From the NCBI GenBank assembly GCA_977030845.1, contig OZ365110.1:20088001-20152000 (forward strand): a stretch of 64,000 bases of DNA, given 5' to 3'. Made by a program: the position numbers and the translations under genes. The first letter of the stretch is position 1, and each line of letters begins with the position of its first letter. Positions 1-64,000 of the stretch are shown here, piece after piece. This stretch comes from Fimbriosthenelais zetlandica (lineage: Eukaryota). The notes under the pieces are model-generated. The model saw only the letters and a program-made list of their open reading frames with translations. It ran no database searches and was not told where the DNA came from.

Positions 1-683
1 GACATTTCCAATATATATGTCCAGATAAGCTGTGTGCGGTTTCTTAAGTAGAATGATTTGACTGGTTAGCCTCAACTAGTGGCATTTGCCCTTCTTTTCT
101 CTGGCTTTTCATATTATGGCACAGAATATGAGAGCTAAGGATGATGAACAGCTTGGTGATGCATTGCCACACTGGTGAATGACTCTTTGGATTTCCTGAG
201 CTTTTCGTCCTGAATACTCTACTCCAATGCCAAAGTCTATACTGCCAATACTGATGTATAGGTAATTCATGTTTTGAGGTTTTTTAATTCACATTTTCTA
301 TTTTTCTTGGTAAAATTATATGGACCCCTACGTGTATAGTGTTGTATATAGATGGGTCCGCAATAGATCATTCATTCATTTATACAAATTCATAAAAATT
401 AATAATGAAGGGGTACATATATTTAGAGAAAATCACTTCCTTTTCACAGCCTTCCAAGTTGGCATCCGCCGTACCACACTATCCAATTAGGGATACATGG
501 TGGACTGAATAGTAGTCTAGCAGCCATCCGTCTGAAGATTGTTTTCTTCGACTTGTTCCAAAGCCAGTGCAATCTTTCTACCTTTGGCTTTAAGATAACT
601 GATTACTCATTGCCATTGAAGGGACTGGGATGTTAGCACAGTATGATGACTGCCAGATTTCCTATAGTTCCTCTTCAGCTTCA

Positions 684-752
684 AAGGGAGAGAGAGAGAG
701 AGGAGGGAGAGAGAGAGGAGGGAGAGAATGTGTGGGTGGGGGAGGGAGAGAG
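684..752. repeat. GA/G-rich low-complexity purine tract
   Basis: gggagagagagagagaggagggagagagagaggagggagagaatgtgtgggtgggggagggagagag; explains the GERERGGRERGG shadow ORF at 630-854. Confidence 0.85.
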
Positions 753-3700
753 ATGTGGGAGTTGAGAGCTGATCTCGGTTTCACTGATCTCATTGTCAGA
801 TGCCCTGAATGGATGGCTCCCACAACACACCTGCTAATAACTAGGCTTGATTAATCGGATCTAGCTGGGGTCGAATCTATACTTCCATATTTTAGAGTTC
901 CACTAAGCAAAGGTCAGCCTTTTAGGATTGATTGAATCTTTGGAATTTTTCCTTTGTAATCTCACAAATCCAGTGTCTAAATCCGTGTGACAACACAGGA
1001 TTTAGTCGACTTTACCTTATTGTACAAGGATGGATGAACTGTTGATAAACCTTTGCATGTCAGTAGGAAAATGGCTTCACAAAATATGATATTACTTGTT
1101 TTTCATAGATAATGGATACAATCACGCATACCATTTTCATAATAAAAAGGTCTATTTTGACCCCATTTATTGACCAATTTCGAATGATTATAAGGAATCG
1201 TTTCTTGATTTCAACATATATTAATGGACCTTCTGCACATGGCTGTCTGTTACCTCATTTCCCATGTCTGCAACATTATCAGTAATGAACCCGATCGCTC
1301 CTGATTTTATCCAATTTTCTCCATGATCCCTTTATATGGCCAGGTAACTCCAGCGAGAAAGCGGGAAATTCCTTTTTATTTGTCCATACATATTTCATTT
1401 TACAGTCTTGGTGCCGCCCCTGTGTTGTGGTCCATGCATATAAACCAACGCTTGTTTCGGCGAGAATATATACCCTGGATGAATTTCCTGCACTGAACGA
1501 TGTAAAATACGGCCTCTGGGTACCATGAAACTGACCTTTCACTGTATAGCACACCCCTAAAGCCCAGGGCTTAAAACCTGGAAATGACCTTCCCTGGGAT
1601 TAAGCCAATGTCACCACTCGAGTATATCACGCCAATAACGAAATATCCTCTATGCTGACTCAATAATGTATGACCTCTCTTTGCAGGTCAATATGCCTTG
1701 ATTGCAGGACTTTGATCTATAAGCATAATTATTGCCCCCATGTGTATGCAAAAGTTTTGCCCTTTTACAGTAAATTCCCATGCTCTCCATTCAGAGCCAT
1801 TAACTGCAGCATGGGTGTTATATATACCTTCCTGCTCCGACCATTTAAAGGAGAAACCCCCTTTGGAGTTAGGCAAGCAATCAACTTGCCTGCCCACCAA
1901 GGGAGTATGCCATGTCGCAACATCTGTACTTTGATTGGGAAAATAAACCAAGAAGATTAGGAATTTTGATATACAATCCCCTGAAAGTTGCTTCCTGTTA
2001 CATCGATCTTGTAGAACACATACATTCTGCGTCCTCTCTACTCAGCCCCTCATTCTACTCAGGTTAGCCGTCTTAACTTCATTCTGGGGGAATGGGTCCC
2101 ATCACACACAGAAATTGGAGAAGCAGGGTTCGCAAGCCATCGTTAATGGTCAACAAGATGCTATGCTATTGGTTATAGTCGATGGTCTATGGGAGATCAT
2201 TGTCCTACAAAGTACTACACCGTTAACCATTAAGATGCAGTGCTTGGGAAACACATGTTTTAACACATGGTATTGTCATTGCATAAGTCATTGCACAAAG
2301 GCAGGTTTGCATAACATGGTTTAAGGTAACAAATCTACAATTTCTCTCTTCTTACTTAATATTATTTATATAGAAAACAATTGCTTCAATCGTTAATTCC
2401 ACGTATGTAATGAAAGAATCATTTGACAGTGCCAAAGCCAGTTTAGTGGTCTTTTAGTACCATTCAAAATGTCGGTATTTGGTCTTCCATAGTAAATGAG
2501 CTGGAACACTGGTTCTGATATTTACCTATGACACAATCTTATTATGGAAGGAATTTACAGAAGAAACGTTTGCTAAACTAATCTCCAGGCAGTGAAGGGG
2601 CAAGAGGAAGAACCACTAAACACTTGAGAAAAAAACTATCCGCAGCCTGCTTTTGTCTGAAAGATTATCTTATTCAAGACCTCCTTCGAAAATTCAATCT
2701 TCAGGCTTTCTGTTGGCGCATTCCTTTTCAAATTCTCGTTTTTGGTGAGATAATGAAAATCTTCCAACTGATGGATAATAATTGCACAAAACATTCACCA
2801 CTGCTCTGGCTTCAGATCGCTTGATGTTGGCAGGAAAATGTAAGAGCCAAACAGAAGCCTGGTCCCATCTGCAGTGAATTTAAAAACATATATCTGCTCT
2901 TTCCAGAGAAAAGGACAGATTCTGGATTATATAATGTAATTTTTAATTGGAAATCGACAACGAGTTAGATTTTGGAATTCTTTCTGCACAGATACATGGC
3001 TGTACGTTGGCACGGAATGGGATGTGCAGGCAGACCATTGTTGTTGCACCAACGAAAATAGATCAGCATTCAGAAGATCTGGTCGCATCATTCAGAATCG
3101 TTTAACTGTAATAAATCTTCGTTTTGTTCGACAAAATTAAATAAAAGTGTTATCTTCAACCATAATTTGAGATGTGGGAATGCCGTCAAACTGACATTAT
3201 TGGCAGCAACACAGGACCTAGCATAATAAAGAGATTCAGAGAAGGGGAATGTGATGGAAGGAAGAAAACTTATGAAATTAAATTCCACTGATTCCTTTCG
3301 GGTGAACTGATTCCAATCCATATTTCTCACGCCTGTTTTTGGAGGGTTTTGCCTCAAACTGGGTTTTGCGCTTGGCCATGTCTGCCACAATTCCTTTGAG
3401 TCTGTGATTTCATAACTTGGTTTCTTTACATGAGAATTCTTTGTAATAGACATGTTCACAAGGGATTGTCATGACATCATGGAATGATAACAGACGAAAA
3501 TTAGGTGTCTTGTGAAAATGAGCTGATTGTTATCCCGGGAAGTATGAATAAATTCAGAACCGAATCATTTACATGTAATAATTAATCAAATAGTATTTAA
3601 GAAAACAAAATCAATCTTTTCATAACATCATTAAATTTTCAAGATTGATTATACACAGGAGGTAGATGCGTGTAAATGATGGAGTGATTCGTTAAATAGT

Positions 3701-5011
3701 GGGACCTCTTCCAAGGCGACGAACAATTAACCCAATGGGAATGGCCATGGGATTGACAGTTGGTTTCCAGCCATCATCCTTTCTTTAAGTGTGCCCTTTA
3801 AATTAACCATGGTCTATTTGTGAGGGATAGCTTGGAGGTGAGAGAGGATGGGAATGGTTTCACTTGTGAGATACTATAATGAATCCTAATCAGGGAAGGG
3901 GCAGTCCTGGAATAAGGTAAATAACAGGGTTTCGCACTCGCCTCCTTCAGGGTCACCGTATGCGGTGTATGGGGAGTTTGCGAATTGCATGTACCATTGC
4001 CAAACTGATGGTGCTGCTTGAAGTAGTCAATGCTGCCACCAGCACCACTGGAACCACCTCCTACCACCACTATTAGCATCGCCATCACCACCACTCCCAC
4101 CATCACAAATGGCAAGCATGCTCTTCCAACGAGAAGCATCAAACAAGGCTATTCACTGAGGCGCCTCTACCAACCAACGTTTCTATCAATACCATAACTA
4201 TTCGTTGGCGCTGGTTACACAGGGATCTGCAGGAGAAATATTGAAGATTTCATCCACTGGATTTCAAATTTTAAAGCTTTCCAATTGGAAAGAAAAATCA
4301 AAGAATATATCCCGAGGGCTGCAAAGCTATCTTGGTTCTGTTGACACTGTGAGGTAAAGATAAATCTGAAGAAGGGGAATGGAGCTATTTTGAGCATAGC
4401 TTCTGGATGTGTGACAACAGTTCGTTATATATGCATTTAACACCCCACTTCACTGGAACACAAACCCAACATTCCTTCATCGATTTTAGTAGGTTGAAGT
4501 GATACCAAGATTCTAAAAGGGACCAGTAAATCATTGTATCTATGCATTTAACCTTAGATGCATTAAACGATTACATCTGGATCTGGCTTCAATTTGTTGG
4601 ACTTCGGCATTACAAGGAGCAATTGGTTTCTGGGATGAAAGTACTTTTCTTATCACAGTTATCTTGGATAATACTTACTGCAATTAATTGAGATCCGATA
4701 ATTTGGTTCATAATCTACCTATTTGACTGATTATTCCTGATCACATTGACTGTATGATCGAGCGATCTCAAGATAAATTACAGACCTTGTGAGAAGACTG
4801 TAACATGTACTAACCTAGAGTTGCTCATTCAAGAGTTGCTCTACACCCTGATAGGACCAGTTAGCAGAGTCTAATATACCCCTTATGCCCTGCATAATTA
4901 CTGATGACTGGAATATAAGACTCGCCTTTGGTCAATAAGGGAACGCCACTTGCAGATTCTATTTGACTGCCATCTGCATAAAAGCTTTGCCCTTGGGCAC
5001 ATAAAGACAAC

Positions 5012-5090
5012 ATGTTTGCTTTGTCCAGAAGGTTTTCTAGGAAATTTTCCAAAACGTTTAGTACTTTCATACATAAACCTATCGAAGGAG
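5012..5090 (+). CDS. KCNIP: Candidate KChIP first coding exon 1a (MFALSRRFSRKFSKTFSTFIHKPIEG)
   Basis: ATG at 5012 is the first ATG after an in-frame TAA (4979-4981). The 79 nt end in phase 1 at the strong donor GAG|GTATGT, which matches the phase-1 acceptor at 12985 and gives ...[15 protein letters not shown]. Confidence 0.65.
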
Positions 5091-5744
5091 GTATGTATCT
5101 CTATTTCTAATATATTTTGTATGGTGCATGTCAATGTATTTCGATAGAACACCCAAACAGCGTACACTTTCAATGTTCAAAGAATTACTAAATTCCGATC
5201 ACAAAAAATCCCTCAATGCGTTGGCTAAAGAGATTCATCGATCGTTAAAATCATTTTTCCAATTATAAATCCATTCACAAAGGAATGATTGTGCGAAAAA
5301 ACATGAGGCAAACAGTAGATCAATGATGAATCGGTCCTGATTAGCACAATCATTATATGGGGCTTTAGAGATTATCATATACATTCATTTGCGAAGGGGG
5401 AAACCCTTATACTGATAAAATAGGCATCTTTAATATGCATTGACTCGTGAAAAAAATGTAAAGTCGATCTAACAGCATAGAATTATATTGACGCACCATA
5501 TTCAAGCTACTAAATTAATGTGTTTCGAAATACGTCATTACTAACCCGTGAAGCAAGCCTTGTTTCATTTCCCTCAAGCGCATTCCCGTTTCTTATACTT
5601 AATTACCTCGACTGCGGTCTACACGAATATTAATGAGTTAATTAATGGCATCCACAAAATTAAATGCCCCATCAAATATATATTGATTTAACGCTCTCGG
5701 GAGGATCAATGTTCATCTTTTGTTTGGGTGTGTGTGAGATCGGT

Positions 5745-5754
5745 CCATATTTGG
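5745..5754. promoter_or_regulatory. CArG box (SRF-type site)
   Basis: CCATATTTGG fits CC(A/T)6GG; it lies next to a TAAT-rich block at 5620-5690. Confidence 0.3.
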
Positions 5755-8700
5755 AATCATTATGGAGCTATTAAAGCAAGGTGTTTTATGGTCTGTGCTC
5801 ACCTCCAGGGTGGGCCTGCACCAAGCTCCCCTTTGAAAAGATTCTTCCTTCCCTTGAATAATTCAAGACTAGTCTGGAAGTATGTGTTATTCGCTTTTGC
5901 ATGAATGGTTTCGTGTACTTCCCTTGATGATAAACCCGGACTCGTACCACAGAATATATAATGCCAAAAAAATTATGACTTAAAAAGAATTCATTACTTT
6001 GTGTTGTTGTCGTTGTCATGGTTGCACCAATGATATTCCATTATCTGAAAACATCTCTTTGATTATCCCATCCTCTTTTTTTTTCTTAAGCCCCATGCCC
6101 ACTCAACTGTTTTCCTGTCCTACGCCTGTCAATTGGCCATGAACAATTGACAGGCCGACCGCTCAGTGGACATGGGACTCTATGCTTAACAACCTAAAAA
6201 CCAAAGAAACTTGGGACCCATCTCGAAAAAAAATGTTCCGTTAGTCCGTTGACAAAAATGGTTTTCAGCTGTGTCCAACCATTGAATTAATGGCAGCCAC
6301 TGGATTTTCTGGTGCTAGTTGAGAACGATGCATGATTGCTTGGGAGGAGAAGCTTGTCCTTGAGTAATCAGCTCTTCCACCGTTTCTCTCCGCTGGGAAG
6401 CCCGGCATGCAGTGTTTTAAGACAGACCAAGGCTGTACGCATTTAGTCTTATTTTGGGACTGCACTCAATTCTTCCCTGAGGTACAGACACTCATCTAAC
6501 ATTCTTCAAATGCAGAACCTTCGTGACAGCATGCCATATGTTGTCTACCAATAAAAATGCTCCCTTGCGTTTTAGATGTTGACAAGTGTTCAGTCTTGTT
6601 GCATATACTAGGAAGGTTGTGAGTATTATCTTTTGCTTTGCCAAATATGCTGAAGGGTCTGATGCTCGTAAAAAACATGATTTACACCTTCAAGACCTCA
6701 TTGTTGGTGGCTTCACTGCTCCCTAGAAATTCCTGATGAAATTGAATGCAACCATCCGGACCATGCATACTTGAGGGAGAGTTAGCCTCTTCAGATAGGA
6801 CTAAATAAATTGAAAAAAAATAATCTTGCTCTTCAAATGCATCACCGAGCAGTTCAGGAGCCCATTTCAAAACAAAGATTAGCCATAGACTTAGCATCGC
6901 TAATTTTTCTTTTGAAATAAGATTCACAGAATGTATACATATCCCATCACTCGGTTGTGCTTTACTTCAACTAATTTATTGCTAAATTGTTCTAAATCTG
7001 CAATCCAGCTGTTGCTACCACTTAACTGCCAACATGTGCCTAATACCTGGAATTGTTCTATGGAAGTTAGTTTGAGTCCTATATACAATTACCTGGCTAT
7101 TACAAACCATTATCTAATGTACTGTTCTACACCATACAGAACTCGTCTGAGAAGCGAATGGGGTATATAACTGTATAGTGCGAGGTATTTATTACACAAC
7201 CTGGCATACTCAGAGAAGGAGTCATTACAGTTATATCATGGCTTCGATTCTCTATAGAACTGAGTTATATAAACCATGTACATTATAGAGTACATGTATG
7301 TGGTCCAAGAGGCAGAGGTTCATTGTTTGACTATAAAGTGTATGGGCTTTATACGCAGTACTCTCTCAGGTTCATAATTTACCCCTGTCCATGAGGCATG
7401 GGAACATTAATTCCAGCCCTCTGGCCTTCCCAACTGTGTGCTTTCCATTATAATGGCATCTGACAGTGATTAGACAATACACTAACTTACCTAAATCACT
7501 GATTAAAATCCCATATCAACACCTATTGTATACGTCACATAATCATTAATTTAACCCGTTTCATGAAACCCGATCATCCTATGAAACGGGCCCCAAACTG
7601 AATGGGATAAGCCCTCGCTGGTAGTGAGTAGACCTACAGCGGATAACTTCCAAAAACTGATCCTATAGCCCCTTAATAAATCACTTCACTCCATTCAGAG
7701 TATACAATCAATTTTTCTTTACCTTCCACATTTTAATTCACTTCTTAGTAATATTCTTTGTTGAATATTTTATGCATTCGCGCCATTAGTCATTAGCTGT
7801 GGGCAATATATTGGAGCATACACGTCCCTGGTTCCCATTCATGCGCCTGATTCACGATGGCCAACCTGACATAGCTAAAATTGCAGGCTAATTAAAGGCA
7901 TCCGTCCTAAAGCCCGAGAGTCTATCCATCAAAATTTGATTCCGTTACATCAATATTAAAAGCTTGCTTTTTTGTCCAACCGACTGGTTTGGTTGTTCAT
8001 GATCATAGAGCTGTTTACCTGTTTAAACATTGAAATATGGATGGTGATAAAGTTTCTGTTTGAAAAGCCAATTCTCCAATAATACACATGGTTAATTACC
8101 CCTAAAGCAATTTTAATTGATAATATTACTGATCAGCATGAAGATTTCATACCCTAACATTTTGAATTTAAATGAACTTTGTGAGAGGATGTTGAAAATT
8201 TAAATAATAATTTAAAATTTTCACATTCCTATGGTTGATACAATTCATACAAATAGTGTATAAGAGATTGGGAACCCTGAGTTTTGGGTGCAGAAGTGCC
8301 TGTGCCGACTAGGCGGAAAATCTATACTTTGATCCCTCTTTCCCTAGGGATCCGCTGGGGCAGCGGAGAAAGCCTTAAATCAGAGACAGCACATCGACCC
8401 TGTACACATTACAAGAAGGTATCCATACACTCCACGGTTCGGTGGTTATCCTTGTCGTTATGAGAACAACCAAACTGTGAAAACCCATTTATGTACTCAG
8501 CATTATAAAGTGAGTCATTCAGCCAAACACATTGGATTGGTGATTTTCTAGTACCAAAGGGAACATGGTGCTGCTCAGAACGTCAATATCATGTGATGCT
8601 AGGTTAATCACCTTCTGAATGCTGAACGAAGAGCTTGATTCAAGTCTTACGTGCCCTTTATACCCGTTGTCAATATTTGGGTTTTGTGATGCGTCTTTAA

Positions 8701-9050
8701 ATCTATATCAATATTTTTGCGTTTCTGTCTTAGAGCAAGGCTGCCAGTGAATGATATTGGGTATGATTCAAGTCTTCAGATGTAGGATCACAAACTGTGT
8801 CTGACCTTTCATTCACACACATGTTTTGACATGTGTGGCCGGACACTGCAGACAAGACCATGTCAGATGCAGAGGACTCAATGGAGCTGCTTATAAATCC
8901 GATCTGATTACCAGAGGGCAAGTTGTGGATCAGGTCTGAATGCTGGGTAAGCCATGGAAAAGCGTAATGTCACAGAACTGCCTGACCAGCATCTAAAGCA
9001 GAATTACATTGTTGATTGCATACCAGCACTTATATGGAAAATACAGGCGT

Positions 9051-9123
9051 ATGACTTTCAACTGTGTACAAACCTGTGTACAAACCTCTCAAAAAATCAT
9101 CAAGTGTAGAAAAGTGTCAGAGG
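9051..9123 (+). CDS. KCNIP: Candidate KChIP alternative first coding exon 1b (MTFNCVQTCVQTSQKIIKCRKVSE)
   Basis: ATG at 9051 follows an in-frame TAA (8994-8996). The 73 nt end in phase 1 at GAGG|GTAAGG and join the 12985 exon in frame. Confidence 0.55.
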
Positions 9124-12100
9124 GTAAGGCCTGTTAGATCTATGATTTTCTACTCCTTTCCAACTTCTTTCCTACACTTGACGATTGCCACTAGTATGGT
9201 GTTAACGTGTGTCCCCTTCTGTCTCAGTAGCAGAGTGTCTGGCTCTAGTCCGGAAGACTCTTAAATCCGACTTAGAAAAAATAGAAACCTCCCACTCTGA
9301 TCTATAAAAAATAAAGCCCTCCCAATTTTCCTTCTCTACCGTCTCTTCACTATTCCTTCACTATATAGAGTTCGCCTCGCACAATGCGGAGGAATGGGGA
9401 CGGATCACCAAATGTAGGATAAATATGATGGGACACTCTATCAAAGGCTTGGTGGCAAAGAAAATTAATTGAGCTTTTGAAGTATTGTATCTATCTTCCC
9501 TTTGAAGTTATAAAAGCTGGATGAAAGCTTACTCATCGAGTTCAGCTATTGGGTGTAGTACTTGCGATCATGTCATGAACTAATGATGAAATGACATCAC
9601 ATTTAGTAACAGGATATCCATGTTCAGGCTGTCCCTCAATGCCTGTATGTATATATAACAGCTCGCGTGTGCCAGTATTGATGTATCCAGGCTAGGGTGC
9701 AACTGTTTTAAATGAAAGTAGCTGTGAATGATGGCACAGCTTTGTTCCGTTAATCCATAGCCCTTGGGGAATTCAATGATCCTACTCAATGCCATGTGTT
9801 ATTGCAAATTCCTCCCCTTTCGATATTCTACGAAGACTGGCAATTGGAGTGATTTATCTTAAACAATATCTCAAAAGCACCTATTCATTAGGTACTTTGA
9901 AAGCCCAATATTCTGCGTTGGCACTGAGCAACCCAGTAGACATCAGTAGTAAATTTATCCCCCTTTGAGGGATGAAATGGGGGATTATCCCTCCCAGAGT
10001 CACCCATCTGCTCATAAATTCTGTTCAATGTTTCATTAGTCTCGATAATACTGAATAAATCAGTGAAACCGGCAATTTTGCACACATATCTTTTGGGTTG
10101 CTCAGTATTGATCTTACCCAGGGGGAAAATTGTATGACACATGGGCCCAGTTTGCTTATTCAACGAGGATACTAGTAAACATACTTTGAAATCAGGGGCT
10201 TGTTTCAAAACAACAAAGGCTATATCTTCCAATGTGTAGGCCTACAATTGAGTATTTTATGAAATGTGCCCTGGGGCAGATAGCCCTTGAAGCGTACACA
10301 TGTACCATTTCATACCACCTGCTAACACCCTATTTACTGTTACATGGGTATCTTGGGATTTCTCGTGGGCATTGCCAACAAGCATGTACCCATGACTTGC
10401 ATTTGGGAGCAGTTCCATTGCAGGAAAGCTTACCAAAGCAGACCTTTATGAGGTCATTGGTGCTATAAAAGATTTGACAGCCGAGGTCAGGGCTGTTTAA
10501 ATGGGATAACAGCAAGGGACAAGGACAGGGTGTACAAGATACAAGATGAACTCTTTATAGCATATTGACTGTCACTTGTGATGTTCTAGCCATTTTTAGC
10601 TATGCCTCCCGGTGTCTCGCTCATGTAGGGTTTCATATAGATCTATATATGGACATATTGACCGCCTCACGGAGCTGAACCGTACGTATCTAGTTTTCAC
10701 GTATGATATACCCAAGGGCATGCTTTCTCAAGATAGTCTAAAAGGATGTGTGCTACTCACTTGGAAATATATTGCAACTCATAGTAATATTCAGTCATCG
10801 ACTGGAACCTGGCAATGTGATTGCTGATATCTTGGACAGCTATTCCCAGGCAAGGCAGGTGCAATGGCGTGTATGCAGCAATGTCACTGATTGCCTTGTT
10901 CACATATTTTGACCATTTTCTGTGCTATTTCATGACCTAATCTGGAGCAGATGGTTGTGTCTGTCAATCTACAGAAGAAACCATAAAACAATGAGTAATG
11001 ATGATATTGATGGGGAATCGGTTCCCATGGCAATGAGTACTGGTAATACTTTCTTTGCTCTGTTTGATTGGCCTCTTTTACAATAGGTGATGAAGACTTG
11101 ATAGCTGGGCTTATCAATCCAGACGGACTCTTATCAAGATCTGTCCATACTAGAACTTTGCTTATCTGGATCCCAGTAGACAGATTAATGGCTTATCTGT
11201 ATTTTTCTCCATGGTAATCATCATTTGAGCTGGCTGATACAGTGGTATTGCCTTTCACCTTGAAGGACTCTCAATCAGTCTATAATCGTGAGGTATGCAC
11301 GGATAATCGAGCTTCCTCCACATTTTCTCCAAGAGTATCGATTATAATCAAGTTTAGATAGTATCATATTATTCTGGCAAAAATGGCTTCAATCAAACCA
11401 GAATTATATAATCTTCAATAAAGGTCATTGAAAAATGTTGAAAATTGACAGCTTTCTTATGACGAGATCCAATTTTTAAAATCATGGCTGGCATCCCAAG
11501 CTTGGTGCCTGAAGCAAGGTGGGTGGTAAACAATCCTGGTCTGCCTAAGCTGATCATGGCATGCATGACTCCAGGGCTCGTTTTGACTAAATTCTTTTCA
11601 GGTTTTTATAAAAGAGGCATATATAATTATCCTCTCGCTTAAATTGGTTGTCTAGTTTCAGCGTAAACATTCCTGAAATGAGGATATAGGCAGTAAAGTA
11701 ACCTTTGCTGGACTTGTTTGGCCTATGATTTTACACATGAACGTAGCATCTCCATAATTATTAACAGTAAAATAATAATGATCTCAGATTGCATCATTTT
11801 AGATGTTCTAATAATTATATAAGATGGTCTAAATCTTATTAAACATTATAGAACTGAAATCATTAGTAACTTCATAACGACTTTGATACGGGCAAAAAGT
11901 GTCATGCTCAAAAACTCATTAGTTCTGTTATTTTAATTTCACAATATTCTTCATCAAACCCCTCATTAATAATGATATTGCATCATATCCTAATTGGAAC
12001 TAACTGGAGCCAAACTTTCTGTCCTCTCAGCTGCATCATGTTTAACTGCATGGTACACATGTATATGCCTTTCAGATTAGCAAATTCTATACTGTCGACA

Positions 12101-12984
12101 AACTCATTTGTTTCTGTTTCCTCTTAATGGCAAGTTGAACCTTTCTGTCTATAGATCTATGTTTTGGCCGTGTGGTCCACACAAACATCACACTTGATGT
12201 GAGTATGTGACCGGATTGTCCCTGCATTATCTTCTACAGGCATCTCAGGTGAAAATCGATGTAGTAAATGCAGTGAGGGGGAGCTACAATCAGACATAGA
12301 TCAAGAATGATTTCCTCACTAAACTCCCTGGGGGCACGTTTCAACGGGGAATGTGGTGTTAAAGGAGAGAGCCTTAAGAAAATGGACGGTTATGAGACCA
12401 CCTAGCTATGGGTCAGAGAGATTGGGATGTTCTCTTTGATCAAACAATGCATTACCCCGGCGCTTCTCCTTGCCCACCAATTGCCAGGAGTCCGAGCTTT
12501 CAAAGATTAATTTTCCTAAAAATGATATACAATAGTCATTGCTTAAGGAAGTGTGCGCCCCTGAAGCTCTCATGCCGTTTTCCATGTGAGATAGATGGTC
12601 CTATGTATGCGTGATAGATTCTTCCCATAAATTTACTCTCAAGGTTAGCTACCATACAAGAAACCTTGGCATAATTACACGAACAGTTCCAAATGACCCA
12701 TCGAATTCCGTCCTTGGTGAATAATTATATCACATAATGTGGCAACATCTGTGTATTTCAAGTACATCTCTTTATTATGAACCTTCTCAGTCCTCAGAAT
12801 AATTTTCATTCTGGCAGCATTCTGTCGAATCCATCGAATCCGTTTGCCTTTTAACTTTTTGAAAATTGAGAATGAGCAATTAACACCAAAAGTTAGGTAA
12901 TGAACATTCCCCGAAGTTAATTTGCAGTTTGATTGCTCTTGATTGAGGCACGTGCTTTATATTGTCTATCTCTTGTCTTTTCAG

Positions 12985-15900
12985 ACCATGATTTGGACGA
13001 CCTGGAGATGCAGGTGGTGCGGTACAAGCCTGAAGGCTTGGACGCCCTCTGCCGAAACACCAAATTCTCCCGAAAAGAACTCCAAATCATGTACCGAGGA
13101 TTTAAACAGGTAAGTAGGCATCCACATATATTATAAAGTATACATGTAATATAGAAAGTAATTAATAAATCAATTTCTGATGGATTTTAGTGACTTTTTC
13201 TATCACAGATCTTGTTCTTTCATGGGTGTGTAGTAGGCCTATTCAAACTCCTATGATGTGTCTTTGACCCATGAAATCTCAAATAAATCATCATCGTTCA
13301 CACATTACTTTGCCGATTTGATATATAAGCTTTGGTCATTATATTGACTGATAAGGCCCACATCTAGGCTGGGGTAGGACTGGCCAGGATGGGATCTAGA
13401 TGTTAAGATGAGCAGGTCTATGGGATTTCCTCCAGGAACACCATATGGGTCTAAGCTCTGGGTCTCATCGTTTGTGATTTGAGATGAATCAAGCAGCTGA
13501 GCACACTCAAGCGTTATTCTGATAAAGTGTCCACCACAAACTATAGAAACCTAACTCATGCAATGGTGTGTCTCCCTTCATTGTCTTTTTTGTTTGAAAA
13601 CACCAGGCAGATTCCCAGAAGATGTGAATGAGAATTCCGTCTGAAAGGTGGAAACATAATATTGCATTCATGATATCTAATACGCTTGATATCTATTCTA
13701 ATATGCTTGTTGTCCGAAATAATCCATATCGAGACTTGAATCTCAAAAACTTGAAGAAATGGGCAAATTATTTCGAAACCATTTCATCTGATATAAAACG
13801 TTGTAAACGAGATGTGTCATACTATACTGTATAGATACATCCTTGAAGACTTTACAGGTTAAATAGTGCAGCCTTTTGGAGTTTTAAATAGACAGTTGTA
13901 AACGGCAATGCAAAGAAGATTTAAGTCTTTAAACTCAGTGAAAGTTAAAGGCTTCAGACTGAACTTTGCATCGTTAAGGTCGAGCTGCTGGTAGCCTTCT
14001 AACTTCTGTGATGGAAAGGAAAATATGTTCAGTTTGGGTCCTTTGTTTGTCGAAAAGTGGTCGCTGTTGCTTTGAAAGAGATCATTGGCTTCTGCACCCA
14101 TGTTTCTATTAAAAGCTCGGTGTTAACCTGCATAGATCATCTTCATAAAAAAAGGTTGGGTTATATTAACCCGGTGTACAAAAGCACCTTTAAGTGACTG
14201 TTTCAATATGTGGTAACTATACTCCTTTGAATACTCCCTTTTCCGAACATTACGTTTAAAACTATTATTCAACTATAATATAATATATGCTATAGTATAT
14301 GCTTCGATTTTTTAAATGTATTTCCATAAAGATTTTGATTATCTACGTGTATCTTATATATATTATATAGTGTTCGTGTATTATGATAAATGTGCTTCAT
14401 TTGCATGGTTATGGTTCTCTATATTATACAGCACCAAAATTATGTACATGTATGATGGCATGTCCTGTCCTGGTCTAAATGTTTTCCCACGCAAGAACTT
14501 TAGATGCATGCATATATGTACATATGGCATGCAAAAGGGAAGGAATAAGACCCCTGCTATAATAGAGCCATCAAGACCGAAAATACCTCAGCTATGACAC
14601 GACTCTGCTTCTAACAGCCCACTTGATGTTATATATAGAAGCTGTCATCAAAAACCTTATGTCCTTTGACCTTAGAGAACAAGAGAGCAGCTCTAGCAAA
14701 GAAGTGATTCATATAAGCTCGACCCATTTAGCTACTACAACAAGGTTCTTTAATGAATAGATCTGGAGAGAAAAAAATAGAAGGGAAGTGGTATTCAAAT
14801 GGCATTCATGATATAGTTATTCTATTGACAGCGATCTCATATGGTTTGGAAAAATATTAGTCAATGCACACGAAGGTGTTCAAAGCACTATAATACAATG
14901 GATGAATCGAGAGTAACAGGTAAAATATGGTATTAACAATTGTTTAAAGTTCGCCCCCGAGGCTGGCCCCGATATTTGTACATAACAGGTATTAAGTTCT
15001 CTCAATCAAAGGAACCACATGGATTATATTCCGTAAACGGTGTTACATGTCATAAGAGTTGTTGTCACATAATATTCATTACGTAATGTTCCTTTCTATC
15101 TAATTAGAATCTCATGTGCCAAGTATGGCCAAGTATTATCATGGATGTTATTCACATGCCCTTTGTATTCCGTTGAAATATGTGGATTTACCTGTATTTC
15201 TGATGCCAGAAGAAAATGTACAGTGTGCACATCTGTCATAGAAACCAGTGCATTGCATGATATCTAAAATCAGCCTGCATGGTATATTGGGTTCTAGTAA
15301 TTTATTTCATTATTAGGCATAGCTGAGATTGTATCATTAAGATGGTATTTTTTTTATTAGTCTGCGGCCTGAACATTACCATTAGCTGATCTAATGAAGC
15401 CACTTAGATATGCAAACCCCACAGGAAGAGACTCAATAAAGATAAAGAAAAGGGTGTTTTGGCATAAATTGCAGAATTAATGAGAGCTACCACCCCAGCT
15501 AGGACGAGCAATTCACACTTCTTCCCTTTGCCATGTTATGTGGTAAATTTCACTTCAAAATAAGAAGGGCAATGAATGAAAAGATCTGCCACCTTCATGT
15601 GACAACTGGTGCTATTTCATTTGGCGAAAATCGTCAGAGGTGTTACTTGAATTACCGAGGCTGGTTTCTTGATGAAGTTTAAATTTCGCTCGGTGTTTTA
15701 ATAGAGTGACTCCAACATCCAGGTAACTTTACTTGAATGACAGATGATGACTTTGGGAGCATTGCTTCTAAGAAACACTGTCTACAAGGCAGTATCGTGT
15801 TGCGCCTGAAGCTCTTAAGTGAGGATTGATAAGAAACTGGTACCATCCTATTTGAGAGGAAAAGACACCAGTCCAAGTGATTTTACCACAATCAGGAGCC

Positions 15901-18900
15901 TCATCAATCTGGTCTGAACCCATCTCCTCTCAAGTATGACCTTCTCCCATTCTTCTCGGACATTCCATACATGCAGCAAATAGCCAATATCAAATGTGTT
16001 TCATTCTTGGCCGTGCGGGAGATTAAGATTTCGCACGGGCAGCCTCTTCTTTCCACCTGAAAGGTCACCTGTCATTTCATTTGTCACGTTGCCATGGAAA
16101 CGGCCGTCTCTTTTCAGGACCGGTGTGCAGGCAGGGCAATCAGATGTTGGTGCTTGGTGGATGGGGCTGGAAATAAACAAGCAATCATTGAGGTCTCACC
16201 TGGTTTCTTATTTTGTTTTCATGAGGAATTGACCCTCCCATCATGCCTGAATTATTTCTAGCGTTCCTTGTAACAGGCTAGATTCGGCGAGGTCTTGGAA
16301 ACCTATAAAACGATGTGTTTTGCTCCCTGTAAAGGATACACCCTTTGACAAGAGAGTTGCATTGACTATAATGCCGGTAGGGAATGCATGAAACTTGTTA
16401 CAGTGCTGCTCATTGGTTGTGCCAGAAACGTCAAGCAAGAAGCCTTCTTGTCGAGTAGGCCTACTGTCTGATGAAGAAGGTGCATCAAAGTATGTCTAGA
16501 CCAAGAAGATAGGCACAGTCTCACAGGAGACTGGTGCAATCTGCCATGGAATTAGATGACATGCGATGCTAAAGCCCATCCTCCACTGCTGCGATTTTCC
16601 TTTGGACACTACTGCCGACAAATTTGATGCTAGTGTCACAATGAAATATGTACCAGTGAAGGACGCCCTTAAGCCTTGGACACTTTCAACCCCAATTTAT
16701 AAATCTCATTGCATCGCCTTTGTCGCAATAGTGTCGCAAGCAAAATCGCAGCAGTGGAGGATGGGCTTTAGTCTGTTGCTGAACTGATCCAATACCCTGA
16801 TGGCTGAAGTCAATCTCTTTGGTGGGGTCTGGCATCACTATGTGCTCTTTGCCTGGTTACAAATCAGAGAGCATGGAATGAGTGAAGCCACAACCCTGAT
16901 AGGTCGGTCGCGTGCTTAAAGCTATGGAGGGTCTTTCCGCACAGGTATTAAAGGATATATGGATCCTTAATCTGGAACCTGATTGGGTCTATGATAGATA
17001 GGACTTCACAGATGCTGGGTGGGATATGGATGGCTTTTGAAAATCTTTAATCACCAATTATTTCTACATGTTTCACATTATCATGTACATGTTTCTATAG
17101 TGTGTTTAAAGTTAAAAGTGCACCAGTGTTTATTAGAACGTGAGATTGTTGAAAATTAATTTCAAAATAACTCAGTTTTCCATATTGTTTACAGGAATGT
17201 CCATCTGGTATAGTCAACGAGGAGACCTTCAAGGATATATATGCACAGTTCTTCCCACAGGGTGGTAAGTAAAAAAGCCTTATAATTATTCGCTACATTG
17301 TACATATATTTATCATTTGGATATGTTAAGTACACTATAAATGTATGCATTCCACCCTGAACACTGAATGAACCCTCCATCATTCAATATTATGCAAATG
17401 GAAATGCAATATTGTTGTTTCTGTGTGTACGATATGTGTATGTATTCAGCTTCCTTTTAAAGGGGAATGATTCGGAAGCTCTGTGCGTCTGTTTTCTATG
17501 TTTCCATTATAAAAAATCATGGCAGATGTTTACAATCTTTTCTTCCTGCCTCGCTGCTGTACAATCGACAGGTGAACACGTTAAATATATTTGGCGAAAA
17601 CACTATGATGCGATCTCCCACTCTAGAGTGCAGATCTACATAGAGCTTTCTTTGTTTTTTTTTCTGTCAAACTTTGCTTTGCTTTATAGTTTCTTGCATG
17701 TCCATTTTTTTCTTCTTTTTAAGTCCCATATTCAGGGGAATGGTTTTGTCCGTCAATCAATGTTGTTCTTTTATGCAAACTAAAATCTATCCTAGAATTA
17801 ACACTGAACCTAATGATTGGCCTGAAATTGTCAACACTATTATAGGCAATCAATAGTACACCTCTAGGCAGACCAAAGTCAAGGCGCAGTATAGTGCTCA
17901 AACTCATTAAAAGGGCAATTAGGTTTGTATGTTCTGCCAATTATTAGATAAATTAGCTAATCTACTTTCTCTTACTTCCAGATTCCAGTGCGTATGCCCA
18001 TTATGTGTTTAATACATTTGACCAGGATAGGAACGGGACCATAAGCTTTGAGGTAACCTCAAGAAAGGCATTGCCATGGATGTGTACTAATATTCCTGTT
18101 TCCTTCCACAATTCTCAATCGTTTACTCTTGACAAACTGATTCTTTATACTAATAGTTCCTACCAGAGATCTCTGATAATGAAAAAGTGTAATTTACTTT
18201 AGAAAATGTAGTCTGATCCCATCTTAATGAAAGAATGAATAATCTGAACAATTTTTGGTAAGTCCCTCTTCTGCTGCAGCCACTTGCTATGATGTTTTAA
18301 TATTGAAGATTGACATGTTTTGTGTCCTGGTTTTGGTATACAGGAGTTTGTGATGGGTTTATCAGTATTAGCGAGGGGCTCTCTACATGAGAAGCTCCAG
18401 TGGGCCTTCAGCCTGTATGACATCAACGGTGACGGCATCATCACCAAGGACGAGATGCTCGACATCGTTAGCGCCATCTATGATATGATGGGACGGTTTG
18501 CCGAGCCATCTATAGACGAACACACAGCCAAGGACCACGTAGAGAGAGTTTTTCAGGTATGTTTTGCAATATTTCTGTTCTGTCTTAATAATGATTTTAA
18601 GAATTGTTAAAGAGGATAATGGTATTAAGTATATTCTACTGGCATTGACCAAATATTTTTTGAATATATTTTGGATGATGAATAATACCTTGCATACGAA
18701 AGGAGTTATGTTCTTAGATGTTTGCTTTCATGATGAAAAAGTCTTATTTTGAGACAATTGGTTTGCAATGTTCTATTAATTCAGATATATAACTCACTTA
18801 CTTTGTTTAGAAAGGAATGATTGCGTAGTGTAGACTAAAGAGCAGCAAGATGTAACAATATTTTACAATTAGTGTCTTGCACATTTTGATGTTTGGTCTT

Positions 18901-19253
18901 GGTCAATTTAGAGAAAGTATTGACTTCAGGCGAGTTATGAGTGTGAATGTCAGTGGTACATAGCTGTATCAAAAAATAGGTACAGAATCGTGGAAAGAGA
19001 GAGAATTTTCCTTGTAAATAAAATAATATTTTCAATTTCTAAAGCTAATATTATTTCTATCAGTTAAATGATGTCAAAATGAAAGCATATTATTTACCGG
19101 TAATACAGATTGATATATACCTATGCAGTAACATTATTGTGTCAGATTTAAAGAAAAATTGATATATACTCTTTACATTTTGTTGTTCAGAGAATGGATC
19201 TAAATAAAGATGGAGTCATATCTGTGGAGGAATTCATGGACACCTGTAGGAAG
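12985..19253 (+). CDS. KCNIP: Kv channel-interacting protein (KChIP/calsenilin), core exons 12985-13109, 17195-17264, 17982-18052, 18344-18556, 19191-19253
   Basis: All introns are GT-AG with consistent phases. Translation [127 protein letters not shown].../[21 protein letters not shown] shows the KChIP NCS signature (CPSG in EF1, EF2-EF4 loops). Confidence 0.97.
16088..16101. promoter_or_regulatory. RFX X-box in a KChIP intron
   Basis: GTTGCCATGGAAAC is a near-perfect X-box palindrome; CACCTG E-boxes and an AGGTCA half-site lie at 16050-16075. Confidence 0.45.
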
Positions 19254-19979
19254 GTATGTAACTGCTGATCGGCAGTATTTTACAATTTAATCTCTCACAA
19301 TTTCTAACTTACTATCAGTAAAGGATATAACAGATGGTCTTTAAAAATATATCTAAATCATGGATTTGTCCTGTCGGTTCTTATTTCAATGTTGCCTTCA
19401 ACTTTGCTACTTGTTAATATGCATCTATATAACTCTTGTCAGAACTCTTTTCCCTTTTAAACCTCCTCTAGAGCATGATTCTGATTCTTCATAACCTAGA
19501 ATCAATAGTTCTGGAAAAAATATCTTGATTCCTTATAGCGTATCGTCTTTTTATTTTCTGGCCAACCTTTTGCTCATGGGTCAAATCTATAGCAATCATA
19601 CTACTTGCTTAACCCGTTGCTCCTCAACCAAAATTCCTTAGCTTTTGCCTCGAGGTTTTGCCTCCTCTTGATTGAAATTTCTATTTCTCAATTGATCTTG
19701 GAAATAGAGCCTGAAAAAATATGTCCAAGGTTCTACAGTGGCTTTACTCGTATTTGTACATGTAGGCCTATACTAACTAATTCTGATCATCATATAGTTT
19801 TGTTGGAATAACTATCTTCTGTAACTCATACCTGTATTAAAATGGAAATATATGTGTCAATGTCTAATCACTTTCTTATGTCATATATTGAATCAGCTCT
19901 TAGGAAAGCCGATTTATTTCACAGGAATTTTCACTTTTAACATCGAAAGATGCATGTGATTTTTATCTGATCTTTTTAG

Positions 19980-20027
19980 GATAAAAACATAGAACAATCG
20001 ATGATGGTTTTTGACACGGCCACATAA
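19980..20027 (+). CDS. KCNIP: KChIP terminal exon A (DKNIEQSMMVFDTAT*)
   Basis: Acceptor tctttttag|G in phase 0; 48 nt; resembles the KChIP C-terminal helix (vertebrate DENIMRSMQLFENVI type). AATAAA at 21080-21085. Confidence 0.85.
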   Translation, partial: DKNIEQSMMVFDTAT

Positions 20028-21297
20028 AGGTATTATAAACATGCTAGATAAGATGTGTCATCTATTACTCAAGTCTGGATAATTCTATTTTGCCCAGTAT
20101 TGAAAAATTTCCAACAATCCTCATACTTTAACATCACAATTCCAATTAATGTTAATCTGACTTATTATTTTAAGAGATTGATTTAGAACCAGAAACTTAA
20201 CTGAATATAAGTTAATAACTCAACGGGCAAGATAGATTTAAGTCCACAATTTTTTATTAATTTATTTCCTTACAATACATACTTAGATATTTATAAGTTT
20301 TGGTCCCATTTTATCAATTGTTTTTGTATACAGTGGTGTTAAGTGATCCGCGACTTTGAATAGGTCCGTTGTCATACATAAATCCTGGAAAGGAATTGCC
20401 TGAACTTTCTTATTTGATTGTAGAAAGGTTTCTTCTTTTTTGAAACCGTGTTGTAGTGAAGGGTTATATCGTTTTGTCGGTGTTATTTTGTTTCATCTTA
20501 CACATATATATTATATGTTCTTGGGAGTACCTTTTGCATGTAAACAAAAAATCGAATTTTCAGCCATCAAATTATTACTTAGAGCTTTGCATGAGAAGAA
20601 TGGCAGGTTGGTCCTCCGTATTAGTTAGGTTTCTGGCAGTTTTCGAGGATATGAACCTTGGCAGTGCAGCACATTCTTTGCACCATCCAGGTAGTACATG
20701 CAGTGTATGCCACAGGTCATTATGATATACACCATGGTTCATTCATTACTATTCTGCTCCTGTTCTTACTATTGACCTTACTATCTCCAAAAAAGCTGAA
20801 TCGAATCCTGGGAGAGGACTCTCTATAGGCTAGTTTTGGCTCAGTGACATGACCAATGAAACCTTGCATTTTAGATACCTTCAACTTTTTGGACTTTATT
20901 GCCTATATTTACCAAAGGCTATTTACCAATTGCCCTCATAATGATTAAGTCAAAGGGAAGCCATATGGCTCGCCATCTAGCTTGCTTCTGCGCGCTACTA
21001 TATTTGAATTCCAAAGTGATAATACTGCATGCATTAGGTTTAACAGCTAATCCATAGGCCTAATATCATCTTAGACCGAAATAAACCCATTTTGACGAAC
21101 AGTTTTCTGGGAGGGGGAAAACATCTACTAAAACTGTATGCATCTGAATTTCTTTGTCGCGTGTCTCTTATTATAGCTCCAGGCTGTATAATGCTTGCAC
21201 AGATCGCGACCAAAAAAAATATAATGTCATAGAGACAAACAAGGCTGATTTTATATTCATGTTACATTAACATAGTTTCTCCTCCTCTATTTTCCAG

Positions 21298-21345
21298 GAC
21301 GATTATGTTTCAAAGTCCATGGCTATGTTCGACACGGTTTTGTGA
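21298..21345 (+). CDS. KCNIP: KChIP terminal exon B (DDYVSKSMAMFDTVL*)
   Basis: Acceptor ctcctcctctattttccag|G in phase 0; also 48 nt; shares the D...SM..FDT pattern with exon A. Confidence 0.85.
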   Translation, partial: DDYVSKSMAMFDTVL

Positions 21346-24300
21346 TGTATGATGTCGACACAAGAGGACGCTTTGCCCAATCATCATCTAATGCCCTACC
21401 ATATGCTATGTGCATGGTGGGCATTCCACGCATGATGCCCAAAGTGAAACTCTTCCGACATGTTAGCAGACAATTGGGGATGAGAAGTACTTCAAACCGG
21501 CCGATTGTAGTCGCAAGCGAAACAAAACCGACGGGTTAGGTCGTCGTGTGACCTATACTAGAATAATAACCGAATGATACAGGAAAGATGTATTATCATC
21601 TCTTTCTCCGATCATATGCACTTCTAATCTGAGGGGAACATTGCACTGGTTGTTATAACAAAGCAAATGATGTTCAAAGCGCCTCGCGTGATTTTATGTA
21701 TATTACATAATGTATACATGGTGTAAATGCCTATTTATTTAAGGCAAAGTGCAAGGGCTCACATACTCAGTGGATTTTTGGATATAGTATACTTGTATGT
21801 ATACATACACATGAAACACATTGAGATTGGTTAAACAATCTTAAGTTCCTGTTCTGACTAATCATGTCAGAGGCTTTGTTTTACAGATCTAGTTGTATAG
21901 GCAATTTTGTCCCCTTATTTTTTTATATTGCACAACAGAGGCATCATTGAAACTGTTGTCCAACAATATCAATTTGAGTTTCTTAGGTTTCACACCAAGT
22001 ACACTGGTACATGGCTGCGATGAATAAGTTTATATTTGGATTCCAATATTATTGTACATACTTATATTCATTATAATTATTTTGCCAATTTTTTACATTT
22101 ATTAAAATCTGAGATAAAATATTTCAGATCGATTGTAAATCGACTTGTTCTTGACTTGGGATTCAATGTGTATAACCCTATTCTTCAAAGAGTCCCCGAT
22201 ATGTACAATTCATAAATGTCAGAATATTTGTCAAAACCTGAATTAGCAGGAACAAACGACATGATCAGAAAGTTCAAGTTCACTTCTCGTGGTGTAAAGA
22301 AATAAGCTTACGTAAATTGACACATATCGACTGCATTGTATTATAGAATAGCACGAAGATTCTCATACAAATTTTACAAATGGAAAAATGACAAATATCT
22401 GGACCCATTAATATACTTATTCTGAAACAAAGTCAAGGTTATAGGTAAAAGACTCGAATTGTTGATTCAGTGGATCAGTTAATTCCATTTGAACTGAGAA
22501 TAATGATTATGTACATGTATACATGCAATTTTCTTCTTTACCTTTTGTCTTCTCTTTCAACGTAGAATCCTAAGAAATCAGTCCGTCTTTAATCATAATT
22601 ATTCCCCTTGTAAACATTCTCCTGGTTTTTATGTGATGAATAAAAAAGAAGTGTAGGCAGGGTATTTAAAGGGATAGACTATTGTAACAAGCCTTAACCC
22701 TACTGAGGTAGTGACAGTGAATTCATGTCATCAACGATATCTCATTGTAGAATTAGTGCATTCGGGAAATAACTCTTATAATTACCCTTATGCAGATTTC
22801 CAAGATTCATCAAGATATACAAATTCGCAGGGTTGTTTTTGTGGGGTTGTGGATTTTGGTGGGACAATGAAATATCAAAAGTGAAAATTATGTTCCGAAA
22901 CTGGATAAAAAGTTCCCTACTTGATGTGGGCTTATTTTGTGTTAAATGACACTCCCTTTATTTACACTCCCTTCGTCATCAACTCAGATTCTATTGAATA
23001 TGCCTATTTTATTATCATCGGATATATTCTCATAGCTCTTAACTAGTCTGTATAAAGACAAACGTTAGATTTAGAGTTCAGAAACTCCTATATATAAATC
23101 GAGCTTAGTTACAGTACTGTTAAAAAGCTGCTTTGAGGAATTTTTTTCATGAGTGTTTTGGAGATACCTGGAGTATGCGAATGATAGTAGAATTTCCACA
23201 TTATTATTGACTGCATCATTCCAACGTTTAAACTCATATGGGAAGAATATCCCAAAAAACATCATTTGGAAAGAATATTTCTAGAGAGGGAATGTCGGAC
23301 TATTACTAACCGCTTACATGACAATGATGATAGTGATAGGCCTATTGGTTGCTAACAAACATCAAGAACAATCATGTTGAAGTTTCTCCTGAAAGACACC
23401 TAGTCTTCATTTTGGTTCATTTTCTTCCTTGTAATACTAAAATAATTCTATATTAGGCCCCTACTTTATTCTAGATAAAGTCATTCACTGCATGCATAGG
23501 CTAAGATGCTATTTTCATGGGTTTTTGGTTTGGAGTTATACAGATAAGTGACTATGAATAAAAACTAAGAGATGCTATGAAATGAAATAGTGATTTCATA
23601 AATATGGCGTATTGTTTCAACTCGATGCAACACAAGCCAATTTGTATGTTTTTCTACTCAGTTATAAAACTGTCCCATTTCATTTCTAAAAAGGAAATTG
23701 TCACCCATTATAGTTCTATAATGACTAACTGGATTTGTTTCAACAAGTGGATGTACGAAAGAATAGAATGAATGTGTAAAGAAAATGTTAGAACATCACC
23801 AAATTCACGCATTTTCACTACGTTTTCCGTAGATTGTGCTATGTGGTGGCTAACTATGGTTTGTACATTATATAAATACACTTATATCTGTCACAGTGGA
23901 CTTTGTTACTATTACGTCTCCCAAGCTGCCCACCGTCAGATTCTGTTATCCTAGTTCCGGTATACACATGTATGTAAGGAAGGAAATCAATGTTATGGTA
24001 GAAGAGGAAATGCATTGTGCATGGGAGGCATGTTGTCGTTATGTGATTTTATCCCAATGGAATTATATGTATAAAATCTGAATTATTATGGGTGTTAAGA
24101 CCTGCCTTGATATACATGAATAAATATATTACATTATACTAATGTGCGTCTTCTTATATTCAGTCGTTCCGGTTCAATACCATAACAAATGTCAGACGAA
24201 ATTTCAACAAGACTTTTTTATTTGTCATATAGGCCTATATCAGGCTCCAACCAAATGGTTAACAACACTTCTTGTGTGGCTACATAACTATGTTCATTCC

Positions 24301-24365
24301 GCCTGCTTCTTGAAATCGACAGCAGAAGTCCCAGACATAGATAGTTCCGTTGTCAATATCCATCA

Positions 24366-24602
24366 CTAGATGTCGCCCCCGTCAGGTCTTCCAAAATCCA
24401 TCATTGCAGCAATGGAATCCGACACATATGCTTGCCTCTCAAGGGCCTTCACTAAATCCTGTGCCTCCTTCTGCATCATTTCTAGTCTGGCTAGTGTGAC
24501 GGACTTGAGTGGGACGATCTTTGGTTTACACAGCGCAAAGGATGAATTAACTTCTTGATGGAGATGGCCCTGTTTAGGCAGGCACTCGGAAAATTCACTC
24601 AT
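24366..24602 (-). CDS. BBIP1: BBSome-interacting protein 1 (BBIP10/BBS18), 78 aa
   Basis: ECLPKQGHLHQEVNSSFALCKPKIVPLKSVTLARLEMMQKEAQ matches the BBIP1 motif EVLPKQG...[20 protein letters not shown]. The ATG directly follows the acceptor ttttttag. Minus-strand AATAAA at 24217-24222. Confidence 0.92.
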   Translation of the reverse strand: MSEFSECLPKQGHLHQEVNSSFALCKPKIVPLKSVTLARLEMMQKEAQDLVKALERQAYVSDSIAAMMDFGRPDGGDI

Positions 24603-25093
24603 CTAAAAAATGTAAAATGTGTTTAGGTTAAATCCAGATATTGCCCTAGGTGTTAGTCTGTTAGTGTTAATTAGTGAAATAGGCCTAAGGCTAAGGTAGA
24701 CATTCTTGCCAATGGGGCATTATTTATTACTAAATATTAGCCTCCTAAATAAAATAGGTCTAGGCCTAATTAGGCTACATTTTGATAGGCCTACCGTACA
24801 TCATTAAGATATCCTACACATGACTTGGTTTTGAAAGGACTACGATATGGCCTAGTGCTAGGCGGGGTGTTGGGATAGGCCTAATTATAGGCCAACCTAT
24901 CCTTGTTTAGGCCTAGGCCTAGGCTACATGTATGAGCGATAATACAAGAAAATCCCACATAGACCTATAGGCCGTTCACATCAGCATATTAAGCCTAACA
25001 CTTGTAGCTAATAAGCCTATGTTTGATTAATAAATACAGGAGGTTCTTGTAGGCCTACCTAATAAGTAATAATGAAAGCGTCTTTCAACTTAC

Positions 25094-25200
25094 ACTTAGG
25101 CCTGTATGATGGTCAGACACACACCTTACGTCAGCCTCTGGTGGTTTTGTCTGCTGGAGGATCCGCGCCACTAACGGGAAAATTAGAACTAGCTACGCCT
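25094..25200 (-). other. BBIP1: Probable non-coding first exon of BBIP1
   Basis: GC-richer, ATG-free segment with minus-strand donors |GTAAGT (exon end 25094) and |GTAAGG (exon end 25130). The 5' boundary is unknown. Confidence 0.4.
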
Positions 25201-25300
25201 ACAGTCTGTTCACTCTAAGTTGATCCGAAACTAGGCCTATGTAGGCTACATATGTATGGTGGTTTCGGATCAACTTAGAGTGAAGAGACTGTAGGCCTAG
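25193..25300. repeat. Near-perfect hairpin, 34-39 bp stem and 30-nt loop
   Basis: cctacagtctgttcactctaagttgatccgaaac (25198-25231) is the reverse complement of 25262-25295 with one mismatch; the stem extends about 5 bp further with one more mismatch. Confidence 0.9.
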
Positions 25301-26427
25301 CCGAAACTAGCCGGAGTAGCCTAGGCTAGGGCCGACTGGATTTGCCTTCCAATCAATATTGAAAAATATTCAGCGCCCCCCACCCCTCGATCCCTTCAGC
25401 AACTCAAACGAAAGAAATGCCCAAATCAACAATGCTTTTCGGTAGGCCTATAAATGTGTGGCGATCCAAGAAGCAGCGAAAAATGACACTTTGATCATTG
25501 TAGAATAGTTTACCTTTCTGCCGCTCTCGGGTCGCCTCAGTCGCGCTGGCTTGCTCTTCCATAGAGTCCAATGCTAAAGCCTCAAATTGGCACCATTTTC
25601 AGAAATCGAAATTTTAAATTAATTTTAGTTGCACAAAAAATACATAGATACCTGGAGGTGCGTCCAACTAAGAATAATCCGTTTGAATTGTAAATTTAGA
25701 CCAATTATTTACAAAGTTATTCAACTTTTTCGACTTTTAGTGAGAGGGCGCTGTTAAGGTTTTTAAAAGGCCAAATTATAGGCCTGTATAAGCAAGGCCG
25801 ATTTACCAACTTTGCAGAAATCAGTGTTATCCTCGTTTTATGTCTCTGTTCTTTTGATATTAATCAATAGAGGTCATAAGTCATACATAACCGTGGTTTT
25901 GTGTAAAATTAACACATATTAAGTAGAGAAAGAGCCGATTGGAGTGGGCTGGCAAACCGGCTCTGTGGCACACATTCATGTAATCGTGAGTGACTTTTAA
26001 CATTGCGCCTATGGGTGGTGCACTTTTGATGAAAACAAGGGATTTAGACAGGTTAGAACCATAGAATCGGGCTGGATTTTTGGGAGGGAGTTGGGATGGG
26101 TGCCGAGAGTTGACATGTAGGTTGGGGTGGAGGTGGGGGGCCGGGGAGGGGTCCGGGGGGCTCAATAATTTTTAACATTGGAGCCTATGGGCAGTACCTA
26201 CACAGTGGGCTCTTCCAAGTAATTTTGACAGGTTAGCTGTTTCAAATCGGGCTGGATTTTTTTGGATGTTGATGGCAGGAGCTCTAGGGGTAGACATGCG
26301 GGTTGGGGTGGAGACTGGGGGACCGGAAGGGGTCCGGGGGTCAAAATAATTGTAAACATTGTGATCCAGCTTTGCCCTCGGCAGGGTGTAATGAAGCGAC
26401 CTGAGAGACTGGCGGCTGTGTGGGACA

Positions 26428-26485
26428 GGTAAACTAGAGGTAAGACACTCGCCTGGAAAGCAAGCGACCGGGGTTCGTTTCTCCG
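26428..26485 (+). pseudogene. tRNA-derived (SINE-head-like) cassette in the left arm
   Basis: agaggtaagaca CTCGC ctggaaa GCAAG cgac CGGGG ttcgttt CTCCG: anticodon and T arms resemble tRNA-Asp/Gly; B-box-like GGTTCGTTTC; T6 run at 26498-26503. Confidence 0.7.
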
Positions 26486-26700
26486 TTGCACACTGTCTTT
26501 TTTGTTCGTTAGAGGTTAGGTAAAAAGGGGGACAGAAAGGGGGCGGTGGGGGGGGGGGGGTAGTTAGGATTTACAAGAGCAAGTGTTGAGGATGTTGCCA
26601 ATATAGATTGACCCATGTTTTCGCCATGGGTGTTTAACTTCATTCAATAATTTAATTCACTTAAGCCTAAGGCACGGAGCAGAAAAACGGTTAGGTAGGC

Positions 26701-26767
26701 AGGGAAGTGAACCCCGGTCTCTCGTGTTCCAGGCGAGTGTCTTACCTCTACACTACATGTTCCTGGC
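26701..26767 (-). pseudogene. tRNA-derived cassette in the right arm
   Basis: Minus strand tagtgtagaggtaagaca CTCGC ctggaac ACGAG agac CGGGG ttcactt CCCTG: A-box-like TAGTGTAGAGG; D, anticodon and T arms can pair but the acceptor stem cannot; T5 run at 26683-26687. Confidence 0.7.
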
Positions 26768-27760
26768 GTACGGGTCACTGCAACATACATACCACTTCAA
26801 ATTTAGCCTGAACCGCCCAGGACAAGGCTGAAACACAATAATTATGTATAATTTCTTTGACACCCGGACCCCTCCCCGGCCCCAACCTCCACTGAAATCC
26901 CCATGTCTACCCCCAGCATTCCCATCAACTCCCATCAAAACCCCAGCACGATTAGAATCGGCTAACATGTCAAAATCGATTGGAATTGCCCACTGTGTAG
27001 GTACTGCTCATAGGCTCCAATGCTAAAAATTATTTAGCCCCCCGGACCCCTCCCCTGCCCCCAATCTCCACCCCCTCCAGCATGTCTACCCTCAGCACCC
27101 CAACCAACCCTCTCCAAAAAATCGGGCCCGATCCTATAATTCTAACCTGTCTAAATCCATTGGATTCGGCAAAAGTGTCCCGTCCATAGGCCCAATGTTA
27201 AAAATCACTCACGATTACATGGATGTGTGCTACAGAGCCGGTTTCACAGTCCACTCCAATCGGATTTTTCTCTGTCTGATACATATTATTTCCACTTAAG
27301 CCCATGGTTACGTATAGCTTATGACCTCTACTGATAAACCCCAAAAGAGAGGAAACAAAAAACTACGAAAACCCCGATTTTTGCAAAGTTGACAAATCGG
27401 CCTTGCATATACAGGCTTATAATTTGGCCTTTTAAAAACCTGAACAGCGCCCTCTCACTAAAAGTCGAAAAAGTTGAATATCTTGGTAGATAATGGGTCT
27501 AAAATTACAATTCAAACGGATTATTCTTAGTTGGAAGCACCTCCAGGTATCTATGTGTTTTTTGTGCAACTAAAATTAATTTAAAATTACGATTTCTGAA
27601 AATGATGCCAATTTGAGGCTTTAGCATTGGACTCTATGGAAGAGCAAGCCAGTGCGACTGAAGCGACCCGAGATTTTGCAGCGGCAGAAAGGTGAACTAT
27701 TCTACTATGATCTACCCAACGCACCGAGAAGGCAGTAGTCAGTATAGAGCATTGGCTAGG

Positions 27761-27930
27761 TCATGGTTACAGTAGTTCACCATTTCGCTGCTAGAAATCT
27801 CGGGTCACATCCGTCCCGCTAGCTTGCTCCTTCCATAAAGAACTCAAATTTATACCATTTTCAAAATCTTAAATTGTAAACCAATTTTTTCGCTTAGTTT
27901 GTAATTTTAGACTCCTTCTAGGAAATCGAG
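27761..27930 (+). mobile_element. Further diverged copy of the foldback element terminus; another fragment lies near 28465-28500
   Basis: taggtcatggttacagtagttcaccatttcgctgctagaaatctcgggtc...agcttgctccttccataaag resembles the left-arm start and is inverted relative to 27630-27714. Confidence 0.6.
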
Positions 27931-29953
27931 CTGCAATGGATCATGGGAGGACGTACAGTTGGAGAAAAAATTGGCCAGAAATAGTCTTAACGTTTTTAAC
28001 GCTTCAGTGGTCAGAGAAGAGGCCACGGGCGGGAGGTTAGGCCTACCAGAGCCGTGCAGAGGGGCACTGAAGGGGGCGGCATTGGACACAGAGAAGGGAG
28101 ATCGCGCCGAGAACGAAGAGAAGAAAAAGAAAGGTAGAAGGAGTGATAAAGTGTACTATCACACTATGGAACTAATTAATAAAATTGATTTAGAGCAATT
28201 TTGAGCGTGTTCCAATTTTTTGGGGATTTTTAAAGGAATTGTTTCAACACCAGGGGCTTTAGACATTGATCAGAACTCTGGTGGAGAATAGTGGTTTCAG
28301 ACGCCACTGAGGGCGCCATTGTGCCGACAATTTAGGTTTTACCTAAGCCTTTAATTCCTGGGCTTAGCCTTGTTCCGCCACTGCCGGGCGCCGCCAGCGG
28401 CACCTATACGGCAGGCGGGAACCAAGCTATTGCGTGACTTTGGACTGGCAAACTTGAACCTCTTAAAAATGCATCATTTTTGAAAATCGAAATTTTTAGA
28501 GGCATTTTTCGCATTCATTACCTATACCACCCGCTAGAGACTTTCTCAACTAAGATTTTTCATTTTGAATTTTGGAAGAAGACCTTGTGGTTGCCGAGAT
28601 ATTAGAGATTTTCGAATTCAGAGTCGTGACACAGATTGTTCACGTCCTTGTCCGACGGAAAATGACACCCTCCTCTATTTCATGTTTAGCTTTATTCCAG
28701 TCGTGAGCGGCGGAAGTGTGCGGGCGCCTGACCAGGGCAGATGCGCAATGAAGCATGAAACAATAATAGCAGCAAGCTTTACTGTTTTTATTTAATTCTG
28801 AGCTGTACAAAGTGGAATTTAGCGGGAGGTTAGGCTATACATCCAAGGTTTAGAATATATGTGTATTTGCCAGCCTTTATTATCCAGATATGACGGACAG
28901 AAGAGTTTATAAAGATTGTTAGAATGAGAAGGAGGTGCTATTTTCATGTCCCTCGCTGGTCAGTGACAGTGAGTGCTTGGCGGTGGTCAGCTGTGTTTAC
29001 TTGTTGGCCCTACTATACACCCGAGGACGAAGTGGGACCATTACCATGTCTTGGACAAAATGGCAGCATCTGGGAAGAATAGATAAAAATGTATTAGACC
29101 CAAGGATTTTAAAAGGTGAGGGAGGTGCGCAAGATGTAGTTGGAGATATTTTCAACAATATTAAGAGTTCAAAATGGATGCCTATAATCTGTATTTGGAA
29201 TAAAAACTATCATCGAAAATCTGGAGTGGGTGTGTGTGTGTTGGGGTTGGGGGTGCAGACCACCTACAACCCCCTGTATCCGCCCCTACTTCGATTATCT
29301 CGATTTCATGAAAAGGAATACATTAAATAAATCGTGAAACTCGCAGCTACATGTATACCTACAGAAACTTCTCATGCCTACTACATTCTGAAGACCACGA
29401 GCCCACCTCACCTTTTTTAACGGAAAATTATAGGACATTGGAAAAATGGACTTGGTGTACCTTGAATTGGCTGAAAAATAAAATTAAAAAGCGTGAATAA
29501 ATTTGTCAACTCTTTTCTCTCTTTTCATATTTATTTACTCGCAATTAAATTAGTTTAATATACATTTTCACGGAGTTAAACAGTTAAAGTGTTTGAGTCT
29601 CCAATTGTAACATTAACCAGGAGAAACCTGTGTGATAAAGAAACAAATATAATTGGCCGCCTGAAAATATATTGTAGAAATGGAATTGGTACAAATAGAA
29701 GGCTTATTAAACTTAAAAAAAACAAAAAAAACATTCACATACAGGTGAGAGTAGGCCCTATCAGGTTTTTTTTAATTTAATTTTTAATTTAATTGATTTA
29801 ACACAATAAAAATTTCTTAAATCTATATGAGATAAAAATTTCTTAAATCTGTATTTCTGAAATCTCTATATAAGTTACTTTATCATAAATCAAAGTGTAG
29901 TGGGGATGCGAAGAATGACCAATATTCACCCATTTTGTTTGTTGTTGTGATAG

Positions 29954-31593
29954 GTTCCTAGCGGCTCCTGTGGGCACACATTGGTACCACCGTCATTACG
30001 GGAATCAGCGCAGTCAGGGCGCAGCATCCTAGATAAAAACATTGATCATGAACACAGTTAACTGGTAACGCTATACTATCACATAGAATAGTTATATCAG
30101 AATACTCTTTTTTTTACTATTAATTTTTATAGGGCCTGTTAATAGAGCATACTGTAGTTCATAAAATAACTCCTACCATGATGTCCTTTACCATTCATGA
30201 CCATGATGTCCATTGATTTGTTGAGTTCTTGACCATGATGTCCATGAGCACGCAATGTCCGTGACCATGTTGGTATCTGTATGGGAAGAAAATTTACATA
30301 AATTATTAATTTCATTTACAATAATTATATTCTGCCATTTTCAGGATCCATTGCCCATCTTTGATCAGGATTTTTACATGGTCATTCAGGATTGGTGGAG
30401 AGAGAGGAATGCAGAGATCTTTATCATTATCCAGATAGCATACGGTGCTGTCAAGTAAGAATGTTTTAAAGTCATTTACTAAATATTTAAAAATCTCCTG
30501 ACACGCTTAAACCATACAGCTATACATATAGGCCTACGTCTAATTAGCCCCTTTCTATATATAACTATCTCCCTTCCTCTCTCCCACACCCTCCTCCCTC
30601 AGTCGCCCATTTCTACTGCAATCTCCCTGTCCCCTCTCCCACACCCATCTATCTAATTCGCCCCTTTCGACAGCTATCTCCCTCCCTCAACCCTAATCTG
30701 CACCTTTCTTCAGCTATCCTCTCCAGTCCCTCTCATCCTCTTTCATACTCCCTGACTCCTTTATGGCTCGCCCCTGTCTACAGCTGTCTCCCTCTCCCTC
30801 CCACACACCTCGCTAACTTGCCCCTTTCTACAGCTGTCTCCCTCCCTCTCACACACCTCTCTAACTTGCCCCTTTCTACAGCTGTCCCCTTCCCTCCCCT
30901 CTAACTCGCCCCTTTCTACAGCTGTCTCCCTCCCTCCCACACGCCTCTCTAACTTGCCCCTTTCTACAGCTGTCTCCCTCCCTCCCACACTGCTTTCTAA
31001 CTCGGTCCTTTCTACAGCTGTCTCCCTCCCTCCCACACTGCTTTCTAACTCGGTCCTTTCTACAGCTGTCTCCTTCCCTCCCCTCTAACTCGCCCCTTTC
31101 TACAGCTGTCTCCTTCCCTCCAACACACCTCTCTAACTTGCCCCTTTCTACAGCTGTCTTCCTCCCTCCCACACTGCTTTCTAACTCGCCCCTTTCTACA
31201 GCTGTCTCCTTCCCTCCCCTCTAACTCGCCCCTTTATACAGCTGTCCCCTTCCCTCCCCTCTAACTCGCCCCTTTATACAGCTGTCCCCTCCCCTCTAAC
31301 TCGCCCATTTCCACAGCTGTCCCCTTCCCTCCCCTCTAACTCGCCCCTTTCCACAGCTGTCCCCTTCCCTCCCCTCTAACTCGCCCCTTTCCACAGCTGT
31401 CTCCTTCCCTCCCCTCTAACTCGCCCCTTTCTACAGGTTCTACCTCGTCCACATGATCACTGGACTGGAGTCACAGCTCCCTTATAGATCTCGTCCCCAT
31501 GATCAATGGAATGGAGTCACAACTCCCTTACTCACCCTTCCACCTCCAAATCATTCCCGATGTCTTTTTGAAAGGAATTCATTATTATATTAA
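29954..31593 (+). other. Candidate unannotated spliced transcript (exons 29954-30064, 30345-30454, 31437 to at least 31593)
   Basis: Acceptors gttgtgatag|, ccattttcag| and cccctttctacag|; donors CTG|GTAACG and CAA|GTAAGA. Exons 2 and 3 join in an open frame ending at TAA 31591-31593; exon 1 has stops in all three frames. Confidence 0.3.
30541..31436. repeat. C/T-rich minisatellite with variant units of about 35-50 bp
   Basis: Core CTAACTCGCCCCTTTCTACAGCTGTCTCCYTCCCTCCC(ACAC...); 15 CAGCTG-containing units at 30781-31400 plus degenerate copies upstream. Confidence 0.97.
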
Positions 31594-32099
31594 AAAAAAA
31601 TCATGGCCAGCTACAGGTAGAGCTGTACCTGAACATGGTATAAAACTCCACAAAACAAGCTGACGGTGTGGTCAGTGCCAAATATTATACCTCTACAGTA
31701 ACGTTCCAAGGAGGTTCAGGTGGATGACATGAGGATTTTTAATATTCCACAGTTCCTGGTAACGGCGACTTGATAGTGAAGAACTGGTTTTATAAGTCCT
31801 GGAACACGGCACTGCCGCAGTGACTGAAGCCCTCCCCAAGTGCAAGTACATGTAGCCTATGCCAAAGGGCAGCAAGGTCAAGGATGGTTGACCTCCGACA
31901 GCATATTATTAATTAAACCGTTGCACAAGTGTTTCTGCGCTTGAAATGAGAATCTTAATGACCAAAATATGTAGGTACAGTCTCTGTTTTACATTTCACC
32001 AGCAGGAAAATTAACATCTCTCAGAGATCAAGGCGATTGCAGGGAGGTCGTCTGGGATCAACTTGACATGCCCGTATGGGCGATAATAGGGTATTGTTG

Positions 32100-32400
32100 A
32101 CGTCTGAGCCATATTCGTCTTCGCGCCTCTGATTGGCCATACGCCCGGAGTCGATCAGCTAATCAGAAGGCGGTTTAATGACCGAGGCCATGGTTCATAC
32201 TTTTCTCGGGTGGGGCGTCTGTGGTCGTTTCCCGCCAAAATAGACGATGATCGTAGAATGCCGAGAGGCGCGAAATTTGAACTGATAACGTTCAAAACAG
32301 CGAGTACGATTGGCTAGCCAGAGATCTCGCGAATACTGGAGATGTTTCCGGTTGGAGCTTCCAGTTTAATCCCGGTTGGAGATGTCCTCTTCTATAGAAT
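32100..32400. promoter_or_regulatory. CpG-rich promoter-like element (E2F and NF-Y motifs)
   Basis: ATTGG at 32132 and 32309; TTTCCCGC 32228-32235; GCGCGAAA 32268-32275; TCTCGCGA 32325-32332; locally high CpG density. Confidence 0.55.
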
Positions 32401-33994
32401 ACTTATAGAAGCTTCTGCTTAGCCCTAAATATCATTCACTGCCTCATATTAAAATAAAATAGTAACTTGTTCCCCTTAATCAGCCTACATGTAGCCTATC
32501 TAAATAATATGGTATTGTCTTCTAATGCCTAGGCCTATCCTAATATGGTAGGCCTCCATGTAGGCTTATTTGCCAAATCTATGGTATAATTTGTCTTCGA
32601 TGTTTGTCTTGGGTTCGATAGTTCTATTCTAGAACCTGGAAACGTCTATATCTGGCAGTTCAGCCGCGGATTTAATTAAGGGTGGTGCGTGAGCCCCCAC
32701 CGCTTTCTTTTCAAAATCAAGCTACCTTTCAAAATGAAAGGTGTCCGACTAGCATAACACCCTTTGGAAGGTATTATTCTAGTACAATGATCCATGATGT
32801 AAGTCCAACTGCCATGCGTATAGCTTACACCGACCATAATTGTAGTAGTGTACGCCTAACATATGGCTGTGATAGCCTATGTCCCGACTCCGGTGACTTG
32901 ACAATCGCTGCCCTCACCTCACTTTCCTCCGCTACTATAGGGATAAAGTCGGTAGAGGACCCACACCTGATGACCTCACGTGGGTACACCCAATGATACC
33001 TGCTTTATAATCGGTATTCAACATACTGTACATCCCGTACTAGATGCATGGCTGATGCAATTATTATCACTAAATAATATCCGGTAGGCCTAAAACAATA
33101 TTTGCGTTAAAATAGGCCATGTCTATAATCAACTGGCCTATAATAAGACCCACGGATTCTTTATTACCAAACAAATTAGACTTTAATAATTTATCAGGGA
33201 GCAGAAGAAAAAATATTAAATTTGAATTAAAAAATATATTAGTCTAAATCTCCATTATAAAATCGTGTAAGGAAGTACATACCTGGCCTGGAGACTGGTT
33301 GGGAGTTGTTTGTGACGTTGAACTCTCTCCCGTGCCCTCAGGTTCACCCTAGGCGGTTATCCCCTGACAAATATAGAAGCACATTGGCAGACTATGTAGG
33401 CCTACCGCTAACTATTGTTCCGTAAACAGTGGGAGTGGGGACAATGTGTATGGGAAAATGACTGGTCAGCAAACTTTTCATCTCACAAATAATTTACTTC
33501 TGGATATCTTACTTATTTCACCTATGATATAGGTCTATTAGAATACATGTAACTTAGGCCTAAATTTCTAGATTACAAAATTTAGTAGAAAACTATGTTT
33601 GACTATTATAAAGACAATATATCTCGTGAGCCCAGACCATGTTCATGAACGTGCAACGGGCTAAAAATATCGAAATAGCGTACAGAGAATTACGTAATAA
33701 TGATTATAGAACAGAAAGGGTTGCATTCTGTGCATTCTATTACCAAAAGCATGACTTGAGCCGTCTCTAAAATGCCTAATTATAGGCCTATCAGTATATG
33801 TGGTAAGAATCGCTGATCTACCACGTTACCTACTGCTATAGCCTATACTTATTTCAGAACGAATATGTACAATTGAAAGAAACAAAAATATTGGGTATAA
33901 ATAAGTATCCATAGCAATTCCTCAGTTGGACTTCATAGCATTCTTACTGCCAGATAATTTCTGACATTTTAATGGTGTTTACTATTTCACCATA

Positions 33995-34008
33995 AGGTCA
34001 AAGGGTCA
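33995..34008 (+). promoter_or_regulatory. DR2 nuclear-receptor element (RARE-like) in the CYP26 proximal promoter
   Basis: AGGTCA aa GGGTCA about 270 bp upstream of the inferred ATG; TATA-like TATAACTAAA at 34031; octamer ATGCAAAT at 34105-34112. Confidence 0.6.
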
Positions 34009-34276
34009 TGGCTTGTAAAGCCTGGTGGGTTATAACTAAAATTATTCCCCACTAGTGAACAACCCACCCCAAACCCTCCCAGTGAACCTATAGCCTTTAT
34101 TCTTATGCAAATTAGACGATGAGTAGCAGAAGCTCAATGAGAAGCGTGCAGGAAAATACTTAAAATCGATTCCTCATCGAATATAGCTCATTTTCATGAA
34201 ACCAATTGAAAGGAGACGTTGACCAGTAGCAGGAGAAAGTGACAAGGAGAAAAGGAAGAAGACATTCGCACTGAAG

Positions 34277-37200
34277 ATGAAGAGAAACTGGACGACAGAA
34301 AGTCTTATAGACTGGGATGCTGCGGCCGTGAGTGGGTAAGTTAAACGTCCCTGTGAGGACATGGACTTGTGAATGGGTTGTACTGCGTGGACTCTCTTGC
34401 GTGGATTGGTCTTGCTTCTGACGTGACTTTTTCTACCCACTTAAAAAAGTTACCAAACTGCAAAAAGTAGCCTATACTTTTCCCAGCTCCAGAGCATAGA
34501 CATCTCTGCATTTGTATAACAATAATAGCTTGTACCCGTTTTAAAAGTTACCAAACTGCAAAAAGTAGCCTATACTTTCCCCAGCCATAGACATCTCTGC
34601 ATATGTATAACAATAATAGCCAGTTTCTTGTTTTAAATTCATTTAAACAATCCGTTTAATAATTATTGTCCCAGGTCCAAGGAAGCTTACGTGAATAACA
34701 TAAGTTTCTAATCCGAAGAATCGGGCCCCTTTTGCGCACATTTGTTTCAACCATTGTAGCAACCGTGATAAATTTTGATTGCATAATTATGTTTTCTACA
34801 ATATGTCGAATATAATGTACCTAATTTTATTTTTCTCCTTCCACATTTCTCCCTTTCCCATAGCCTACATTGCATTGGTTCTATCCTCCAATCCAATAAT
34901 GTGAACTCATACTTCGATTTCTTCTAATTAGCCTACGTGTACTTTATTTATAAATGGAATGTGACACGGAAAAAAGGCTGTATTGTGAATTATATAATTT
35001 AATGCATCCCTACTAATTCCTCTGTCGTAGTGGAGGGCTTTTGAAAAATAGCCAATGGATCTGAAGGAAATCCACATTGCCCAGTTGGTAACCTTTTGCC
35101 AGGGGTCATCTTTTGTGAGTGACCAGCGGCGTGGACTTGGCGGGATAGAGGGGAACAATTGTGGGTTTGCCGGACAACAATCAGCAGTCGGACCAACGAA
35201 GAAGGGGTAACTTGTATAAGGGGTTTGGGTTCTGCGGTATTAGATTTGGTCAGTGTGTGTGTGGGAGGTGAGGGGAGGTGGACTAGTGGGTGAGATGGCT
35301 GGGTGCTTGGGAGGGAGGGTTGGTATAGAGAGGACCAGCCCACACCTGTGGAAGGTCTCTGTTTCACCCGACAAGGTCTCTGTGTGGACACGCTTGGACT
35401 TGACTTGTGAGAGGGACAGTGTGGCCATCTTAATTAGTACCATGAGCCTTGAGCAATATTGCTTCTATAGTAAAAAGATGTATTCACTACTATACGCTCA
35501 AATACTATGGGGTTGCATGTGTAAAAATATATTTATTTCAAAGAATTGGCCGTGGTATTTTAAATAATATAGGCCTACCTTTTATTACAAGGCATTCATG
35601 TATCGATCCTTTCTAGACATTACGTATACACAGCAAGATGGGTCTCCTTAATTGTCTCATATTCAGAACATTTACTTTTGAATTCGCCTTGGAAATTTCA
35701 AGTTACTAGTAGGCCTATCTTCACAAGATAAATATCATTTTGTATAATGGACCATGAAAATAAAGAGGCAATTAAGACATGTTTTCAAACGCCTCAAGGG
35801 GTCGTGATCCCGTTAGACGTGTCACACTGAGGACATACTCTAGAGATGATCCACTACAACCCCCATTCTCACAATTAAAGCGAGCTCTAGCTTATTGGCG
35901 ATGTACAAGATGGCCTATTGGAAACGGCTATACCCTTAAATGGCCTTAAGACATAAACATGGGGAAGGGCTATTTAAGGCCACGGGCCGAGACGAACCTG
36001 GGAAATAACATTATTGTACAGGCAATAAAAGATTACCCAGCTATAGGGCTTCAACGTAACTTTGAATATATTTTCAATTAATTTCAATTAACTAATAAGG
36101 ACGCTCATGCATTCATGTAGTTGAAATGTTTAGAGTATTTAAAAAAAGTCATTAATTTGTTAAATTAATTATTTGTTAAATTAATTATTAGCATTTTCCA
36201 TTTCAGGACATATTTGTCTTCACTCTCGGACTCCTTAACTCCATACATATTCGTAACATGGATCTTTCGACTAATACTCCTGATTATCTCCCAGAGATTG
36301 TGGTTCAAGATGAACAGATTCGCTGGTGATGTTAATTGTAAATATCCCCTACCCCCGGGCACCATGGGGCTCCCATTCATAGGCGAAACCCTCAGCTTAA
36401 TTATCTGGGTAAGGCTCCTCAGTTTCTAACCTCATAAATTTCATTCTTATTAAACTGCCGGTACATAGATAGGCCTATAAAAAATCTGATGTATTTTATA
36501 TAAACTTTCCATTTCTTATAGAGATCCGAATTCTTCACCTCCAAAAGAAAAAGACTTGGGAACATTTTCAAAACCCATCTTTTGGGAAGGCCTACCGTTC
36601 GAGTCATAGGTTCACAAAATGTGAGGAAGATTCTAATGGGAGAACATAATCTAGTCTCCACCCAATGGCCTACCAGTACTCAGATGATCTTTGGGGATGG
36701 AGCCTTGGCTTTGACCTCAGGAGTCGTTCATAAGGAGAGGAGGAAGTCCATTATGCAGGCTTTTAACCAGGGGGCGCTAGAGAGCTATGTTCCTCACATT
36801 CAGAGGGCTGTTAGGGTAGGTGCTAACTCCTGTACGAGTTACTGTACTTATGGTTTTATATTTCCACTATTAAACGTAGAATGGGAGACTTATATTGCCT
36901 GGGACAGACTGCAAACGTCTCCAGTTCCGCGTGTTTTTCTTGTCATGCCACTTCAGAAAAAACCTCCAGCAATCGAGCACGCTCTTATTAGATTTTCTAA
37001 TCAAGTGGCAGAGGGTATGCGTTTATTTGATTTGTATATACGTACGGTGATCAAAGAGGCATGTGCGTCTCGAAAGTCACCTGTACCATGAGCGCAATCA
37101 CAAATATGCTCTGATCTGTTCAAGCCATTAGAATAATCTGTCAGACTGAATGCAAAAAATAGCCCCACGACTTTCTTGTATACCTGAATATACGACTAAT

Positions 37201-38886
37201 TCGTAAAATACATTATAGATATTTGAATATATTAATTATCTTTAAAAAATGTGTTAACTTGCACAATTTTCATCGTTGTCATAAAGCCAATGAATATTAG
37301 GCCTACACTCTCTTTTTTTACTCAAGGTAATTTTTCTTATATTTTAGGACTGTCTATCTCGATGGTGCAAATCAGAAGAGGTCTTGGCGTATCCTGAGTG
37401 TAAGCTTCTCACATTTAAGTTAGCCGCAACGGTACTAGTCGGCTTTGATATTCCTCATGAGGATTGTCTTGACCTGCTAGCTGCTTTCGAAGAAATGTCC
37501 AGTAATGTGTTTTCCCTACCCGTCCGAATTCCAGGATCGGGACTTTATAAGGTAAAAGATATATAGCCTACTACTATGTGTTTATATAATGAAAACAGGA
37601 ATAATTTTTATCCCAACATTATGATCCAAAGACAAATGCTTTACTACAGAATCTAGTGAAATTTCATTTTACAAAAATACGGTTTACGAAAGTAAGTAAG
37701 ATAGGCCGATATACAAGATGTTGGATGAGTGTACTCAGTTTTACATGGCAGAAGTTACATCTTACAATCTTTCTCGTAAGGTGTAACATTATTTCTCTGA
37801 TATTTGATATAGGTGTAGACATACATGTACCTAATCAGTAGATTTTTTATGTCTGTAGGCTATGAGGGCTCGTGAAAAAATCATCTCTAAACTAGGCCAA
37901 TACCTGGATATGGCCCTGAGGGATAACAAAGCCCTGGGTTTGGAAAAACCATTTATAAGTGCTCTAGAGTTACTTGCCCAGGCTGACACAAAAAGTGGAT
38001 TCCCGTCAGGTAAATGTGAAGTGCTCGAGGCAGCTTTGGAGCTCCTCTTCGCTGGACATGAAACCAGTTCATCAGCCGCCTGCTCGACCATGCTGCACCT
38101 GGCTAATAAGGTAAGATGTTGTACCAAATAGACCTTGATATAAGACAGAAAGGAGGACAAAAATGAAAGAATTGAGATTACTAAGTCTTTCTTCCTATAG
38201 CTCGAATCGAAATCTCTTATTAATCTTCATCAATGTTACTTTGCAGCCATCCATTATTGAAAAGGTTTGCAATGAGTTGTTTGAGCATGGCCTTCTCAGA
38301 GAAAATGACGGGTGTGATCTGACTTTTGATTCTCTCAACAAACTGACTTATACCAACCTAGTAGTCCGGGAAGTGCTCCGACTTTGTCCACCAGTAGGTG
38401 GAAGCTTCAGAAAGGCTTTAAGAACATTTGAGATAGGGGTGAGCTACAATTTTGAATTTAATCATTATCTTTATTATTTAACCCACATTCATTTAACCCA
38501 CAATTCTCAACGAAATCCACCTTTTTCAGGGGTATCAAATACCTAAAGGCTGGACAGTTGTCTACAGTGTACGGGACACCCATCAAACATCCACAGCATT
38601 TGATGACGTCGAAGAGTTCAATCCTGACCGCTGGCTCGGACCGCCCAATGAGATGGCCAAGAATGACTTCCTGCCTTTTGGAAGTGGAAGTCGCTCTTGT
38701 GTAGGAAAAGAGTTCGCTAAACTTCTTCTAAAGATAATTACTGTGGAGCTGGTAAGAAATTGTTCCTGGAAGTTAGTGAAGGGGAGGACAAGCATAGATA
38801 TGTTACCGGTACCACACCCAAAGGACAATATGCCAATCAGAATTACTGAGGTCTCTGCAAATCGCAGGCGAGCCTATACAGTGTGA
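34277..38886 (+). CDS. CYP26: Cytochrome P450 family 26 (retinoic-acid hydroxylase), about 519 aa; exons 34277-34335, 36207-36408, 36522-36815, 37348-37551, 37859-38110, 38247-38438, 38530-38886
   Basis: N-terminal membrane anchor, PLPPGTMGLPFIGETL, KTHLLGRPTVRVIGSQNVRKILMGEH (CYP26-typical), I-helix ELLFAGHETSSSA, EVLR, FNPDRW and heme motif FGSGSRSCVG. All introns are GT-AG. Exon 1 is inferred from the phase-2 match AGT GG|GTAAGT to cag|G ACA. AATAAA at 38928. Confidence 0.95.
34445..34620. repeat. Two-copy tandem duplication, ~98-bp period, in CYP26 intron 1
   Basis: aaaagttaccaaactgcaaaaagtagcctatacttt...catagacatctctgcat.tgtataacaataatagc starts at 34445 and 34543. Confidence 0.9.
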
Positions 38887-39992
38887 TAAAGCATTTATAT
38901 TGAAGGTTAATATATGGAAAGATTCTAAATAAAAGTATATCAGTTCAATAATGGTTGGCTCCATCACAACTAATATCACTATTGTAAAAGTAAATACAAT
39001 ATCAATTGACCTAGCAACAACCACAATCATTGTTGCCTAAAACTCAAATGCGAGCTAATTATACATTTTTACTTTAATCTATCTCAGGGATAATTTATAG
39101 TGGCCTTATAATTATTAAGCGATAGGATGCAGAAATTGTGTATGTGTACATTTGCTGTAGCTGTATTTAAGCTTATGTAGTATTTGACTGAATGATAAGC
39201 ATAGATCTAGAAAATTGTAACAGTTATTAAACCAACATATATATTTATGTTGGTTCTATGAGTGAACAGGGTATTTATATTGCTATACAATTTTGAATTG
39301 TTTCATTATATTATTATTTTATGTATCACTATGGTTAAAAAAAACCTCGAGATAAAGTACATGTAAATAAAAAATAAGTTTCCAGAGAAAACAAGTCTTA
39401 ATAATGGGTTTTCTTTTTTTTGACATAAATGTAGAAGCCTTGTCATCTTTGTTAGATGCCTAGATGAATGGTTGTCCGACTTCCTGATTACTGGCTTCTT
39501 TAGATATCTTTAGATGGAAGCCGCGTGTCCCGACGAGGGGAGCCCTTGTCACAGCCCTTTCACTGTCTGACAATGAGACTTCAATAATGGCAATAATATC
39601 CAGGACAATGCAAAATTATACGATCATACCAAAACTGCTGAAGCAATTTGGTCTTACTACGCAGGATAGGATAGTGGCAACCTTTGAGTATAGGCCCTGC
39701 TCCTTTGCCACATTTAGGCTATAATAGCTCGAATATCTATTTCACAGGGAGACGCAGGCCTCTGTATTATGAATGGAACCGTAAAAATGAATAACATATT
39801 ATATACTAACTTTCCAATATATTATGTAAATGAGAAACGGTTTAAATACAGGAATTCATCACAGTATAGGCCCTATTGCTGACTCCTAAGATTTCAGTGC
39901 ATGTTTTCTACACCGAGAACTCACAATCCTGTACCTTGTTTTCAAGCAAGCCAAGTACAGGAATTCATAAACTCACTCCTGTCATGGGTGAC

Positions 39993-40579
39993 TGACTTAC
40001 CCCTGAACTTTTCCCCTGACCTACCTGTATTAATAGGTTTGACCTTTGACCTAAAGATGTGTATAAATGATCATTGGCGGACGCCTTCTAAATGGAGAAG
40101 CTGTCGGTTTATACCTCTACCTAATATATCCGTTCGATGGGTCATTAAAAGGTCATAAACCTGGAAATAAGAAAGACTGGGAGAAGGGGCATTACTGACC
40201 CGACCTATTTTAATCTTCATAGATTTCTTAACAAAAGAAGAACCCATCAGGACGCATTGATACTTTCCCACACACTTAATAAATTAAAGGCGAAGAGATT
40301 TTGTTCAAGGATGTAGAAGTCCAAAAGGATTCTTATTTTACAAATCATTTCTTCATGGATTATAACCTACATCATTGTGGAGGGATGATTTATTCATCAA
40401 CGTAAAGTCTGCATTGAACCTCCTATACCGAGACCTAACAATTATTTTTTTTAAATCAAGATGAAATGGACATGGGGTATTAGTGGAATATTTTCTCCCA
40501 GATTGCATGTTTAGTTCAAGTAAGAAACACCAGGGGAGAATGAATATGCCCTACTCAGTTAGAGGTCAGTCGCAGGTCA
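39993..40579. promoter_or_regulatory. Cluster of nuclear-receptor direct repeats (RARE-like)
   Basis: DR5 GGGTCA ttaaa AGGTCA 40139-40155; DR5 AGGTCA gtcgc AGGTCA 40563-40579; DR1 TGACCT t TGACCT 40040-40052; DR5-like TGACTT acccc TGAACT 39993-40009, overlapping a DR7 at 40004-40022. Confidence 0.7.
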
Positions 40580-40643
40580 TTTTTATTATTGGTCATCTCC
40601 GGGTCGCTGACCAGTGAAGCTGAAAGCTGTAGCTGTTGTCGTC

Positions 40644-42304
40644 ATGACATGGAAGTCAACCTTGATTTACTTGGGTAAGATATATCTACTATTATATAGA
40701 TTCTAGGGGTTCTTGTGACTTGTTTATCAAATGGGCTTCTGCCATGAAACTATGAGTCGTTATAAAATAGACAAGCATGCTGTATATATGGTATAGTTCA
40801 CTTATATGTAGTGCATAACGATTACTGAGTATAGCAAGCAGGTAGGTCGATTGCTATTATTAGAACAGCAACACTTGAATATTTTGGGTTATTTAGTATA
40901 AACAACAGACGATGTCTGGATTAGCCTACATTTCGGCCTCATTTATGTTCTCATTTAATTCCCTGTCTCTTCCCGCTCGTGTATTGCACGTTTACGCTTT
41001 TTTGATAATTGTTCCTGACAAATGTTCGGAAAATTTTAAATATAGTACAAGAATTAATGTTGGTTAAAAAGATAAAATACAATTCTACACGTCAAAGCGT
41101 AATTAAGTGTAATTATCATAATATTAGAATCATTAGAATTATACTGTCCCTTGGGCTATTTTGTTCATGCTTTAATCTGAAATCAAACCTGATGATTAAT
41201 TAACATTTTCTGCTATCTTGTTAATCAGTTCTTGCCATGGTCATACTACTCATCCAAGACTGGAGTATCCAGGTCGTTCGTCTTGTCATCTACTTACTGC
41301 TGGCTGTCAATCTTCTCATTGGCCTCACCATTGCTGTATCGTGGGTCTCTACCTCTGCTAGTCTTGTTCTCACTGAAGCCATCTCCAGCGCCATTTGTAG
41401 TCCTCTCACAGTGATGATGGACATCAAAATAGAAGTCCTTCACCTGAGACCACACCAGGAACGCAATTCAGACTTTCCTAACCACAGACAGCCCCCGCCA
41501 TGGCTAAAACAAGCCGTGCTTCTCACTCTCTTAAGCAGTAATAATCTGACTGATGGAAAAGCAGCCATTTCGTACCTCCTTTGTTGGACATTCTGCAAAA
41601 CATTGAAGCTTGTTTGCCCATCTTCTGAATTCAGACCAGGCTATTTAAGATTGTTTAGATCAATAGAATTGAGAAGGAAACCACCTGAATGTTCAAATTA
41701 TGAAATTCTTGGTGTATTAGTGCTGGTAGCTGGGGTACTATGCATTGGTTCGTGGGCCATACCTCTGGAAAGAGTCATCATATCACTGATCTATTGCTTA
41801 CTAACTAATAGGTTCTTTATGGATAAGGTGAGGCATTGCGAATATAATAGTTATCTCTGTGACGATATAAATGGCTTAGAGCCACTATTTGTGAATGGTA
41901 TTTACATGAGTTTTGAGCTTTTCTTGTCGAGCATTATAACTATTTTCAGTTACTTTTACTTGAATACAACAATTTTAATATTTCCAGCTTTGATTCTGAA
42001 TATAGGTTTGCCATTAAACCATTTCTTAAAAGAAGTGGTGGAACCGTTTAAAAAAGAAAGGAATAAGAGGAATATATATCGTAAAGCAGATAGACGAGAG
42101 TTGTCCCTGTATAATGATGTCTGTGCTATATGTCTTTCCCCCATGCGCCAGGGTCGAGTAACTCCCTGTAAGCATATTTTCCATGGGCATTGTCTCAGGA
42201 GGAGTTTGAGGGGCAAGGGGGCTTGTCCTATGTGTAATCAGAAGCTGAAATGTGATGAAACGCCCAAATTTCCTCTTTTCACACAGAATTTCGATTTCAG
42301 TTAA
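40644..42304 (+). CDS. Multi-pass membrane RING-H2 E3 ligase, RNF145/RNF139(TRC8)-like, about 368 aa; exons 40644-40674, 41229-42304
   Basis: Exon 1 MTWKSTLIYL G|GTAAGA (phase 1) joins cag|TT CTT GCC ATG. Several hydrophobic segments are followed by the C3H2C3 RING CAICLSPMRQGRVTPCKHIFHGHCLRRSLRGKGACPMC. Confidence 0.85.
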
Positions 42305-44734
42305 ATGTGATAATTACATGAAGAGTAAGCCAATACTGTTAAACTTGTATTATTTCTGAATTTTGTACAAATTGTATCATTATTACCCTTTCATTATCTA
42401 ATGTAAGTCAATGAAATTACCTAATCTTGGAGGGTAGATTCGTCGGAAAAAGTTTTGCTTTACTCCAATGTTCAGATTAACGAGTTCAACTGTGCATTGT
42501 TTATCTATTTTCTACGACTATGGTTTATTTAGGGCTATTAGGAAAAGTTCAATACATGTATTTTTACAGGTCTGTTAGAAAATACTAGGCTACCCGCACA
42601 ACAATGTAAAACAAAGTCGGGAAATTCCTTTTGACATTTTTATTTTGTGAAATTGAATTTCTCATATGATATTCAAAATCGTAGAAATACAATGATTATT
42701 ACATTTTCTTGAATAGTGATGATCAATATGATACAGAGGAATGTATAATAACACCAATGGCTTAGCTCAAATAATATTATGGATTGGAGCTAATATTCTT
42801 CCGTTCATTTTAATCACTATTTTATCCATCAAAGAAAACCCAATACAACGTATAGGGAGGTGTCTATTGTCAAACTCATTGTAGGCCTAGGCCATCAGAT
42901 TAAATCACATTTTAAATATTCTATGTCCCACTTCTTGCTGCAAAGACTAGTCTTTTTCATTGCATTTGCTGACTGTGGCGGACGACTAATCCAAGGGCGG
43001 AAAATACTTAGGTGGAAAAGTACCGATCCGAACCCTTGATACGAGATGTAACCTACTTTGATTAAAATAATGACTTTGACAATAATACCTACCTAAAATT
43101 GAAATATAACCTGTAAAAAGACAGGCAAATTAAAAAAAAAGAACATTCGTAAGATTTATACCTACAAATCTTAAGGATTCACACCCTTATAAACTTATAA
43201 AGCTTATAATATCGCGGAAGCGATGACAATATTTTAAACCCGATGACAAAACACTTTGAATTCATTCCTTAGACAATGTCTTAACCCTTTTCACAATTAG
43301 GGGGTTTCTATGAATGACTAAACCCTATATCAGTAAAAAAAAACAATCTCCATTATAGTACGTTGATGGACCAAGTGAGATCATTGGAATATCAGTAATA
43401 TTCTGCTGCGATTAATGGCAGGGACTGCTTTACAGTGACTCGCCAAACGACTGTAATTGTCCTTATCATACATGGATACATTAGAATATATTTTACATCA
43501 GTCAATTGCAAACTCACCTTTCAAATCCCCCATACACTCCAGTCATGAGAGCATCCGCCTCGATCTATGACACTTTCAGTATTTTTTCAAAGAATCGTTA
43601 GACATTTTACACAGTCTTTTTCAAAGAATTTTTGAAAGAGTACATTATATTCAAGGAGAGCCTTCCAATGTAGTATAGTGGAATTACCGGGGACACTAAA
43701 TATTATTAGGATTCTAAAAGGGCATAAAAAAAAGTAGGGAGGCTATACAATAAGACACTATATAGACGTTATCCAGCCCTGCTGTGAATCCTCAGCTTCC
43801 CGTACCAATACAAAGAGTATAGAATTCATTTACCACACGCCTACATTTCTCACGTCATCTTAACTCTTACATATAAATCAACAGGTATGATTTTTGACCT
43901 GGAATCGCAACACAATACATTTTACATTAAATCTGATTTTACATCACATGGAAAGAGGTGGGTTACAGGGAGGATTCCTCTTGAACAGCAATCAATTTGT
44001 TTTTCAATCTAGGCCTAAGAAATCGCCTGAGACGAAAATAATATAATCCATATACCACTTAAATTAACTGAAACAGTCATAATTATATAAATAATTGAGA
44101 AAATTTGAGTTTCAAATGTAGGAACCCTTCGAGCCAGCCGTACGGCACTTGTGTGTATATTATTGGCTGGGTTATGAATCGTCCATCACAAATTATATCA
44201 TGTTTAAAGCACATGTGAGAAAGGCACTCTGTTCTAAATAACCGGAAAACTACACCGAAATACACAACATTCAAAATAGCCATGTCATTGACAAGGCAAA
44301 ATTACATGTAAATGACTTGTATAAACGTACGCTTGACGAAAGATGGATTTATACTGGCAAAATTACGAGTGGACCAACATTGTGGCACTTTAACCTGAAC
44401 CAAGGAATGAATAACTTTTATATATAATTACTAACTACTAATTTTCTATATTAGGAATATTCCAACCAAGGTCGACTCTTCACAGGTTTTTGACTTTCGC
44501 TCTTTCTGTGTTATTATGGCTAATCAGATTCATGTGTCAAATTAACTATGTACATATTATTTATGTAATTATGTCTTTATTTGAATTTGACATTATTGTA
44601 TATATCTCGAGAGATCAAATGACGGCAAAACAAAACTAACTAAGGCTTGTAGACTCGCCTCAAATTTTATATTTCTGCGATTATTTATCTTTACAACAAT
44701 TCTATGATGAAACCAATTATCATCAGCAAATATC

Positions 44735-45010
44735 AAAACATCAAAACCTCCTGAATCCTTTCGCCTTAAATTAAATTAACCAACTAATAACACTCACACC
44801 GTTTTCCATATTACTAACTTACACCTTGTACAACCAAACCTATAGCCTACTACCAAAATCAAAACATAATAAAACATCAAAAACCTCCTAGATCCTTTCG
44901 CCTTAAATGAAATCTTGCACAAATGAAACAACTAATAACACTCACACCGTTTCCTATATTACTAGCTAAATATTGTTATACAACCATACCTATAGCTTAC
45001 TACCCAAATC
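44735..45010. repeat. Two-copy tandem duplication, ~136-bp period
   Basis: aaaacatcaaaacctcct..atcctttcgccttaaat...caactaataacactcacaccgttt...acctatagc.tactacc.aaatc starts at 44735 and 44871. Confidence 0.9.
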
Positions 45011-45280
45011 ATTTAATTACATAATTATATGTGCGGAAATAAAGGACTCTTGTTCAACATAAAGTCAAATTTCTTTGTCGCTGAGCCTGCAGCAATGTAT
45101 GGCAACAATGAACTGTGTTCAACAGAGGTTACGATGGTAATACTATTGACATGTAACTATATGTATTTCAATTTTAATGGAAGAACTTCTGTTTTTTTAG
45201 AATATGTTAATTTTATATATTTTTTGAAGAATATATTCTTATTGAATTGACGAATTCTCAGACAGGAAAGTTACTGCAAT

Positions 45281-45452
45281 CAGGACCGTATCCTGGGAGG
45301 GGGAGCGGGTGTTACGGGTGTGTAATCCCCTTGGGTCAACCCGTAACCCTCGACAAACCGTAATCCCTAATCATAAACTTCGGCGGTCGCAGACTTTGTA
45401 CCCCCCCCCCCCCACCAACCCACTCCCCCGGGCGACATGACAGGATACCCTG
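45281..45452. mobile_element. Possible short MITE-like insertion
   Basis: GC-rich island in AT-rich DNA bounded by imperfect inverted ends caggaccgtatcctg and caggataccctg; no target-site duplication seen. Confidence 0.3.
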
Positions 45453-45833
45453 CATCAATAGGGCCTACTCACTAAAGAAAACATAGATCTCCCATATCTT
45501 TATGAAACACTTCCATGTTTCCAAGACATGGTCACATGTGAGCAAATTACCTCCTCTTACTTCCTGTATTCAACGGCTGACAGACACTTGTACAGTCTTA
45601 ATAATACCGGAAACCACCAGTCCTCGATGGCCATGTATAGCTTGAAACCGCTCAGTCAGTCAGTCAGCCTTGGTTCGGGGGATCCATATTGTGCTCACTT
45701 TGGACTTCTGCTGCTTTGAGCATCCCTTCACAGGAAGATGGACGTCTCCTTTCTGACTGAAGCAGACATCTGTTTTCCTTTACCCATGACTAAGGTCTCT
45801 ATGATTTATCCAAAGGTGTTTTCGAATGATGCT

Positions 45834-48800
45834 TTACGTAGTCATCATCTTGGCGAATTCTGAAAAAAGCAAAGTTCATTCGTGAGATTAAAAAACCAAA
45901 CCATTTATATGATTCACTGTAGGAATTAGTATAATATTATAACGCAAGTCCAACACGAAACCAAGCACCTAGTATAGTAATGAATCATAGAAAATGATTA
46001 TCAATCATAACGATAATAAATTAATTGTTGTTGACAGAAGCGCTTCCTCCAAATCTTTGCTATGGTCTAGAGTTCCTGGTGTCTGGTGCCATGACATTTT
46101 CCAAGTAATCATAACAATAATAAATGAATAAATGTTAACAGAAACATTTCCACCGAATCTTAAATTTGCTATTATATAGGCCTAGCGTTCCTGGGTCTCG
46201 TCAATGGCCATGACATATTCCAAACTGAAATATATATATTATGCTTGCTATTCAGCATTTCAGGTTACTTTAACAGTAGGCCTACTATTACCATTTCATG
46301 TCTGTTTTTAAACCAACAATCTTTGGCCAGTTAATCATAAATTAACACGTCATCTGAAAATATTATTTTAAATAGTCGGAGGTAGGATGTGTGGGCAGTA
46401 GCCTTCCTCCCGGCTGAATTAAGAGTGCCTCAGAGAACTGAAGGCTGTGATCTTCAAATTAATCCCACACGATCGGAACTTCCTCACTACTACGTCATCT
46501 ATTCGTTCTATAAATTCCTCTCCTCCACTATGGCCAAGGCTTGATTTAAATACCATTTGCTCCGCCACAAAAAGATAAATAGTTGATTGTAGGCCTACAG
46601 GCTGCTGAGGGACTAAGGGGCATCCCTGTGTCTAGTGATAAAAACCATCAACAGAACCACCGACAATTATTAGCAAAATGTGTGGTATTTGGAGGTTTTA
46701 TTCTGTGCCAGAATAGCTTGAGATAATCTATTTCAGTGCTATTCCTGATTACACCTTGAGAAAAAATGTTCTCTTGGTGCTAAAATCATCAGTGCTATCG
46801 ATGGAGGCATGGTACATTCTTTCATTATTTTCTAGATGTATGCATTTAATAAGCCTATAGATAAGAATAGATATTAATGGTACCATGGTATTCATATTAG
46901 ATATTTCCTGTACATGTACAATAAAGAGATCCAATTGCCGGAACTATTTTCCTATACCTGTCAATATTTCTCATTCTGGAGCTATTTACAATGCAATCGC
47001 GCCATTATTCGCCGAATCTTCGGAATGTTTTGATTTATTTAGCATACTTGTAAAGGTGTACTCGAAAGGTGGCCTAAAGGAACACTCGAACTGTAAGGTA
47101 TATGTATTAAAACCTACCTTCATAGTTAACCTGGCCATCACCATCTATGTCTGCTTGCTTCATCATTTCGTCCACCTCCTCATCTGTGAGTTTCTCGCCT
47201 AGATTCGTCATCACATGGCGGAGCTCGGATGCTGAGATAAAGCCATTGCCATCTTTGTCAAAGACCCGGAAGGCCTGGCGAATCTCTAGCTCTAGATCAG
47301 TTTCCACGAACTTTTTTGCCATTAGGTGTAAGAACTCAGTGAAGTCAATGGTTTCGCTACCTGCAAAGGATAAACAGGATATTAGGCCTAGGTATGGACG
47401 TTTTTTTGTTTTTTACTTCTGTACAGTACCATGATATAAGCAATGTTCAGGTATAGATAGGCCTTGTCAATGGACATCCTTATCCTCATTCCACAGATCA
47501 GTACCATGTACCATGGGAAATTCTGATCTATTATATCTATAGAGGTTTTTCTTGAGACGTCCCAGGCGGAAACCAGGCTTTACACAGTTAGAAATAATAG
47601 TAGTAGTCGGCTCACTAGAAGTTGCCATTTTACATGTCATAGACGTAACTTATAAAGGTGTCTACACATAAAGCCGATTCTCCGATAGCTGTCCGATTCA
47701 ATATTTCTATTAATTAACACCCAATGCTTGTAATTTGAACAGACTGTTACACATAGATCTAAGGGTAATTACTGACACAATTTCAATCATTAGAATGTCA
47801 AGTGTTACAGTAGTGGAATGAGACAAAGTGAAATATTTACCGTCAATATCAACTTCATTGATAATTTGGAGAAGTTCAGCCTCGGTTGGATTCTCTCCGA
47901 GTGTCCTCATAACTTCTCCCAACTCACGGGTCGTGATTACTCCATCTCCGTTCTTGTCAAACAATGCGAAGGCCTCTCCTAATTCTGCAAGATTCATAAC
48001 GTTTAGAAGTTTAGGCATGTCGTTAGGTAGATCATGCGGACGGATAGATCGCACTAGTTCAGAAAATCTTGAACTCTGGATGGTCATTCTCGACCTTTTC
48101 TTCTTTTTGCTGAGAGAAATGAGCTTCTGGAATATCTCAGAAGCTGTAGTTCTCTTCCTGCGGTAAATGATCATGGTGATAATTATTATGTCCTTTTTGG
48201 AATCAACGAGCACAGATAGGCCTAAGTGCCTTTCCTTCAAATGGGAGTACTATTTATCCGTTGCTATCAAGACTCGATGTGGATTAACTTTGTGGTTGTT
48301 AACAGCTGGGATTGTAGGCCTACCCACAGATCCACCCTGATCGGCTGCTGAAAGGCGATTCCAAGCAGTCAGCCTCACCTCAATATTTATACATGGGGCA
48401 TGGGGTTGGTATGCGGGGGAGGGAAAGCATCACATGAGGAAGCTGGCCTGGGAGGGAATAGTTTACACTCACTGAGTGTTCCTAGAAGTCAAACCATCCT
48501 GTTTGGTGCTCATTCCTCAACCACATGTTGGCCTGCTAGACCTGCCCATGGCATACATTGAATATTTCAACTAATTGACTCAACTTCTTCCTAGTATATC
48601 AGGATGTTTCTAGTCATGAATATCAGACGTTGCTTTCCTATCAATTTACTCAAAATTTACTGTACTAAATGAAATTCAGATAATCTGAATGCCAATTAAG
48701 AGATTGTATAATAATAACTCATGGGGATTGAAACAAGTCGGAGGCCATTGAAGCTGGCTTGGCGAGCTAAGCGCTAAGCGCTCTAGCCTGAAAGGCGACC

Positions 48801-51800
48801 GCCTGCTCCCATTTCTCAATTTTTATGTCTGGACTTGCCTTGCCAAAGGAAAAACAGCTTCCCGGAAAAATGGCAAGTATTTGGGATAAGAGAATGAGCT
48901 ATGACCGTTCAGTGGGAGTCTAGAATGAACCCGAACACCTAGCAGGATGTAAAAACTTACTCCAGATCGACGAGTAGCCTGTCAAGGCAGTTCTATCAAT
49001 GAAGGTCGAATGAATGAGTTAGAAACTTTCCAGGAATGCACCAAAATCTAACTTCTAAGCTCGCTCCTCAGTATCCACTTATCAGCACATTGCAATGCAC
49101 CCCACCCCGTTTTCGTCTGTATAATTATACAAGTCATGAAAGTGACTCAAAAGATAGATTTATATACCTGGTATGGTACCAGTTATGGTATAACATGTCA
49201 CTGTCCCAGCGTTTAAAAAAGTATTTTTGTTATCTTTTACCAAATAGGTCTTGGTGAGAAAACAATTGATTGAAAGATCACGGACAGGAGAGCCACAGAT
49301 TTTAATTAGAATTCCAAGATCTGTTCAGCATTCCCTAATAGGGATGGAGCAGCCGTGAATGGAACGTAATCATCGTCTTAACCAGCGATAGCCTTTGGCA
49401 AACAAGTTAAATTAATCTTATAAAAATAATTTTAACATGCAGAGGGCTCCCGCATAACAATCGTGCACTGTTTTTAAGCAGGGACTAATCGGGGTTAAAA
49501 GAATTCTAAGATACAAGCATTGTTTGGCATTTCTCTGACCAAGAGGTTCTTGAATTTCGCCGAAGCAAGGTATATCTGGTAAAACTACCCATGGACCAGG
49601 TACTTTGCTGTGGATCATATCAATTAGGACCCCCAGATGGAAATCAAGAAGAAAGCCATATATGTTATTACATGTCTTCTCGAAGCATCACATTACTTGC
49701 GCAAACCTTTTAATTGGGAAGCCAACACTGCGAGCTAGTGATGCGAGGGTCTCTTGCTTTGTACGCTTTGGTTTCCATTCTCGCATATAGATGGCTGTCC
49801 GTCTACATAATTCGCTATATCTTGAACGGTCATTCCATCCAATACATTCTAATTAGTGTGTATGTTAAATTACATGTAATTATGTTTTAAAATGTGTTTG
49901 GTAAATTTGCATTATTAAAGAACTGAAAGTTTAGGGTCCGTCAATACCTGGGTGAGATTTACCCCTTTTAGCAACGTTAATGGTCTATACCCGGGTCTAT
50001 ACCTTCGGCGAACGCATCATTCATATTTTCCTCGATTCCTAGCACCTGTGGTGCAAAACAATTTATTTCAAATAATCTACTTACCTAAATGTCTGACTCA
50101 TTTAAATCCAGAAAGTGAAATACAAGCGTGTTGATCTCTTACCTCCCACTCGTACATTCACTCACACCTGTCGGTCTCTCATAATCTACCCACACCTTGC
50201 CAAAGCAATTTCATTTTATCTTTCGGCCTACCGCTGAGTCTTACCTTGCTGACTTCAATGTGCTCCTATCCTCACCTACCATCATTCCCATTTATGTCCT
50301 ACATTCCACTCCTCCCCTTCATCATTTCCGATATCGATCTTAACTTTCTACCTTCCTCTGACTGTTATAGCCTTTTATAAAGCTTCAGTCATTTCATTTT
50401 ACTGTCCCGATGGTTTTTAATGTACTTCACTTTAACGTACAAAAATATAATTATTTTAACGCCTATCCTGTCCAAGGCGCGTCCCTTTGTTCGTGTTCAT
50501 GATATTTCTCATTATCTCTCTTCCCAGCTTACCCACCCTCTGTTGGTATACATTTCTGCTCTATCAACACATGTGTTGTCATACAGATCTGTGCTTTCAC
50601 AACACAAGGAAGTCCTAATCCATCTCTTGTTTGTTTTCCTGGACTGAGGCCAGATTATAGTAGGCCCGTGAACCACAATCATCAATGAGTGGCTCCCACA
50701 AGGTCAAGGAAGCCACACCAGACGCTCGCACCCATGCAGCCACATATCCGGCTCACCAAGGGCTTCCCCACCAAATACCCCCAAGCCGGACGTCCAGGCT
50801 GAGCAGCGGGTGCCGTGGAAGTGTTTACCTTCCTTGTTTTTCTACCTATGATCTGCCAGAAACTTGAGATCAGAAGTTATGTTAGCAAATAACTCTTTGG
50901 AAAGAAACAAAATTCCGGAATGACTATGTTTTGTCTCATGTTGAGATGATGGAATATTTCTATGTAAGAAGCCGTATTTGTGATATATTATGTTCTGCAA
51001 AAAAAAACACTTTTTCACCAAATAATAATAATGGTGGTGGTAGGTATGGGTAGGCCTATGTTACCAAGTAGACAGAAAACTTCATGTATGATGTCGGTTT
51101 AAGTATTCTCTTTACAACATTTTGCAGATAAAAAATATTTTATTTACACTATTTAGATACATAGGCGTAATTACATGCATAAATTTCGACCCACTTCCTA
51201 AAAAAACTAGCCATTTCTATGAATTCCATTCAATTTAAGGATTCCATTTAGGGGGGGGGGGCAATTCCGCGAATTCCGCGATGGCCCTAGTCACATGTAT
51301 AAATGGTTTTTATCCAGCCTTGACATTTCAATTATCAGAGACAACAGGGATGGAGTCCGAGACAAGGTACTAGGGGCCTAAATGCGTCGTTAAGTTTATC
51401 CAACAGGCGAGCTGGAGTGGAAGTGTAAAATGATTGCTAGGTCCCGGATCTAGGTTTCAGGTTATCATGCTTCTCCTATTGCCAATAACAATGTAAAGGC
51501 AGTGCTGCAGGGACCTGTGTTGGTGATTGAGTCTGCCTATGAAGTATAGAGAACGTAGGATGGTATCCTCTTCTCCAACAGGTGTGAGCAGCTCACTTAC
51601 TCTTTGTGTGTAAAAAAAAAATAGTGGCAGAAAAAATAGGCAAAAACTGGCGGATAAGAGGAAAGAGCTTTTTGAACATTATTCCTCCATTTTAGATGAG
51701 TACCTTTACCACAGAGGTACTTGGCACATTTGTCCATATCTAGTTACTGCCGACAGGTATTTTTTATGATGGATCACAGTATTATGGCGCTACCTGAAGA

Positions 51801-53369
51801 TATTGCATAGTATTAAATATAATGAACAGCATAGGAATAGACCCTTCTTGACCTGCAATATTGTATTGTCTCAATGACTATCGGTAAACCAGGAAGAAAT
51901 GTTTACTCTGCACATAAACCTTCCCCAATTAATAATAATAATAATAATAAAGGGTGGCATTTCAAAAAGAACCTATGGCCGTTTGGTAATTAGGTAATTA
52001 GGTGGTAATTAATTCATGGAAGTCGGAGGTGAGGCACCCAGGTGAGGCACCCAGACAGACGGAAGTTGTTATATATATGCTTGTCATGATTCTTCTTAAG
52101 CGTGGTTGTTAACATGAAGGTATTTTTAAGGGAAAGATATGCATGCATACATGGAGTTTAACAATTGCAAGTTAGATGCATACTATAAAATATCGATGCA
52201 ATTACGTAAAGGGAGAATGATCTATCCAAAAAATACATAATCACCCCTATCAATAATGACACCGAGACAGTCAAGTCAATGACGGGGTGGGGGGGGGGGG
52301 TCTTTCTCTGTTTTGATTGTTTTATTAACACATGTACCTGTATATATGTTGGAATTTTGAAACTATTGTAATTGAAAACCGACAGACATGCCGAATTATG
52401 ATAGTATAAACAATAAAAAAAAAAAAAAAAAAAAGTTGGTAGAACACTCGCATGGAATGCCAGAGACCGGGTTCTCATCCCAGTATGGGCACAGATTTTT
52501 TTAACAATCTACTTCGAGTCAGGATGCATAGACAATCTCATTATCTGCAATAGTGCGCAAGCGCGGATAATGGACACTATCGTCCCTATACCTTCGATGT
52601 GTTGTATTAAATTATTGTATTTATATACAATATATATAATACAACATATATATGTTGTATTCGACGGATTTACGTTTGTGTTTGCCTGTCTTATGGACTC
52701 TTTCCTGTCATGAGGCTACATGTGGAACATGACTGATAAACAAGGGACCATCCCTTATCCCTCTCGCGGAAATATCCATACATCATTATTGTACAGTAAG
52801 TTATTATGTACGCCTATTGGACTAAAAGGGTATACAAGGACCACTGCGGTAAAGGTATGTTCTCTTTGATTTCCAATACATGAACAATTTTCTGAACGGG
52901 TTAATAACATTAACAAAGCAGAACTTAAAAGCTATATTTAAGGTCAATCAGATCATGATATCCTAATTTAGCACCAAGTACTTTGGACGGTACGTCATTT
53001 TGCAACAATACAATGCAAAGTAGTATAGAACTATTTCGGCTTTGCTTGCCACACTTGTTACATAACATCTGTTTCACTGTGTGACTTTGAACGCCTTTGA
53101 ACTGAATAATCATTTCAGGCTGCTCTTGCAAACCAATTAGACAAAATTATGTTGGCTTTTAAGCGTATATTTAGTTCTCCAAGAATGATCAGACATCTAG
53201 TCTAAGACATCCTAATTGGCACAAAGTTAACGTGCCATTGTGATGTTAAACATAATGGTTCTCAACTTGTTAAATAGAATCTACATTTCAAGGTTCACAA
53301 TCATCTAAAAAATATGTATGAAGTCTTTGTGTACTAACCTGAGACTTGTTCTGCCGTGAGTTCGTCGAT
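45834..53369 (-). CDS. Calmodulin-like protein (4 EF-hands); exons 53339-53369, 47841-47984, 47118-47360, 45834-45859; start exon further upstream
   Basis: [147 protein letters not shown]. The 31- and 144-nt exons and their phases match calmodulin genes, but the protein is too divergent to be canonical calmodulin. Confidence 0.93.
52435..52483 (+). mobile_element. tRNA-derived SINE-head fragment of the same type as the palindrome cassettes
   Basis: gttggtagaaca CTCGC atggaat GCCAG agaccgggttctcatcccag, with the same GGA pseudo-anticodon; preceded by a poly-A run at about 52415-52434. Confidence 0.55.
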
Positions 53370-54602
53370 CTGAAGTGGCAAAGAAGAATTATTGTGAGAC
53401 TGGCGATTTACATTATTGTTAATTTGCGTCTTTCGTCGCCCTGCCCAATTCATGTTGGATGTACTTTTATCTGTGGGCGAAATAAAATAATTCTTGACGA
53501 AGGCCCTGATCCTGTTGACCACTTTCCTGTGATTGGAGGAAACCTTCTTTTTCTGTAAGGAACCCAGCTTGAGGCCGTAGTTAAACAATCCAAAGTCCGA
53601 AAACTGTTATCCAACCACTGACTAGTTTCAATCAATCACTCAGATATGATTATGCCCCAAAAAGGTTAATTCTGGGTATAAGATTGATTCCTTGCGTTGA
53701 CAATTGGATTCTGACTAATGTATTGACTTTTGATATGTGTGGTTCGTTGTCCTGTCCAGTGTGAGGTGGTGCAGATCAGATGCTCACAGATGCTCTCAAC
53801 TGCTCTCTTCTTGCTATTGGTGCTGGTAGTGCTTTAACTGCTCCCACGAGAGCAGAATCTGATGTGCTGGTCTTATGCCTTGTGGACGAGCATCTCGCAG
53901 ACTTTATACCCTCACCAGGAAGGACAGTAGTGCTGGTGCTTGTGGTGTTGGGAACCTAGTGGTGACTGGTCAAGACAAAACAACTGTAATCTTTGACGCC
54001 ATAGAACGAAGGCATGTTTTGGCATGGGAGAAAGACACGGAACAGTGTGTTACTAGGCAGAAAAAAGTCAGCATTTAACATGAACCAGACTCGCACCTAA
54101 AGGTATGAAAGTACGCAGCTGAGTTCACATCACAAAAAGAACAAAAATAAAGTGTCTATATATATAAAGACAGTTAAGTGTGACATAAATCATGTCGTCA
54201 CTTCAGAACCCTAATGTTGCGTTGTCATTCATAAGTCCGGGAACGTCCGTGTTTACCTTAGGCTTATGACAAATCCAAAGTGCCGGAGCCACAGCCCAAA
54301 ACGGACCTTGAAAAAGGTTTTATTTACTTCTGATCCTGGGAGATTTAAAGCACTATTATGAAGTATGGTGATATATAAAATTATAATAATATTATAAGGA
54401 CTATCAGGTACATATTCTCAAGTCTATGGGATGTTTGTATATGGGCATTATAAATACAAAAATAAATTAATTAAATAGAAAAACGATATGCTACATAAAA
54501 TGTGATAAGCATGTAATTCATTGAAAAACATTAAAATAGCGCTGTAGTGAACTGATATACAACTGGAAAGGCGGAAATGGAACCTATTAGTTTAGAACTT
54601 AC

Positions 54603-54659
54603 CCATTTCTTGGTAATCAATGATAGTCTTCGTGGCCGCTTTCGCCATCTCATTCTGAA
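54603..54659 (-). CDS. Candidate upstream coding exon of the calmodulin-like gene
   Basis: Acceptor gtcttttctag| and donor TGG|GTAAGT. ATG 54653 gives MRWRKRPRRLSLITKKW in phase 0, matching the 31-nt exon. Confidence 0.5.
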
Positions 54660-57499
54660 CTAGAAAAGACAAGTTTTGGTGAAAAACTATTCCGGGGAAT
54701 CTGAATGTATATGGTGTTTAGGCGTGCGGTGTTGGTGTAGGTTGGGCATGGTGAGGGGACTGTGGTGAGGATGATCTTGGATTATTCTGTTGTTCATTCC
54801 GAAGGGCAGTAATGGGAGACAAAGAACTAAGAAGGCTTGTCTGTACGAATGTCTTCAAATTTGACAGAAATATGAAAATGGGAATGCCAACAATTTAGCT
54901 GGAAAAAATGGCCATTACGGTTACTGGTCACCTTCACATTTCGTTTCTTAGATCTATCATTCAGACGATTGGACTTGCTGACACCTAGTGCTGACCATTT
55001 CGAATGTCAATATCTGTGGTTAGATGTGAATCTAGTAGCGGCAAAGTGCAGAACTAACAAATGGCTTTGATGCTCACTGGGCGTTCCTTATTGTGAGAAG
55101 CAAGTGGTTTGAGGGCGCTATCCTCCTCAATATGCCTCCATTAATAAGAATCATAGACCTAGTGGCAATATGCAACTTTGAGGTGCAACTTTGGGATTTT
55201 GAGGTATTTAACCCATAATAAGTATGTGTTGGTTACATAGGATGGGGATTTTATCTTAATCTAAGTTGTGTACATGTATTTAAAGGCAATCCATAAAAAG
55301 AATCTTGAAAATATAGAAAAATCCCGAAATGAATCCTTCAAGAATTGCTTTGACTTGTAAGGAATGCGATCGCAGTTAAAAATGGATTTTGGCCTTTGAT
55401 GAACAAAAAAGTTCTAAAAAGTTAACTATGTGCATGAAGTTTTTAAATTCAAAACAAACAGACCGCAACGGAAATTTATATTCATCCATTTGAATTTGGT
55501 TTAGACTATTAAAAACAAAGATAGAATCTGTACAATAGAAACTGTCCATAATTTCAGATTTCATAATATGCACATTTCATAATAATGGTGTGTGATGCTG
55601 TAGAAAATTGACGTTTTTCATGATTAAATTCTATGAATGAAATTTTAATGACTTGAATTGAAATGTGATGATGCGAGACATGGAGACAAGCAGGATCCTA
55701 GAATCCTTATAGAACTGGTTGACAGACATGGAATGGGTCCGTCTTAATTGACTGACGTGTAGGTTATATAACATGTTTGATAATTAAAAAAATTCTTTCT
55801 GTGATTTCCTCACAATTGAACCAATCTATACACGAATTTCATACGATGATAATTATTAAGAGAAGAGAAGGTTTCTGGTCAGCCGCAAAAAAAAGACATA
55901 CTTACAGAAAACACCTGTTTTGGTATCAGCGAGTGTTTAGGTGCTTTCTCCACATTCCCATTTTCGTCCTCCACAAATTTCGGTGTTGGGAATCTCACAG
56001 CCTTTTTGAATCTCCTAGAAGCTTTGAGTATAGCTTCTCTAAAGGACCACATTATAGACTAATTAGTAAAATGCTGTCTTGTACCTTATTATTCTTACAT
56101 TGACCTTATACTCATCTTCTCCAGTTGATATGCTGACTAAATTAGCTGTATATCTCTCAAAGTATTCAGAAATGAATTGTGCTACTCGGCACCTGTACCT
56201 CTGGAATTTGAGTGAACGAAAATAATACCATCTATCAAAGGTGGTCTTTCATCCAGTTATACTTTGTGTTTCCAAAAATAAAGCATTCACTATATATAGG
56301 CTTCCATAGTCAACGAAGACCTCGTTGTTTTAACATGATGGGATTATCCCCAATCGTGGATATTTCTTTGAAAATATTGTTCCCTTCTGTTACGGGTTGA
56401 TTATATGGACTGTCAAAATAATGTTGACTATCTGCTATAATACTCATAAAGAACTGGGCATTTTGAATGGTAACAAGTTAGCGGTCACGCTCTCTTGCTT
56501 CACCAGGTCACGGCCTACATTTGTATCAAGTTTTCCATTGTAAATCTCGCTGGAGCTTTCATTAGTAAAAAAAGTCTTCTTGGAATTTGAAATTGTCTTG
56601 CTACTTTCATGAGTAGCAGTGATATTTAAATGTAATTCTATGCCTACAGTGAAATAAATATGTGGGTTCCCTTACCTGATGTTAACCCCATCATAGCCTA
56701 TTGGCTAATAGGCCTATACATGTGCAGACCATTGCATAATTAAGACATCTGAAACAGGCCCCTGTTAGTGTAGGCTAACTGGTGCGACACTTGAATCCAC
56801 CAGGACCACCGACAATGCCACCCCTAGATATGCCACTGAACTAGGGCTTAGGCATTTCGATGTGATATTTTATCTTGAAATTTGTTATTGAAATAAAACA
56901 TACCTAGGGCCTATTAAATTGTCAGGTAGGCCTACGCACCTAGTCCTAGCGGAGGGTACTAGAACAGATTTAGGGTAGGCCTACCGGGTGTATTTATCTC
57001 AGAGTTTCTAATCTGGACTTTAAAGTGAAAAAATAAATCCCGTTGATAAAATATTGAAGTTGTGGTTTTTCATTTTCAAAGTTTCACACCGAGCACAATT
57101 TGACACATCGACAGTAGGCCTAGGCCTACATCTTTACCAAATAGCCTACCAAATTGAAAATATAATTTCCCTCCATTTTATTTCAGATATAGGCCTATAG
57201 GCTTTGCTTCAACCCCTTTCTCTCCACCGCCCAGTCCCCAGCCCCCCCCCCCCCTCCAAAGCTGTGCCTAATAGATGACAGACGGCGCCACTTCCCCTAC
57301 TGACTTGCTTCCCCAACGTTTGGTAGGTTACCTCAGACAGGCTATATTTAACCATACAAGTAAACTACAAGGTTCCGTATTATAATTATATGGCCTTACA
57401 TTTATAGGCTACCACAACACTAGCTTGTATTAACTGGAACTGGGTGATTTCCGCCTTGTTTCCGCTTTGCCCCTAAGGCATATTATGTCTTTTTTTTGC

Positions 57500-57760
57500 A
57501 ACGAGCTCGCTGATTGGCTGATAGAAATCCATTGATGGGAGCTGCTCAGTAAATTTCGAAAGGCCTAAGGGTTTGTAAGTTTTCACATATTTAGTTCAAA
57601 GATTTTTAAAAGTATTTTAAACATAAAATTCTTCAAGAAGTTTGCGCTAAGAGTGTGATAGCAATTAATGACCAATCAGAATGAGTCTCGGTCAAAAACC
57701 CTTGGCCAAACTTCCAGCCAATCAGGTCGCTGTTATATCCTGACGTCGTTGTACGTCAAA
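57500..57760. promoter_or_regulatory. Probable bidirectional promoter
   Basis: CCAAT boxes at about 57512 (minus), 57671 and 57717, plus CRE-like TGACGTCG at about 57741, between the minus-strand calmodulin-like gene (donor GAG|GTAACC at 57332) and a plus-strand exon series. Confidence 0.5.
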
Positions 57761-57784
57761 GGCACCGTCCAGCAGGGAAAGAAA

Positions 57785-59049
57785 ATGCGAAGTTTACCAG
57801 GTATTTTAGCCTATTACTTACCAAATATACATGTAAGGTGGTGTTTTGGTATAAAGACCAAATCAAACCAGATAGTGATCCCGAGTGACGGATCACCAGC
57901 CGAGAGTGAAACGAGTGAATACGAGTGAATATGCCAGAAAAAACACCCTCGTGTTACGTGTGGTGATTCGGCACTCGGGATCACATTGATCATTACTGAC
58001 ATTAGACAATATGATCGGCTCCTTACCCCGGGCGGACACACAGGGATGGATATTTTATCTAATTGATCATATTATTATGTTTCTTAGCCAGGTAAACAAA
58101 TTAAGTCTATGCCTAATAGTTCTTAAACGAGTTCATGGCATCACAGTTGAACTTGCTGTTGGCCTAATGAAAAAACACAAAACAAAAACAAATTTTCAGG
58201 GGTGGGATTTTAGGCTAATAGCGATCATCAAACTTGTGAGCTGCAGTGTCCCCATAGTGCCACTACCTTCTAATGGACCTTGCCTGGAGGAATTTTAAAC
58301 ATTAATTTGTTTGCCTGTAGAGAGCTTTTCTTGTGGATGAACTGCATGTAGGTTCACATGACTGTCAGAGAGAAGTCGAAGACTAATGAATCTTTGAGGG
58401 CTGTGTGGGCAGATAAGATCATTATCCATTTACACATCGTCTCATCCCCTAAGACTATCTGTTGCCTCAGGGTCTAGACGTATTTTCTGACAATCCCATG
58501 TTGTGGGGCCTCTAGTATCGTGAAATTGTGGCACGATTTCATTTCACAAACCTTTCGTAAATTCTGAATGCGGCTCGTTGAATTTTATTTCTCACCCGGA
58601 CTTTCTATTTTATTAAAGTCTTCAAAGCTATTCTGCCATTCCATTCTGCATACAGGAAGTTCTTGAAAAGATGATTTTCGGGGTCAATGTTTATGGCACC
58701 AAGGTCTGAAGGTCGATGTTCCGTCTTCGACCAGAGACGATTATCTAAACCGGTACTATAAACTAATCTTGATTTACTGGTTCTATAAACTATAAGCTTG
58801 ACTGGATGTTACGTGTAACTAACGTTATTTTCTGTTTTCAAGGAAATCGTTTAATATTTCGAGGAAAATGGAAAGAATACTTTGCTGATGTTTGTTTGCG
58901 TGCATCAGACAATTACAGGCAGCACTCTACCTTGGAATGGATCAAGAGGAACCATGATCCAGCAGACATGTATGAATTCCCTATCCCTGGTGCGGCTGAC
59001 GGCCACTGGAGGAGCCACATTCTGTGGCTGGGCTCACACATCAAATCGG
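57785..59049 (+). CDS. Exons of an unidentified protein-coding gene (57785-57800 tentative; 58843-59049)
   Basis: Exon 58843-59049 has acceptor ttttctgttttcaag|, donor TCG G|GTGAGT and an open frame (GNRLIFRGKWKEYFADVCLRASDNYRQHSTLEWIKRNHDPADMYEFPIPGAADGHWRSHILWLGSHIKS). ATG CGA AGT TTA CCA G|GT supplies a phase-1 start. Downstream exons were not found with confidence. Confidence 0.6.
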
Positions 59050-62000
59050 GTGAGTTAAACATTTCCCTTTTACATTGCCTCATCTGAGTAATTCGCACAA
59101 ACACTCACTTTTTGATATTTTGTATCCATGTCCCATGCCTTGATGTCATCAATCTTAACATGCATATGGATTATAACCTGAATATAAATTTATATTCTTG
59201 ATAAACTACTTTACCATAATGATGCAAAGTTTGTGGAGGGGGATTAGGGACCCGGATTAGGGAGGTGCAGATGAAGCCTCTTGAATTAGACTGATTGTAG
59301 ATATAGGATGTATTGCGGACTTTTGTTATGACACAGATATTGAATTATTTCCATTATAACCTGTGCTATGACAGATTTACCCATCGCCCCCTATGCCCAT
59401 AGAAAGCCATTGAACTGTCCCATATAAAATTATTGGCTATACATTGGGACTGATGATCTGATTTACCTCATGTGGTCAAAGTATATAAAACTTGACAATG
59501 AAAGTATCTTGAGCTTGCCATACATGGCTGACATTATTTGAAAGGGCCTCTAATAGTATCGGAAGGTCCAGGCCGCGACCGTCCTTGCACCTTTCACAAT
59601 GAGACTTGAAGGCACCTTGAATTGATGGCTAGCCAGATGAAAGGCTGGGGGATGAAAGGATCAACACCAGTCCCCAGCCATTAGCAGGACATAGCCGGCC
59701 GAGGATCATGGCCACCCGGCCTTCTGAGGCTGTCGACCTGGCATGGACAAAGAGGATCCAATATCGAGGGAATTGCCACTGAGCAGAGGCTGGGATAGGG
59801 GAATCAATTTTCTTTTGGCGGGGCTATGGGTATTCATTGAGATGGTGTGTAGAAATATATGTACATGCACCTACAGTGTACTACTGTTGGTCATGGTTGT
59901 CGGGTGGTAGTAGTATAGTGAGAAGCACCTTTGACACCATGGAGTGGCAAGTGTGGCGATGATAGGTTTCATTGGTAGGCAGTAGAATACAGTATTTACA
60001 TGTTTCCATGCTCATAATTTTGGCTATTCATAGACAAAGGGGAAATATATTAGTTACCATTGACATGCTTATATAGGTGTGTGATACGTTATATGGATTA
60101 CATAAGTCAAAAAATAATATTGGATTTCTTTCGGCATAATATGCTAAAGGCCAAAATATATGTTATTCATACCAATACTCTGTAACGAGATTGTCTGTAC
60201 ACATGATATGAATGGGTTCAATAACATTTATACAAAGTACATTATCTTGTGATGTAACCTCCCTTCCTGATTATCTGTCTTCCATTAACCCCTGTTCCCT
60301 ACAACATTGCCTAACTCAATAAGGAAGCCAGGTCTTCACCTAGACTTCCACAATCCTATAGAGCATTGATTCAAGATTATGCAAGGAAACTCTATTATCG
60401 CTGAGGTAATGGAGCATTCCAACATAATCAGTTATTATCCCCAAACCTTGAGAATTTTCTCCTCTCTCCCATCACTGAGACATTCAATCCTCTCAATAAT
60501 ATTCTTCACCATGAGGATTTAGCCTATTGTGTAGAGAAAAATTTACATGCAGGATACATGCAAGATATTTTAAAATGAGATGCGTAAAAGTTGGGGATCA
60601 TGCAGAATTTAGACGTGCATCCATCAATCGTAATAGACGCTATGTTCACCTTGCATGTCACACCTGCGTGCATCGTGAAGATAACAATAGGTAGGTACTT
60701 GAAGTGTAGGAAAAGCGGCTTTGATGATTTGAAGAGAGGCTAGTCAGAAACACACCAGACTGACAGGGTCATGGAGTACAGACATACAAGGTGATCAGCC
60801 TCACTTGATTATAATAGCAAGACTATAGGTTTGTCAATGCACCCCTCGATCCAGACAATGATTGGGCTAGCCACAAATTTCTTTTAGTAAAAAGTGCTAA
60901 AGACACCAAATTTCTTTTAGTAATTTGCAGTCAGGTTTAGCAGATGTCAATTTGAAGGAAACAATTTGAGGTAAAAAGCCCTTTCAAAATCAATATAGGC
61001 GTAATTTTTATTTCGCAAACTTTGCGAATAAGAGTCATTTTCTTTAAGTAAAGTAGCATTGTTATTCGCAAATTGCGACAATGCGATCGGGTAGAGCGAG
61101 CCCAGAATGATGTGCCTGAGTGGCCATGAGCAGTTCATACCAGCTCTAATCACCTCTGACCTGAGGACTCCGTTTGAATATTTTTTGATAAAAATGTGAT
61201 ACTTCAAAATTTTATTCAGAAGTAGAGATTGGCTACCCCTTGCAAACTGGATGATATTTGTTGTCTGAACAGCTCTTGATAATCTCCTGGAAAGGAAGCC
61301 ATGTGTACTTCCAAAATGTTGCTTCCTCTGTTTGACAATAGTGTGTTGTTGCAGCCAAAAATAGTATACGAAACACGATCAGGTATGTTGCACACATTTA
61401 CATGATCACGCCTTCAATTGCAAGGCCCACCAGGAAATGATCTGAAAGCTTTCATCTCTTGGTTTCTGCCATACTGTATGGTACTGAATACCCTTTGAAT
61501 AGAGGTTTTATTATAGTATTTAGATTACATTGTTGTGCCTATTGAAGTGAAACACTTCCAATTCCAGCAATGAACTACTGCACGCACTTTCTCCACTATC
61601 TTGTTCCTCTGCACAAAGGTAACGATTGTGTACATAGAAACTTCAAGTAGTACTATAGAGTTGTTTTTTATACTATATTAATCAAAGTGGTTGCAATTTA
61701 CTTGGAAAATGAATGCAGAGTTTACACCAAACAGATTTAGGCCGGTATATATCATCTATCATGGGACTGTCACAAAATCCCCTGACGCCCGTTTCTATTG
61801 ACTCAAAATTGAAGTGACAGCAGTGGGGAAGACAGTTAATTGCATGTTAACTCCGCAAGTAGATCGCCAAACCATTTGCCGTGACCTCCTAACATTCCAT
61901 TGAAGAATTATTATTGTTTTTGACCTATTTAATCCTATTTCTGAATTCCGTCCACTTTTATTCAATTTTCGGTGGACGTGACCGTTCGTTGTCTTGAAAG

Positions 62001-62949
62001 TCTCTTCTCTCACACGTACATGACATTTAACTGTCTTATACACTCATATTTCACCATATCCTCATAGGAGGTCGGACGAAGTTTAAACTCGCTACAGAGT
62101 GTTTGTGACTGTTGATTTTATGATGCGTGAACAGACCCCAGAGACATGTTACATCCTAGAAACCAACACCTCCCCATTTAAAACGAGGAGAACTTGCTCA
62201 AATGTAAAGGAGTGCAGAACAGATAGAAAATGTGTAAAACATTTTGTTTAATTAGCCTTTCTCGCATCTGAAAGCATAGTTTTACACCATACTGGTGTTT
62301 TCTGTTCGGTCACAAGTTATGCATATTTACCCCACACACTTAAAAGTGGACATCTGAAACAACTTTCATCTTTCAAAGCAGAAACCTGTGTCTATAAGTT
62401 TTTGGTCGTTTCTCCACATCAGATATCTTCAATGCTTTAGTGGAGCTCGTAGTCCTATTGATTTATAAAGTGGGGAATCTCCAGAGGAAATAATTCTATA
62501 TCCAGAGATGAGTGCAATTATCAACTAATAGAGGAGTTCACTATAGGCATTGTTACGGGACTTTATACATGATTAAGTAATTGTGACATAATTTTGTACA
62601 ATATATCCGAGCATTACTGTGGGATTTTACACCTTTCTCATTGGCCCCCTTCCCATGCACAATGCACTGTTTAAACGGAAATGCAATTGCACCGCCTACT
62701 CACCCGGAGGAAGCTCTACGTGTCTCAAAATCCCCTCTCTGTACTGTAACATACTTCAGTTTTTTTCATTTGCTAAAACTATGCACTCGTATTCATCGCC
62801 GAAGATAACTTTGTCCTCAGAGGGTACATTTTGTCTTCCTTCCCTCTCTTCGTGTTGTGTAGTCAGCCGCACATAGACATTGTCATAATATGATATAAAA
62901 AGCCTCCTCAAGGGGAAATTTTGGTGGCTGAAGATATGAAGAAAGATTG

Positions 62950-63080
62950 ATAGACAGAGATGAGTGAGGGAGATGAGAAAGAGAGAGATGGGAAAGAGAA
63001 AGAGAGATGAGAAAGAGAGAGATAGGAAAGAGAAAGAGAGATTGGAAAGAAAGAGAGAGATGAGAAAGAGAAAGAGATAT
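62950..63080. repeat. GA-rich microsatellite-like tract
   Basis: Repeats of gagagagatgagaaa / gagagatgggaaa. Confidence 0.9.
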
Positions 63081-63593
63081 ATATAGTCGGATGTTTATAA
63101 CCTATTTTGTCCTTACAATTATAGCACATCCTTATGGACAATGCTCTTTGCTACTCCTTCAGAGTATTTGGCGATAAACATGAACCTATAATTATCATGA
63201 TAACATGGAAATAGTGCCACTGCCTATTATCCTATTAATGCTCAGTAATGGAGCATTTCCATGGCTTTGTTTTAGGGCATGCAAAATAATTAAGTACCGA
63301 ATAAAATGCGCCTGGTTCAAAACACAAAGTGCATTTGAATAAAAAATTCAGTTTGCTTAAGTATAAGTGAATCGAAATTGCCTTTAAATTATTTATAAAC
63401 ATTCATTCCTTTTTCAACTAAAGGTTTTTGAAGTCACTTAAAAAGAATATGCTGCAGAGTTAAGACGTGATTTCAGTGTATTTCCCAGTCTCCAAATCAA
63501 ATAATTTCTAGAAGAACCTGTAGGAAATAATTAACAAATTGCATGAAAAAGGATCCATAGAGGATTATGTGGCTTCCTCAGTCAATATATAAA

Positions 63594-63816
63594 TTATAAT
63601 TTAATTTTATGTAGTGTATATTCTCTCACTATAGCATCCTGGAATCTCAGATCGAACTGAGTGAAAAATAAAAGCTTGCAGGATGAACGGCAGTCGGGGA
63701 CAGGTGCATCCACCACTCCTTCCCTGACTTCAACAACAGCTGGCCCTGTTCTTAGAGATTTAAGACAGCTGACCTCTATATATCCCCAGTCCGCATGATT
63801 CTTCTTTCTACTCATT
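63594..63816 (-). CDS. Probable terminal coding exon of an unidentified gene continuing beyond the window
   Basis: A long polypyrimidine tract (63850-63880 on minus) precedes tgtatag|. Only one frame is open: MSRKKNHADWGYIEVSCLKSLRTGPAVVEVREGVVDAPVPDCRSSCKLLFFTQFDLRFQDAIVREYTLHKIKL*. Confidence 0.5.
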
Positions 63817-64000
63817 CTATACATGAATCATTGGCAAGTGACATGAAGAAGGAGAGGGAGAGCAAAGGGAAGGAAAGAGGCCAGAGCGGACATAAATTTA
63901 TGTTGATGATTCATGTATCTATGCCAATCGCATATTTTCACTCAGAAAGAAGAATTGCATTGTGCTGGATAGTCGATGTTTCAATTCCCAGAAATTGCCC

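What the first reader, a model, noticed from the sequence alone, without database searches (positions are those of the whole stretch)
39993..40579. Dense RARE cluster between CYP26 and an ER-type E3 ligase: a candidate non-chordate retinoid feedback module
Seen: two perfect DR5s, a perfect DR1 and an overlapping DR5-like/DR7 within about 590 bp. The last DR5 is only 65 bp upstream of the RING gene ATG. Rough estimate: RGKTCA-n5-RGKTCA should occur about 0.1 times per 64 kb by chance. Known: DR5 is the classical RAR/RXR element controlling CYP26 in vertebrates and amphioxus; RNF145/RNF139-type ligases degrade ER membrane enzymes; RA-dependent transcription outside chordates is poorly established. 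Inferred: a 3' enhancer for CYP26, possibly co-inducing a ligase that could turn over the P450 or other ER lipid enzymes.
Basis: partly seen in the sequence, partly recalled or inferred. Interest (0 to 1): 0.85.

Follow-up and report, generated by a model that had tools for sequence, protein, structure and literature searches.

The report
Retinoid-type receptor sites beside CYP26
A 590-base stretch between a retinoic-acid-degrading enzyme gene (CYP26) and a membrane ubiquitin-ligase gene holds far more hormone-receptor binding motifs than chance allows, in the spacings retinoic-acid receptors use. It is a good but untested candidate for a retinoid switch in a non-chordate animal.

Summary
Window 39993-40579 contains two perfect DR5s, one perfect DR1, a DR7 and a DR5-like element. 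That is 11 RGKTCA half-sites in 600 bp (0 of 1000 whole-window and 0 of 5000 local shuffles reach 11), while the window as a whole has half-sites at chance level. The stretch is not repetitive within the window.

The upstream gene is an intact CYP26: six coding exons, stop at 38886, 43-46% identical to CYP26s across Bilateria. The downstream gene encodes a 368-aa multi-pass membrane RING-H2 ligase. It is closest to HRD1/gp78 and lacks the TRC8_N domain of RNF139/RNF145.

The cluster lies 1.1-1.7 kb past the CYP26 stop and after three poly(A) signals. It ends 64 bp before the ligase's modelled ATG, so it is best read as the ligase gene's promoter-proximal region.

Within CYP26 ±10 kb the window has four canonical DR1/2/5 elements, the same number as the amphioxus and gecko CYP26 loci. 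Seven other invertebrate loci have 0-2.

No receptor binding, retinoid response, transcript ends or conservation could be tested. CYP26-ligase linkage is absent from nine other CYP26 loci. Verdict: a real, non-random candidate nuclear-receptor (RARE-type) module; the ligase-degrades-P450 idea remains speculation.

The parts
39993..40022 (-). Three co-oriented half-sites: AGGTCA (40017-40022), 7-nt spacer, AGTTCA (40004-40009), 5-nt spacer, AAGTCA (39993-39998). This gives a DR7 plus a DR5-like element with one mismatch.
40040..40052 (-). Perfect DR1, AGGTCA-a-AGGTCA. This is the consensus DR1 shared by RXR dimers, RAR/RXR, HNF4 and COUP-TF.
40062..40068 (+). TATAAAT, 10 bp after the DR1. A possible TATA box for an upstream alternative start; inferred only.
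40139..40155 (+). Perfect DR5, GGGTCA-ttaaa-AGGTCA. The 3' half-site also reads AAAGGTCA, an NR4A/NBRE-like extension.
40196..40206 (-). GGGTCA half-site overlapping a one-mismatch AGGTCG.
40415..40420 (-). Single half-site, GGTTCA.
40513..40518 (+). Single half-site, AGTTCA.
40563..40579 (+). Perfect DR5, AGGTCA-gtcgc-AGGTCA. It ends 64 bp before the modelled ATG of the RING gene and is followed by a T/A-rich run.
40590..40613 (.). TGGTCA ... TGACCA: two one-mismatch half-sites in inverted orientation between the last DR5 and the ATG.
36207..38886 (+). CYP26 gene, six coding exons: 36207-36408, 36522-36815, 37348-37551, 37859-38110, 38247-38438 and 38530-38886 (stop). All junctions are GT-AG. 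The ATG and a few codons lie in an upstream exon that was not found.
   Evidence: names
38928..39371 (+). Poly(A) signals after the CYP26 stop: AATAAA at 38928, ATTAAA at 39226, AATAAA at 39366. The CYP26 3' end probably lies before about 39400; inferred.
40644..40674 (+). Modelled exon 1 of the RING ligase gene: ATG plus 10 codons, GTAAG donor.
   Evidence: inferred, no RNA data
41229..42304 (+). Exon 2 of the RING ligase gene, giving 368 aa in total. Multi-pass membrane protein with a C-terminal RING-H2.
33995..34008 (+). Perfect DR2, AGGTCA-aa-GGGTCA, 2.2 kb upstream of the first identified CYP26 coding exon. It is the fourth canonical element at the locus.

Best explanation
The 1.76-kb spacer between the tandem, same-strand CYP26 and RING-ligase genes contains a composite nuclear-receptor response region: a DR7/DR5-like array, a DR1, a DR5, scattered half-sites and a second DR5.

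Most likely RXR-containing dimers bind it, with RAR/RXR the leading candidate because the spacings are exactly its DR1 and DR5 classes. It would then act as the promoter-proximal control region of the ligase gene. Lying only 1.1-1.7 kb past the CYP26 stop, it could also serve as a downstream enhancer for CYP26, working together with the DR2 upstream of that gene. The outcome would be ligand-dependent co-regulation of a retinoic-acid-degrading P450 and an HRD1/gp78-like ER ubiquitin ligase.

Shown: the motifs, their statistical excess, the absence of repeat structure, and the gene identities and positions.

Inferred: the transcription start, which receptor binds, any response to retinoids, and which gene is the target.
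For: - The motif cluster is far beyond chance on whole-window and local shuffles. The canonical spacings add an independent factor of 0.0023.
- No other copy of 39000-40700 exists in the window, and there is no internal repeat beyond the half-sites.
- All four perfect DR1/2/5 elements of the 64-kb window lie in the 34.0-40.6 kb CYP26-RING locus.
- Uniform control scan of CYP26 ±10 kb: window 4 elements (0 of 300 shuffles), amphioxus 4 (0 of 300), gecko CYP26A1 4 (0 of 300). The two annelid (Owenia) loci have 1 and 2, a hemichordate 1, an unidentified CYP26 locus from an ENA assembly 1, and a scallop, an abalone and a brachiopod 0.
- Both DR5 spacers fit the EMSA-validated amphioxus DR5 consensus NNN(A/G)(A/C/G) reported in PMC5247814.
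- Annelid RAR/RXR binds DR1, DR2 and DR5 in vitro (PMC5821490). A mollusc CYP26A is induced 2 h after RA (preprint 10.64898/2025.12.01.691671).
- Position: poly(A) signals for CYP26 at 38928-39366; the last DR5 ends 64 bp before the in-frame, GT-AG-spliced exon 1 of the ligase gene.
Against: - There are no transcript data (no sequencing run was listed), so the ligase start site and the CYP26 3' end are models.
- Exon 1 of the ligase is inferred. The DNA just upstream of exon 2 looks like a decayed version of the N-terminus seen in the homologues, now with two stops. The gene's 5' end has therefore been remodelled, and the '64 bp' figure depends on my model.
- No close relative's genome was reachable, so conservation is untested.
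- Half-site repeats are shared by many receptors. The DR1 is also the consensus HNF4/COUP-TF site, and the first DR5 carries an NR4A-type extension.
- CYP26-ligase adjacency is absent from nine other CYP26 loci.
- Mollusc RARs do not bind RA, and whether this species' RAR does is unknown.
- The presence of RAR and RXR in this genome was not checked.
Confidence: 0.45

Rival explanations
1. The sites are functional but are used by other nuclear receptors with no retinoid input. Candidates are HNF4, COUP-TF or TR2/4 on the DR1, NR4A-RXR on the first DR5, or lineage-specific receptors. They would drive tissue-specific (for example gut) expression of the ligase gene and/or CYP26.
For: - The DR1 is the generic AGGTCA-a-AGGTCA consensus.
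- The first DR5 has an AAAGGTCA 3' half-site, as NR4A monomers and NR4A-RXR dimers prefer (my own knowledge).
- A DR7 and isolated half-sites do not fit RAR/RXR.
- Platynereis cyp26 genes are expressed in the midgut (PMC5821490), a typical HNF4 territory.
- Mollusc RARs do not bind RA (cited in PMC5821490).
Against: Two perfect DR5s plus a DR1, with a DR2 upstream of CYP26, are exactly the RAR/RXR repertoire. The count matches chordate CYP26 loci, where the elements are validated RAREs (PMC5247814). This rival overlaps with the best explanation, since several receptors could share the region.
Confidence: 0.3
2. A non-functional cluster: a statistical outlier picked out by a very large scan, or the product of neutral micro-duplication of half-site-bearing oligomers.
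For: - A Poisson model expects about 51 equally dense half-site clusters in 250,000 windows.
- The first two half-sites of the - strand array share the flank 'GGGG', which suggests a small local duplication.
- First readers flagged many receptor-site clusters in this genome, so selection bias is real.
- No conservation or expression evidence exists.
Against: Canonical spacings reduce the scan-wide expectation to about 0.12. Lying beside one of the few genes classically controlled by DR5s is a further independent coincidence. About 290 kb of real sequence (the window plus nine loci) shows no other non-satellite cluster above 6 half-sites per 600 bp.
Confidence: 0.15
3. The cluster derives from a dispersed repeat or transposable element that carries half-sites, as Alu DR2 elements do in primates.
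For: An unchecked first-reader note reports a 355-bp tandem unit carrying a four-half-site cassette elsewhere in this genome. A scallop CYP26 locus holds a satellite with 25 half-sites per 600 bp.
Against: No second copy in the 64-kb window at word size 7. No terminal or internal repeats and no tandem structure beyond the DR1 itself. A genome-wide copy number could not be obtained.
Confidence: 0.07

Closest known systems
Vertebrate CYP26A1 RAREs (R1/R2 DR5 elements) and the amphioxus CYP26-cluster RAREs (PMC5247814)
   Same: Perfect RGKTCA DR5 elements, plus a DR2, clustered within a few kb of a CYP26 gene. The count per CYP26 ±10 kb is the same as in amphioxus and gecko in my scan. The spacers fit the amphioxus EMSA consensus.
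   Different: In the gecko CYP26A1 control locus three of the four elements, and in the amphioxus locus three of four, lie upstream of the gene. Here three of four lie downstream, against the next gene's start. The half-sites are AGGTCA/GGGTCA rather than the conserved AGTTCA-n5-AGTTCA. Density is higher: 11 half-sites per 600 bp against at most 5 in the chordate loci. The host is probably a protostome. Binding and RA response are untested.
RARbeta2-type promoter (a DR5 immediately upstream of the TATA box)
   Same: A perfect DR5 is followed within a few bases by a T/A-rich run and lies less than 100 bp from the start codon of the downstream gene. A DR1 lies 10 bp before a TATAAAT. The comparison rests on my own knowledge of the RARbeta2 promoter.
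   Different: The downstream gene is a membrane RING ligase, not a receptor. The start site is unmapped and the T/A run after the second DR5 is not a consensus TATA box.
HRD1 (SYVN1) / gp78 (AMFR) polytopic ER RING-H2 ligases, which carry out ER-associated degradation of P450s (review PMC6976991)
   Same: Multi-pass membrane N-terminal part with a C-terminal RING-H2. The best solved-structure matches are human HRD1 (the alignment runs from the last membrane helices through the RING) and the AMFR RING.
   Different: Only 368 aa. It has no CUE, VIM or proline-rich tail and no Pfam family beyond the RING. Only two clear homologues turned up among 5.8 billion proteins. Substrates and localisation are unknown.
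   Same: Polytopic RING-H2 ligases. They appear among the feature-based look-alikes in the ESM Atlas.
   Different: The defining TRC8_N domain is not detected. The protein is about half their length, and the sequence matches favour HRD1/AMFR.

Membership tests
Retinoic acid response element (RARE; RAR/RXR site of DR1/DR2/DR5 type) | Two (A/G)G(G/T)TCA half-sites in direct orientation, spaced by 1, 2 or 5 nt | tested here: met
   DR1 at 40040-40052, DR5 at 40139-40155, DR5 at 40563-40579 and DR2 at 33995-34008
Retinoic acid response element (RARE; RAR/RXR site of DR1/DR2/DR5 type) | Occurrence beyond chance expectation | tested here: met
   Four DR1/2/5 elements against 0.47 expected per window (2 of 1000 shuffles reach 4). 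0 of 300 shuffles for CYP26 ±10 kb.
Retinoic acid response element (RARE; RAR/RXR site of DR1/DR2/DR5 type) | Bound by the species' RAR/RXR heterodimer | not testable with these tools
   Needs EMSA or ChIP. Annelid and mollusc RAR/RXR bind consensus DR1/2/5 in vitro (PMC5821490; 10.1101/2025.03.09.642214).
Retinoic acid response element (RARE; RAR/RXR site of DR1/DR2/DR5 type) | Confers retinoid-dependent transcription on a linked gene | not testable with these tools
   No sequencing run was listed for this sequence.
Retinoic acid response element (RARE; RAR/RXR site of DR1/DR2/DR5 type) | Conserved in related species | tested here: inconclusive
   No close relative was reachable. The nearest ligase homologue is 53% identical and known only as a transcript. 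More distant CYP26 loci have 0-2 elements, in non-homologous positions.
Retinoic acid response element (RARE; RAR/RXR site of DR1/DR2/DR5 type) | Host genome encodes RAR and RXR | not tested
   Only this window is readable. Annelids generally have both (PMC5821490).
Cytochrome P450 family 26 (CYP26) | P450 fold with the heme-binding FxxGxRxCxG motif and the I-helix AGxET motif | tested here: met
   Pfam p450 matches on the exons. The assembled 500-aa model contains FGSGSRSCVG and AGHETS.
Cytochrome P450 family 26 (CYP26) | At least 40% identity to named CYP26 members, with CYP26s as the best hits | tested here: met
   45.6% to gecko CYP26A1, 44% to amphioxus and 43% to scallop over about 450-490 aa. 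All named top hits are CYP26A1/B1/C1 or CYP26-like.
Cytochrome P450 family 26 (CYP26) | Retinoic acid hydroxylase activity | not testable with these tools
   Needs an enzyme assay.
HRD1/gp78-class polytopic ER RING-H2 ligases | Multi-pass membrane domain followed by a cytosolic RING-H2 (C3H2C3) | tested here: met
   At least six hydrophobic 19-mers. zf-RING_2 at E 9e-10. The Cys/His pattern is conserved in the 3-sequence alignment.
HRD1/gp78-class polytopic ER RING-H2 ligases | Sequence similarity to HRD1/AMFR that exceeds similarity to other RING families and extends beyond the RING | tested here: met
   Profile against PDB: HRD1 8kes_A at E 8e-14 over profile positions 226-351, then AMFR RING entries at 3e-13 to 4e-12. 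The single-sequence search agrees.
HRD1/gp78-class polytopic ER RING-H2 ligases | Fold of the membrane domain; ER localisation | tested here: inconclusive
   The AlphaFold2 model from three sequences has pLDDT 38.7 and is unusable. Localisation is not testable.
RNF139 (TRC8) / RNF145 | TRC8_N (PF13705) membrane domain | tested here: not met
   No hit at E <= 0.01 in Pfam. The protein is 368 aa against about 560-660 aa for these families.

The most novel reading that the evidence does not exclude
In a protostome (probably an annelid), RAR/RXR directly induces CYP26 through a downstream DR1/DR5 cluster. The cluster also switches on a lineage-restricted HRD1/gp78-like ER ligase, which then limits the life of the P450 or of other ER retinoid or lipid enzymes. 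That would be a transcription-plus-degradation feedback unit, and it would mean direct RA control of CYP26 is not a deuterostome invention.
Probability: 0.1. Interest if true: 0.8.

Novelty: new member of a known kind. Interest (0 to 1): 0.5.

Why it matters
Carvalho et al. (PMC5247814) found the conserved DR5 near CYP26 in vertebrates, amphioxus and a hemichordate, but not in an annelid or a mollusc. They concluded that direct RA control of CYP26 arose in deuterostomes. A recent preprint reports RA-induced CYP26A in a snail, but no cis-element is known in any protostome.

This locus offers four short, precisely located elements that can be tested directly by EMSA, reporter mutagenesis and RA treatment. 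A positive result would push the RA-CYP26 feedback loop back to the bilaterian ancestor, or show convergent recruitment. It would also identify an unstudied ER ligase as a receptor target. A negative result would be a useful warning about reading receptor motifs from sequence alone.

Tried and rejected
- **Transcript evidence.** Two searches for sequencing runs (the 4-kb locus, RNA only; the ligase exon, any kind) listed none.
- **Conservation.** The ligase has only two real homologues. One is a 53%-identical transcript contig with no promoter DNA. The other is a 36%-identical gene on an ENA contig whose DNA could not be served; its upstream neighbour there has no P450 hit.
- **Synteny.** I looked for the ligase next to CYP26 in scallop, Owenia (two loci), Lingula, Haliotis, amphioxus, gecko, a hemichordate and an unidentified ENA contig. 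It was not there.
- **Ligase structure.** The AlphaFold2 model had pLDDT 38.7, so no fold search was run.
- **Profile re-search for ligase relatives** found nothing new.
- **Organism.** The CYP26 tree is a star. It excludes only the vertebrate and ambulacrarian clades. Run accessions were not found in papers.
- **An ORF at 39901 starting MFST**, like the homologue's N-terminus, was rejected as chance (tblastn E 2.2).
- **Rfam** gave only a tRNA-like hit at 26.7 kb.
- **The upstream CYP26 exon carrying the ATG** could not be located.

Full report
**Observation.**
- On the - strand there is a co-oriented array: AGGTCA (40017-40022), 7 nt, AGTTCA (40004-40009), 5 nt, AAGTCA (39993-39998). That is a DR7 plus a DR5-like element with one mismatch.
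- A perfect DR1, AGGTCA-a-AGGTCA, lies at 40040-40052 (- strand).
- On the + strand there are two perfect DR5s: GGGTCA-ttaaa-AGGTCA at 40139-40155 and AGGTCA-gtcgc-AGGTCA at 40563-40579.
- Single half-sites lie at 40196, 40415 and 40513. One-mismatch sites lie at 40201, 40363, 40431, 40547, 40590 and 40608.

**Statistics.** RGKTCA half-sites over the whole window are at chance (142 against 139 ± 12), so composition does not explain the cluster.
- The densest 600 bp holds 11 sites and the densest 200 bp holds 7. The maxima in 1000 dinucleotide-preserving shuffles of the window are 9 and 6.
- Shuffling only 39900-40700 gives a mean of 2.08 and a maximum of 8, so 0 of 5000 reach 11.
- DR5 expectation is 0.12 per window and two were observed. 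For DR1/2/5 together, four were observed against 0.47 expected, and 2 of 1000 shuffles reach four.
- The scan is very large, so I estimated the look-elsewhere effect. A Poisson model expects 2e-4 such clusters per window, 0.14 in this genome's 692 annotated windows and about 51 in 250,000 windows.
- Given 11 randomly placed half-sites in 576 bp, three or more canonical DR1/2/5 pairs arise with probability 0.0023. The joint scan-wide expectation is therefore about 0.12, before the neighbouring gene is considered.
- Chance is unlikely but cannot be dismissed on statistics alone.

**Not a repeat, as far as can be seen.** BLASTN of 39000-40700 against the window at word size 7 finds only itself. 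No direct or inverted repeat families span the cluster. Tandem Repeats Finder reports only the DR1 itself. Genome-wide copy number could not be checked. A first-reader note about a half-site-bearing 355-bp satellite elsewhere in this genome keeps this rival alive at low probability.

**The gene on the left is CYP26.** tblastn with full-length homologues and a splice-site search give six GT-AG-bounded coding exons: 36207-36408, 36522-36815, 37348-37551, 37859-38110, 38247-38438 and 38530-38886.
- The 500-aa model has an intact I-helix (AGHETS) and an intact heme loop (FGSGSRSCVG).
- An exhaustive HMMER search with the last exon returned 9475 hits. The named top hits are CYP26A1/B1/C1 or CYP26-like proteins from reptiles, amphioxus, molluscs, annelids, brachiopods, echinoderms, a hemichordate and a priapulid.
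- Full-length identity is 43-46% to gecko CYP26A1, amphioxus and scallop.
- The exon starting at 36207 begins in mid-codon after a CAG acceptor, with no in-frame ATG. The start codon therefore lies in an upstream exon that I could not place.
- AATAAA or ATTAAA signals follow the stop at 38928, 39226 and 39366.

**The gene on the right is a membrane RING ligase.** The 355-aa ORF at 41237-42304 carries a C-terminal RING-H2 (zf-RING_2, E 9e-10) and no other Pfam family. In particular it has no TRC8_N.
- Only two clear homologues exist among 5.8 billion proteins: P0001 (53% identity, transcript contigs) and P0002 (36%). A bivalve protein matches the RING only.
- In PDB, the profile's best matches are human HRD1/synoviolin (8kes_A, E 8e-14, from the last membrane helices through the RING) and the AMFR/gp78 RING.
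- Atlas look-alikes are HRD1-, AMFR- and RNF145-like clusters.
- 'ER-type E3' is therefore reasonable, but 'RNF145/RNF139-type' fails its defining-domain test.

**The ligase gene's 5' end is a model.** Exon 1 (40644-40674: ATG plus 10 codons, GTAAG donor) joins exon 2 at a CAG acceptor (exon 2 starts at 41229), in frame, giving 368 aa.
- The DNA just upstream of exon 2 still resembles the homologues' N-terminal hydrophobic segment but now carries two stops.
- Exon 1 supplies a replacement hydrophobic segment and so keeps the number of membrane passes before the conserved core.
- I take that as support for the spliced model, but it remains an inference. No RNA data could be obtained.

**Position of the cluster.** The intergenic spacer is 1757 bp (38887-40643). 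The cluster starts 1.1 kb after the CYP26 stop, beyond three poly(A) signals, and ends 64 bp before the modelled ligase ATG.
- The DR1 sits 10 bp before a TATAAAT (40062).
- The last DR5 is followed directly by a T/A-rich run.
- The simplest reading is that the cluster is the ligase gene's promoter-proximal region. A role as a CYP26 downstream enhancer is possible at this distance but has no specific support.

**Comparison with other CYP26 loci.** I fetched CYP26 ±10 kb from nine loci and scanned them in the same way.

| Locus | Perfect DR1/2/5 | Shuffles reaching that count |
|---|---|---|
| Window | 4 | 0 of 300 |
| Branchiostoma | 4 (all DR5) | 0 of 300 |
| Gecko CYP26A1 | 4 (three upstream DR5 plus a downstream DR2) | 0 of 300 |
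| Owenia (annelid), locus b | 2 | 4 of 300 |
| Owenia (annelid), locus a | 1 | 36 of 300 |
| Glandiceps (hemichordate) | 1 (DR5 about 970 bp upstream) | 49 of 300 |
| Unidentified ENA contig | 1 | 30 of 300 |
| Scallop, abalone, Lingula | 0 each | not applicable |

- The two chordate results reproduce what is known (PMC5247814), so the scan works as a positive control. The window behaves like the chordates.
- No locus other than the window exceeds 6 half-sites per 600 bp, apart from a satellite in the scallop locus.
- None of the nine loci has a homologue of this ligase next to CYP26 (tblastn; gene tables).
- Both DR5 spacers satisfy the amphioxus EMSA-derived consensus NNN(A/G)(A/C/G) quoted in PMC5247814.

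**Organism.** My CYP26 tree is unresolved. It places the window's protein outside the well-supported vertebrate and ambulacrarian clades. Identity to Ciona is low (36%). Several other follow-up agents working on this genome concluded 'probably annelid' from other genes; I did not verify this. 'Non-chordate' is thus likely but not proven here.

**Literature context.**
- Annelid (Platynereis) RAR/RXR binds DR1, DR2 and DR5, and its RAR is a low-affinity RA sensor. Three cyp26 genes are expressed in the midgut together with rar and aldh1a (PMC5821490).
- Mollusc RAR/RXR binds RAREs, but mollusc RAR does not bind RA (10.1101/2025.03.09.642214; PMC5821490).
- In the snail Tritia, CYP26A mRNA rises 2 h after RA treatment (10.64898/2025.12.01.691671).
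- Carvalho et al. found no conserved DR5 near CYP26 in Capitella or Lottia, and inferred a deuterostome origin of direct RA control (PMC5247814).
- ER-anchored P450s are degraded by ERAD using gp78 and CHIP in mammals (PMC6976991). The ligase idea is therefore mechanistically conceivable, but nothing here supports it.

**Conclusion.** The cluster is real and non-random, and it is built from exactly the element classes used by RAR/RXR, next to a gene that RAR/RXR controls directly in chordates.
- Best explanation (confidence about 0.45): a functional RXR-partner response region at the ligase promoter that may also feed CYP26.
- Main rival (0.3): the same sites used by other receptors with no retinoid input.
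- Other rivals: a non-functional outlier (0.15) and repeat origin (0.07).
- The 'feedback module' with P450 turnover remains speculation (about 0.1).
- This is a new candidate member of a known kind of element. It is worth an EMSA and an RA-treatment experiment, but it is not yet a discovery.

Noticed in passing
window 33995-34008: Perfect DR2 (AGGTCA-aa-GGGTCA) 2.2 kb upstream of the first identified CYP26 coding exon. It is the only other canonical DR1/2/5 in the 64-kb window. Whether it lies in the CYP26 promoter depends on an ATG-bearing exon that I could not find.
   Followed up: partly
window 41178-41236: The DNA immediately upstream of ligase exon 2 still aligns with the N-terminal hydrophobic segment of homologues P0001 and P0002 but contains two in-frame stops. 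The 5' end of the gene appears to have been remodelled: a new short exon 1 at 40644 replaces a decayed ancestral N-terminus.
   Followed up: partly
L011 18208-22891 (Owenia fusiformis, CYP26 paralogue b): A gene with a RINGv (MARCH-type membrane RING-CH, PF12906) domain lies about 5 kb downstream of this annelid CYP26, in convergent orientation. It is unrelated in family to the window's RING-H2 ligase and is probably a coincidence.
   Followed up: no
L011 626 and 6957; L005 13048: The two Owenia CYP26 loci carry three canonical DR elements in 49 kb (a DR1 and a DR5 upstream of paralogue b, and a DR5 in an intron of paralogue a) against about 0.28 expected. This is a weak hint that annelid CYP26 genes in general may be associated with DR5s.
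   Followed up: partly
L004 about 22300-23250 (Ylistrum balloti): A stretch with 25 RGKTCA half-sites per 600 bp but no canonical DR1/2/5, presumably a satellite. It is a reminder that repeats can mimic receptor-site clusters.
   Followed up: no
window 1532-1690: Four exact AGGTCA/TGACCT half-sites in 160 bp (three on one strand, then an everted pair with an 8-nt spacer). No canonical spacing.
   Followed up: no
window 47107-48240 (- strand): Exons of a calmodulin-like EF-hand gene (EF-hand_7, E 2e-18) about 5 kb downstream of the ligase gene.
   Followed up: no
   Followed up: no
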